IMG/VR virus record: IMGVR_UViG_3300037400_002706
Location: 1-28,281 of that record
Source of the DNA: a virus
Length of the DNA: 28,281 nt
Strand: one strand, 5' to 3'
In this document: positions 1 to 28,281 of the stretch, in pieces
How positions within the stretch are numbered: position 1 is the stretch's first letter
Layout of the letters: each line of letters opens with the position of its first letter
Made by a program: the position numbers and the translations under genes
Notes under the pieces: model-generated
Seen by the model: the letters and a program-made list of their open reading frames with translations, nothing else
What the model was told of the DNA's origin: nothing
The model's database searches: none

Positions 1-127
1 TGGACCCCATCTCCCGCCTGGCGCGACGCTGCGCCTACCACTCCACCCCGGCCCTGCGAGAGAGGCTGGCCGAGGATACGCTGCGCCTGGCCATGGCCGC
101 CGCCGTGGCGCTGGCGCGGACGCGACG
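1..127. repeat. Terminal overlap, identical to 28155-28281 (circular-assembly signature)
   Basis: Read directly: tggaccccatctcccgcctggcg...ctggcgcggacgcgacg is present at both ends, 127/127 identical. An ORF is continuous across the join. Confidence 0.95.
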
Positions 128-341
128 GCTGCGATGGTGCGACGTGGACTGCGCCGCGACCGACGCCGCCGCATGGTGCATGGGGGATGGGCTGCGGCGA
201 TACGATCCGGCGCTCTGCGCCTGGGCCACCTATGTCTCAGCCGCCTGCCGACGCGAGGCCGGGCGCATCCGCGACGACGAGGCCAGGATGGCCGAGGTCA
301 GGCGGAGACTGGCGAGGGGGGATGGGCCTCCCCCCCTATAG
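3..341 (+). CDS. 3' part of the junction-spanning ORF (starts at 28142; about 117 aa on the circle). Small Arg/Ala-rich protein, possible sigma-region-2-like late activator.
   Basis: The frame of the 93..341 track ORF is the same frame as the ATG at 28142 once the 127-bp overlap is collapsed. It sits immediately upstream of terS, where late activators are often found. The segment GLRRYDPALCAWATYVSAACRREAGR loosely resembles sigma region 2. Confidence 0.5.
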   Translation, partial: DPISRLARRCAYHSTPALRERLAEDTLRLAMAAAVALARTRRLRWCDVDCAATDAAAWCMGDGLRRYDPALCAWATYVSAACRREAGRIRDDEARMAEVRRRLARGDGPPPL

Positions 342-481
342 GTTCTTTTTCGCACCTCCGGGATTTTTTCGAGGTGTGCCCCGCCCCCGTTTTTTCTGTA
401 TAAAGAGAATTTTTGTAAATGGTTAATAAAAACATGCTTAGACAAAAACAGAAACAACCTGCAAAGCAGGTTGACCTCCTG
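342..481 (+). promoter_or_regulatory. AT-richer intergenic/leader region upstream of terS; candidate late promoter and/or cos/pac region
   Basis: Hairpin cacctc-N11-gaggtg, T-runs, hairpin cctgc-aaa-gcagg. No function is demonstrable from sequence alone. Confidence 0.3.
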
Positions 482-934
482 CGGATGCGCGTTTCCGGCT
501 CGGAGCTGGCGCGGCTGCTCGGCGTCACGCCGGCCGCCATAACGCAAGGGACTGACCAGGGACGGTTCCGGCGCGACGCGCTGGGGCGCTACACGCTCGG
601 CACCAATGTCCCGGCCTACTGCCAGGCGCTGCGCGAGGCGCAGTCCCGGCGCGAGGAGGGCGACCATCGTGCGGAGCTGGACTACTGGCGAGCCAGGAAG
701 CTCCAGCAGGATGTGCTGGAGGGACGCCAGGAAATCGCCGACCAGATAACCTCCACCATCCTCAACCGCCTCCGCCAGGCGTGCGATCGTCTGCGCCAGG
801 CGTGCGCATCCCACCCCGACGCCGCCGACGCGGTGAGGGCGCTCGCCGACGAGCTGGAGGCGCAGGGCGCGGTGGCGGTGGACGCGGCGGAAAACACGGA
901 ACCAGACAAAGAGGAGACCAATGACAGAGATTAA
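419..934 (+). CDS. terS: Terminase small subunit, Nu1-like (N-terminal HTH plus coiled coil); true start may be the ATG at 482
   Basis: MRVSGSELARLLGVTPAAITQGTDQGRF matches the Nu1-type N-terminal HTH layout. A charged coiled-coil tail follows. The gene is located just upstream of the GpA-type TerL. Confidence 0.7.
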   Translation: MVNKNMLRQKQKQPAKQVDLLRMRVSGSELARLLGVTPAAITQGTDQGRFRRDALGRYTLGTNVPAYCQALREAQSRREEGDHRAELDYWRARKLQQDVLEGRQEIADQITSTILNRLRQACDRLRQACASHPDAADAVRALADELEAQGAVAVDAAENTEPDKEETNDRD

Positions 935-1816
935 CTTCCATCTGGGCGACTGCATGGACTTCATGCGAAGCAAGCCCGACAACTACTACGACCTGGCGGT
1001 CGTGGACCCGCCCTACGGCGGGGGAGGCTCTGGCGACAGCCCTTTTCCGGCGGCGCAAGCCGCTTCGGAGGGCTGTTTAACCGCTACGGCGCAGCCGAAT
1101 GGCGAAATACCCCCCCCGAAGCGAAACCCGATGCGGACGAAAGGGAGGTTCGCAAAATACGAGCGACGGGAATTACCCCCCCCGGATCGACTGCGCGAGA
1201 ACCGGCGGGACCTGGGCGGCCAAATACTCCCGGAAGTCTGCTTCGGAGCCGGACAAGCGGATGGGCGGCGAACTACAGAATTACCCCCCCGCAGGACGGC
1301 GAGGCGCAATCCGCCTCAAGCAACATCGAGTTCTGGGACTTCGCTCCCCCGCAGGAATACTTCGACGAGCTTTTCCGGGTGTCGAGGAACCAGATTATCT
1401 GGGGCGGCAACTACTTCTCCCTGCCACCGACCCGATGCTTCCTGGTGTGGCGCAAGCTGACCATCGCGGAGACATTCACCATGGCGATGTGCGAATACGC
1501 CTGGACCAGCTTCAACGCCAACGCCAAGCTCTTCGAGTGCGCACCGCAGGGCAACGCCAGGGAGAAGCGATTCCACCCGACGCAGAAGCCCGTGAAGCTC
1601 TACACCTGGTGCCTCGGCCTCTTCGCCAAGCCCGGCGACCGGCTGCTTGACACACATGGCGGCTCAATGAGTTCCGCCGTCGCCGCGTGGCAGTTGGGGT
1701 TTGACATGGACATTTGCGAAATCAACGAGTTCTACCTCAATGAGGGTAAACGGCGCGTCGAAAGGGAGATGCGCCAGCCGACACTCAATTTCCAGGATCC
1801 GCCGTCCGATGATTGA
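921..1816 (+). CDS. DNA methyltransferase (beta-class N6A/N4C type, DPPY ... HPTQKP ... LDTHGGS) with interrupted reading frame
   Basis: N-terminus MTEINFHLGDC...DLAVVDPPYGG lies in the frame of 921. The C-terminus RVSRNQIIWGGNYF...EYAWTSF...FHPTQKPVKLY...LLDTHGGSMSS lies in the frame of 1379. I translated that second frame and it is open back to 935. The two frames meet at the G5 tract 1020-1024. Confidence 0.8.
1104..1290 (+). repeat. Four in-phase copies of AAWTAC followed by C8 (1110-1117), C8 (1176-1183), CTCCC (1227-1231) and C7 (1284-1290)
   Basis: gaaatacccccccc, gaattacccccccc, caaatactccc, gaattaccccccc. The TAC triplets lie at 1108, 1174, 1225 and 1282, so all spacings are multiples of 3. 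Confidence 0.9.
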
Positions 1817-3680
1817 CCTCCGCGCATTCTCCGCCGCCCAGACCTCCCGCGACGACATCGCCGCCTGGGACTGCGCCGCCCGCATGGTCCGCGCGTGCGC
1901 CCCTCCCCGGCGCGAACCCATCGTGGAGTGGTGCGAGCGGACCGTGGACATGAGCTACGACCTCACCGCCCACTGCTCTGGGCCGCTGCGCCTGTATCCC
2001 TACCAGCGCGAGCCGCTGGCGGCCACCGAGGACCCTGCGGTGCGCCAGATCTCGCTCATGTGGTCGCCGCGCTTGGGGAAATCGACGGTCTGGAAAATGT
2101 CGCTGCTTAAGCGCCTGCACGACGGCGGGCTGGCGGGCCTCATCGTGTATCCGTCGCTCGACCTGGGGCGCAAGACCAACCACGACACGGTGGAACCGCT
2201 GCTGCGCAGCGTGCCGAGCCTCCGCGCCGATTTGCGGCGGCGCGGGGCCATAACAAAGGACGCCTACCGCCTCCCCAGCGCCCGGAGCATTGTGTACTAC
2301 CTGGGCGGCGGCGCGCAGATCGTGAGCTACACGGCGGGCTGGGGCGTGCTGGACGAGTGCGACCAGGTGGACGTGGGCAACGAGGGCGAGGAGGGGGAAA
2401 ACATCGACCAGCTCCACGCACTGCGGCTGCGGATGCAGACCTATCCCGACCGGCTGCTCATCGCCTGCTCCAGCCCCACCACCCGGCACGGCGTGATCTA
2501 CGGCGCGTGGCGGCAGGGATCGCGGCACGTGTGGCATCTGCGGTGCCAGGGCTGCGGTGCCCTGCACCCGACCTCGCAGCTGGCGTGGCCGCTTCCGGAT
2601 GGCTCCTACGCGGGGCTGCAGTGGGTCAAGGGCGACGGCGGGCAGATCATCCCCGACAGCATCCGATGGATCTGCCCGACCTGCGGGCGGGCGCACACGG
2701 AGGACGAGGCTCCGGCCATGTCCACCTCCGGCTGCTACGTGCCGCAGTGCGAGCCCGGCGAGCACCTCAGCTACCAGGCGGGCGCGCTGGCCAATCCGTG
2801 GCTGTGGCCGTGGATGCAGGTGGCGCAGGCGCAGGAGGACGCGGTGGACACCAAGGGACGCAAGTACCTAGCCAACAACATCCTGGGGAGGCCATACGAG
2901 CCGCGCCAGGCGGCGGACACGCTCACGCAGAGCATCCCCGACGTGCTGGCGTCGCGCCAGGCGGACCCGCCCTCCGACATCCGCGCCCGGCTCGCGTGCG
3001 TGACGATGGGCATCGACCAGCAGGCCAGCGGGCTGGGGGCGCAGCACTACTACGTGTGGGCGGCGCGCGGCTGGGACGAGCAGGGCAACTCGTGGAGCCT
3101 GGGCCACGGCATGGCGCAGAGCCTCCGCGAGCTCGACGCCGCGCTCGACGCGGACTACTGCGGGCAGCGCGTGCTGCTGGCGCTCATCGACCAGGGCGGG
3201 TTCGGGGACAACGCGACCCGCACGGACCCCTGGGTGGCCGCGCGGCGGAACGTATGCTACTACAAGGGCGGCGACGCTCGGACCATCGGGCTGCGTGCCG
3301 GGCAGGCGTGGCGCATGAGCGACACCCAGCGCTATCTCGTGCTGGCGTCCGCGCTCCACTACCAGGCGCAACTGCTCGACCTCATCTACGGTCCGCCGCG
3401 TCCGGTCGGGTACGAGTGGCACCTGCCCACCGCGCCCGACCCCGCGTACGCCTCGCAGCTGGCCGCCATGCGCCCCAACCTCCGGATGCGCGACGGGCGG
3501 GGCGCGGCATTCGCAGCGTGGAGCCCCGGCAGCGAGCGCCACGACTATTTCGACACCGAGAAAATGGCGCTGGCGGCGGTGGACGTGGCCGCCGCGATGG
3601 TGCGCCCGGAGCTATGGCCGCACGGCAGGCTCCCCGCCTACATCGTCGCCGCCGCCATCCGCGACGCCCGCCGGGCGTGA
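1809..3680 (+). CDS. terL: Terminase large subunit, lambda GpA family
   Basis: YPYQREPL, SPRLGKST (Walker A-like), VLDECDQV (Walker B-like) and a CQGCG...CPTCG zinc-ribbon pair. The ATG at 1809 overlaps the methylase stop. The order Nu1-A-W-portal matches lambda. Confidence 0.85.
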   Translation: MIDLRAFSAAQTSRDDIAAWDCAARMVRACAPPRREPIVEWCERTVDMSYDLTAHCSGPLRLYPYQREPLAATEDPAVRQISLMWSPRLGKSTVWKMSLLKRLHDGGLAGLIVYPSLDLGRKTNHDTVEPLLRSVPSLRADLRRRGAITKDAYRLPSARSIVYYLGGGAQIVSYTAGWGVLDECDQVDVGNEGEEGENIDQLHALRLRMQTYPDRLLIACSSPTTRHGVIYGAWRQGSRHVWHLRCQGCGALHPTSQLAWPLPDGSYAGLQWVKGDGGQIIPDSIRWICPTCGRAHTEDEAPAMSTSGCYVPQCEPGEHLSYQAGALANPWLWPWMQVAQAQEDAVDTKGRKYLANNILGRPYEPRQAADTLTQSIPDVLASRQADPPSDIRARLACVTMGIDQQASGLGAQHYYVWAARGWDEQGNSWSLGHGMAQSLRELDAALDADYCGQRVLLALIDQGGFGDNATRTDPWVAARRNVCYYKGGDARTIGLRAGQAWRMSDTQRYLVLASALHYQAQLLDLIYGPPRPVGYEWHLPTAPDPAYASQLAAMRPNLRMRDGRGAAFAAWSPGSERHDYFDTEKMALAAVDVAAAMVRPELWPHGRLPAYIVAAAIRDARRA

Positions 3681-3780
3681 GATAGCGACAAATGTTGCAA
3701 ACATTGCTTTGGAGACTACATATATATATAACTGCCTATCAAATAATTATTTGTGACAAATAAACCGATATACGGGTGAA
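3681..3780. promoter_or_regulatory. 100-bp AT-rich island between terL and the gpW-like gene, with palindromes and a TA repeat
   Basis: Hairpin aatgtt-gca-aacatt (3691-3705), (AT)5 run 3720-3730, perfect 14-bp palindrome caaataattatttg (3740-3753). Confidence 0.4.
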
Positions 3781-4023
3781 ATGTTGACACCCGCCGCCCA
3801 ATCCCTGATCCTGCAGTCCCTCCTGCGCCGCCGCGCCGCCATCCAGCAGCAGCTGGAGGCGGCGCTGGCGCAGCCTGGCTCGTACTCCATCCAGGGCAGC
3901 TACAGCGAGACCGCCCGCGCGGTCTCGGACTACCGCGACCAGATCGAGCGCCTGGACGCGCAGATCCGAGCCCTCGCCGCCGGACAGGGCGACCTGACCT
4001 ACAACTACCCGACCCAGATATGA
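3781..4023 (+). CDS. gpW-like head-tail joining protein
   Basis: 80-aa protein lying between a GpA-type TerL and the portal, as for lambda W. ATGA overlap with the portal start. Confidence 0.55.
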   Translation: MLTPAAQSLILQSLLRRRAAIQQQLEAALAQPGSYSIQGSYSETARAVSDYRDQIERLDAQIRALAAGQGDLTYNYPTQI

Positions 4024-5609
4024 GCAGCATCCTGCGCACCATCCGCACCTGGCTCCGTGGCGGGCGCTCCGACGCCGCCGCGACCGCCTACCGCATCCGC
4101 GCGGCGCAGGCGTGCTATACCGCGCTGGAGCAGGACGCCCATCGCAAGCTGCCGGAGTACCGCAGCGGGCGCACCGAGACACAGCAGGTGATGCCCAGCT
4201 ACCGCCGACTGCTGGGCTATCGCTTCGGCGACCGCGCCTACGACAACGAGATCCCCGGCGCCATCGTAGATACCACCATCCGCCTCACCATCGGCGCGCG
4301 TGGCGGCCGCCCGTATTTCACCGGCGACAACGCGGACGAGCTGCAGCGCCGGTGGGACCGCTGGGCGGCGCACTGCGGCCACCAGGAGGACGAGGCATGG
4401 CCGGAGATGCTGGGCATCGCGCTCCGCGCCGCGAAAACCCACGGGGACTGCCTGGCGCTCATCCACCCCGACCTCACCGGCGGCAAATTGCGCCTGTGGG
4501 ACGCCGACCAGATCGTGGACCATGCTGATTTTCCTGGATGGTGCGCGGCGCGCGGCTGGCACGCGGCGATGGGCGAGATGGACTACGGCTATCGGCAGGT
4601 GGCCGGAGCCGTGACCGACCCGGAGGGCCGCGTGGTCGGGTATTTCGTCACCTGCCTGCGGCAGCAGGCCAGCGCGTCGGGCGACGCGATAACGTTTCTT
4701 CCTGCCTCGCTCTGCCGCCGCATCTCCACACGGCTCAAAATCTCGCAGTATCGCGGCGAGTCCGCCATGCTCCCCCTGGAGGAGCTTACCCACTCCACCA
4801 CCTCGCTGATCAAGTCGGAGGTGGCCGCAGCCAACAATTTTTCGCAGTTGTCGTTTCTGATCATTCGGCCGCCTGGAGGCGGCGACATGCAGTCCGCCAC
4901 CATCGAGGGCGCAATCGACCCGGAAACCGGGATGGTGCGAGACGACGTGGCGGCCATGCTCCCGGGCGGCTCCAACGACCCGCGCGAGCTCATCCGCCAG
5001 ACCGTGCAGGGTCCGCCTGAGATGACGCAGATCGAGGGCAAGTCCGCGTATGGCTCGCTCCCCTACGGCAGCGAGGTGCGCGAGCTGCGCAACTCCGACC
5101 GCCCGTCCACCTCCATCCAGGCATGGCTCGACCGCGCCGCCGACCTCTCCGGCCAGCGGCTCGGCGTGCAGTCCTGCCTGGCGCGCGGACGCAACGACGC
5201 CAGCTACTCCGCCGGGCAGCTGGAGCTCGCCATCTCCTGGGCGAAAATCCAGGAGGACCAGGCGATGCTGGAGCGCCAGCTCATCGACTACGCCGTGGGC
5301 GTGATCTGCCCGGAGGCGACCGACTGGGAGGTGCAGTGGCCGGCCATGATCGACATCGACCCGGCCCGCACCCAGGCCGCCGCAGACGCGGCCATCCGTG
5401 GCGGGCGCGAGACCTACCAGCAGCAGGTCGGGCCCGAGTGGCGCGGGAGGCTCCGCGCCATGAAGCAGGTCCTGGACTACTGCCGCGAGATCGGGCTGGA
5501 CCCGTCCGCGCTGTCCTGGCACGGCGAGACCGGTGCGGGGAACGCCCGCCCGCCCGAGGAGCAAAACGCAACCACGCCGCAGGAGGCGGCGCAACCTACC
5601 GATGGCTAA
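4020..5609 (+). CDS. Portal protein (lambda gpB-like)
   Basis: 529 aa, positioned after terL/W and before the prohead protease. The size is close to that of lambda B. Confidence 0.8.
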   Translation: MSSILRTIRTWLRGGRSDAAATAYRIRAAQACYTALEQDAHRKLPEYRSGRTETQQVMPSYRRLLGYRFGDRAYDNEIPGAIVDTTIRLTIGARGGRPYFTGDNADELQRRWDRWAAHCGHQEDEAWPEMLGIALRAAKTHGDCLALIHPDLTGGKLRLWDADQIVDHADFPGWCAARGWHAAMGEMDYGYRQVAGAVTDPEGRVVGYFVTCLRQQASASGDAITFLPASLCRRISTRLKISQYRGESAMLPLEELTHSTTSLIKSEVAAANNFSQLSFLIIRPPGGGDMQSATIEGAIDPETGMVRDDVAAMLPGGSNDPRELIRQTVQGPPEMTQIEGKSAYGSLPYGSEVRELRNSDRPSTSIQAWLDRAADLSGQRLGVQSCLARGRNDASYSAGQLELAISWAKIQEDQAMLERQLIDYAVGVICPEATDWEVQWPAMIDIDPARTQAAADAAIRGGRETYQQQVGPEWRGRLRAMKQVLDYCREIGLDPSALSWHGETGAGNARPPEEQNATTPQEAAQPTDG

Positions 5610-6690
5610 CCTCATCCGCATCTCCGGCCCCATCTACGGTGGCACCGCCCCTAACGCGCTGCCGGACAGCTGCTGCTACGCCGGGAACGCCGCAGCGCGC
5701 ATCCGCGCCGCCGCCGGCGACATCGAACTGATGATCAACTCGCCCGGCGGCGAGCTGGAGGGGCTGGGCGACATCGTGGCCGCGCTGCACGACTGGCGCA
5801 CGGCCAATCCCGACGCGCAGTGCGTCGCCACCGTCACAGCGCTGGCCGCCTCGGCGGCGGCTTATCTGCTGCTGATGCTGCCGCGCGGCGCCCGCGTCCG
5901 CGCCTATCCGCTGGCGATGCTCATGTATCACAGCTCCGCATCCATCGCGTGCGGCGGATCAGGCGCGATGCGCGACGCCGCGCACTACCTGGAGCAGCTG
6001 GACACCGTGCTGCGCTCCTACCTGGAGCGTACCGCCGTGCCGGGCAATCTCATCGACGAGTGGCTGTCCGAGGGACGCCAGGGCTGGCTCAATGCCCAGG
6101 AGGCGCAGGCGTACGGCATCGTGGACGAGATCGTGGAGGGCGACGCGGAGCTGCCCGCCATGCCCGCCGATAACGGGCTCCGCGCAGTGGCTGTATTTTA
6201 CCCCAACCACCAAACCAACAAGGAGTTAAGAGAAATGGCTGAATCCATCCAGAAGGCCAAGGCCGAGGAAAAGGAAATCGAGAAGACGGAGGTCGTGACC
6301 GACGACGACGGCCAGAAGCAGGTCGTCGAAACCGAGACCGAGACCGAGACCGTCGAGGAGCCCGTGGCGGATTGCAACAAGCCCGCCGCCGAGGGAACCG
6401 ACCTCTCCGAGGTGGTCGCCGCCCTCACCGCCCGCGTCGAGGAACTGGAAAAGGCGCTGGAGGCCGCCCAGGCCGCCCAGGCCAAGGCATCCGCATCCCT
6501 CGCCGCCCTCTCCGGCGGACTGCGCGGCGCCGCCGCTCCCCAGGCCAAGGCGCCTGAGCCGAAGTCCTGGAACGAGGCGCTGGCCGCCTACCGCCGCGAG
6601 CATCCGGACATGGCCGCAGACGACGCGTTCTGCGCGTGCGCCCGGCTCCACCGCGACCTCTGGCGCGCGACCATCACCCCCGTCCGCTGA
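5602..6690 (+). CDS. Prohead protease (ClpP/S49-type, INSPGG motif) fused to a C-terminal scaffold-like coiled coil
   Basis: MANLIRISGPI...ELMINSPGGELEGLGDIVAAL...ALAASAAAYLLL has the ClpP/SppA fold signature. The C-terminal half is acidic, Ala-rich and coiled-coil-like. The ATG at 5602 overlaps the portal end. Confidence 0.8.
   Translation: MANLIRISGPIYGGTAPNALPDSCCYAGNAAARIRAAAGDIELMINSPGGELEGLGDIVAALHDWRTANPDAQCVATVTALAASAAAYLLLMLPRGARVRAYPLAMLMYHSSASIACGGSGAMRDAAHYLEQLDTVLRSYLERTAVPGNLIDEWLSEGRQGWLNAQEAQAYGIVDEIVEGDAELPAMPADNGLRAVAVFYPNHQTNKELREMAESIQKAKAEEKEIEKTEVVTDDDGQKQVVETETETETVEEPVADCNKPAAEGTDLSEVVAALTARVEELEKALEAAQAAQAKASASLAALSGGLRGAAAPQAKAPEPKSWNEALAAYRREHPDMAADDAFCACARLHRDLWRATITPVR
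6235..6690 (+). CDS. Candidate nested scaffold protein (in-frame internal start, lambda C/Nu3-like arrangement)
   Basis: The in-frame ATG at 6235 is preceded by aaggag and by the same 14-mer leader aaccaccaaaccaa (6205-6218) that precedes the capsid gene (6702-6715). Confidence 0.45.
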   Translation: MAESIQKAKAEEKEIEKTEVVTDDDGQKQVVETETETETVEEPVADCNKPAAEGTDLSEVVAALTARVEELEKALEAAQAAQAKASASLAALSGGLRGAAAPQAKAPEPKSWNEALAAYRREHPDMAADDAFCACARLHRDLWRATITPVR

Positions 6691-6730
6691 TGATTTGTCC
6701 TAACCACCAAACCAAAAGGAACTTGCAATA

Positions 6731-7636
6731 ATGGCAGAAATCCGCAACGACCTCCGCGACGCGCCCTACAGCGCCCCCGAACTCACCCACGAGCGCCTGG
6801 CTCCCACCCTGGTCCGCTACCAGGAGGCCGGAACCCTGTGGTACCAGCCCTACGCGCAGGATGTGGCCGCGCAGACCACCCGCGCCGCCCTGGGCACCGT
6901 GACCGCCAACACCCAGGGCGCGGCGTCCACTCCCTACGCCTGCGGCGAAATCCTGGACCGCCAGCAGATGAGCTACGACGCCATCCGGCAGTCCTACCGC
7001 GACGAGCTGCGCGCCGACCTCGCCATGGCCCGCCTCGGCAAGCGCGCCGTCGACGACCAGATCGAGCTTGCGATGGCCAACGCCCTGCTGGCCAACCCGA
7101 CCGACCTCTCCGCCTCCACCAACCTCCCTGGCGATGTCGAGGACCTCGCCTGGGGCCTCATCGACCGCGCCCCCGGCTCGCGCTGCGTGCTGACCATCTC
7201 CGGGCGCATCTTCACGGCCCTCAAGGCCAACACCCAGATCAGCGACCGCATGAAAAACATCGGCATCGCGATCGGCGAGGGCGGCGACCCGCGCCGCGTG
7301 ACCGCCGCGCAGATGGCCGCCGTGCTGGGCGTGGACGAGGTCATCGTCGCGCCCAACCGCGTGTGGGTGACTATGGTCTCCGCCGGTACGCTCGGCGCGA
7401 CCGGCGCCAAATGCGGCGTGCTCTCCATGCTGCCTGACGGCGCCCTCCAGCCCAACGAGGAGGTGCAGCTGGGCCGCGTGATCTCCTACCAGTACGGTGA
7501 GACCGACTCGTTCCCGTTCGAGGTCACGTCCTGGGACGACGACCGCTACCTCGGCCGCGTCATCGACACCAAGACCAAGGCGCAGTTCGTCCTGCTCAAC
7601 GCCGCGCTCAAGCAGGCCGTGCAGCTCGTCGCCTAG
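6731..7636 (+). CDS. Major capsid protein (by position and size)
   Basis: 301 aa, directly after the protease-scaffold gene, with a strong CA-rich leader and a hairpin cluster downstream. Confidence 0.7.
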   Translation: MAEIRNDLRDAPYSAPELTHERLAPTLVRYQEAGTLWYQPYAQDVAAQTTRAALGTVTANTQGAASTPYACGEILDRQQMSYDAIRQSYRDELRADLAMARLGKRAVDDQIELAMANALLANPTDLSASTNLPGDVEDLAWGLIDRAPGSRCVLTISGRIFTALKANTQISDRMKNIGIAIGEGGDPRRVTAAQMAAVLGVDEVIVAPNRVWVTMVSAGTLGATGAKCGVLSMLPDGALQPNEEVQLGRVISYQYGETDSFPFEVTSWDDDRYLGRVIDTKTKAQFVLLNAALKQAVQLVA

Positions 7637-7643
7637 ACAGGTT

Positions 7644-7726
7644 GCCGCGCGGGTTTTTCTCATTGTTTTCCCCGCGCGGCCTCCGCCGCAGGCGGTTAGT
7701 CTCCTGCCGCTTGCGGCGTTTTTTCC
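7644..7726 (+). terminator. Hairpin cluster ending in a T-run after the capsid gene
   Basis: gccgcgcggg-N17-cccgcgcggc (7644-7680), then ccgcc-gca-ggcgg (7683-7695), then gccg-cttg-cggc followed by gtttttt (7706-7726). Confidence 0.55.
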
Positions 7727-7735
7727 CTTTCCCAC

Positions 7736-8074
7736 ATGCCCGGCTCCACACCGTCCAAGTTCGATTTCTTGCGCAGCCGCGCGGCCACGCTGCTCACGCA
7801 GCGCGGCCTCGCCTCGACCGTGGCGTGGGCGGGCGCGTCGCTGTCCGGTACGCGCACGGTGCTGCGGCGCCAGGATGCCGCGACCCTCGCCGCGCAGACC
7901 GCCACCTACACCGTGTCGGTGCTGATCCCCCGCTCCGAGCTGGGCAAGGTCGCATCCCTGCCGCGACCGCTCCGCGACCGCGTGACGATGGACGGCACGC
8001 GCTACCTGGTGCTGGCGTGCGAGCGCGACGTGGCGGACAATCTCCGCATCCACCTGGGAGAGGAGTATGCCTAG
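7736..8074 (+). CDS. Head-tail connector / head completion protein (by position)
   Basis: 112-aa ORF and the first gene after the capsid terminator region. Its size and position are typical of head-tail adaptors. Confidence 0.4.
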   Translation: MPGSTPSKFDFLRSRAATLLTQRGLASTVAWAGASLSGTRTVLRRQDAATLAAQTATYTVSVLIPRSELGKVASLPRPLRDRVTMDGTRYLVLACERDVADNLRIHLGEEYA

Positions 8075-8744
8075 CGACCTGGCCATGCTCCAGGGGTCCG
8101 GCGAGGTGCTGCAATACTTCGCCGATCTCAAGCACATCCCGATGGACAAGGTGCTGCGCAACGCGGCGCGCGACATTGTCTTCGGGGCCTACCGCGCGAC
8201 GCCGGAAGCCGAGCGAATCAAGCCGAATCCCTGGGCGCTCGTTCCAGGACGCGGCCGCAAGGCCGGAAAAGGCGTGCACCTCTACCTGCCGGACTACCCG
8301 GCAATGGAGCAGGTGCGGCTGTCCGCCTACCGCATCGCGGCACCCCGCCGGGGCTACGCCCTGTCCGCATTCCTGCCGGTCATCGCCACGCTGGAACTCA
8401 AGAAGCGGCCCGCGAGAAAGGCGGCCCCCGCATCCACCCTCACCAAGGCCGGAAGGTTTTTCGCCGAGGCCCGCGACCCCTACGCGGGAGGATGGAAGCG
8501 CCAGATCGAGGCGTTCCGGGCCGCAAAGACCGCATCGCACAACTCGCCGTCGGACTATTCGGAGACCAAGCAGGGGAGCACCGCCGAAGGGCCGTGGCGC
8601 GAGCTGCGCGTAACCGAGTACAACCTCTCCCGCTACCCAGGCTGGGAGGAGAAGGCGGTCGCCGCGGGCATGAACGACGCCGCCAACAACATCATGAACG
8701 AGCTCGCCCGGCTGCTCGACAACCCCACCGCCAGCATCAAATGA
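8067..8744 (+). CDS. Hypothetical virion (neck/connector region) protein
   Basis: 225-aa ORF with SD ggagaggag before the ATG at 8067. It is flanked by overlapping structural genes. Confidence 0.5.
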   Translation: MPSDLAMLQGSGEVLQYFADLKHIPMDKVLRNAARDIVFGAYRATPEAERIKPNPWALVPGRGRKAGKGVHLYLPDYPAMEQVRLSAYRIAAPRRGYALSAFLPVIATLELKKRPARKAAPASTLTKAGRFFAEARDPYAGGWKRQIEAFRAAKTASHNSPSDYSETKQGSTAEGPWRELRVTEYNLSRYPGWEEKAVAAGMNDAANNIMNELARLLDNPTASIK

Positions 8745-9169
8745 GCACCCCTGCAGACACCATCGCCAACTGGATCGCCGCGCGGCTGGCCGCCGCGCTC
8801 GCGCCGTCCGGCGTGCCGGTGATCCGGCAGTCCGACGAATCCATCGAACGCGCACAGAGCGTCGTCGTGGTGGACGCGCAGGACCAGGGCGACCACCTCG
8901 GCATCCCCGGCCACGTGCTGGTGGACATCCGCGCCGCCGTGGGCATCTGGGTGCATGTCGTGGACGACCCCGACCTCGCGCAAACCTCCGACATCCGCTC
9001 CGCCGTGCGCGCCGCGCTGGAGGCGTTGCCGCAGGGAGACGTCCCCGCCGTTGGCGACTGGTATGTGCGCTACATCTCCGGCTGGGACGCGACCCCCGCG
9101 ACCCTCGACGGCAACGACCGCCGCGTGGAGCTCTCCGCCACCATGATCCTGCAATCCACCTCAATCTAA
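8741..9169 (+). CDS. Tail completion / tail terminator-like protein (by position)
   Basis: The ATG at 8741 makes an ATGA overlap with the upstream gene. 142 aa, lying immediately before the major tail protein. Confidence 0.4.
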   Translation: MSTPADTIANWIAARLAAALAPSGVPVIRQSDESIERAQSVVVVDAQDQGDHLGIPGHVLVDIRAAVGIWVHVVDDPDLAQTSDIRSAVRAALEALPQGDVPAVGDWYVRYISGWDATPATLDGNDRRVELSATMILQSTSI

Positions 9170-9193
9170 CCAAATCACATAGGAGCAGCAACT

Positions 9194-9628
9194 ATGGCAG
9201 ACTACCTAGTCGGCACCATCTCCGCCACCAACCTCGGCATCACCGTGGCGTGCCTCGTGCAGTCAATCAACTGGACGTTCGCGCACGACGAGGCCGAGAC
9301 CCGCGACGAAAACGGCAACGTGCTCGTCTATCAGCAGTACAATCACCGCGCGGAGGGCAGCGTCACCGCCCGCATCCCGCGCGGCGTGCAGATCCCGGCG
9401 GCTGGAGCCACCCTCAGCATCAAGGGCATTAGCCTCCCGGCCTACTCGGCTGCGGGCGTGCCGACCGGCGGCTACACCTTGGAGACCACGCCCAGCGGCA
9501 CCGGCGTGGATTTCGCCATCACCGACGCGAGCATCAAAACCACCAACACCGAGGTGGCCGAATGGAGCCTCACCGTGCGCCGCTACCTCGAAAACAGCGT
9601 CGGCTCGCAGAACACCACTGTCGCATAA
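9194..9628 (+). CDS. Major tail (tube) protein
   Basis: 144 aa, with strong SD ataggagcagcaactATG. It lies two genes upstream of the tape measure gene. Confidence 0.6.
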   Translation: MADYLVGTISATNLGITVACLVQSINWTFAHDEAETRDENGNVLVYQQYNHRAEGSVTARIPRGVQIPAAGATLSIKGISLPAYSAAGVPTGGYTLETTPSGTGVDFAITDASIKTTNTEVAEWSLTVRRYLENSVGSQNTTVA

Positions 9629-9634
9629 TCGCCC

Positions 9635-10273
9635 ATGAGCCATAGGAGACCACCAAAAATCGCGCCAGAGCGAGAAATCGCGCCGGAGCAGACAAAATCC
9701 CGCGCGGACGCGAAAACCGCTCCAGGCGCGAACAATGGACCGTCTGCGCCCGATGTCGCCGACGCGCCGCCTCCGGCAGTGCCGATGCACTCGCCGGAGA
9801 TGCAGGACGCCGAGCTGCGCGAGATGCTGGGCGGCTCGCTCGCCGGAGGCGCGATCACCGCCGGAGTGCTCATGGCGCTCTGGCTGGAGCGCAGCCCCTA
9901 CCTCCTGGGCGGCGTGCCCACGCCCGACGCGGACGCCGCGCTGCTGCGCCTCACCCGCCGCTCATCCATCCCGGAGGCGCTGGCCGCGCTGGACACCGCC
10001 CTGCGCCCGCTCGGCATCATCCGCCAGCCCTCCGGCCGGACCCTCCCGCGCTGCTACGACGGCTACGGCCCGGAGTGGCTGGCGGACCTGGTTTCCGCCG
10101 CCGCCCGCGCCCTCCCATCCCTCACCTGGGCGGACGCGATGTGGCGCACGCCGCTCTGCCTCCTTGGGCACCTCGCGGGGGCGGCGGTCCGCGCGGTCGG
10201 CGGACGCACGGAGCGCCCGCTGGACACCACCGCGGCCGACGACTGGCTGCTGCGCGCGAACGGCATGAAGTAA
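9635..10273 (+). CDS. Tail assembly chaperone candidate (start uncertain)
   Basis: The only ORF between the major tail and tape measure genes, and its stop abuts the tape measure ATG. The N-terminal 50 codons are low-complexity and coincide with a DNA repeat array. Confidence 0.4.
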   Translation: MSHRRPPKIAPEREIAPEQTKSRADAKTAPGANNGPSAPDVADAPPPAVPMHSPEMQDAELREMLGGSLAGGAITAGVLMALWLERSPYLLGGVPTPDADAALLRLTRRSSIPEALAALDTALRPLGIIRQPSGRTLPRCYDGYGPEWLADLVSAAARALPSLTWADAMWRTPLCLLGHLAGAAVRAVGGRTERPLDTTAADDWLLRANGMK

Positions 10274-11689
10274 ATGGCTAAAGAGCAGAAAATTAAGACC
10301 ACGCTCACCGGCGACTCGCGAGGGCTCGTCGACGCGCTGGACAACGCGCAGTCCCGGCTGGAGGACCTCTCCGACCAGGCGAAAAAAACGGGCGGCGCCG
10401 TGCAGCAGGCGTTCTCGGCCAACTCCGCAGCCGGGAAGAAACTCGCCGATGGCATCCAGTCCGCCGCAGGGCAGGGGCTGTCCCAGGCGCTCGGCCTGGG
10501 CGGCGCGTCCTCCACGCTGCTGCAGTCCGGCGTCCGCTCGCTGTTTGCCTCCGGCCTCAATCTCGCCCTCCCCGCCCTCGGAGCGGGCCTCGCCGGACTC
10601 GCGGTGCAATTCGGCTCGGCGCTGGCCGACCGCATCTCCCAGGCCCGCGAGATCTCCACGGGCGCGGATGCGACCGGCGGCGACACCGACCTGTACCAGC
10701 GCATCCGGCGCAGCGCAGAGAAGACGGGCGCGTCGGTGGACACCCTGACCGCCGCTTACGCCAAGTTCCAGGCCACCCTGGCGGCAGCGAAAAACGGCAG
10801 CATGGAGGCGCGCGAGGCCCTCGCCAAGCTCGGCTACCAGGCCGACGACCTGACGCAGGACTCGCAGGGATTTCTGCAGGCGCTGGGCTCCGTCGCGACC
10901 GCCACCGACCGCGACGCCACCGCCATGGCGATTTTCGGGGCCAACACGCGCGAGGCCCAGCGGGCGTTCGCGGACCTCGCGGCCACCTCCGGCAGCGCCG
11001 ACGGCATCATCGGACGCGACGCCATCGACGACGCCAACCGCCTCGCCGAGGCGTGGGACCACCTCAAGGAGGCCATCTCCTCATGGAGCGCGGAGACGTT
11101 CGAACCGCTCACCTCCGGCTGGCGCTCGATGCTAGATGGCATCATCTCCGGCACCGCCGACGCGCTGGAGGGGATGGCCGCGCTCGCCGACATGCCGCAG
11201 GAGCTCTCCGACGCCGACCTCGCGGAGGAGCTGGCACGGCGGCAGGAGGAGCTGGCACGGCGGCAGGAGGCCCGACGCACCGCCGAGCAGGAGCGCCGCG
11301 AGCGCGAGCGCCGCGAGCGCAACGAGCGCGCCGACCGTCAGACCCGCGCCTACCATGAGCAGCAGCAGCGCGAAGCCCTCCGCCTCGCCCGCCAGCGCGC
11401 CAAGATCAACCGCGAGTACGAGCTGGCCGGGATGAGCCCGGACAAGCGCCGCCAGGCGGAGCGGCGCGAGTACACGCTGGGCCTGATGGGCATGGGCTAC
11501 AACGAGCGCGAGGCCGAGGCCATCACCCGGCGGCTCTGGGACCCGCGCCAGGCGGGGAAATCCCCCGCCGTGGCGGCTCCCGCCGCCCCCCTCCCGGCGG
11601 CTCCCGGCATCCCGACCGGCGGCGTTGGGCTGGACGCGGTAATCAGAGAGATAAGAGCCTTGCGCTCAAATACCTACGTAGTCAAGTAG
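10274..11689 (+). CDS. Tape measure protein
   Basis: 471 aa, Ala/Gly-rich and helical, with an ERRERERRER charged block. Canonical position. Confidence 0.75.
   Translation: MAKEQKIKTTLTGDSRGLVDALDNAQSRLEDLSDQAKKTGGAVQQAFSANSAAGKKLADGIQSAAGQGLSQALGLGGASSTLLQSGVRSLFASGLNLALPALGAGLAGLAVQFGSALADRISQAREISTGADATGGDTDLYQRIRRSAEKTGASVDTLTAAYAKFQATLAAAKNGSMEAREALAKLGYQADDLTQDSQGFLQALGSVATATDRDATAMAIFGANTREAQRAFADLAATSGSADGIIGRDAIDDANRLAEAWDHLKEAISSWSAETFEPLTSGWRSMLDGIISGTADALEGMAALADMPQELSDADLAEELARRQEELARRQEARRTAEQERRERERRERNERADRQTRAYHEQQQREALRLARQRAKINREYELAGMSPDKRRQAERREYTLGLMGMGYNEREAEAITRRLWDPRQAGKSPAVAAPAAPLPAAPGIPTGGVGLDAVIREIRALRSNTYVVK
11224..11270 (+). repeat. 21-bp tandem duplication (2.2 copies) inside the tape measure gene
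   Basis: ggaggagctggcacggcggca occurs at 11224-11244 and again at 11245-11265, then a partial ggagg. It encodes EELARRQEELARRQE. Confidence 0.9.
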
Positions 11690-11690
11690 C

Positions 11691-12029
11691 ATGGACACCC
11701 TCACCTCTTGGAAAATGCTTTCGGCGCGGGCAGTGCCTGAGTACAAGATGAGCATCCCATCCGCCGGAACTTACGAGAGTGCATTCCGCGAGACCGAGAC
11801 GCGGGTATATGCGGTGTATGTCCCTGCCGACGAAGTGTTTCCGACAACTCCAGTTAATCCCGCCGGTCTTACTCCGGTGGGCTGGACGCAGACGGCGTCC
11901 GGCTGGACTAGGATTGACAGTTGGGTTTGCGAAGACCGAGGGTTCGAGACCGAGTACGCCTCCCCCGCGCCGAAGATGTACAGGGAGACTTGGACCAAAG
12001 TTGGGTCCTGGCGCAAGCAGGAGGACTAA
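11691..12029 (+). CDS. Hypothetical distal tail protein
   Basis: 112-aa ORF directly after the tape measure gene, in a visibly AT-richer segment. Confidence 0.5.
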   Translation: MDTLTSWKMLSARAVPEYKMSIPSAGTYESAFRETETRVYAVYVPADEVFPTTPVNPAGLTPVGWTQTASGWTRIDSWVCEDRGFETEYASPAPKMYRETWTKVGSWRKQED

Positions 12030-12539
12030 ATGATACCCGCTCTGTCTGGCATAAAGCTCATTGAGGATAATCCCGCGCGGACGCTCGTTTCGGCATCCAC
12101 CTACAACCGTCTCGCAAGGGCCGTGAAAAACATATCCATCGAGGGCGGCGAAATCGGCGTGAATGCCCTTGGAGGGATACATATACAGGTTGTGCCATCG
12201 GCGTCAAGCCCCACGCCGAGCGGCGGCAGTGCCTACGACGGACCATTCGCCGTGGCGGTGAGCAACGGCATCGCCACGGTCAGCGCCGGGACCATCTGGG
12301 CCGGCCTGACTAAGATCGCCTATGCCGGCGGCACCGTCGCCGTTGCCGACGGAAATTGCGTCTATGTGTCCGTGACCTATGGCAATGGCACATACAACGC
12401 CTTCATCGACGCACTGCCCTATGGCATGATAGGGCAATACTCCGGCCAATACACGCAGATTTTAGGCAAATATTCGAATGGCATTTGGTCTCAATGGTGG
12501 AACGCGGGCGACATCCAAGTCTGCGGGAGGGTGGTATGA
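12030..12539 (+). CDS. Hypothetical tail-tip protein
   Basis: 169-aa ORF, contiguous with its neighbours, with an ATGA overlap at its 3' end. Confidence 0.5.
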   Translation: MIPALSGIKLIEDNPARTLVSASTYNRLARAVKNISIEGGEIGVNALGGIHIQVVPSASSPTPSGGSAYDGPFAVAVSNGIATVSAGTIWAGLTKIAYAGGTVAVADGNCVYVSVTYGNGTYNAFIDALPYGMIGQYSGQYTQILGKYSNGIWSQWWNAGDIQVCGRVV

Positions 12540-13522
12540 TTGAAGACCGCCAGAGCGCATTCAACGACCTCCGAAACGCCCTCATCGAGCGCGTAAGTTG
12601 CTTTGAAGGAGACACTACCTACACGACGCCAATCACGATAGCCGCGCTCAATCCGCTTGAGAGCACTCTTGACTGGATCATCACGGGCGGCTATGTGACT
12701 TTCGTATGGCGGCACATCTTTTCTACATACGCAAATTCGATAAATCCGCCGGGCAGCGCCTACGACGGCACCGAGCAATGGCGGTGGGTCATGTCCTACG
12801 ACGCAAGTGACATGGCATCCTGCATGTCACTGACCAAGGCGGATTTCAGGGCTTGGTGCATCGGCAGGTGGGGACTGGACCTCGATGCCGTGACATCCGC
12901 AAGCCTCTTTTCTCAGTGGCTGAGGGAGAAAATCACCTTACGGCCCGTGGGCGAGGTAATCGACATGCTCAGCGACATCCTCTTGAGGCTGCGCGTGCGA
13001 GTGCGGATGCTGGGGCGAGACCGGCACACCTTCGATCCGGCTTGGGTAGAAACCTACAAAAGCGTCTCGCGCCAGAGTGCGGACAATGTCAACGCCAACT
13101 TCCAGTCTGCGGCGTGGCGCACTGGCGGGCATCTCGAAGAGGCGCAACTGAGGGTGTCGTACTCCAGCGGCCGCTACGGCGCGAGTGCATACTGCCCTCC
13201 AGATGATGGCGCAAACCCGCCACTGGGAAACCTGTGGTATGGCAATACATACCTGCAAGGCCACTCCTCAGACCTGGTCCCGAGAGTGGCCTGGGCCAAC
13301 GACTATGTCACGACTGGCGACGCGCCGGGCGATTTGGCTAGCCTCGCCGCGCCCTACGGCGTGGAACCCGCCAGCACCGCGCGCCCCTTTGGCAGCATCA
13401 CGGCCAGCACTTTTTCGGGCATCACCATCCGCACTGGCATCGGGGAATACTCAGAGAGCTGGGAACTCAGGTCGATTGTCTCCCTCATCGACTGCTCACC
13501 CCTTTTGACGCAAACAATTTAG
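12536..13522 (+). CDS. Hypothetical tail-tip/baseplate protein
   Basis: ATG at 12536 (ATGA overlap), 328 aa. The track ORF 12356..13522 has a 5' extension that overlaps the previous gene. Confidence 0.5.
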   Translation: MIEDRQSAFNDLRNALIERVSCFEGDTTYTTPITIAALNPLESTLDWIITGGYVTFVWRHIFSTYANSINPPGSAYDGTEQWRWVMSYDASDMASCMSLTKADFRAWCIGRWGLDLDAVTSASLFSQWLREKITLRPVGEVIDMLSDILLRLRVRVRMLGRDRHTFDPAWVETYKSVSRQSADNVNANFQSAAWRTGGHLEEAQLRVSYSSGRYGASAYCPPDDGANPPLGNLWYGNTYLQGHSSDLVPRVAWANDYVTTGDAPGDLASLAAPYGVEPASTARPFGSITASTFSGITIRTGIGEYSESWELRSIVSLIDCSPLLTQTI

Positions 13523-13540
13523 GATAAAAAATCATCGACT

Positions 13541-14308
13541 ATGACAACCCTCCAGTATGACCTCTCCACCGGGACCTGGACTAATCCGTCCGGCGTGTCC
13601 GGCACCGACTGGCTGCCGGACATCGTTTTCGGCACCGCGCCGACCTGGCAGATCTCCGTTTCCGGCCCCGTGCCTCCCGGCCTCGCGGATGCCGTGTCGT
13701 TCCGCGCCGCCGTCGCGCGGGACTGGCTGGCGGGCACGCTGCCCATGAGCCGCGCCATGGAGGGCGTGGAGGTGTCCGAGGGCGCGGACGCGCTGGCGGC
13801 CACGGTGCCCATCGACACCCGCACCGAGCGTTTCCTGCGTGTCGTGGACGGGCACGGCTGCGGCGTGCGGTGCTGGCTGCAGGTCGCGGGCCTCGACGCC
13901 TCCGGCATCCTCTGCTGGCTGCTCACCGCGCCGGTGCTGGCGCGGCCCGCACTGGACCCGGAGGGCTCCGGCAGCATCCCTCCCATCGACATGCTGCCCG
14001 TGACCACGGCGGTACAGGCCGCGCAGAGCGCCGCGACCGACGCCACCGCCAGCGCCGCGCAGTCCGCGCAGTCCGCGCAGTCCGCGCAGGGTTCCGCCGG
14101 TTCCGCCGCCGCCGCCGCGACGGACGCCACCGCCAGCGCGACCCTCGCCCAGACGGCCCAGACAGCAGCCGAGACGGCGCAGACCGCCGCAGAGACGGCT
14201 GCGCAGACGGCATCCGACGCGATATCCGGCATCGCCGACTACATCGCCCTCGCCACCCAACTCAACGCCGCGCTGGAGGAGTACGACGCGGACACACGGG
14301 AGTACTAG
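13541..14308 (+). CDS. Tail fibre-like protein with an Ala/Gln/Thr/Ser repeat region
   Basis: 255 aa. C-terminal AQSAQSAQSAQGSAGSAAAAATDATASATLAQTAQTAAETAQTAAETAAQTA is encoded by 9-bp and longer repeats. Confidence 0.55.
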   Translation: MTTLQYDLSTGTWTNPSGVSGTDWLPDIVFGTAPTWQISVSGPVPPGLADAVSFRAAVARDWLAGTLPMSRAMEGVEVSEGADALAATVPIDTRTERFLRVVDGHGCGVRCWLQVAGLDASGILCWLLTAPVLARPALDPEGSGSIPPIDMLPVTTAVQAAQSAATDATASAAQSAQSAQSAQGSAGSAAAAATDATASATLAQTAQTAAETAQTAAETAAQTASDAISGIADYIALATQLNAALEEYDADTREY

Positions 14309-14309
14309 C

Positions 14310-15644
14310 ATGAGCGACACCACCGACACCACCCACGAGCTCGCGTTCACACGCGCCGCCAACCTCACGGCCATCGCCGACGCCATACGCGCCAAACGCC
14401 GCATCTCCGACAGATTTTCGCCTCCGCAGATGGCGCCCGCCATCGACGCGATACGGCTGGGCATCCCCATCGTCGTGGACTGCAACATCGGCCCCGACGG
14501 AGAGTGGCACCGCCCGGCGGCATGGCCGGACCTGGACGCGCTGGTGATCGACTACGCCGGGGACGAGGAGGTGCTATACCTGACCTACGACAACTCGCGG
14601 CTCAACATCCCCGAAGAAAATTGTTGGATTGGCCTCTACATCCAGATGGATACTCAGGGTGCACATGCGCTAATCGAGCGCGGCACGGTGTCGGGCGGGC
14701 AGTTCTTCGCCGCGCAGTCCGCGCAGTCCGACCCGGTGCCCAGCGCCACCTCCGGCATCTATTTCGCGGAGAGCTACGCCGCCGCGCCGGACGCCTACCC
14801 GGTGTACCGCATCACTCCCGTCGGCGGGCATTTCCGGGCGCTCATGCAGGGGCGCATCCCCACCGACGTCAGCGGCCTCGCGGCCATCCTGCGCCCGGTG
14901 GAGCTGGGCGTGCTGGAGCGTCGCGGCAACCTCCCGTGGATCGCCAACATCGCGGCTGCATCTACATCCTCTACGTTGTCCAATCACAACTGGGGGGACA
15001 TGTGGATGCAGCGAGACGCCACGCGCATCGGCACGCGGGCCAACGTCACGACCCTCAGCGCCGCCTGGTATGGCTGCTACAGCCTGCAGAGCCTCGACCT
15101 GTCGGGCTGGGACACCACCGGCTGGGCGGTGACGAACCTCGCCGCCACCTGGAGCGGCTGCTACAGCCTGCAGGCGCTCGACCTGTCGGGCTGGGACACC
15201 ACCGGCTGGGCGGTGACTACCCTCAACGCCGCCTGGCAGAACTGCTACAGCCTGCAGGCGCTCGACCTGTCGGGCTGGGACACCACCGGCTGGGCGGTGA
15301 CTAGCCTCGGCTCCGCCTGGGCGTCCTGCTACAGCCTGCAGGCGCTCGACCTGTCGGGCTGGGACACCACCGGCTGGGCGGTGACTACCCTCAACGCCGC
15401 CTGGCAGAACTGCTACAGCCTGCAGAGCCTCGACCTGGGCGGCATGTCCGGCGCGCTCGACCAGTCGATCGCGCTGAGCAGCTCGGGGCGGCTGTCGCGC
15501 GATGCGCTGCTCGGCCTCATCGCCGCCCTGCCGCCAACCACTGCCGCCCGCACGCTCACCCTGCACATCTACGCATATAGACGCCTCACCGCCGCTGACC
15601 TGGCCGCCGCCATCGAGCGTGGCTGGACCGTGGCCGGAGCATAG
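14310..15644 (+). CDS. Tail fibre / receptor-binding candidate with BspA/DUF285-type leucine-rich repeats
   Basis: Five 28-aa repeats CYSLQxLDLSGWDTTGWAVTxLxxxWxx. N-terminal AANLTAIADAIRAKR...PPQMAPAIDAI is typical of phage LRR tail proteins as I recall them. Confidence 0.65.
   Translation: MSDTTDTTHELAFTRAANLTAIADAIRAKRRISDRFSPPQMAPAIDAIRLGIPIVVDCNIGPDGEWHRPAAWPDLDALVIDYAGDEEVLYLTYDNSRLNIPEENCWIGLYIQMDTQGAHALIERGTVSGGQFFAAQSAQSDPVPSATSGIYFAESYAAAPDAYPVYRITPVGGHFRALMQGRIPTDVSGLAAILRPVELGVLERRGNLPWIANIAAASTSSTLSNHNWGDMWMQRDATRIGTRANVTTLSAAWYGCYSLQSLDLSGWDTTGWAVTNLAATWSGCYSLQALDLSGWDTTGWAVTTLNAAWQNCYSLQALDLSGWDTTGWAVTSLGSAWASCYSLQALDLSGWDTTGWAVTTLNAAWQNCYSLQSLDLGGMSGALDQSIALSSSGRLSRDALLGLIAALPPTTAARTLTLHIYAYRRLTAADLAAAIERGWTVAGA
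15075..15440 (+). repeat. 84-bp tandem repeats (units start at 15075, 15159, 15243, 15327, 15411)
   Basis: Units 2 and 4 are identical over 84 nt. Units 2-4 share an identical first 59 nt, and differences cluster in the last 25 nt. Confidence 0.95.
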
Positions 15645-15665
15645 CCCCGTATCCCCGACACCACC

Positions 15666-16076
15666 ATGGACACCCGCACCACTACTGCCGAAATCGCCAT
15701 CCTCACCGCCGCGCCGGGCTGCGTGCTCACCGACGGCTCCTGCTACGCCCGCGAGGTCGCCTGCCGCCCATCCGACACCGCCCGCTGGCGCGAAATCCCC
15801 GACCCCGGCGACATCCCACCGGAGCCCCCGGCCAGCTACAGCAAGCTGCGCCTGCATCGCGCCCTCGCGGCCGCCGGGCTGTGGGATGCCGTGTGGGGCG
15901 GCCTCACCGACGACCAGCGCGCCTACTGGCAGGAGGCGCAGGACCTCTCCGACGCCGACCCCGCGTTCGCGGACGCGCTCGCCGCGCTCCGCGCCGCGGT
16001 CGCGGCTGGCACGATCGTGCTGCCGGAGGGCGTCACAATCGATGGCCTGCTGGAGGGGGCTCGCATCGATGCATAG
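15666..16076 (+). CDS. Hypothetical protein (post-fibre gene)
   Basis: 136-aa ORF. Its stop overlaps the next ATG at 16069. Confidence 0.5.
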   Translation: MDTRTTTAEIAILTAAPGCVLTDGSCYAREVACRPSDTARWREIPDPGDIPPEPPASYSKLRLHRALAAAGLWDAVWGGLTDDQRAYWQEAQDLSDADPAFADALAALRAAVAAGTIVLPEGVTIDGLLEGARIDA

Positions 16077-16476
16077 CCAGGACATAGCCGCATACCGAGA
16101 GACCTGCGCCGAGCTGCCCGGCGGGGAAATCCTGGACCGCTACTCCGACACCATGGCCGCGATGATATGCAATGGCGTCGGCGCGGCCTGGGCGGACCGC
16201 GTGGCGCCCCACGCCTCCGCCGTCCTCAACCGGGCGCTGCCGTGGGCGATCGCGCCCAGCATCATCCACGACCTGGCCTACCACGAGGGCGTGGGCGGCG
16301 ACTCCGGGCGCGCCGCAGCCGACTACCATTTCTGGGCGGGCTGCTGCGCGGAGATCGACCGCATCAGCGCCTGGCCGTGGACGCGGTGGTGGCGCTACCA
16401 CCGCGCGGCGGACCTCTACCTCATCCTGCGCCGCTTCGGCGCTCTCGCCTGGGAGGGGCGCACCGGGAATGACTGA
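16069..16476 (+). CDS. DUF1353-like protein
   Basis: 135 aa. NGVGAAW...PWAIAPSIIHDLAYHEG...AADYHFW...ADLYLILRRFGALAW matches my recollection of the DUF1353 pattern (G..S.P...HD..Y...aD..f...y..v..fG). Confidence 0.5.
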   Translation: MHSQDIAAYRETCAELPGGEILDRYSDTMAAMICNGVGAAWADRVAPHASAVLNRALPWAIAPSIIHDLAYHEGVGGDSGRAAADYHFWAGCCAEIDRISAWPWTRWWRYHRAADLYLILRRFGALAWEGRTGND

Positions 16477-16693
16477 CCACGAGCTCGCCACCCAGAAGAT
16501 GCTCACCCGCCTGGCGGCGGACATCGCCGCACTCAAAACCCTGGCGGAGCAGACCCGGCACGACCTGCACGGCAACGGGCGACCGGGGCTGCTCGACCGC
16601 GTTACGCGCCTGGAGACCAAGGTCGGCATGGTCGCGGGCGTCGCGGGCGTAATCGCCTCCCTCCTCGCCGAGCTGATCAAGCATTTTTTCTGA
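16469..16693 (+). CDS. Small coiled-coil protein with a C-terminal transmembrane helix (holin-like / membrane anchor)
   Basis: 74 aa. C-terminal GMVAGVAGVIASLLAELIKHFF. The start overlaps the DUF1353 gene end. Confidence 0.45.
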   Translation: MTDHELATQKMLTRLAADIAALKTLAEQTRHDLHGNGRPGLLDRVTRLETKVGMVAGVAGVIASLLAELIKHFF

Positions 16694-16736
16694 CCCCGCC
16701 AAACAACAACAACAACCAACTGGAAACAAGGAAGAA

Positions 16737-17177
16737 ATGAAAAAACTAATCGTCCTCTCCGCGCTCTGCGCCATCGCCCTCATCTCCGCCTCCTGCGGCC
16801 TCCTCAAAACTCCCACGACGACCAACAACATCGGCTATCAGATCAACAACGATCCCTCCAGCCAGCCGACGATTCAGATTGGCTCCAACGGTGCCCAGGC
16901 CACCGGCATCTACGGAGGCGACATCAAGTCCGGCGAGACCGGCGGCTCTCCGCTCGTCGGCAACCATGTCGGCACGGCCAACCGCAGCACCGAGGCCGAC
17001 GTGAGCGCCGCCCTCCAGCACCAGACCCAGGCCAGCACCCAGGCGCAGGCCCGCGACCAGTCGCCGCAGACCACCACCGCCACGCCCACCACCAACGACA
17101 ACGACACCCGCACCACCACCGTGCCGGTGAGCGTCGGACAGTCCGCCAGCACCCAGACGCAGCCATCCGCGCAGTAG
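16737..17177 (+). CDS. Secreted lipoprotein (moron; spanin or superinfection-exclusion candidate)
   Basis: MKKLIVLSALCAIALISASC is a signal peptide with a lipobox-like Cys. The mature part is T/Q/N-rich. The gene has its own CA-rich leader and its own terminator. Confidence 0.65.
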   Translation: MKKLIVLSALCAIALISASCGLLKTPTTTNNIGYQINNDPSSQPTIQIGSNGAQATGIYGGDIKSGETGGSPLVGNHVGTANRSTEADVSAALQHQTQASTQAQARDQSPQTTTATPTTNDNDTRTTTVPVSVGQSASTQTQPSAQ

Positions 17178-17204
17178 TCGCCAGCCCACTCCATTCCGCC
17201 CCCT

Positions 17205-17239
17205 CCCGCCGATCCATGATGGATCGGCGGGATTTTTTT
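17205..17239 (+). terminator. Intrinsic terminator
   Basis: Perfect 12-bp stem cccgccgatcca / tggatcggcggg with loop tga, followed by T7 (17233-17239). Confidence 0.85.
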
Positions 17240-17253
17240 GCGCCGAAAACGCC

Positions 17254-17307
17254 CAGATTTCGCACCAACGCGCGAAAACTCATTGGAGCGGGCAAAATCC
17301 CGCATCG
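17254..17307 (+). repeat. Copy A of a 54-nt element (copy B at 25187-25240)
   Basis: 41/54 identical by my position-by-position comparison. The 6-nt loop of the hairpin gcggg-N6-cccgc is caaaat here and attttg in copy B. Confidence 0.85.
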
Positions 17308-17362
17308 GCGCGTTCGCGCGCGCCTGGCGCATCTGTGGGCGATTTACGCCCGCAAAACTGAT

Positions 17363-17381
17363 GTGGCGCTATTGTGCCGTT
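17363..17381 (+). promoter_or_regulatory. Arm-type repeat, left of the attP core (19-bp direct repeat, copy 1)
   Basis: gtggcgctattgtgccgtt is identical at 17626-17644. Tandem ctccaaaccg x2 follows at 17391-17410. Confidence 0.55.
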
Positions 17382-17493
17382 ATTTTGTGGCTCCAAACCG
17401 CTCCAAACCGCAGCAAATCAATCACTCATTTTTAATTTTAGCGCGGTAATAATGATTTTATAAATCATTGATTATAAATATATTTAGTGATAG

Positions 17494-17551
17494 TGCCCGA
17501 GGTGGGACTCGAACCCACAGTGAGTGTTACCCCGACAGATTTTAAGTCTGC
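17494..17551 (-). tRNA. Partial tRNA-Leu(UAA): 3' 58 nt only (anticodon arm to discriminator). This is the attP core, not a functional tRNA gene.
   Basis: Minus strand reads GCAGA-CTTAAAA-TCTGT, a 16-nt variable arm, GTGGG-TTCGAGT-CCCAC, then CTCGGGC-A. No 5' acceptor strand or D-arm is present upstream. Confidence 0.7.
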
Positions 17552-17625
17552 TTTTTAACAGGTTATCTACAACGCTAATATTTTGTATTGCAATTAGTTA
17601 TATTATCAATTGGACATTTTGCGTA

Positions 17626-17644
17626 GTGGCGCTATTGTGCCGTT
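17626..17644 (+). promoter_or_regulatory. Arm-type repeat, right of the attP core (copy 2), followed by three 10-bp phased CAAAAYCGC units at 17671-17700
   Basis: gtggcgctattgtgccgtt, then gacaaaccgc / gcaaaatcgc / tcaaaaccgc in tandem. Confidence 0.55.
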
Positions 17645-18072
17645 TTCGGGCGGTTTCCGAGTGATGTTGCGACAAACCGCGCAAAATCGCTCAAAACCGC
17701 TATATTATGCGCATGGCACGCAGGGCGCTCAAAGGCATGGGCCGGATCTACCGGCGGGGGACATCGTGGTGGCTGGACTACACGGAGGCGGGGGTGCGCC
17801 ATCGGCACCCGCTGCGCACGCCGGACGGCGAGCCGTGCCGGACGCGCCAGGAGGCCGAGGCGGAGCGGAGGCGGCATCCCGTCCAGCAGGATTTCCGCGC
17901 GCGGCCACGCACGGTCGATTTTCGCCAGCGTCAGGCCGCCTACCTGGCGCTGGCCAGATAATAGCGCATTGACATATGGCTGGCTGAGATGTAGCCGCCG
18001 CGCGAGATGCTGTTGCGTTTCGCCGCTGGCATACGCTGCTACTATGGCTGATTTTATCGTTTCTGTTATCAT
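17632..18072 (-). CDS. XRE/Cro-CI-type HTH repressor candidate; its C-terminal ~90 codons are antisense to the integrase remnant
   Basis: MITETIKSAIVAAYASGETQQHLARRLHLSQPYVNALLSGQRQVGGLTLAKIDRAWP is an HTH. The remainder is Pro/Arg-rich antisense read-through. It is the only minus-strand gene and faces the early promoter divergently. Confidence 0.6.
   Translation of the reverse strand: MITETIKSAIVAAYASGETQQHLARRLHLSQPYVNALLSGQRQVGGLTLAKIDRAWPRAEILLDGMPPPLRLGLLARPARLAVRRAQRVPMAHPRLRVVQPPRCPPPVDPAHAFERPACHAHNIAVLSDFARFVATSLGNRPKTAQ
17707..17961 (+). pseudogene. int: Tyrosine integrase N-terminal (arm-binding domain) remnant; the catalytic domain is absent
   Basis: MGRIYRRGTSWWLDYTEAGVRHRHPLRT...TRQEAEAE matches the common G.IY.RG..WW..Y...GKR.R.S integrase N-terminus. 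The ORF stops after 84 codons and no integrase-like continuation exists anywhere in the circle. Confidence 0.65.
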
Positions 18073-18118
18073 TTTTCGCAAAATTTAATGTTTTTTTTGA
18101 TTTTTTTTGGAAAATCGC

Positions 18119-18146
18119 TTGAAATTATCACAATTGGGATTATAAT
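18119..18146 (+). promoter_or_regulatory. Sigma70-like early rightward promoter
   Basis: TTGAAA (18119-18124), 16-nt spacer, TATAAT (18141-18146). It is flanked by three T8 runs. Confidence 0.55.
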
Positions 18147-18174
18147 ATAAGCGTTGCCGATTTTTTTTGAACAA

Positions 18175-18195
18175 AATTATCAAACTGCGATAATT
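18175..18195. promoter_or_regulatory. Operator-like palindrome aattatc-N7-gataatt; a third half-site aattatc at 18123-18129 overlaps the -35
   Basis: Read directly. The same 7-mer half-site occurs three times within 75 bp of the divergent region. Confidence 0.5.
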
Positions 18196-18222
18196 CAACC
18201 ACTCCCAAAGGAACCTCAGAAA

Positions 18223-18579
18223 ATGGAACTCAAAGAATTTCAGAAACTGACCGGCCACGATGTGCTTCCCGGCACCTACGCCAAGTTCGAAAAGATGTAC
18301 ATGCAGCTGGAGTGCGATAAGGCGACCTTCTGCCGCTCGGTCGCGGAGCTGGCAGCCGAATACGACGAGAATGTCAGCCGCCCGCGCGTGGCGGCGCTGG
18401 AGAGCAAGCTGCGCGACCTGGGCAACCTCCAGCCCGCCCGCATCCGCACCCTCAGGACCGCGACCGATAACGGCGACTGGGAGGCCGTCGAGAAGATTGC
18501 GGCGGCGCTGCGTCAGGGCGTGAAACAGCTCTCGGACATCACGTCCGAGCTGATGCGCCTGGACGGGCAGCTCCGCTAA
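18223..18579 (+). CDS. First early gene, hypothetical protein
   Basis: The ATG at 18223 is preceded by aaaggaacc. 118 aa. The track ORF begins further upstream at 18154. Confidence 0.55.
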   Translation: MELKEFQKLTGHDVLPGTYAKFEKMYMQLECDKATFCRSVAELAAEYDENVSRPRVAALESKLRDLGNLQPARIRTLRTATDNGDWEAVEKIAAALRQGVKQLSDITSELMRLDGQLR

Positions 18580-18591
18580 TCCCCCATTCTC

Positions 18592-18655
18592 GGGCGGCGG
18601 TGGCCGGCGAACTGGACCTTCCGCCGGCATGAAGGCGCCACCGCCCATTTTCTCC
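18592..18655 (+). terminator. Imperfect GC-rich hairpin followed by a short T-stretch (possible regulated terminator after the first early gene)
   Basis: Inner stem gccggcg (18603-18609) / cgccggc (18622-18628). Outer stem gggcgg..tgg / ccaccgccc (18638-18646), then atttt. Confidence 0.3.
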
Positions 18656-19045
18656 CACCCCTCTTTTCCCGCCATGCTTACCCCCTTCGAGCAACTAGTC
18701 CTGGACATGCGTTCCGCCCAGCGCGAGTTCGCGCGGTTCCGCGAGCTGTCCCTCCAGTCCCGCGCCCGCGAGCTGGAGTTCCGGGTGGACCGCGCCCTGC
18801 TGGAGATTTGCCACTCCGAGGAGTGCGGCGATGAGACCCCGGAAGCCGCGCGACTGCGGCGGTCGCCGGATGCCTGGGAGTTCTTCGGCGAGATCGAGGA
18901 GGTGCCCGACTGCCCGCCCGCCCTGGGCGGTCCCGCGAACGAACAAAACCAGGGCAACCCCAAAAACACCGAAATTAGGACGCGCCGGAGCCGTCCGGCG
19001 AAGACCCAGCCAGGGGAAAATGGCGGGGCGAGGGAGGCAACCTAG
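18629..19045 (+). CDS. Hypothetical early protein (start more likely the ATG at 18674)
   Basis: ORF MLTPFEQLVLDMRSAQREFARFRELSLQSRARELEFRVD... The 18629 ATG lies inside the upstream hairpin. Confidence 0.5.
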   Translation: MKAPPPIFSHPSFPAMLTPFEQLVLDMRSAQREFARFRELSLQSRARELEFRVDRALLEICHSEECGDETPEAARLRRSPDAWEFFGEIEEVPDCPPALGGPANEQNQGNPKNTEIRTRRSRPAKTQPGENGGAREAT

Positions 19046-19303
19046 CGACCAGCGGCGCCGGACCGCTGCCCAGATGGCAATCCGGCATTTCCCCCTTTGC
19101 GGGGGCGGGAGGGCGCAGCCCCGCAGCTCTCCAGGCGAACCCGCCCACCTTGGCCCGCCCCCGCTTTTCCAATTTCGCCCGGCGGTTTCCCTGGCCGTTT
19201 CCAGGGTGGCCGGTATGCTAGGCGCGCTCTTCCGGGAGTGACTCTGAGCGCGCCGACCGCCGGGCATCTCTCTCATCATCCAGACCCACACCCAGGAGGC
19301 AAC

Positions 19304-19657
19304 ATGACCGACAGCATCGCAGACACCATCCTCACCATCGCCCGCACCGACCCCGACACCAGCCGCGAAAAACTCGCGGCGCTCAGCGCCCTGTGCGCCG
19401 TGCCCGACACCAGCCGCGACCGGCTCGCGCTCATCAAGCAGGCCATCGCCGCCCCGCCCTCCACCCTCGCCGGACGCGACATGGTGCGCACCTCCGAGGC
19501 GTGCCGCATCCTGGGCGGCGCGGCGCATCCGATCTCCCCCGCCACCCTGCTCCGCTGGGTGCGCAAGGGGCTGGTCCACCGCCACGGCGCGAGCCGCTGG
19601 GCGCGCTACGACGTGGCCGAGCTCAATGCCGTGGCGAGCGCCCGCCCGGACTGCTAG
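19304..19657 (+). CDS. Excisionase/MerR-type (HTH_17-like) DNA-binding protein
   Basis: SD caggaggcaacATG. MVRTSEACRILGGAAHPISPATLLRWVRKGLV...RYDVAEL is the AlpA/Xis-type pattern. Confidence 0.6.
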   Translation: MTDSIADTILTIARTDPDTSREKLAALSALCAVPDTSRDRLALIKQAIAAPPSTLAGRDMVRTSEACRILGGAAHPISPATLLRWVRKGLVHRHGASRWARYDVAELNAVASARPDC

Positions 19658-19667
19658 GAGGACCGCC

Positions 19668-19820
19668 ATGTTCGCCGAGATCGTCACCCATTACAGCAGC
19701 AACGAGATTTTCCTCGGCCTGCTGCTGATTTTCCAGGTTTTCCCGGCGTGCGTCGGGCTGGCATACGCCACGGTCCGCCACGCAATCAGAACCCGCAAAC
19801 ACCACAAAACCAACAACTAG
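19668..19820 (+). CDS. Small membrane protein (50 aa)
   Basis: SD aggaggaccgccATG. Hydrophobic core IFLGLLLIFQVFPACVGLAYA followed by a basic tail. Confidence 0.5.
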   Translation: MFAEIVTHYSSNEIFLGLLLIFQVFPACVGLAYATVRHAIRTRKHHKTNN

Positions 19821-19831
19821 GAGACAAAACA

Positions 19832-20569
19832 ATGGCAAACAACAAACCCGCCGCTCCGACCGAGGCCGCCGCAATCGTGCCGGTCGTGCCGACCGAGATC
19901 ATGCAGGCGTTGTCCGCGATGGCGCGCTATGGCATGGAGCAGACCGAGCTTGAGGACAATTTCTGCCGCGCTATCGGCGTCGCGACCGCCGTGGCGCGTC
20001 TGCGCGAGCTGCTCAGCCCCCAGGTGATGGCTCCGATCATGCAGCTCCAGGGATCGGCGCTGGGATTCCTCGCCGACCGCGAGTATGATGTGGACACCGT
20101 GCGCACCGTGCTCATCCAGGCCGCAATCGAGGGCCTGAGCATCTACGGCAACCAGTTCAACATTTTGGGCGGGCGGATGTATATCACCAAGGGCGGCATG
20201 GCGGCCAAGCTGCGCAGACTCGCCGAGCGTCGCGGCCTGCGCCACACCATCGTGATCGATCCCCCGCGCATGGCGCAGGGCGACCGTGGCGCGATTTGCG
20301 CCGCGCACCTCACGTGGCAGCTGCGCGGCGAGGAGCCGCGCACGCAGGACCTCAACATCCCCGTGCGCGTCAATTCCGGCATGGGCGCGGACGCCATCCT
20401 GGGCAAGGCCACGCGCAAGGCGCGCGCGTGGCTCTACGAGGAGATCACCGGCAACGAGGTGCCGGAGGGAGAGGTCGGCGAGTCCGCGCCTATCGACATC
20501 ACCCCGCGCCAGGCCGCGCCAGCGGCCGCCCAGACGGCATCTCCGCTGCCGCAGCTCCAGGCCATGTAA
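19832..20569 (+). CDS. Single-strand annealing protein candidate (recombinase partnered with the exonuclease and SSB)
   Basis: SD taggagacaaaacaATG. 245 aa. Its context is an SSAP / exonuclease / SSB module. Family not assigned. Confidence 0.4.
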   Translation: MANNKPAAPTEAAAIVPVVPTEIMQALSAMARYGMEQTELEDNFCRAIGVATAVARLRELLSPQVMAPIMQLQGSALGFLADREYDVDTVRTVLIQAAIEGLSIYGNQFNILGGRMYITKGGMAAKLRRLAERRGLRHTIVIDPPRMAQGDRGAICAAHLTWQLRGEEPRTQDLNIPVRVNSGMGADAILGKATRKARAWLYEEITGNEVPEGEVGESAPIDITPRQAAPAAAQTASPLPQLQAM

Positions 20570-20611
20570 TCCCCCCCCACAACCAACCGCAAACAATTAG
20601 GAGACAAATAG

Positions 20612-20902
20612 ATGGGCAAAAAATTCATTATTCGCTGTAACCGTGCCGGAGTGTTTTTCGGCGAAATCGAAAAAATTGATGGCAATCAAGTGGTTATGAA
20701 AAATGTCCGGAAATTGTGGCATTGGCGTGGAGCCTGCGCCGTCGAGCAGCTGGCGCAGGACGGCACCGCCCGCCCAAATGATTGTGAGTTCACGGTCGTC
20801 GTGCCCACGATGACCGTGCTGGACCCCATCCAGATCATCCCCTGCACCGAGGCGGCGGCAAAATCCATTATGGCCGTGAGGGAGTGGCGCTATGAGAGAT
20901 AA
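20612..20902 (+). CDS. Conserved small phage protein of unknown function
   Basis: FIIRCNRAGVFFGEI...VVMKNVRKLWHWRGACAVEQLAQDG resembles a widespread phage family of unknown function. The segment is AT-richer. Confidence 0.55.
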   Translation: MGKKFIIRCNRAGVFFGEIEKIDGNQVVMKNVRKLWHWRGACAVEQLAQDGTARPNDCEFTVVVPTMTVLDPIQIIPCTEAAAKSIMAVREWRYER

Positions 20903-21671
20903 TCCGACCGACGATGAGATCCGCCGTTTTGTCGGCTACGGCGACGGCGACGGCGACGGCTCCGGCGACGGCTCCGGCGACGGCTACGGCGACGGCTACG
21001 GCGACGGCTACGGCGACGGCTCCGGCGACGGCTCCGGCGACGACGACGGCGACGGCGACGGCTACGGCGACGGCGACGGCTCCGGCGACGGCTACGGCGA
21101 CGGCGACGGCTCCGGCGACGGCGACGGCGACGGCTCCGGCGACGGCTCCGGCGACGGCTACGGCGTGGCGAAATTTTGCGGACACACGGTGTGGATGATC
21201 GACGATATGCCCACCATAATCTACTCCGTGCATGGCAGCTACGCCAGGGGGGCCATCCTGCACAGCGACCTGACTCTGCAGCCCTGCTACATCGCCCGCG
21301 TGGGCAACTGCCTGGCGCATGGCGACACCCTCCGCGACGCCCGCCGGGACGCGGAGAGCAAGGACGTGCGCGCGCGCCCTGTCGAGGAGCGCGTGGCGGC
21401 GTTCGTGGCGGCGCATCCCGACCCCGACGCCGAGTGCGCCGGGCATGACCTCTACGACTGGCACAATCTCCTCACCGGCTCATGCAGGGCCGGACGGGAC
21501 GCGTGGTGCATCGATCATGGTCTGTCACCGGCGCTCGACCGCATGACCGTGCGGGAGTTCCTGCGCCTCACCGCCGACGCGTATGGCGGCGAGGTCATCC
21601 GGGCCGTGGCGGAACGCTACAGTAACCTACTCAAAAACAACGATTTAAAAACAGAAAAAAATGAACAGTGA
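20892..21671 (+). CDS. Hypothetical protein with a 77-codon Gly-Asp-(Gly/Tyr/Ser) repeat N-terminus and a conserved C-terminal domain
   Basis: GYGDGDGDGSGDGSGDGYGDGYG... then VWMIDDMPTIIYSVHGSYARGAIL...CLAHGDTLRDA...WHNLLTGSCRAGR. Confidence 0.6.
   Translation: MRDNPTDDEIRRFVGYGDGDGDGSGDGSGDGYGDGYGDGYGDGSGDGSGDDDGDGDGYGDGDGSGDGYGDGDGSGDGDGDGSGDGSGDGYGVAKFCGHTVWMIDDMPTIIYSVHGSYARGAILHSDLTLQPCYIARVGNCLAHGDTLRDARRDAESKDVRARPVEERVAAFVAAHPDPDAECAGHDLYDWHNLLTGSCRAGRDAWCIDHGLSPALDRMTVREFLRLTADAYGGEVIRAVAERYSNLLKNNDLKTEKNEQ
20934..21164 (+). repeat. Hexanucleotide microsatellite (GGCGAC with GGCTAC/GGCTCC variants), 231 bp, in frame
   Basis: Read directly. The antisense strand gives the spurious AVAVAG ORF 20868..21464. 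Confidence 0.95.
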
Positions 21672-22767
21672 CGACACTAATGCCAGGGCGCTACTGCGCC
21701 CATCGAAACTCCAGCAGTATGCCGCCTGTCCCGGCTCCTACAGGATGCAGCTGGGCCTCTCCGAGCCGCCCAGCCCCGACGCCGAGGAGGGCACCCGGCT
21801 CCACGCGGCGGTCGCCACCGGCAATGCCGACGGGCTCGACTCCGAGCAGTCCGACCTCGTGCGCCAGTGCACCGAGTATCTCGCCGCCCTCGTGGAGCGC
21901 ACGGGCCTCGACCACGTGACCTACGAGCAGCCGCTCACCATCCGCGACTCCTACGGCGAGGAGATCACCCACGGCACCGCCGACATCGTGGCCACCTCGC
22001 CAGACCATCCAGACCGCTGCGCGATTGTGGACTGGAAATTCGGGCGGGTGCCCGTGGAGGCGACCGCGACCAACCTGCAGCTGGCGGCGTATGCCCTCGG
22101 AGCGATGCAGCTGTCCGGCGCATCCGAGTGCGAGGCGCACGTCTTCCAGCCCCGCCTCGGGCGGCACGTGTGCCACGTGTTCGCGGCCTCCGACGCCATC
22201 CAGCGCAATCTACGCGCAATCTCCGAGGCCTGCACCGCCGAGGCGCTGGTGCTCAACCCAGGCGAGGAGCAGTGCCGCTACTGCATGGCCAAGGCGATCT
22301 GTCCGGCGTTCCGCATGAGCTGCGACAGCCTGGCGCTCGTGCGGGACAACGCGGATGCGCTTTCCACGCCCGAGACCCTGGCGGACCTCTACTCCCGGGC
22401 GAAGGTGGCCAAAAAATTCGAGGCCGCCATCGAGGCCGCCATGAAGGCATATCTCAATGAGCATGGCGAATGCTGCGGATACCGCTACCAGGATGCCGCG
22501 GGGGAGCGCGAGATCGATGACATTTGGCATGCTGGCATCATGCTCTCCGACATCCTCACGAAATCGGAGTATCTGGGCTGCTGCACGGTGAGCGTGCCGC
22601 AGCTAGAGGGCATCGTGTGCGACCGGCTCCAGGCGCAGGCCGAGGCACGCGGCGAAAAACTGAGCCGCGCGGAGGCGAAAAAGCAATTCTCGGCGCTGCT
22701 CGACGGGGCGCTCACGCGCGGCAAACCGACGAGGAAAATCGTCAAGGACAGGGAGGATGCACAATGA
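21661..22767 (+). CDS. PD-(D/E)xK exonuclease with a Cas4-like four-Cys cluster (DUF2800/Cas4-like)
   Basis: N-terminal Cys in YAACPGSY, GTADIV, IVDWKFG (D-x-K), QLAAYAL (QxxxY), C-terminal CRYCMAKAIC (C-x2-C-x5-C). Confidence 0.75.
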   Translation: MNSDDTNARALLRPSKLQQYAACPGSYRMQLGLSEPPSPDAEEGTRLHAAVATGNADGLDSEQSDLVRQCTEYLAALVERTGLDHVTYEQPLTIRDSYGEEITHGTADIVATSPDHPDRCAIVDWKFGRVPVEATATNLQLAAYALGAMQLSGASECEAHVFQPRLGRHVCHVFAASDAIQRNLRAISEACTAEALVLNPGEEQCRYCMAKAICPAFRMSCDSLALVRDNADALSTPETLADLYSRAKVAKKFEAAIEAAMKAYLNEHGECCGYRYQDAAGEREIDDIWHAGIMLSDILTKSEYLGCCTVSVPQLEGIVCDRLQAQAEARGEKLSRAEAKKQFSALLDGALTRGKPTRKIVKDREDAQ

Positions 22768-23195
22768 GCGACGAGGCAAGGTTTTACGCGGTTGGCACCG
22801 TGGCTGGCGGGCCGCAGTGGGGAACCGACAAGCGCGGCCAGCAGACGCTGGAGGCGCGGATCTCCGTCGTCACCGTCGGCGCGCGTGGCCAGCAGTACGA
22901 GGATGTGCTGCAGGTGCGCGTGCGCCGGGGCGACCTGCAGGCCGAGGCGCGGAAACTCGTGCCTGGCGCGCGTGTGGCGGTGTTCGGCAGCGTCGGCGGG
23001 AGGGTGTGGCGCGGAGAGCGCGGAGAGCGCCTCTACACCGACCTCAACGCCGAGGCGATCATCCCGCAGGGGCCGCCCGGCCAGGCGCGCCCGCTGGAGT
23101 TCCCGGAGGTCCCGCCGCCTCCCGTGATCACCGACGCGGACCTGCGCATCCCCGCGCCAGCCCCGGTCCCGGACTACTCCGACACCCCGTTCTGA
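22764..23195 (+). CDS. ssb: Single-stranded DNA-binding protein
   Basis: OB-fold-like N-terminus, Pro-rich linker, acidic tail DYSDTPF (a DDDIPF-type tip). ATGA overlap with the exonuclease gene. Confidence 0.7.
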   Translation: MSDEARFYAVGTVAGGPQWGTDKRGQQTLEARISVVTVGARGQQYEDVLQVRVRRGDLQAEARKLVPGARVAVFGSVGGRVWRGERGERLYTDLNAEAIIPQGPPGQARPLEFPEVPPPPVITDADLRIPAPAPVPDYSDTPF

Positions 23196-23197
23196 GC

Positions 23198-23815
23198 ATG
23201 GTCGCCGCCGACACATCCTGGACCAAGCTCCCCCGCCGCGCCGCCTCGCTGGCCGCGCGGCTGGGCGTGGACCGCTACGGCGCATGGTGCTGGCTGATCT
23301 CCCGCGCGGCATGGCAGGAGACCGCGCACCCCGCGTGGGGCTCCGTGCCGCCGGGCTGCGTCGCCGCGTCCACGCGCTCCCTCGCCGAGGCGTGGGGCGT
23401 GGGGCACCATGCCGCGCGCAACATCCTGGCGGACCTGGAGGCGGCGGGAGCCATCGAGGTGGTGCGCCGCGCGGTCGGCGCGTCCGGCGGGCAGCTGATT
23501 TCCGTCCAGGGCACATTTTCGGGCACATTAACGGGCACATTAACGGGCACATTTCAAAATTCTCAAAACAAGACACTTATGAACAGCGAAAATAACCACC
23601 AGGGCACATTTTCGGGCACATTAACGGGCACATTGCCAGGCCGCGCGCGTACGCGCGTCCTTATAGATAGCCAAGAAGAATTTAATAGAAGCGCGCGGGG
23701 GCGCGCGCGGTCTCAGTATGCGTCTCCCGCCACCGACTACAGCCACATCCGCACCGCTCCGGAGATCCTGGCACTGGGGCACGAGGCCGAGCAGGCCGAG
23801 GAGGGCACCCGATGA
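23198..23815 (+). CDS. Replication initiator (lambda O / DnaD-like winged helix) containing the origin iterons
   Basis: N-terminal wHTH-like SLAEAWGVGHHAARNILADLEAAGAIEV. The central GTFSGTLTGTLTGTF segment is encoded by iterons. It is followed by the DnaC-like loader. Confidence 0.65.
   Translation: MVAADTSWTKLPRRAASLAARLGVDRYGAWCWLISRAAWQETAHPAWGSVPPGCVAASTRSLAEAWGVGHHAARNILADLEAAGAIEVVRRAVGASGGQLISVQGTFSGTLTGTLTGTFQNSQNKTLMNSENNHQGTFSGTLTGTLPGRARTRVLIDSQEEFNRSARGRARSQYASPATDYSHIRTAPEILALGHEAEQAEEGTR
23509..23692. promoter_or_regulatory. Origin of replication: 4 + 3 iterons gggcacatt at 12-bp phasing, an AT-rich spacer, a 14-bp GC palindrome and an AT-rich stretch
   Basis: Iterons at 23509, 23521, 23533, 23545 and at 23602, 23614, 23626. 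Palindrome cgcgcgtacgcgcg at 23644-23657. AT-rich stretch 23659-23692. Confidence 0.7.
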
Positions 23816-24369
23816 GCTACAGCCGCGACCAGGTGGAGCTGATGATGCGCCGCGCCAACCTCGACCCCGCTCCGGGCAATTGGCCGGAGGTGGCGGCGGC
23901 GATGAGCGCCGACCGCCTTCCAGGCGGCATGGGATGGATCATCTACGGCGGCACCGGCTCCGGCAAAACCTCCCGTGCGCGGCTGGCGGCGCGGCTCTGC
24001 GGCATCGAGATCTGCGAGGCTGCGCAGCTGGCGGACGAGTTCCGCGAGCGCGGCATCGTGGCCGCTGCGCGCCTGCCGGGAGGCTGGCAGATGCCATCGT
24101 GCCGCTGCGGGCTGAGCGACCTGATTATCGACGACCTGGGCGCCGAGCCGCTGCGGGTGTCGGTGTATGGCGAGCTGCGCGAGCCGCTGCGCGAGATCAT
24201 CGAGGCGCGGACCAACCGCTGGCCGAGGCTGCGCACCTACCTGACGACCAACCTCACGCCGGAGGCGCTGGAGCGCCGCTACGGCGAGCGCGTCGCCAGC
24301 CGCATCACCGGGTGCTGCCTCGCCGTGTGCCTCGACCATCCGGACTGGAGGAGAAAAAATGGAAATTAA
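23812..24369 (+). CDS. DnaC/IstB-like AAA+ helicase loader
   Basis: Walker A GGTGSGKT, Walker B LIIDDLGAE. Follows the initiator gene. Confidence 0.75.
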   Translation: MSYSRDQVELMMRRANLDPAPGNWPEVAAAMSADRLPGGMGWIIYGGTGSGKTSRARLAARLCGIEICEAAQLADEFRERGIVAAARLPGGWQMPSCRCGLSDLIIDDLGAEPLRVSVYGELREPLREIIEARTNRWPRLRTYLTTNLTPEALERRYGERVASRITGCCLAVCLDHPDWRRKNGN

Positions 24370-25111
24370 GGGCAAAGTGCATTGTTTTTTTGAGCAAAGC
24401 GGAACTTTTAAAAACGCGTTCATCCAACTGGGCATCCGCGCCGAGGACTACGACATCCAGAACAACTTTGGCGAGACCGACCACACCGACGACCTTTTCC
24501 AAGCCATCGAGGATGCGTACGACGGGCGGCCGTCGCTCTTCGACGCCATCACGCCCGACGACCTGATAATGGCATTCTTCCCGTGTATCTACTTCTGCGA
24601 AAATAACAAACTCTATTTTCGCGGAGAACACAATACAATGGCGAAAATCGACAACTGCAAAAAATGCGAACGGATAATCCAGAGAGAATTTAAACGCTGT
24701 GATTTTTATGTGCGGCTGCTGAAATTGTGCCACGAATGCGAGATACGTAACCTCCGGATGATAATCGAAAATCCATATCACCCAGAGCATTACCTGGTAA
24801 ACAACTTCCCATATCGTGCCACGATAATCGACCATGACAGGACGCAAAGAGGGGATTTTTTCAGGAAACCGACGCAGTTTATCTATGTAAACTGTTCAAG
24901 GACTTACGGCTCGACAATCCAAAAAACACCTCGTAATGCGGTTAGGACGGTTTGCCATGCGAAAAGCGGACGAAATGGTCTATGTTCGATGGAACGCTCG
25001 ATGATATCCCCGGACTACGCGAGAAACTTCATCTGTGACTTCATCCTTGGCAAAGAACAGCCGGAGATAGACAGGCAGCCGACCCTGCCGTTCGGGGAGG
25101 GATGGAAATGA
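24359..25111 (+). CDS. Divergent C5-cytosine methyltransferase-like protein (low confidence)
   Basis: FFEQSGTF (motif I-like), AFFPCIYF (PC motif IV-like), IIENP (ENV-like), TQRGDFFRKPT (QxRxR-like). Clearly AT-richer than its flanks. Confidence 0.35.
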   Translation: MEIKGKVHCFFEQSGTFKNAFIQLGIRAEDYDIQNNFGETDHTDDLFQAIEDAYDGRPSLFDAITPDDLIMAFFPCIYFCENNKLYFRGEHNTMAKIDNCKKCERIIQREFKRCDFYVRLLKLCHECEIRNLRMIIENPYHPEHYLVNNFPYRATIIDHDRTQRGDFFRKPTQFIYVNCSRTYGSTIQKTPRNAVRTVCHAKSGRNGLCSMERSMISPDYARNFICDFILGKEQPEIDRQPTLPFGEGWK

Positions 25112-25635
25112 CGCGCATCGACCTCGCCGCGACCGCATCGGAGGCCACGCGCCGACGCAATCCCTCCATTTTCGGCGAGAGGCCGTCAAATTTCGCGCCA
25201 GCGCGCAAAAACTCCTTGACGCGGGATTTTGCCCGCATCGAGCCGAAAACTTCAAATGGCGCGAAATTTGACGGTGCAAATGCGGTTTCAGGCGGCGGAG
25301 CGACGAAACAGAAGGCCATGAACAAGACCGAGGCGCGGGCGGCGCAGTGGCTCCGGCTCAACGGCTTCGCGTGCCTCATCGCGCAGCCCACGCGGCTATT
25401 CCCGCTGGCGGGCGGCGGCACCTACACGCCGGATTTCCTGGCCTGGGAGCCGTCCGGCGCGGGCGTGTGGGTGATAGAGGTCAAGGGGGGCTATCGCGGC
25501 CCCGGCTGGGATCAGGGCTACGATCGCTACAAGCGCGCCGCGCTGCAATACTCGCCGCCGGGCTCGCCCTGGCGGTTCGCGCTGCTGACCTGGCACGCCC
25601 GACGGCGCGAATGGACGTTCGAGGCGTGGATCTGA
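25108..25635 (+). CDS. PD-(D/E)xK nuclease (DUF1064/VRR-NUC-like); alternative starts at 25102 or 25318
   Basis: NKTEARAAQWLRLNGF...YTPDFLAW...VWVIEVKGGY...YKRAAL fits a D...E-x-K endonuclease core. The ATGA overlap at 25108 favours the long form. Confidence 0.55.
   Translation: MTRIDLAATASEATRRRNPSIFGERPSNFAPARKNSLTRDFARIEPKTSNGAKFDGANAVSGGGATKQKAMNKTEARAAQWLRLNGFACLIAQPTRLFPLAGGGTYTPDFLAWEPSGAGVWVIEVKGGYRGPGWDQGYDRYKRAALQYSPPGSPWRFALLTWHARRREWTFEAWI
25187..25240 (+). repeat. Copy B of the 54-nt element, embedded between 17-bp perfect inverted repeats (25183-25199 / 25258-25274)
   Basis: ccgtcaaatttcgcgcc ... ggcgcgaaatttgacgg. The hairpin gcgggattttgcccgc lies at 25221-25236. Confidence 0.85.
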
Positions 25636-25656
25636 CACCAACCAAGGAGAAAGACA

Positions 25657-26199
25657 ATGACTAGAGAAGAACTTGAAAAGAACCTTGAGGCTGGCCGGGA
25701 ATGGCTGAAAAAAAGAGGCTTCCAGAAAGACATCGGAACCGCATGGAAATGGGTCGAAGGGCTTGAAATCGACGAGCCGGACATGACCGACGAGACCAGC
25801 GTGCGGGAATACATGGAAAATGAGGAGCTGTGGGTGTGCTGGGCGAGCTTCGACAGCGAGGCCAACGACGAACACACACAGTCCTACGGGAGAACTCCCA
25901 AAGCCGCGATGGAGGAGGCACTGCGCGAATGGGACGAGGAAATGGCGAGGCGGCGTCACAACCTGTTTGCCCCGATTTCCGAGTGCATCCAGGAGGCGCC
26001 GGACTACGAACGATTAGACTTCATCTCCGGAGCCGCATACGGTCTTTACCAAATACTTAATGGCCAAAAGGTTGTCATGGCAACGGAAGCGAGGGCATTA
26101 GCATTTGCTGCGCTGGAAATATCGAAAGCCCTTGATAACTTCAAGGAACGTCTCCAGCTTATCTGCCAGCCAAAGGAACTGGAGGATACCAATGACTAG
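25657..26199 (+). CDS. Hypothetical acidic protein
   Basis: 180-aa ORF with SD aaggagaaagacaATG. AT-richer segment. Confidence 0.55.
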   Translation: MTREELEKNLEAGREWLKKRGFQKDIGTAWKWVEGLEIDEPDMTDETSVREYMENEELWVCWASFDSEANDEHTQSYGRTPKAAMEEALREWDEEMARRRHNLFAPISECIQEAPDYERLDFISGAAYGLYQILNGQKVVMATEARALAFAALEISKALDNFKERLQLICQPKELEDTND

Positions 26200-26257
26200 G
26201 GAAACCAAAACCAACGACCTGCCGCTGTTCCTGGCGGCAAAGGAGGCCGCCGAATGA
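26192..26257 (+). CDS. Possible 21-aa bridging micro-ORF
   Basis: The ATG overlaps the upstream stop region, and the TGA overlaps the ATG at 26254 (ATGA). Confidence 0.2.
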   Translation: MTRETKTNDLPLFLAAKEAAE

Positions 26258-26862
26258 CGCACAAAAACCGGCAACGCGGCGGACCACGGAAGGCGGTTCC
26301 GCCGGAGGTCAAGACGGAGGCCGTGCGCCGCGCGCTGGCTGGCGACGACCTGAAGACCATCGCCGCCGACCTCGGCATATCCGTCACATCGGTGAGCAAG
26401 TGGCGCGTCGCGGCTGGCGGCACGAAGTTCGAGACCCATCATCCAACTTCCGAACAGATCGCGGCGGCGCAGCGCGTGCTGTCCGGCGAAAGCAAGACGC
26501 AGGTGGCAATCGAGTTCGGCGTGTGCCGCGACACCATCAAGAAGTGGGTGCGCAGGTGGAAGTCCGTCGCCGCGCGGAAGAAGGCCGCCGCCGAGGCCGC
26601 AAAGACGGCGGATGCCGAGGCCATGGAGAGACGCGCCGCGCTCGCCGAGCAGCGCGCCGCGCTGGAGCGGGCGCTGGCGCAGCTGCGCGAGGAAAACGAG
26701 CGGCGGAACCTGGAGGCGACCTGCTGGAAACCGCCGACCAGGGAGGAAATCGAGCGCAGGAAGCAGGAGGAGCGCAAGCGCGTCAAGGCCGCGCTCCGCT
26801 CGTGGAACCCGCTCCGAAAACTCAGCGAAGAGCGCGGAGTAATCCGCCACAAGGAGGACTAG
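26254..26862 (+). CDS. DNA-binding protein with two IS3-OrfA-like HTH motifs and a coiled coil (regulator)
   Basis: VKTEAVRRALAGDDLKTIAADLGISVTSVSKW and SKTQVAIEFGVCRDTIKKWV, then a long Ala/Glu/Arg coiled coil. Confidence 0.55.
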   Translation: MTHKNRQRGGPRKAVPPEVKTEAVRRALAGDDLKTIAADLGISVTSVSKWRVAAGGTKFETHHPTSEQIAAAQRVLSGESKTQVAIEFGVCRDTIKKWVRRWKSVAARKKAAAEAAKTADAEAMERRAALAEQRAALERALAQLREENERRNLEATCWKPPTREEIERRKQEERKRVKAALRSWNPLRKLSEERGVIRHKED

Positions 26863-26864
26863 CA

Positions 26865-27086
26865 ATGCCCTCACTGAAGCGCATACGCGAACTGGCGAAC
26901 GAATACCTCGGCTTCCGCTACCCGAAGAGCGCTGGCGACCGGCTGGAGATGGCGAGGTTCGACCGCGAGGCGGACACCGTTTCGGAGTTCGTCGCGTGGA
27001 TGGAGGCCGACGAGTGGATGGCGAAAATCGCAAGGAAACAACAACAACCACAACCCAACAAACCAAGAAGACACGGAAATGACTAA
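26865..27086 (+). CDS. Hypothetical small protein
   Basis: 73-aa ORF starting 3 nt after the upstream stop. Its 3' end overlaps the next ATG. Confidence 0.45.
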   Translation: MPSLKRIRELANEYLGFRYPKSAGDRLEMARFDREADTVSEFVAWMEADEWMAKIARKQQQPQPNKPRRHGND

Positions 27087-27534
27087 AAAAAACTGGGGAC
27101 TCAAGGACATCGTGCCATCGCCGGAGCTATGCAAGGAAATCCCGCCCGGCAAGTTCAAGCATTCTGCGCTGGTCTGGACGAAATACCATCGCGGTAGCAC
27201 CTCGGATGTGCCATATGTTCGGGAGCGTGAGTTTGGCGACGAAGCGCCGAATGTCTGGTCAGCGCCGACAGCCGAGGAAATCCTGTGCGCGCTTGAACAC
27301 ATGCTTGAGGATTGGCGCATCTACCCCATCACTGCACTGCAATGGCTGATGTATGGGCGGGTTGCATGCACCGGAAAGACAAAGGCTGGCGACGCGCTGC
27401 CAGTATTGCAGGACGGTAACATCGCCGGTGCGCTTTTGAAACTCTGGCTGAAGGCGCGGAAGATGGAAGAAATTCGCGCCGAGATGGAAAACGAAGCAAA
27501 CAAAGAGGAAATCGAGGATGAGCATGGAGAATAG
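27079..27534 (+). CDS. Hypothetical protein
   Basis: 151-aa ORF in an AT-richer segment. Confidence 0.5.
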   Translation: MTKKNWGLKDIVPSPELCKEIPPGKFKHSALVWTKYHRGSTSDVPYVREREFGDEAPNVWSAPTAEEILCALEHMLEDWRIYPITALQWLMYGRVACTGKTKAGDALPVLQDGNIAGALLKLWLKARKMEEIRAEMENEANKEEIEDEHGE

Positions 27535-27616
27535 GAAGAAGCGCTTCGCGCTGGCGGGCCTGTGTCTGACACTCGAAGAGGCATTTGAGAAATACATGTA
27601 CAGCAAGGAGAAATGA
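27518..27616 (+). CDS. Possible 32-aa bridging micro-ORF
   Basis: The ATG lies inside the 3' end of the upstream gene, and the stop forms ATGA with the 27613 start. Confidence 0.2.
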   Translation: MSMENRKKRFALAGLCLTLEEAFEKYMYSKEK

Positions 27617-27873
27617 CGATGATGAAACTTACCAACGACACCATCTTGGAGGGCGACACTCTGCCCGTCGGGATACACGGACAGGCTGCTCTTGTCGCCG
27701 ATGCGCTTGAGGCCGCCGCAACGCTGCTCGAAGGCGTGGACGGAATGGCGCAGCATGACTGCGCAAATCTCGCGCTTTGCGTCCTCGCAATCAGAGAGGC
27801 ATCCTCGCTGGTCGAGGCGCTGGTTGGCAACATGGAGGAATTTATGCGAAAGCAGAAGGAGGACCAGAAATGA
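27613..27873 (+). CDS. Hypothetical small protein
   Basis: 86-aa ORF with ATGA overlaps at both ends. Confidence 0.5.
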   Translation: MTMMKLTNDTILEGDTLPVGIHGQAALVADALEAAATLLEGVDGMAQHDCANLALCVLAIREASSLVEALVGNMEEFMRKQKEDQK

Positions 27874-28145
27874 AGCCAAAACAATTCATCGATGCGGACT
27901 GGCTGGAAGAGGGCATCCGCAGGACCGCTACGGCGTGCCTGATGGCGCACCCATACGCGCCGGATGACCCGCTCATGGCCGTCCATGCGGCGGTGCTGAC
28001 CGGCATGACAGCCACGCTGGACATGCTCTGCAAGGACATCGCGCGGCGGCTGGGAATGCCGTTTGAGGTGGAACTACCTGCCCGCTACGGGGATGGAACG
28101 CCAATCGTGCTGGGGCGCAGGGAAGAAAACGACACGACGGAATGA
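27870..28145 (+). CDS. Hypothetical small protein
   Basis: ATG at 27870 (ATGA overlap), 91 aa. Confidence 0.5.
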   Translation: MKPKQFIDADWLEEGIRRTATACLMAHPYAPDDPLMAVHAAVLTGMTATLDMLCKDIARRLGMPFEVELPARYGDGTPIVLGRREENDTTE

Positions 28146-28281
28146 GCCGCGCCTTGGACCCCATCTCCCGCCTGGCGCGACGCTGCGCCTACCACTCCAC
28201 CCCGGCCCTGCGAGAGAGGCTGGCCGAGGATACGCTGCGCCTGGCCATGGCCGCCGCCGTGGCGCTGGCGCGGACGCGACG
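28142..28281 (+). CDS. 5' part of the junction-spanning ORF (continues at window position 3)
   Basis: The ATG at 28142 forms ATGA with the upstream stop. MSRALDPISRLARRCAYHSTPALRERLAEDTLRLAMAAAVALARTRR continues in frame into 3..341. Confidence 0.55.
   Translation, partial: MSRALDPISRLARRCAYHSTPALRERLAEDTLRLAMAAAVALARTR
28155..28281. repeat. Second copy of the 127-bp terminal overlap
   Basis: Identical to 1-127. Confidence 0.95.

Follow-up and report, generated by a model that had tools for sequence, protein, structure and literature searches.

Phage orphan methylases shield phage DNA from host restriction systems. In a 28,281-nucleotide stretch of DNA from an uncultured phage (IMG/VR record IMGVR_UViG_3300037400_002706, analysed at full length and called the window below; GC content 66%), a putative gene of this kind at positions 921–1816 has its catalytic motif in one reading frame and the rest of the enzyme in another. 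Is this gene decayed, misassembled, or switched and recoded through a change of frame, and at which site is the frame changed?

Genomic context and enzyme class

The methylase gene was located between the genes of the two terminase subunits, inside the packaging operon. The features of the locus are as follows.

419–934, + strand: terS, small terminase subunit; open reading frame (ORF) matching PHROG 57 (E 2.3e-7), its 3′ end overlapping the methylase start
921–1019, + strand: methylase N-terminal segment, frame 0, with ATG at 921 and the catalytic motif IV DPPY at 1005–1016
1292–1816, + strand: tail and C-terminal AdoMet-binding domain, frame 2, carrying NIEFWDFAPPQEYF and IIWGGNYF, with the stop codon at 1814–1816
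1574–1591, + strand: HPTQKP in the methylase C-domain, frame 2
1646–1675, + strand: motif I, LDTHGGSMSS, in the methylase C-domain, frame 2
1809–3680, + strand: terL, large terminase of the GpA type, PHROG 15 (E 2.6e-46), with ATG at 1809

The terL start codon overlaps the methylase stop by 8 nt, and the same arrangement was found in the relative L003. The frame-2 translation matched the Pfam family PF01555, N6_N4_Mtase, with 31.1 bits (E 2.8e-7; cutoff 26.7), and this family is already annotated on most homologs. DPPY (motif IV) lies upstream of LDTHGGSMSS (motif I), which is the beta-class order; the window encodes the former in frame 0 and the latter in frame 2. All four residues of DPPY were invariant in 40 homologs. 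The pN/pS ratio of the N-terminal segment was 0.22 in frame 0 but exceeded 1.5 in both other frames; that of the tail and C-domain was 0.23–0.30 in frame 2. At the amino-acid level, the C-domain was 94% identical to those of L001, L002, and L005. Judged by its motifs and domain match, the gene is a predicted orphan beta-class DNA methyltransferase of the N6-adenine/N4-cytosine family PF01555. The designation "adenine-specific" is a JGI annotation label only. A Type III Mod architecture with an adjacent res gene was not found, the neighbours of the methylase being terS and terL, and Type III Mod structures were only weak fold matches (E 4.5e-4). Exact-protein look-ups with the window terS and the frame-0 ORF returned no record.

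Reading frames

The preliminary description had placed the catalytic N-terminus in the frame of 921 and had found the frame of 1379 to be open back to 935. Both points were confirmed. Frame 0 opens with ATG 921 (MTEIN...DLAVVDPPYGGGG) and ends at a stop at 1460, while frame 2 runs without a stop from 935 until the TGA at 1814–1816 and contains IIWGGNYF, HPTQKP, and LDTHGGSMSS. The run of five G at 1020–1024 and the 298-aa ORF obtained with a sixth G were likewise reproduced. The two frames do not meet at this run, as had been proposed, but overlap for 525 nt (935–1460). Because both are open there, any additional nucleotide within 935–1460 fuses them, and adding one nucleotide, whether to G5 or to poly-C run 1, 2, or 3 (described below), gave a 298-aa ORF.

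All three frames are open across the linker between DPPY and the tail. This is not meaningful in itself, since long spurious ORFs are common in the 66%-GC window and open frames across the linker are therefore uninformative.

Production of a split enzyme by internal initiation was considered and rejected: frame 2 contains no ATG, GTG, or TTG between 935 and 1379. Among the relatives, L006 has no start codon before the third linker module (module C, below), and an ATG after the G run occurs only in the L045 series.

Repeats and modules of the linker

The following features were recognized in the linker.

1020–1024, + strand: G5 run within the Gly codons GGC GGG GGA GGC, directly after DPPY
1040–1046, + strand: CCCTTTT, junction between the N-terminal frame 0 and module A in frame 2; also a formal −1 slippery heptamer, C_CCU_UUU, in frame 0
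1040–1108, + strand: module A, PFSGGASRFGGLFNRYGAAEWRN, frame 2, with the family-wide motif RFGGxFxxY
1104–1117, + strand: repeat copy 1, GAAATACCCCCCC, with poly-C run 1 (C8, 1110–1117)
1137–1175, + strand: module B, TKGRFAKYERREL, frame 0, in the same frame in the intact P0002 and P0003
1170–1183, + strand: repeat copy 2, GAATTACCCCCCC, with poly-C run 2 (C8, 1176–1183), the first frame break relative to intact L001
1183–1227, + strand: module C, RIDCARTGGTWAAKY, frame 1, matching "RIDCARTGGTWAAKYSRKSASEPDKRMGGELQNYPP" of P0002
1278–1290, + strand: repeat copy 3, GAATTACCCCCCC, with poly-C run 3 (C7, 1284–1290), the second frame break relative to intact L001

The three poly-C runs lie within 190 nt and make up three of the five C/G runs of at least 7 nt in the whole window. 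Each is embedded in the 13-nt direct repeat GAAWTACCCCCCC, which occurs in three copies compared to 0.06 expected. Simple-sequence repeats inside the methylase ORF thus exceed chance.

A continuous reading of the gene is defined by the intact relatives L001, L003, and L004 (proteins P0002, P0003, and P0004, respectively). In the window, this reading starts in frame 0, moves to frame 1 at run 2, and moves on to frame 2 at run 3. Compared to L001, it is 2 nt short at run 2, where L001 has C8TC, and 2 nt short at run 3. The length of run 3 was C7 in the window, C8 in L003 and L004, C9 in L001, C10 in L002, and C11 in L005. Run 1 was C8 in the window, L004, and L247, C10 in L002 and L005, and absent from L001, L003, and L166. 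Close relatives differed at the poly-C runs and almost nowhere else: L002 and L005 were 99.3% identical over 3788 nt, and their sole frame-changing indel was C10 vs. C11 in run 3.

Other lineages carry G7–G13, A7/A8, or (GA)n repeats in the linker instead of poly-C. In one group, 11 near-identical IMG/VR contigs differed by G7, G8, G9, or G10 directly after the DPPF codons. Some gene pairs without a single substitution still differed in run length by 1–2 nt (L021/L023; L022/L026, at two runs; L055/L241). In the sister contigs L249 and L250, a change from G8 to G9 at the position of the window's G5 restores a perfect 240-aa enzyme. Run lengths were therefore polymorphic among near-identical genomes, and the frame was toggled by the changes in length. 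The preliminary description had proposed a phage orphan methylase that is gated by homopolymer slippage or depends on a frameshift. This general idea was borne out and the notion of a homopolymer gate was retained; the tract it named was not the right one, and the three poly-C runs had been missed.

Family census

For the census, 200 non-redundant loci of the family were collected from rumen, termite-gut, human-gut, and other metagenomes, and a G/C run was counted if it was at least 7 nt long and lay in the linker. Such runs were present in 108 loci, of which 30% were intact; the offsets between their N-terminal and C-terminal domains were distributed over the three frames as 33/33/42. Of 60 loci without a linker repeat, 90% were intact, and every one of the 28 loci whose linker did not exceed 80 nt was intact as well. 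Of the 94 broken genes, 87 had retained an uninterrupted N domain and an uninterrupted C domain, the damage being limited to the linker. More than half of the census loci had slippery runs in the linker, and such runs are thus not a one-off but recur in the family across several metagenome types. Selection for the ON state was not visible, because intact alleles (30%) were no commoner than expected by chance.

In cultured phages, a DNA search in "distant" mode gave only short matches with 72–79% identity, and a protein search found no cultured phage above 47% amino-acid identity. Scans of viral, genome, and metagenome contigs added one close relative, L166; the other matches did not exceed 70% identity. 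Neither the methylase family nor a multi-tract methylase linker was found described in the literature.

A probable multi-tract phase-variable linker

Taken as a whole, the sequence comparisons make it probable that the linker between DPPY and the rest of the enzyme is a multi-tract phase-variable (contingency) linker that switches the C-domain in and out of frame. The linker would be hypermutable: slipped-strand mispairing during replication of the phage DNA would alter the run lengths, and each change would bring the essential C-terminal domain into the frame of the catalytic N-terminus or take it out of that frame. The window would then represent an OFF allele, with the N-terminus in frame 0 and the C-domain in frame 2. 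To restore the 298-aa ORF, one +1 slip would suffice, at whichever of the three C runs or, less probably, at G5. Switching would be reversible and would be expected to affect methylation. The ON combinations would differ in the frames used for the linker modules, and switching would accordingly yield OFF states together with several full-length variants.

Frame-specific selection on the linker modules

By homology, the true junction between the N-terminus and module A is placed at 1040–1046 rather than at G5; in L247, which has CCCCTTTT at the CCCTTTT site, the N-terminus and module A are in the same frame. The pN/pS ratio of module A was 0.15 in frame 2 vs. 1.60 in frame 0, and its variable sites were distributed over the codon positions as 7/4/15 (p = 0.024). 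For module B, with the motif GRFAKY, pN/pS was 0.29 in frame 0, compared to 3.85 and 1.04 in frames 1 and 2, respectively. For module C the ratio was lowest in frame 1, weakly so (0.58). Its motif RTGGTWxxKY is family-wide and was kept by 30 distinct DNA versions; a test of entropy by codon position was partly circular for this module, since the regular expression used presets codon positions 1 and 2. In two lineages, the frame in which module A was under purifying selection (pN/pS 0.15 and 0.10) is not the one used by the lineage's own intact ORFs. A large clade had a fixed offset of +1 from module A to module C without any intervening repeat (40 of 58 loci).

Neither the selection on module A nor the fixed offset between modules A and C is accounted for by simple ON/OFF switching, which counts against our main reading. 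That linker modules are under purifying selection in different frames may point to recoding or to a switch between isoforms. One tentative extension is that the linker acts as a combinatorial frame-switching cassette, in which the runs and the fixed +1/−1 offsets bracket modules A, B, and C, each selected in a different frame. Slippage, possibly together with +1/−1 recoding, would pick the modules that are natively read and would produce, besides OFF states, several full-length isoforms that differ in the loop corresponding to the one with which CcrM reads its target bases. The outcome might then be an altered methylation specificity or activity and not just an on/off switch.

Recoding and other explanations

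Recoding could go further and produce the native enzyme (N-terminus, modules A, B, and C, and tail) from a multi-frame gene by ribosomal frameshifting or RNA-polymerase slippage, perhaps on top of the DNA-level variation. CCC-C is a +1-prone site for tRNA-Pro. In the window, recoding would require a −1 shift at C_CCU_UUU (1040–1046) and a +1 shift by tRNA-Pro at each poly-C/polyproline run, and exactly +1 is needed at all three poly-C junctions. Each module is selected in its own frame, yet the lineage has no allele in which all of them are joined, and the same holds for the L045 series; the repeat-free A-to-C offset shared by the large clade points in the same direction. At A7 runs, which read A_AAA_AAA in the frame of module C, the offset from module C to the tail was 0 or −1 and never +1. 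The L045 series has A_AAA_AAC just before module A in the ORF frame, and its module A frame ends in GTG(G/A)GGAC-TAT-CCC-TAG, an arrangement that we take to resemble the prfB cassette AGGGGG-UAU-CUU-UGA. Against recoding, however, RNAalifold with six sequences found no conserved structure downstream of 1040–1046 (0 compensatory pairs), and the predicted helix takes in the CCCTTTT heptamer itself. Since CCCTTTT encodes P-F-S of module A, coding alone can account for its conservation without a slippery site. Moreover, most +1 junctions have no recognizable shifty codon or stop, the offsets at G runs were uniform (27/23/19) and those at C runs had no strong bias, and four successive shifts would give a very low yield. 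Nor are the candidate sites (1040–1046, the poly-C runs, and the sites in relatives) conserved across lineages. We consider recoding rather unlikely.

An error of assembly or sequencing, in which the true gene is intact and the contig has miscalled homopolymer lengths, is improbable. G/C homopolymers are the error-prone class, one miscalled C is enough to break or restore the ORF, and a single miscall in one C8 run of the window is possible. However, two separate 2-nt errors would be needed for a reading of the L001 type and four errors for one with all modules native. The same phenomenon appeared in independent short-read assemblies (MEGAHIT k87/k141, SPAdes, Logan), loci with G7 runs were already intact in only 25% of cases, and frame offsets also occurred at repeat-free junctions. 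Between near-identical contigs, A/T runs of at least 7 nt were constant (24 of 24) whereas 15 of 26 such G/C runs varied; the invariance of the A/T runs argues against errors of the long-read type. It also gives indirect support to the earlier argument, which we find reasonable, that the terminal direct overlap of the window (127 nt, present as described) indicates a short-read assembly and makes homopolymer errors unlikely. The other homopolymers quoted in that context do exist, with positions displaced by 1–2 nt (actually A8 at 27085–27092, T7 at 24385–24391, and A7 at 10382–10388).

Likewise, a plain pseudogene, i.e., a dispensable, decaying methylase broken at its runs, is highly improbable. 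The allele of the window and about 47% of the family loci are not single ORFs, and ON alleles were not enriched among the tract-bearing loci. Nevertheless, the damage spares the flanking domains although these are larger targets than the linker, and the N-terminus and C-domain had pN/pS of 0.2–0.3 with broken members included. Uninterrupted domains under such selection indicate that the gene is not decaying. In the window-lineage members, the domains had neither nonsense mutations nor non-tract indels, and the repeats are maintained across very divergent lineages.

We give hardly any credence to G5 as the gate, whether by slippage from G5 to G6 or by ribosomal slippage on GGGGGAGG. With G6, module A would be natively read within the 298-aa ORF and the allele would resemble the natural in-frame variant L247; furthermore, many relatives have truly variable G7–G13 runs at the homologous position, and one extra G rescues L249. 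However, the G5 was identical in the DNA alignment of the window, L001, L002, and L005. The site in L003 and L004 is GGCGGAGGAGGC, of the same length but without the run; G5 is replaced by GGAGGAGG in these two and in L247, with the length unchanged. The intact ORFs of L001, L003, and L004 (284, 288, and 292 aa) pass through the same 12 nt in the N-terminal frame 0. These three methylases are uninterrupted here, and the gene is not broken at G5. A 5-nt run is also far less slippery than the C7–C8 runs 90–270 nt downstream, and the junction defined by homology is at 1040–1046. As for the proposed Shine-Dalgarno-like element, GGAGG 12 nt upstream of CCCTTTT is simply part of the Gly codons.

Implications

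Stochastic switching of a phage methylase would be a form of bet-hedging by phages in their restriction-modification arms race with the host and would mirror the phase-variable restriction-modification systems of bacteria. If the modules and their frames do select isoforms of the DNA-reading loop, the family would offer a new way in which one small gene can diversify methylation specificity; should recoding take part, it would provide many natural +1/−1 shift sites for study. About 70% of the run-bearing loci were out of frame in the assembled consensus. Gene callers therefore split such genes, cut them short, or give garbled linker translations, which makes current annotations of the family unreliable.

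Comparison with known systems

Programmed frameshifts are well known from prfB (+1 at CUU_UGA with an upstream Shine-Dalgarno sequence) and from dnaX and IS elements (−1 at A_AAA_AAG). The linker junctions have sites of the same formal types, C_CCU_UUU in the window and A_AAA_AAC, A_AAA_AAA, and SD-UAU-CCC-UAG in relatives. Unlike prfB and dnaX, these are candidate shift sites only, with no stimulatory structure found and none conserved across lineages.

For an AlphaFold model of the family member P0006, the best Foldseek matches were CcrM (6PBD; E 1.6e-9) and M.BceJIV (8URK; E 3.1e-9); M.RsrI, M.MboIIA, and M.PvuII also matched. CcrM and M.BceJIV are beta-class N6-adenine methyltransferases and have DPPY in common with the window family. 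In CcrM, Loop-2B (residues 31–61) is disordered without DNA and reads the first three bases of GANTC, with Pro45 intercalating (PMC6787082). The methylase linker starts exactly where Loop-2B starts, a position from which contact of the linker with DNA may be inferred. Identity to these enzymes was 16–18%, and in contrast to them the family linker is hypervariable, reaches ~110 residues, and was modelled with pLDDT <50.

In bacteria, phase-variable methyltransferases include the Type III mod phasevarions and homopolymer-bearing Type I, II, and IIG genes of Haemophilus, Neisseria, Helicobacter, and Campylobacter. As in those systems, a repeat inside the ORF varies and shifts the frame, ON and OFF alleles occur, and lengths differ between near-identical genomes. 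The window methylase differs in being a small PF01555 enzyme that is phage-borne and orphan, without Res or HsdR, and located between terS and terL. Instead of the single tract of the bacterial genes, its family has up to three or four runs in one linker of ~300 nt; because these runs are placed in the loop that directly follows the catalytic motif, in-frame combinations would give different full-length proteins.

Among phages, the methylase Bpm (bbp30) of Bordetella phage BPP-1 is also a PF01555-type DPPY enzyme with a homopolymer in its ORF, a G8 run near motif I (codon ~195), noted as never followed up (bioRxiv 10.1101/2025.10.21.683753). Its similarity to the window family is distant (BLASTP E 3e-4), its run is single and lies outside the post-DPPY linker, and it has no modular multi-frame linker. 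PolyG tracts have been described in receptor-binding genes of Campylobacter Fletchervirus (Sorensen et al. 2021), and contingency loci in T2/T4 (bioRxiv 10.1101/2025.10.21.683753). There, too, homopolymers in phage ORFs lead to frameshift variants, which were interpreted as bet-hedging. Those cases concern receptor-binding and other genes of cultured phages, usually with one tract, whereas the methylase family of the window is known only from metagenomes and combines several tracts with modules in different frames.

Reading frames and poly-C runs of the methylase gene

In the methylase gene, frame 0 has its ATG at 921 and its stop at 1460 and reads MTEINFHLGDCMDFMRSKPDNYYDLAVVDPPYGGGG..., while frame 2, free of stops between 935 and the TGA at 1814-1816, yields NIEFWDFAPPQEYFDELFRVS, IIWGGNYF, HPTQKP, and LDTHGGSMSS; the frame-2 translation was above the Pfam N6_N4_Mtase threshold in a profile search. 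Translation reproduced the raw observation of the preliminary description, i.e., two frames, a G5 tract, and a 298-aa ORF produced by a sixth G. The frames do not meet at G5, as had been proposed, but overlap as open frames for 525 nt. Three poly-C runs, overlooked in that description, lie within a 190-nt stretch downstream of G5. The features of the locus are as follows:

419-934, small terminase gene (terS)
921-1816, methylase gene
1020-1024, G5
1110-1117, run 1, C8
1176-1183, run 2, C8
1284-1290, run 3, C7
from 1809, large terminase gene, GpA-type (terL)
4020-5609, portal gene, lambda-family

Each poly-C run is held in a 13-nt direct repeat, GAAWTACCCCCCC (three copies vs. 0.06 expected, spacings 66 and 108 nt), and the three runs are among only five C/G runs of at least 7 nt in the whole window. 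One nucleotide added at G5, run 1, run 2, or run 3 fuses frames 0 and 2, so G5 is not singled out.

Close relatives were obtained by a search of 5.8 billion proteins, and their DNA was fetched for alignment. Three of them are single ORFs (protein/locus P0002/L001, 284 aa; P0003/L003, 288 aa; P0004/L004, 292 aa), uninterrupted across G5: they read DPPYGGGG and stay in frame, e.g., 'GGGGSGDSPFPAAQAGSEGG...'. The continuation in P0002, '...GRFAKYERRELPPPRIDCARTGGTWAAKYSRKSASEPDKRMGGELQNYPPPQEGEEQSASSNIEFWDF', corresponds to window frame 0 as far as run 2, then to frame 1 until run 3, and beyond it to frame 2. Compared with L001, the window lacks 2 nt at each of runs 2 and 3 (C8 vs. C8TC and C7 vs. 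C9, respectively). Run 1 is C8 in the window, L004, and L247, C10 in L002 and L005, and absent from L001, L003, and L166; run 3 lengths among close relatives are C7, C8, C8, C9, C10, and C11. Over 3.8 kb, loci L002 and L005 share 99.3% identity, and C10 vs. C11 is the sole frame-changing indel between them. At G5, the window, L001, L002, and L005 share the 12 nt GGCGGGGGAGGC; L003 and L004 carry GGCGGAGGAGGC of equal length with no run. This constancy indicates that G5 is neither polymorphic nor the disruption point. Homopolymer gating probably holds for the gene, for its family, and for the G-run position in relatives, but the gate in the window would be the set of poly-C runs and not G5, which is constant and read through by three intact ORFs. 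The G run of the window appears to have shrunk to a stable G5, with new poly-C runs taking over the gating. The preliminary description is therefore confirmed in part as an observation and supported in part as an interpretation.

Genomic context

The window derives from a phage, with 66% GC and a 127-nt terminal direct overlap in its 28,281 nt; a head protease and an exonuclease are also encoded. The methylase gene lies between both terminase genes, overlapping the end of terS at 921-934 and the ATG of terL by 8 nt (1809-1816; ATGATTGA). Because of the latter overlap, the frame state of the methylase could affect translational coupling into terL. The same terL arrangement occurs in L003, L246, and L247; in L001, L002, and L005 the methylase stands beside dUTPase and PAPS-reductase genes instead. 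Near the methylase, L004 encodes a 658-aa protein with a SAM-synthetase domain and an RNA ligase (1287-3263, 3911-4975), and L248 encodes C5 and D12-class methylases (1-428, 1337-2254); these are DNA/RNA-modification genes, so some relative phages carry several methylases.

Elsewhere in the window, an AT-rich intergenic stretch at 18060-18200 contains three copies of GATTTTTTTTG (T8 at 18091, 18101, and 18161) plus, at ~18118-18146, a promoter close to consensus, TTGAAA-N17-TATAAT; it is probably an early regulatory or divergent-promoter region. An inverted repeat just upstream of terS, GGGGGG-ATGGGCCT-CCCCCCC, consists of G6 (316-321) and C7 (330-336), and a T-rich stretch comes after it; the arrangement resembles a terminator hairpin or a further slippery site. 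No other long C run is present except C8 at 20571-20578, directly after ...CATGTAA, apparently intergenic and just past a stop codon.

Tract variation across the family

From viral, genome, and metagenome collections, 251 loci were gathered, and the frame of the DPPY N-terminus was scored against that of the C-terminal domain. The census comprised 200 non-redundant genes.

Intact (single-ORF) genes by type of linker, the hypervariable stretch after DPPY
G/C run of at least 7: n=108, 30% intact
No homopolymer or dinucleotide repeat: n=60, 90% intact
At most 80 nt (distant relatives): n=28, 100% intact
(GA)n repeat: n=15, 20% intact

With G/C runs of at least 7, N-vs-C offsets of 0/1/2 numbered 33/33/42, not distinguishable from random phase. 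Pseudogene decay is made improbable by the N and C domains, each uninterrupted in 87 of 94 broken genes and both under purifying selection. Generic homopolymer sequencing error is argued against by runs of at least 7 in near-identical contigs, where A/T runs were constant (24/24) beside varying G/C runs (15/26). Eleven near-identical IMG/VR contigs have G7, G8, G9, G10, or G5AG5 directly after the DPPF codons, the position of the window's G5, and differences of 1-2 nt in run length occur even in gene pairs free of substitutions. In the sister contigs L249/L250, one added G (G8 to G9) gives a perfect 240-aa enzyme.

The (GA)n repeats, read as ...NVERERERE..., represent a second slippery-repeat type in the same linker (L030 at ~2850, P0040, P0055, P0061, P0066, P0070, P0089, and P0110); 12 of the 15 loci were out of frame. 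Two copies of one methylase locus on MAG contig JAFURY010000094.1 (L096, 61926-68393; L120, 20841-27308) both have G11 and G8; in the near-identical L094, which comes from another MAG, the runs are G10 and G8. Genes adjoining the methylase also contain long G runs (L022 at 2145, G8; L036 at 2118, G7, G8 in L026; L249 at 2575, G9), one of which differs between near-identical contigs; they may be additional contingency loci of the same phages.

We consider it fairly probable that the post-DPPY linker is a multi-tract contingency region, in which slipped-strand mispairing alters run lengths, and that the window carries an OFF allele, with N and C domains out of frame. A 298-aa ORF would then result from a single +1 slip at run 1, 2, or 3, or, less probably, from one at G5; the ORFs from different +1 sites differ in linker sequence. 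Reversibility, switching rate, and any effect on methylation are inferred.

Linker modules and possible recoding

The linker consists of modules A (RFGGxFxxY), sometimes B (GRFAKY), and C (RTGGTWxxKY), followed by the tail. In the window lineage, purifying selection acts on each of them in a frame of its own.

Lowest pN/pS by frame
N-terminus: frame 0, 0.22
Module A: frame 2, 0.15 (frame 0, 1.60)
Module B: frame 0, 0.29
Module C: frame 1, 0.58 (weak)
Tail: frame 2, 0.23

At frame-2 codon positions 1/2/3, module A has 7/4/15 variable sites (p=0.024); intact ORFs of this lineage read the module in frame 0, unlike its selected frame. In L247 (CCCCTTTT) and L166, both broken further downstream, the N-terminus and A share one frame, which places the true N/A junction at 1040-1046. 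A second lineage has the same pattern (module A, 0.10 in its own frame vs. 0.71 in the ORF frame). Among 58 family loci without a repeat between modules A and C, 40 have an A-to-C offset of +1, which is common to a large clade; the C-to-tail offset across A7 runs is 0 or -1, never +1.

Tract slippage with OFF alleles leaves this conservation in different frames unexplained. Recoding, a frameshift at linker sites, seems unlikely but is kept as a rival or complement, since frame-specific selection is accompanied by candidate sites: in the window C_CCU_UUU together with the poly-C/polyproline runs, each of these runs needing +1, and A_AAA_AAC and an SD-UAU-CCC-UAG cassette in the L045 series. These sites are not conserved across lineages, and a search for stimulatory RNA structure found none. 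In the L045 series, ~75-120 nt past the DPPF codons, the module A frame ends with GTG(G/A)GGAC-TAT-CCC-TAG, which resembles the prfB +1 frameshift cassette; directly ahead of module A, A_AAA_AAC stands in the ORF frame, and the two elements bracket exactly the 20 codons differing between the readings. Returning to the slippage switch, its selection of linker modules to give methylase isoforms is a tentative idea. Given the family-wide pattern and the conservation of modules in separate frames, the locus is of greater interest than the preliminary description suggested.

Comparison with known systems

The AlphaFold model of the in-frame homolog P0006 had a confident core and pLDDT <50 at residues 33-93, corresponding to the linker; its best structural matches were CcrM (6PBD) and M.BceJIV (8URK). 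Loop-2B of CcrM (30 residues, 31-61) begins with DPPY, is disordered without DNA, and reads the first three bases of GANTC, Pro45 intercalating into DNA (PMC6787082). The hypervariable phage linker occupies the position of this loop and, judged from position, would contact DNA.

Phase-variable methylases are well known in bacteria, and reports of genes with hypermutable runs exist for Campylobacter phages. We found no earlier description of this methylase family or of a multi-tract linker in the literature, and no close relative among cultured phages by protein search. Hypermutable runs were recently described in T2/T4 phage genes, and a polyG run in the BPP-1 methylase has been mentioned but never investigated (bioRxiv 10.1101/2025.10.21.683753). 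We confirmed a G8 run in BPP-1 bbp30; it lies near motif I, in contrast to the post-DPPY linker runs of the window family.

What the first reader, a model, noticed from the sequence alone, without database searches (positions are those of the whole stretch)
1081..1458. All three forward frames stay open for about 380 nt around four in-phase AAWTAC-Cn repeats and out-of-frame duplicated coding motifs
The track ORFs 921..1460 and 1099..1650, plus the 935..1816 frame, are simultaneously free of stops between 1081 and 1458. Inside this segment the context GAAWTAC occurs before C8 (1110-1117), C8 (1176-1183), a T-interrupted CTCCC (1227-1231) and C7 (1284-1290). The TAC triplets are spaced 66, 51 and 57 nt apart, all multiples of 3. 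A short motif G-G-x-[FW]-x-x-[KN]-Y is encoded four times but in three different frames: GGLFNRY ending at 1087 (frame of 1379), GRFAKY ending at 1160 (frame of 921), GGTWAAKY ending at 1227 (frame of 1099), and GWAANY ending at 1276 (frame of 1379). Length changes at any C tract would therefore swap which copies are translated without hitting an immediate stop. This looks like a frame-hopping linker rather than random decay. I know of no described equivalent, but high G+C alone lowers stop-codon frequency, so chance is not excluded.
Basis: seen in the sequence. Interest (0 to 1): 0.65.

Follow-up and report, generated by a model that had tools for sequence, protein, structure and literature searches.

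The report
Phase-variable phage DNA methyltransferase linker
The region is the flexible linker of a phage DNA methyltransferase gene that carries three slippage-prone runs of C, so the gene appears to switch on and off by gaining or losing single bases; in this copy it is switched off.

Summary
The 379-nt stretch open in all three frames is not unusual: it is only the 8th longest on this strand, and composition-matched simulations give a mean longest stretch of 328 nt.

What is real is a beta-class (PF01555) DNA methyltransferase gene lying between terS and terL. Its catalytic N-domain (DPPY) is in frame 0 and its C-domain is in frame 2. They are joined by a ~290-nt linker, predicted disordered, that holds three GAAWTAC-C7/8 tracts (expected 0.06).

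Nine alleles from different rumen samples show eight different tract-length combinations (tract 1: 8-10; tract 2: 7-9; tract 3: 7-12). Flanking DNA is nearly identical.

In silico, exactly one third of length combinations give a full-length enzyme, in nine linker isoforms. This allele (8/8/7) is OFF, and a single extra C in any tract restores the ORF.

Both domains are under purifying selection (dN/dS 0.03-0.2).

Across 139 relatives, 45% are out of frame in the linker, against 2 of 132 in a control segment. With a G/C run of 7 or more, 69% are out of frame.

Best reading: a multi-tract contingency locus, i.e. slipped-strand phase variation. This is a known mechanism in a little-described phage setting.

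The parts
419..934 (+). Terminase small subunit-like gene. Its stop codon overlaps the methyltransferase start by 14 nt.
   Evidence: phrog_57 terminase small subunit, E 2.3e-7; ORF listed.
921..1034 (+). Methyltransferase N-domain in frame 0 (start ATG at 921). It contains catalytic motif IV, DPPY, at 1005-1016, followed by GGGG.
   Evidence: Translation. 89-91% identical to the intact 284-aa protein P0001. AF2 pLDDT above 90 for residues 1-33 of P0001. dN/dS 0.03-0.15 against relatives.
1035..1327 (+). Linker inserted after DPPY. It is built of degenerate copies of the G-G-x-[FW]-x-x-[KRN]-Y family motif, has no stop in any forward frame, and is predicted disordered.
   Evidence: for the frames; pLDDT 32-53 for residues 34-131 of P0001; family motifs RFGGRFxxY and RTGGTWAxKY; diverges faster than the domains in more distant relatives.
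1104..1117 (+). Repeat 1: GAAATAC followed by a C tract (C8 at 1110-1117). Slippage tract 1.
   Evidence: Length is 8, 9 or 10 in other samples and the tract is absent in L002 and L121.
1170..1183 (+). Repeat 2: GAATTAC followed by a C tract (C8 at 1176-1183). Slippage tract 2.
   Evidence: Length is 7, 8 or 9 in other samples. In the intact L002 allele it is interrupted as C8-T-C.
1221..1231 (+). Degenerate copy CAAATACTCCC. It codes the K-Y-S-R that ends the conserved RTGGTWAAKY motif (frame 1). It is not a slippage tract.
   Evidence: Invariant in the alignment of close relatives.
1278..1290 (+). Repeat 3: GAATTAC followed by a C tract (C7 at 1284-1290).
   Evidence: Length is 7, 8, 9, 10, 11 or 12 in other samples.
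1458..1460 (+). TGA that ends the frame-0 reading in this allele. The product is a 179-aa truncated protein lacking the C-domain, i.e. the OFF state.
1328..1816 (+). Methyltransferase C-domain in frame 2. It contains EFWDFAPPQEYF, IIWGGNYF (1394-1417), HPTQKP (1574-1591) and the AdoMet motif LLDTHGGSMSS (1643-1675). The stop is at 1814-1816 and overlaps the terL ATG at 1809.
   Evidence: PF01555 hit, E 2.8e-7. Translation. Profile matches to beta-class structures CcrM, DpnA, M.MboIIA and M.RsrI. dN/dS 0.12-0.21. pLDDT above 90.
1809..3680 (+). Terminase large subunit (gpA type), immediately downstream and overlapping the methyltransferase stop by 8 nt.
   Evidence: PF05876, E 9.6e-26, and PF20454, E 5.6e-12. 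The same terS-MTase-terL order occurs in relative L121.

Best explanation
The finding lies inside a phage-encoded orphan DNA methyltransferase gene (beta-class, PF01555, annotated in relatives as N6-adenine specific), located between terS and terL.

A ~100-residue linker, predicted disordered, is inserted directly after the catalytic DPPY motif. It carries three poly-C tracts, each preceded by GAAWTAC. These tracts gain and lose C residues by slipped-strand mispairing during replication. Each change shifts the reading frame of everything downstream.

The linker has no stop codon in any frame. The outcome therefore depends only on the summed tract length modulo 3. One third of configurations join the N-domain to the C-domain and give a full-length enzyme, in one of nine linker isoforms. 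Two thirds give a truncated, catalytically useless product.

The allele in the window (C8/C8/C7) is OFF: a 179-aa product ending at 1460. One extra C in any of the three tracts would turn it ON.

The likely benefit is bet-hedging. Progeny phage DNA is either methylated, and so protected from restriction enzymes, or unmethylated, and so invisible to methylation-dependent nucleases.

Shown here: tract polymorphism between samples; the frame logic; purifying selection on both domains; confinement of the homopolymers to the linker; the family-wide pattern.

Inferred, not shown: that switching is rapid and reversible within a lineage; that ON alleles methylate DNA; that switching is adaptive.
For: 1. 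Identity and frames. Reading frame 0, then +1 at tract 2, then +1 at tract 3 gives a protein 89-91% identical over its full length to the intact database protein P0001. Pfam and PDB profile matches are all to beta-class amino-methyltransferases.

2. Hypermutable tracts. Nine fully typed three-tract alleles from different samples give eight length combinations:
- (8,8,7) window
- (8,9,7) X13
- (9,8,8) X5
- (10,9,12) X4
- (9,9,10) X3
- (10,8,10) X2 and L004
- (10,8,11) L003
- (10,7,10) X26
The rest of linker segments B-D differs by only 0-5%. X4 and X5 share every flanking SNP yet differ at all three tracts. Unitigs break at the tracts in several runs, and one run also carries a 171-nt deletion joining tract 1 to tract 3.

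3. Switch logic. Of 729 simulated length combinations, 243 (exactly 1/3) are full length, in nine frame classes. Any single +1C restores the ORF. Two of the nine natural alleles are ON.

4. Not a decaying pseudogene. dN/dS is 0.03-0.26 for the N-domain and 0.12-0.21 for the C-domain, including comparisons with out-of-frame relatives.

5. The homopolymers are not a by-product of proline coding. None of 37 Pro-Pro dipeptides in other window genes uses CCCCCC, and CCG is the preferred codon at 48%.

6. The linker tolerates any sequence. AF2 pLDDT is 32-53 across residues 34-131, against above 90 in both domains.

7. Family-wide pattern. Of 139 distinct relatives, 62 are out of frame in the linker, against 2 of 132 in a C-domain control segment. 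With a G/C run of 7 or more, 69% are out of frame, close to the 2/3 expected for a freely switching tract. Without such a run, 17% are (Fisher p = 4e-10). The result was replicated in an independent set of 52 loci (70% against 26%). G/C runs of 7 or more occur at 3.1 per kb in linkers against 0.046 per kb elsewhere in the same loci, a 68-fold difference.
Against: - No raw reads were available, only assembler contigs. Length heterogeneity within one population, and hence switching rate and reversibility, was not measured directly.
- ON/OFF calls for the run-derived alleles rest on the reported indel tables.
- Only 2 of 9 three-tract alleles are ON. The frequency of out-of-frame alleles equals the neutral expectation, so there is no sign of selection for the ON state at sampling time.
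- A clade of relatives (L026, L040, L041, L095) is out of frame with no homopolymer at all, which slippage cannot explain.
- Methyltransferase activity and target site are untested.
Confidence: 0.7

Rival explanations
1. Recoding rather than, or in addition to, a DNA switch. Ribosomes shift +1 on the CCC-CCC-C runs (tRNA-Pro slippage at a poly-proline stall), or RNA polymerase slips on the C tracts. 'OFF' genotypes would then still yield some full-length enzyme, and tract length would be under little selection.
For: - The window allele needs exactly two +1 shifts, both at GAATTAC-C(n) sites, to reproduce the P0001 reading.
- Four of nine alleles have GGTWAAKY in frame with the N-domain. Three of those carry C10 at tract 3, where a +1 shift on CCC-G would complete the protein.
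- In most relatives inspected in detail, the frames run f, f+1, f+2.
- Out-of-frame frequency equals the neutral 2/3, yet the domains are under purifying selection.
- The homopolymer-free L026 clade has a conserved GGC-GGC-GGG-TAG at the first frame break.
- That CCC-N sites are prone to +1 slippage of tRNA-Pro is established knowledge, not tested here.
Against: - Tract lengths vary from 7 to 12 and are not conserved modulo 3.
- The shift needed differs between alleles: +1, -1 or none. For example L003 needs -1 at tract 3.
- Intact alleles exist in which a tract is interrupted and in frame (L002, C8-T-C).
- No conserved stimulatory element was found, and no Rfam match.
- Substitution patterns in the L026 clade do not single out one frame for the middle segment.
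Confidence: 0.12
2. A non-adaptive mutational hot spot. The homopolymers are tolerated low-complexity sequence in a dispensable accessory gene, and the window copy is simply a recently inactivated pseudogene. There is no selected switching function.
For: - Most natural alleles are OFF (7 of 9; 69% of tract-bearing relatives), exactly the neutral expectation.
- The linker evolves fast, with frequent indels and rearrangements.
- Phage methyltransferases are accessory genes.
Against: - dN/dS of 0.03-0.2 in both domains, including between out-of-frame alleles.
- Almost no frame breaks outside the linker (2 of 132).
- 68-fold enrichment of long G/C runs in the linker.
- CCCCCC is avoided for Pro-Pro elsewhere in the genome.
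- ATAC-C(n) tracts are retained in relatives only 50-62% identical (L084, L122).
Confidence: 0.13
3. A sequencing or assembly artefact. Homopolymer miscalls create apparent frameshifts in an intact gene.
For: Homopolymers of 8 or more are error-prone on several platforms. Only contigs, not reads, could be inspected.
Against: - Independent assemblers and studies give lengths from 7 to 12 at the same tract, at 19-32x depth.
- The differences far exceed +/-1.
- The other 18 long G/C runs in the same loci, and the C-domain control, do not show a comparable excess of frame breaks.
- The other genes of the window are intact.
Confidence: 0.05

Closest known systems
Phase-variable DNA methyltransferases of bacterial restriction-modification systems (phasevarions). 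Examples: Type III mod genes with simple sequence repeats, and homopolymer-G tracts in Helicobacter and Campylobacter methyltransferases such as cj0031.
   Same: A simple repeat inside the methyltransferase ORF changes length by slipped-strand mispairing and toggles production of full-length enzyme. Alleles in nature are a mixture of ON and OFF.
   Different: Here the gene is an orphan, small beta-class enzyme carried by a phage between terS and terL, with no restriction partner. It has three independent tracts sitting in a disordered, stop-free linker just after the catalytic DPPY motif. ON states therefore come in nine linker isoforms, and any one tract can rescue the frame.
Bpm (bbp30), the adenine methylase of Bordetella phage BPP-1, which carries a polyG tract
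   Same: A phage-encoded DPPY-first (beta-class) adenine methyltransferase with a G/C homopolymer inside the ORF. G8 was found at nt 585-592 of the gene. PMC12633550 mentions it as a polyG tract in a phage methylase.
   Different: It has only ~27-29% local identity to P0001. It has a single tract, placed just before AdoMet motif I in the folded domain. It has no repeat-built linker, and its variation was noted but not studied.
Hypermutable homopolymers in other phage genes: polyG tracts in Campylobacter Fletchervirus receptor-binding proteins (Sorensen et al. 2021, cited in PMC12633550 and PMC12823448), and contingency loci in T2/T4 (preprint PMC12633550)
   Same: Homopolymer slippage in a phage genome creates mixed ON/OFF progeny, interpreted as bet-hedging against host defences.
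   Different: Those cases concern receptor-binding and other genes of cultured phages, with single tracts. This one is a DNA-modification gene in uncultured rumen and gut phages, with multiple tracts, and the feature is shared by an entire protein family.
Programmed +1 ribosomal frameshifting (the prfB type, and tRNA-Pro slippage at CCC-N)
   Same: The shifts needed in the window allele are +1 and lie on CCC runs that encode poly-proline, a known stalling and slippery context.
   Different: The defining conservation of site and direction is absent: tract length and the required shift vary between alleles.

Membership tests
Beta-class N6-adenine/N4-cytosine DNA methyltransferase (Pfam PF01555 N6_N4_Mtase) | Catalytic motif IV (D/S-P-P-Y/F) near the N-terminus | tested here: met
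   DPPY at 1005-1016 in frame 0. Invariant in the 79-sequence alignment.
Beta-class N6-adenine/N4-cytosine DNA methyltransferase (Pfam PF01555 N6_N4_Mtase) | AdoMet-binding motif I region C-terminal to motif IV (the beta permutation), recognised by the family profile | tested here: met
   PF01555 hit at 31.1 bits against a cut-off of 26.7, on the frame-2 translation. The family profile matches CcrM, DpnA, M.MboIIA, M.RsrI and M.PvuII chains.
Beta-class N6-adenine/N4-cytosine DNA methyltransferase (Pfam PF01555 N6_N4_Mtase) | Both halves encoded in one uninterrupted reading frame | tested here: not met
   The N-domain is in frame 0 and the C-domain in frame 2. The frame-0 ORF stops at 1458-1460. 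This allele is a member by descent, but as written it does not encode the enzyme.
Beta-class N6-adenine/N4-cytosine DNA methyltransferase (Pfam PF01555 N6_N4_Mtase) | Methyl transfer to DNA at a defined target sequence | not testable with these tools
   Needs expression and a methylome readout.
Simple-sequence-repeat contingency locus (slipped-strand phase variation) | A homopolymer or short tandem repeat of mutable length (about 7 or more) inside the ORF or promoter | tested here: met
   C8, C8 and C7 inside the ORF.
Simple-sequence-repeat contingency locus (slipped-strand phase variation) | Repeat length is polymorphic among otherwise near-identical sequences | tested here: met
   Eight length combinations in nine alleles. 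X4 and X5 have identical flanking SNPs.
Simple-sequence-repeat contingency locus (slipped-strand phase variation) | Length changes switch between full-length and truncated product | tested here: met
   In-silico enumeration: 1/3 of combinations are ON, and a single +1C rescues the ORF. Natural ON alleles: L002, L121, X13 and X26.
Simple-sequence-repeat contingency locus (slipped-strand phase variation) | High-frequency, reversible switching within a clonal lineage | not testable with these tools
   All runs holding the sequence are kept as contigs only. Unitig breaks and co-existing variants at the tracts in run X2 are suggestive at most.
Simple-sequence-repeat contingency locus (slipped-strand phase variation) | The rest of the gene is maintained by purifying selection | tested here: met
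   dN/dS 0.03-0.26. Frame breaks in the C-domain control: 2 of 132.
Programmed ribosomal frameshift site | Slippery site and required shift conserved among homologues | tested here: not met
   Tract lengths range from 7 to 12. The required shift is +1, -1 or 0, depending on the allele.
Programmed ribosomal frameshift site | Trans-frame protein product made from one mRNA sequence | not testable with these tools
   Needs proteomics or reporter assays.
Phasevarion (phase-variable methyltransferase of a restriction-modification system) | The methyltransferase is part of a Type I or Type III R-M locus of a bacterial chromosome | tested here: not met
   The neighbours are terS, terL, a lambda-family portal and a head protease. 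Relatives sit beside dUTPase, PAPS reductase or RNA ligase genes in phage-like contigs.

The most novel reading that the evidence does not exclude
This whole family of phage methyltransferases may be decoded by recoding rather than only by DNA slippage. That would mean +1 shifts at poly-Pro or poly-Gly homopolymers, by ribosomal or transcriptional slippage.

In the homopolymer-free clade (L026, L040, L041, L095) it would mean a conserved event at GGC-GGC-GGG-TAG, either a +1 frameshift or a gene-60-like take-off next to a stop codon. Genotypically 'broken' genes would then still make enzyme.

This would explain why about two thirds of tract-bearing alleles are out of frame although both domains are under purifying selection.
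Probability: 0.12. Interest if true: 0.8.

Novelty: new variant of a known kind. Interest (0 to 1): 0.5.

Why it matters
Phage-encoded orphan methyltransferases decide whether phage DNA survives host restriction or is instead targeted by methylation-dependent nucleases. Prophage methyltransferases can also reprogramme host gene expression.

A heritable but reversible ON/OFF switch in such a gene would give every burst a mixture of methylated and unmethylated genomes. That is a bet-hedging strategy documented for bacterial methyltransferases but hardly at all for phages.

The evidence here suggests it is not a one-off:
- About half of 139 related genes from gut and rumen phages are out of frame in the same linker.
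- Long G/C runs are 68-fold concentrated in that linker.

There is also a practical consequence. Automated annotation will split or miss these genes, and methylome or host-range predictions from metagenomic phage genomes will be wrong unless the tract state is considered.

Tried and rejected
- Self-splicing intron or other structured RNA in the ~290-nt insertion. Rfam at permissive E-value found nothing in 300-2200, and intact homologues translate straight through the region. Rejected.
- GAAWTAC-C(n) repeats as terminase (pac/cos) binding sites, given the terS-terL position. Close relatives carry the same linker in a quite different context (dUTPase-PAPS reductase-MTase), and the repeats track the MTase gene. 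Rejected as the primary explanation.
- Special statistical status of the triple-open frame. Rejected by scanning the window and by simulation.
- Multi-frame purifying selection on the linker, with all three frames constrained. The linker is almost identical to L002-L004 but diverges by 22-46% from the next relatives, more than the domains do (14-17%). The near-identity is therefore recent exchange, not constraint. Rejected.
- Read-level tract distributions. Every run holding the sequence, including the candidate RNA runs, is stored as contigs only. Contig comparisons were used instead.
- Runs X28-X31 hold the packaging genes but not this linker.
- Closer relatives in cultured phages. None is above 50% identity.
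- Frame assignment of the middle segment in the L026 clade by synonymous versus non-synonymous counts. Inconclusive with four distinct sequences. A further IMG/VR scan found no additional members of that clade.
Full report
**What is in the sequence**

The window is high-G+C DNA (about 67%) with the head-packaging module of a tailed phage. It encodes:
- a terminase small subunit-like gene (419-934; phrog_57);
- a DNA methyltransferase (921-1816);
- a gpA-type terminase large subunit (1809-3680);
- a lambda-family portal and a head maturation protease.

The runs that contain it are bovine and sheep gut or rumen metagenomes.

The finding lies inside the methyltransferase gene.
- Stops flank the region at 1078-1080 (frame of 1099) and 1458-1460 (frame of 921).
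- C8, C8 and C7 lie at 1110-1117, 1176-1183 and 1284-1290.
- TAC triplets lie at 1108, 1174, 1225 and 1282.
- The four G-G-x-[FW]-x-x-[KN]-Y-like peptides sit in three frames.

**What is and is not beyond chance**

The 379-nt stretch open in all three frames is ordinary here. Seven longer ones, up to 622 nt, occur on the same strand of the window. First-order Markov simulations of 28 kb give a mean longest stretch of 328 nt and a 95th percentile of 438.

The repeats are not ordinary:
- GAAWTAC-C7 occurs three times, only here, against 0.06 expected.
- Every C run of 7 or more inside a coding region of the window is in this linker.
- In 20 other genes of the window, none of 37 Pro-Pro dipeptides is written CCCCCC. 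CCG is the preferred proline codon.

**What the gene is**

- Frame 0 from ATG 921 encodes MTEINFHLGDCMDFMRSKPDNYYDLAVVDPPYGGGG. This is the N-terminal strand-helix-strand and catalytic motif IV of a beta-class amino-methyltransferase.
- Frame 2 from about 1328 encodes EFWDFAPPQEYFDELFRVSRNQIIWGGNYF...HPTQKP...LLDTHGGSMSS, the remainder of the fold with the AdoMet site.
- A profile of the family matches CcrM, DpnA, M.MboIIA, M.RsrI and N4-cytosine methyltransferase structures.

I read frame 0 to tract 2, shifted +1 into frame 1 to tract 3, then shifted +1 into frame 2. The result is 89-91% identical over its full length to an intact 284-residue database protein, P0001. It is 77-81% identical to P0002, whose contig has the same terS-MTase-terL order.

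The window gene is therefore a methyltransferase whose two halves are out of register. As written it ends at 1460 after 179 residues, without the C-domain.

**The linker**

About 290 nt (1035-1327) lie between DPPYGGGG and the conserved W-D. Short-linker relatives such as Rhizobium phage 16-3 p097 have some 20 residues there.

In the wider family this segment holds one or more copies of RFGG[RL]FxxY and RTGGTWAxKY. The window's four 'motifs' are such copies:
- In frame 1, the stretch from tract 1 to tract 3 reads as three consecutive units ending in [KN]-Y-P-P. That accounts for the in-phase TAC spacing.
- GWAANY is a 49-nt-offset DNA duplicate of the GGTWAAKY unit (family D11).
- SRFGGLFNRY is read in frame with DPPY in relatives L124 and L045-L047, but not in the window lineage.

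AlphaFold2 with a 79-sequence alignment gives pLDDT above 90 for residues 1-33 and 133-284 of P0001. It gives 32-53 for the linker (residues 34-131), which is therefore predicted disordered. That fits a segment whose exact sequence matters little.

**Tract lengths vary in nature**

Aligning the window with three close relatives, and laying contigs of public runs on the linker, gave nine fully typed three-tract alleles:

| Source | Tract 1 | Tract 2 | Tract 3 |
|---|---|---|---|
| window / X1 | 8 | 8 | 7 |
| X13 | 8 | 9 | 7 |
| X5 | 9 | 8 | 8 |
| X4 | 10 | 9 | 12 |
| X3 | 9 | 9 | 10 |
| X2 | 10 | 8 | 10 |
| L004 | 10 | 8 | 10 |
| L003 | 10 | 8 | 11 |
| X26 | 10 | 7 | 10 |

- That is eight combinations in nine samples, while the remaining linker DNA differs by 0-5%.
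- X4 and X5 come from one study and share every flanking SNP, yet differ at all three tracts at 19-29x depth.
- In several runs the unitigs end at the tracts.
- Run X2 also contains a form in which tract 1 is fused to tract 3, a 171-nt deletion.
- The intact alleles L002 and L121 lack tract 1. L002 has tract 2 interrupted as C8-T-C.

Raw reads were not available for any run, so heterogeneity within one population could not be measured.

**The switch logic**

I rebuilt the gene with every tract length from 5 to 13.
- Exactly 243 of 729 combinations give a full-length ORF of 297-299 residues.
- These fall into nine frame classes, i.e. nine linker isoforms. Only some of them contain GGTWAAKY.
- The (8,8,7) allele is OFF.
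- C9 at tract 1, C9 at tract 2, or C8 at tract 3 each restores the ORF.
- Of the nine natural three-tract alleles, X13 and X26 are ON.

**Not decay**

Against relatives, including out-of-frame ones, dN/dS is 0.03-0.26 for the N-domain and 0.12-0.21 for the C-domain. One comparison, L124, was spoiled by an indel. Both halves are therefore kept functional, which requires that they are at least sometimes joined.

**The family**

| Measure | First set | Independent IMG/VR set | Pooled |
|---|---|---|---|
| Distinct loci | 87 | 52 | 139 |
| DPPY and IIWGGNY in different frames | 34 | 28 | 62 (45%) |
| Frame break between IIWGGNY and HPTQKP (control) | 2 of 82 | 0 of 50 | 2 of 132 |
| Out of frame, G/C run of 7 or more in linker | 68% | 70% | 69% |
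| Out of frame, no such run | 13% | 26% | 17% |
| Fisher p | 1.7e-7 | 0.004 | 4e-10 |

- The first set came from IMG/VR, GTDB genomes and JGI metagenomes.
- The 69% figure equals the two thirds expected if tract length is free to wander.
- G/C runs of 7 or more occur at 3.1 per kb in the linkers and 0.046 per kb elsewhere in the same loci, a 68-fold difference.
- Most relatives use G runs (Gly-Gly-Gly). The window's clade uses C runs (Pro-Pro-Pro).

**Interpretation**

The best-supported reading is a multi-tract contingency locus: slipped-strand changes in three poly-C tracts toggle a phage orphan methyltransferase. This is the mechanism known from bacterial phasevarions.

For phages the precedents are sparse:
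- I confirmed a G8 tract in the Bpm adenine methylase of Bordetella phage BPP-1, though at another position in the protein. It is mentioned in PMC12633550.
- PolyG tracts occur in Campylobacter phage receptor-binding proteins.
- A 2025 preprint reports contingency loci in T2/T4.
- A 2026 review of prokaryotic methyltransferases lists no phase-variable phage enzyme.

I therefore rate it a new variant of a known kind. What is new is a phage orphan enzyme, three tracts in one disordered stop-free linker, and a feature shared by a whole family of gut and rumen phage genes.

**Rivals**

- Recoding (+1 slippage of tRNA-Pro on CCC runs, or transcriptional slippage) cannot be excluded as a contributor. 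It would explain the neutral-looking frame distribution. However, tract length and the required shift are not conserved.
- A non-adaptive hot spot is argued against by the enrichment, the codon choice and the purifying selection.
- Assembly error is argued against by the 7-12 range across independent assemblies and by the clean control segment.

**Open point**

Four distinct sequences (L026, L040, L041, L095) share two frame breaks with no homopolymer. The first is at a fully conserved GGC-GGC-GGG-TAG. Their C-domain still shows mostly synonymous change. Slippage does not explain these, so they are the best place to look for true recoding in this family.

Noticed in passing
L005-L205 (relatives); window 1035-1327 for comparison: The frame break is a family trait. 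Of 139 distinct related methyltransferase loci, 62 have the DPPY and IIWGGNY motifs in different frames, against 2 of 132 with a break in the C-domain. 69% are out of frame when the linker has a G/C run of 7 or more. Such runs are 68-fold enriched in the linker.
   Followed up: yes
L026:3085-3360, L040:3079-3355, L041:3085-3360, L095 (same layout): A clade of relatives (about 90% identical to each other, from Limiplasma and Oscillospiraceae MAGs and IMG/VR contigs) shares two frame breaks with no homopolymer. The N-domain frame ends at a fully conserved GGC-GGC-GGG-TAG, RFGGLFDRY lies in the next frame, and RTGGTWASKY plus the C-domain lie in the third. The C-domain changes are mostly synonymous (65 against 15). 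This is a candidate for genuine recoding and remains unresolved.
   Followed up: partly
linker homopolymers in window, L002-L124: Read on the C-rich strand, 37 of 63 linker homopolymers are immediately preceded by TA (TAC-Cn, or Gn-GTA on the coding strand). This holds whether the coding strand carries the C run or the G run. Only 4 of 18 runs elsewhere in the same loci show it. The cause may be adjacent Tyr or Thr codons, or a DNA-level preference; it is not explained.
   Followed up: partly
window 1112-1284 (run X2): One rumen run contains a 47-nt unitig that joins tract 1 directly to tract 3, skipping 171 nt, alongside full-length forms. This suggests recombination or slippage between the GAAWTAC-Cn repeats in addition to single-base slippage.
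   Followed up: no
window 921-934 and 1809-1816: The methyltransferase start overlaps the terS stop by 14 nt. Its stop (1814-1816) overlaps the terL start (ATG 1809) as ATGATTGA. In OFF alleles, ribosomes terminate about 350 nt upstream at 1460, so the tract state might also modulate translational coupling into terL. This is speculative. Close relatives L002-L004 carry the gene in another context.
   Followed up: no
window 1118-1327 vs 1328-1813; L002, L003, L004: Mosaicism. Linker segments B-D of the window differ by 0-5% from L002-L004 while the C-domain differs by 12-13%. Those relatives carry the gene next to dUTPase and PAPS reductase genes rather than terminase genes. This indicates recent exchange of parts of the gene between different phages.
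   Followed up: partly
window 20571-20578: The only other C8 tract in the window sits immediately after the TAA stop of ORF 19748-20569, in an intergenic spacer ahead of an A+T-richer gene starting at 20613. It could serve as an internal control homopolymer, or it could affect expression of the downstream gene.
   Followed up: no
L121:2298-4010: In the relative with the same terS-MTase-terL order, the gpA terminase gene is called as two ORFs (152 aa and 410 aa). This is a possible frame break or insertion in terL of that contig.
   Followed up: no
L017:2800-2900: In this relative the frame change between RFGGRFDRY and NRFGTWFDRY falls in a stretch with three copies of CCGGTAC and no homopolymer at the break. 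The G8 and G10 tracts of that linker are in frame.
   Followed up: no
window 315-350: A G6/C7 hairpin (AGGGGGGA...TCCCCCCCT) followed by a T-rich run lies at the end of the upstream ORF (93-341). It looks like an intrinsic terminator just ahead of the terS-MTase-terL block.
   Followed up: no
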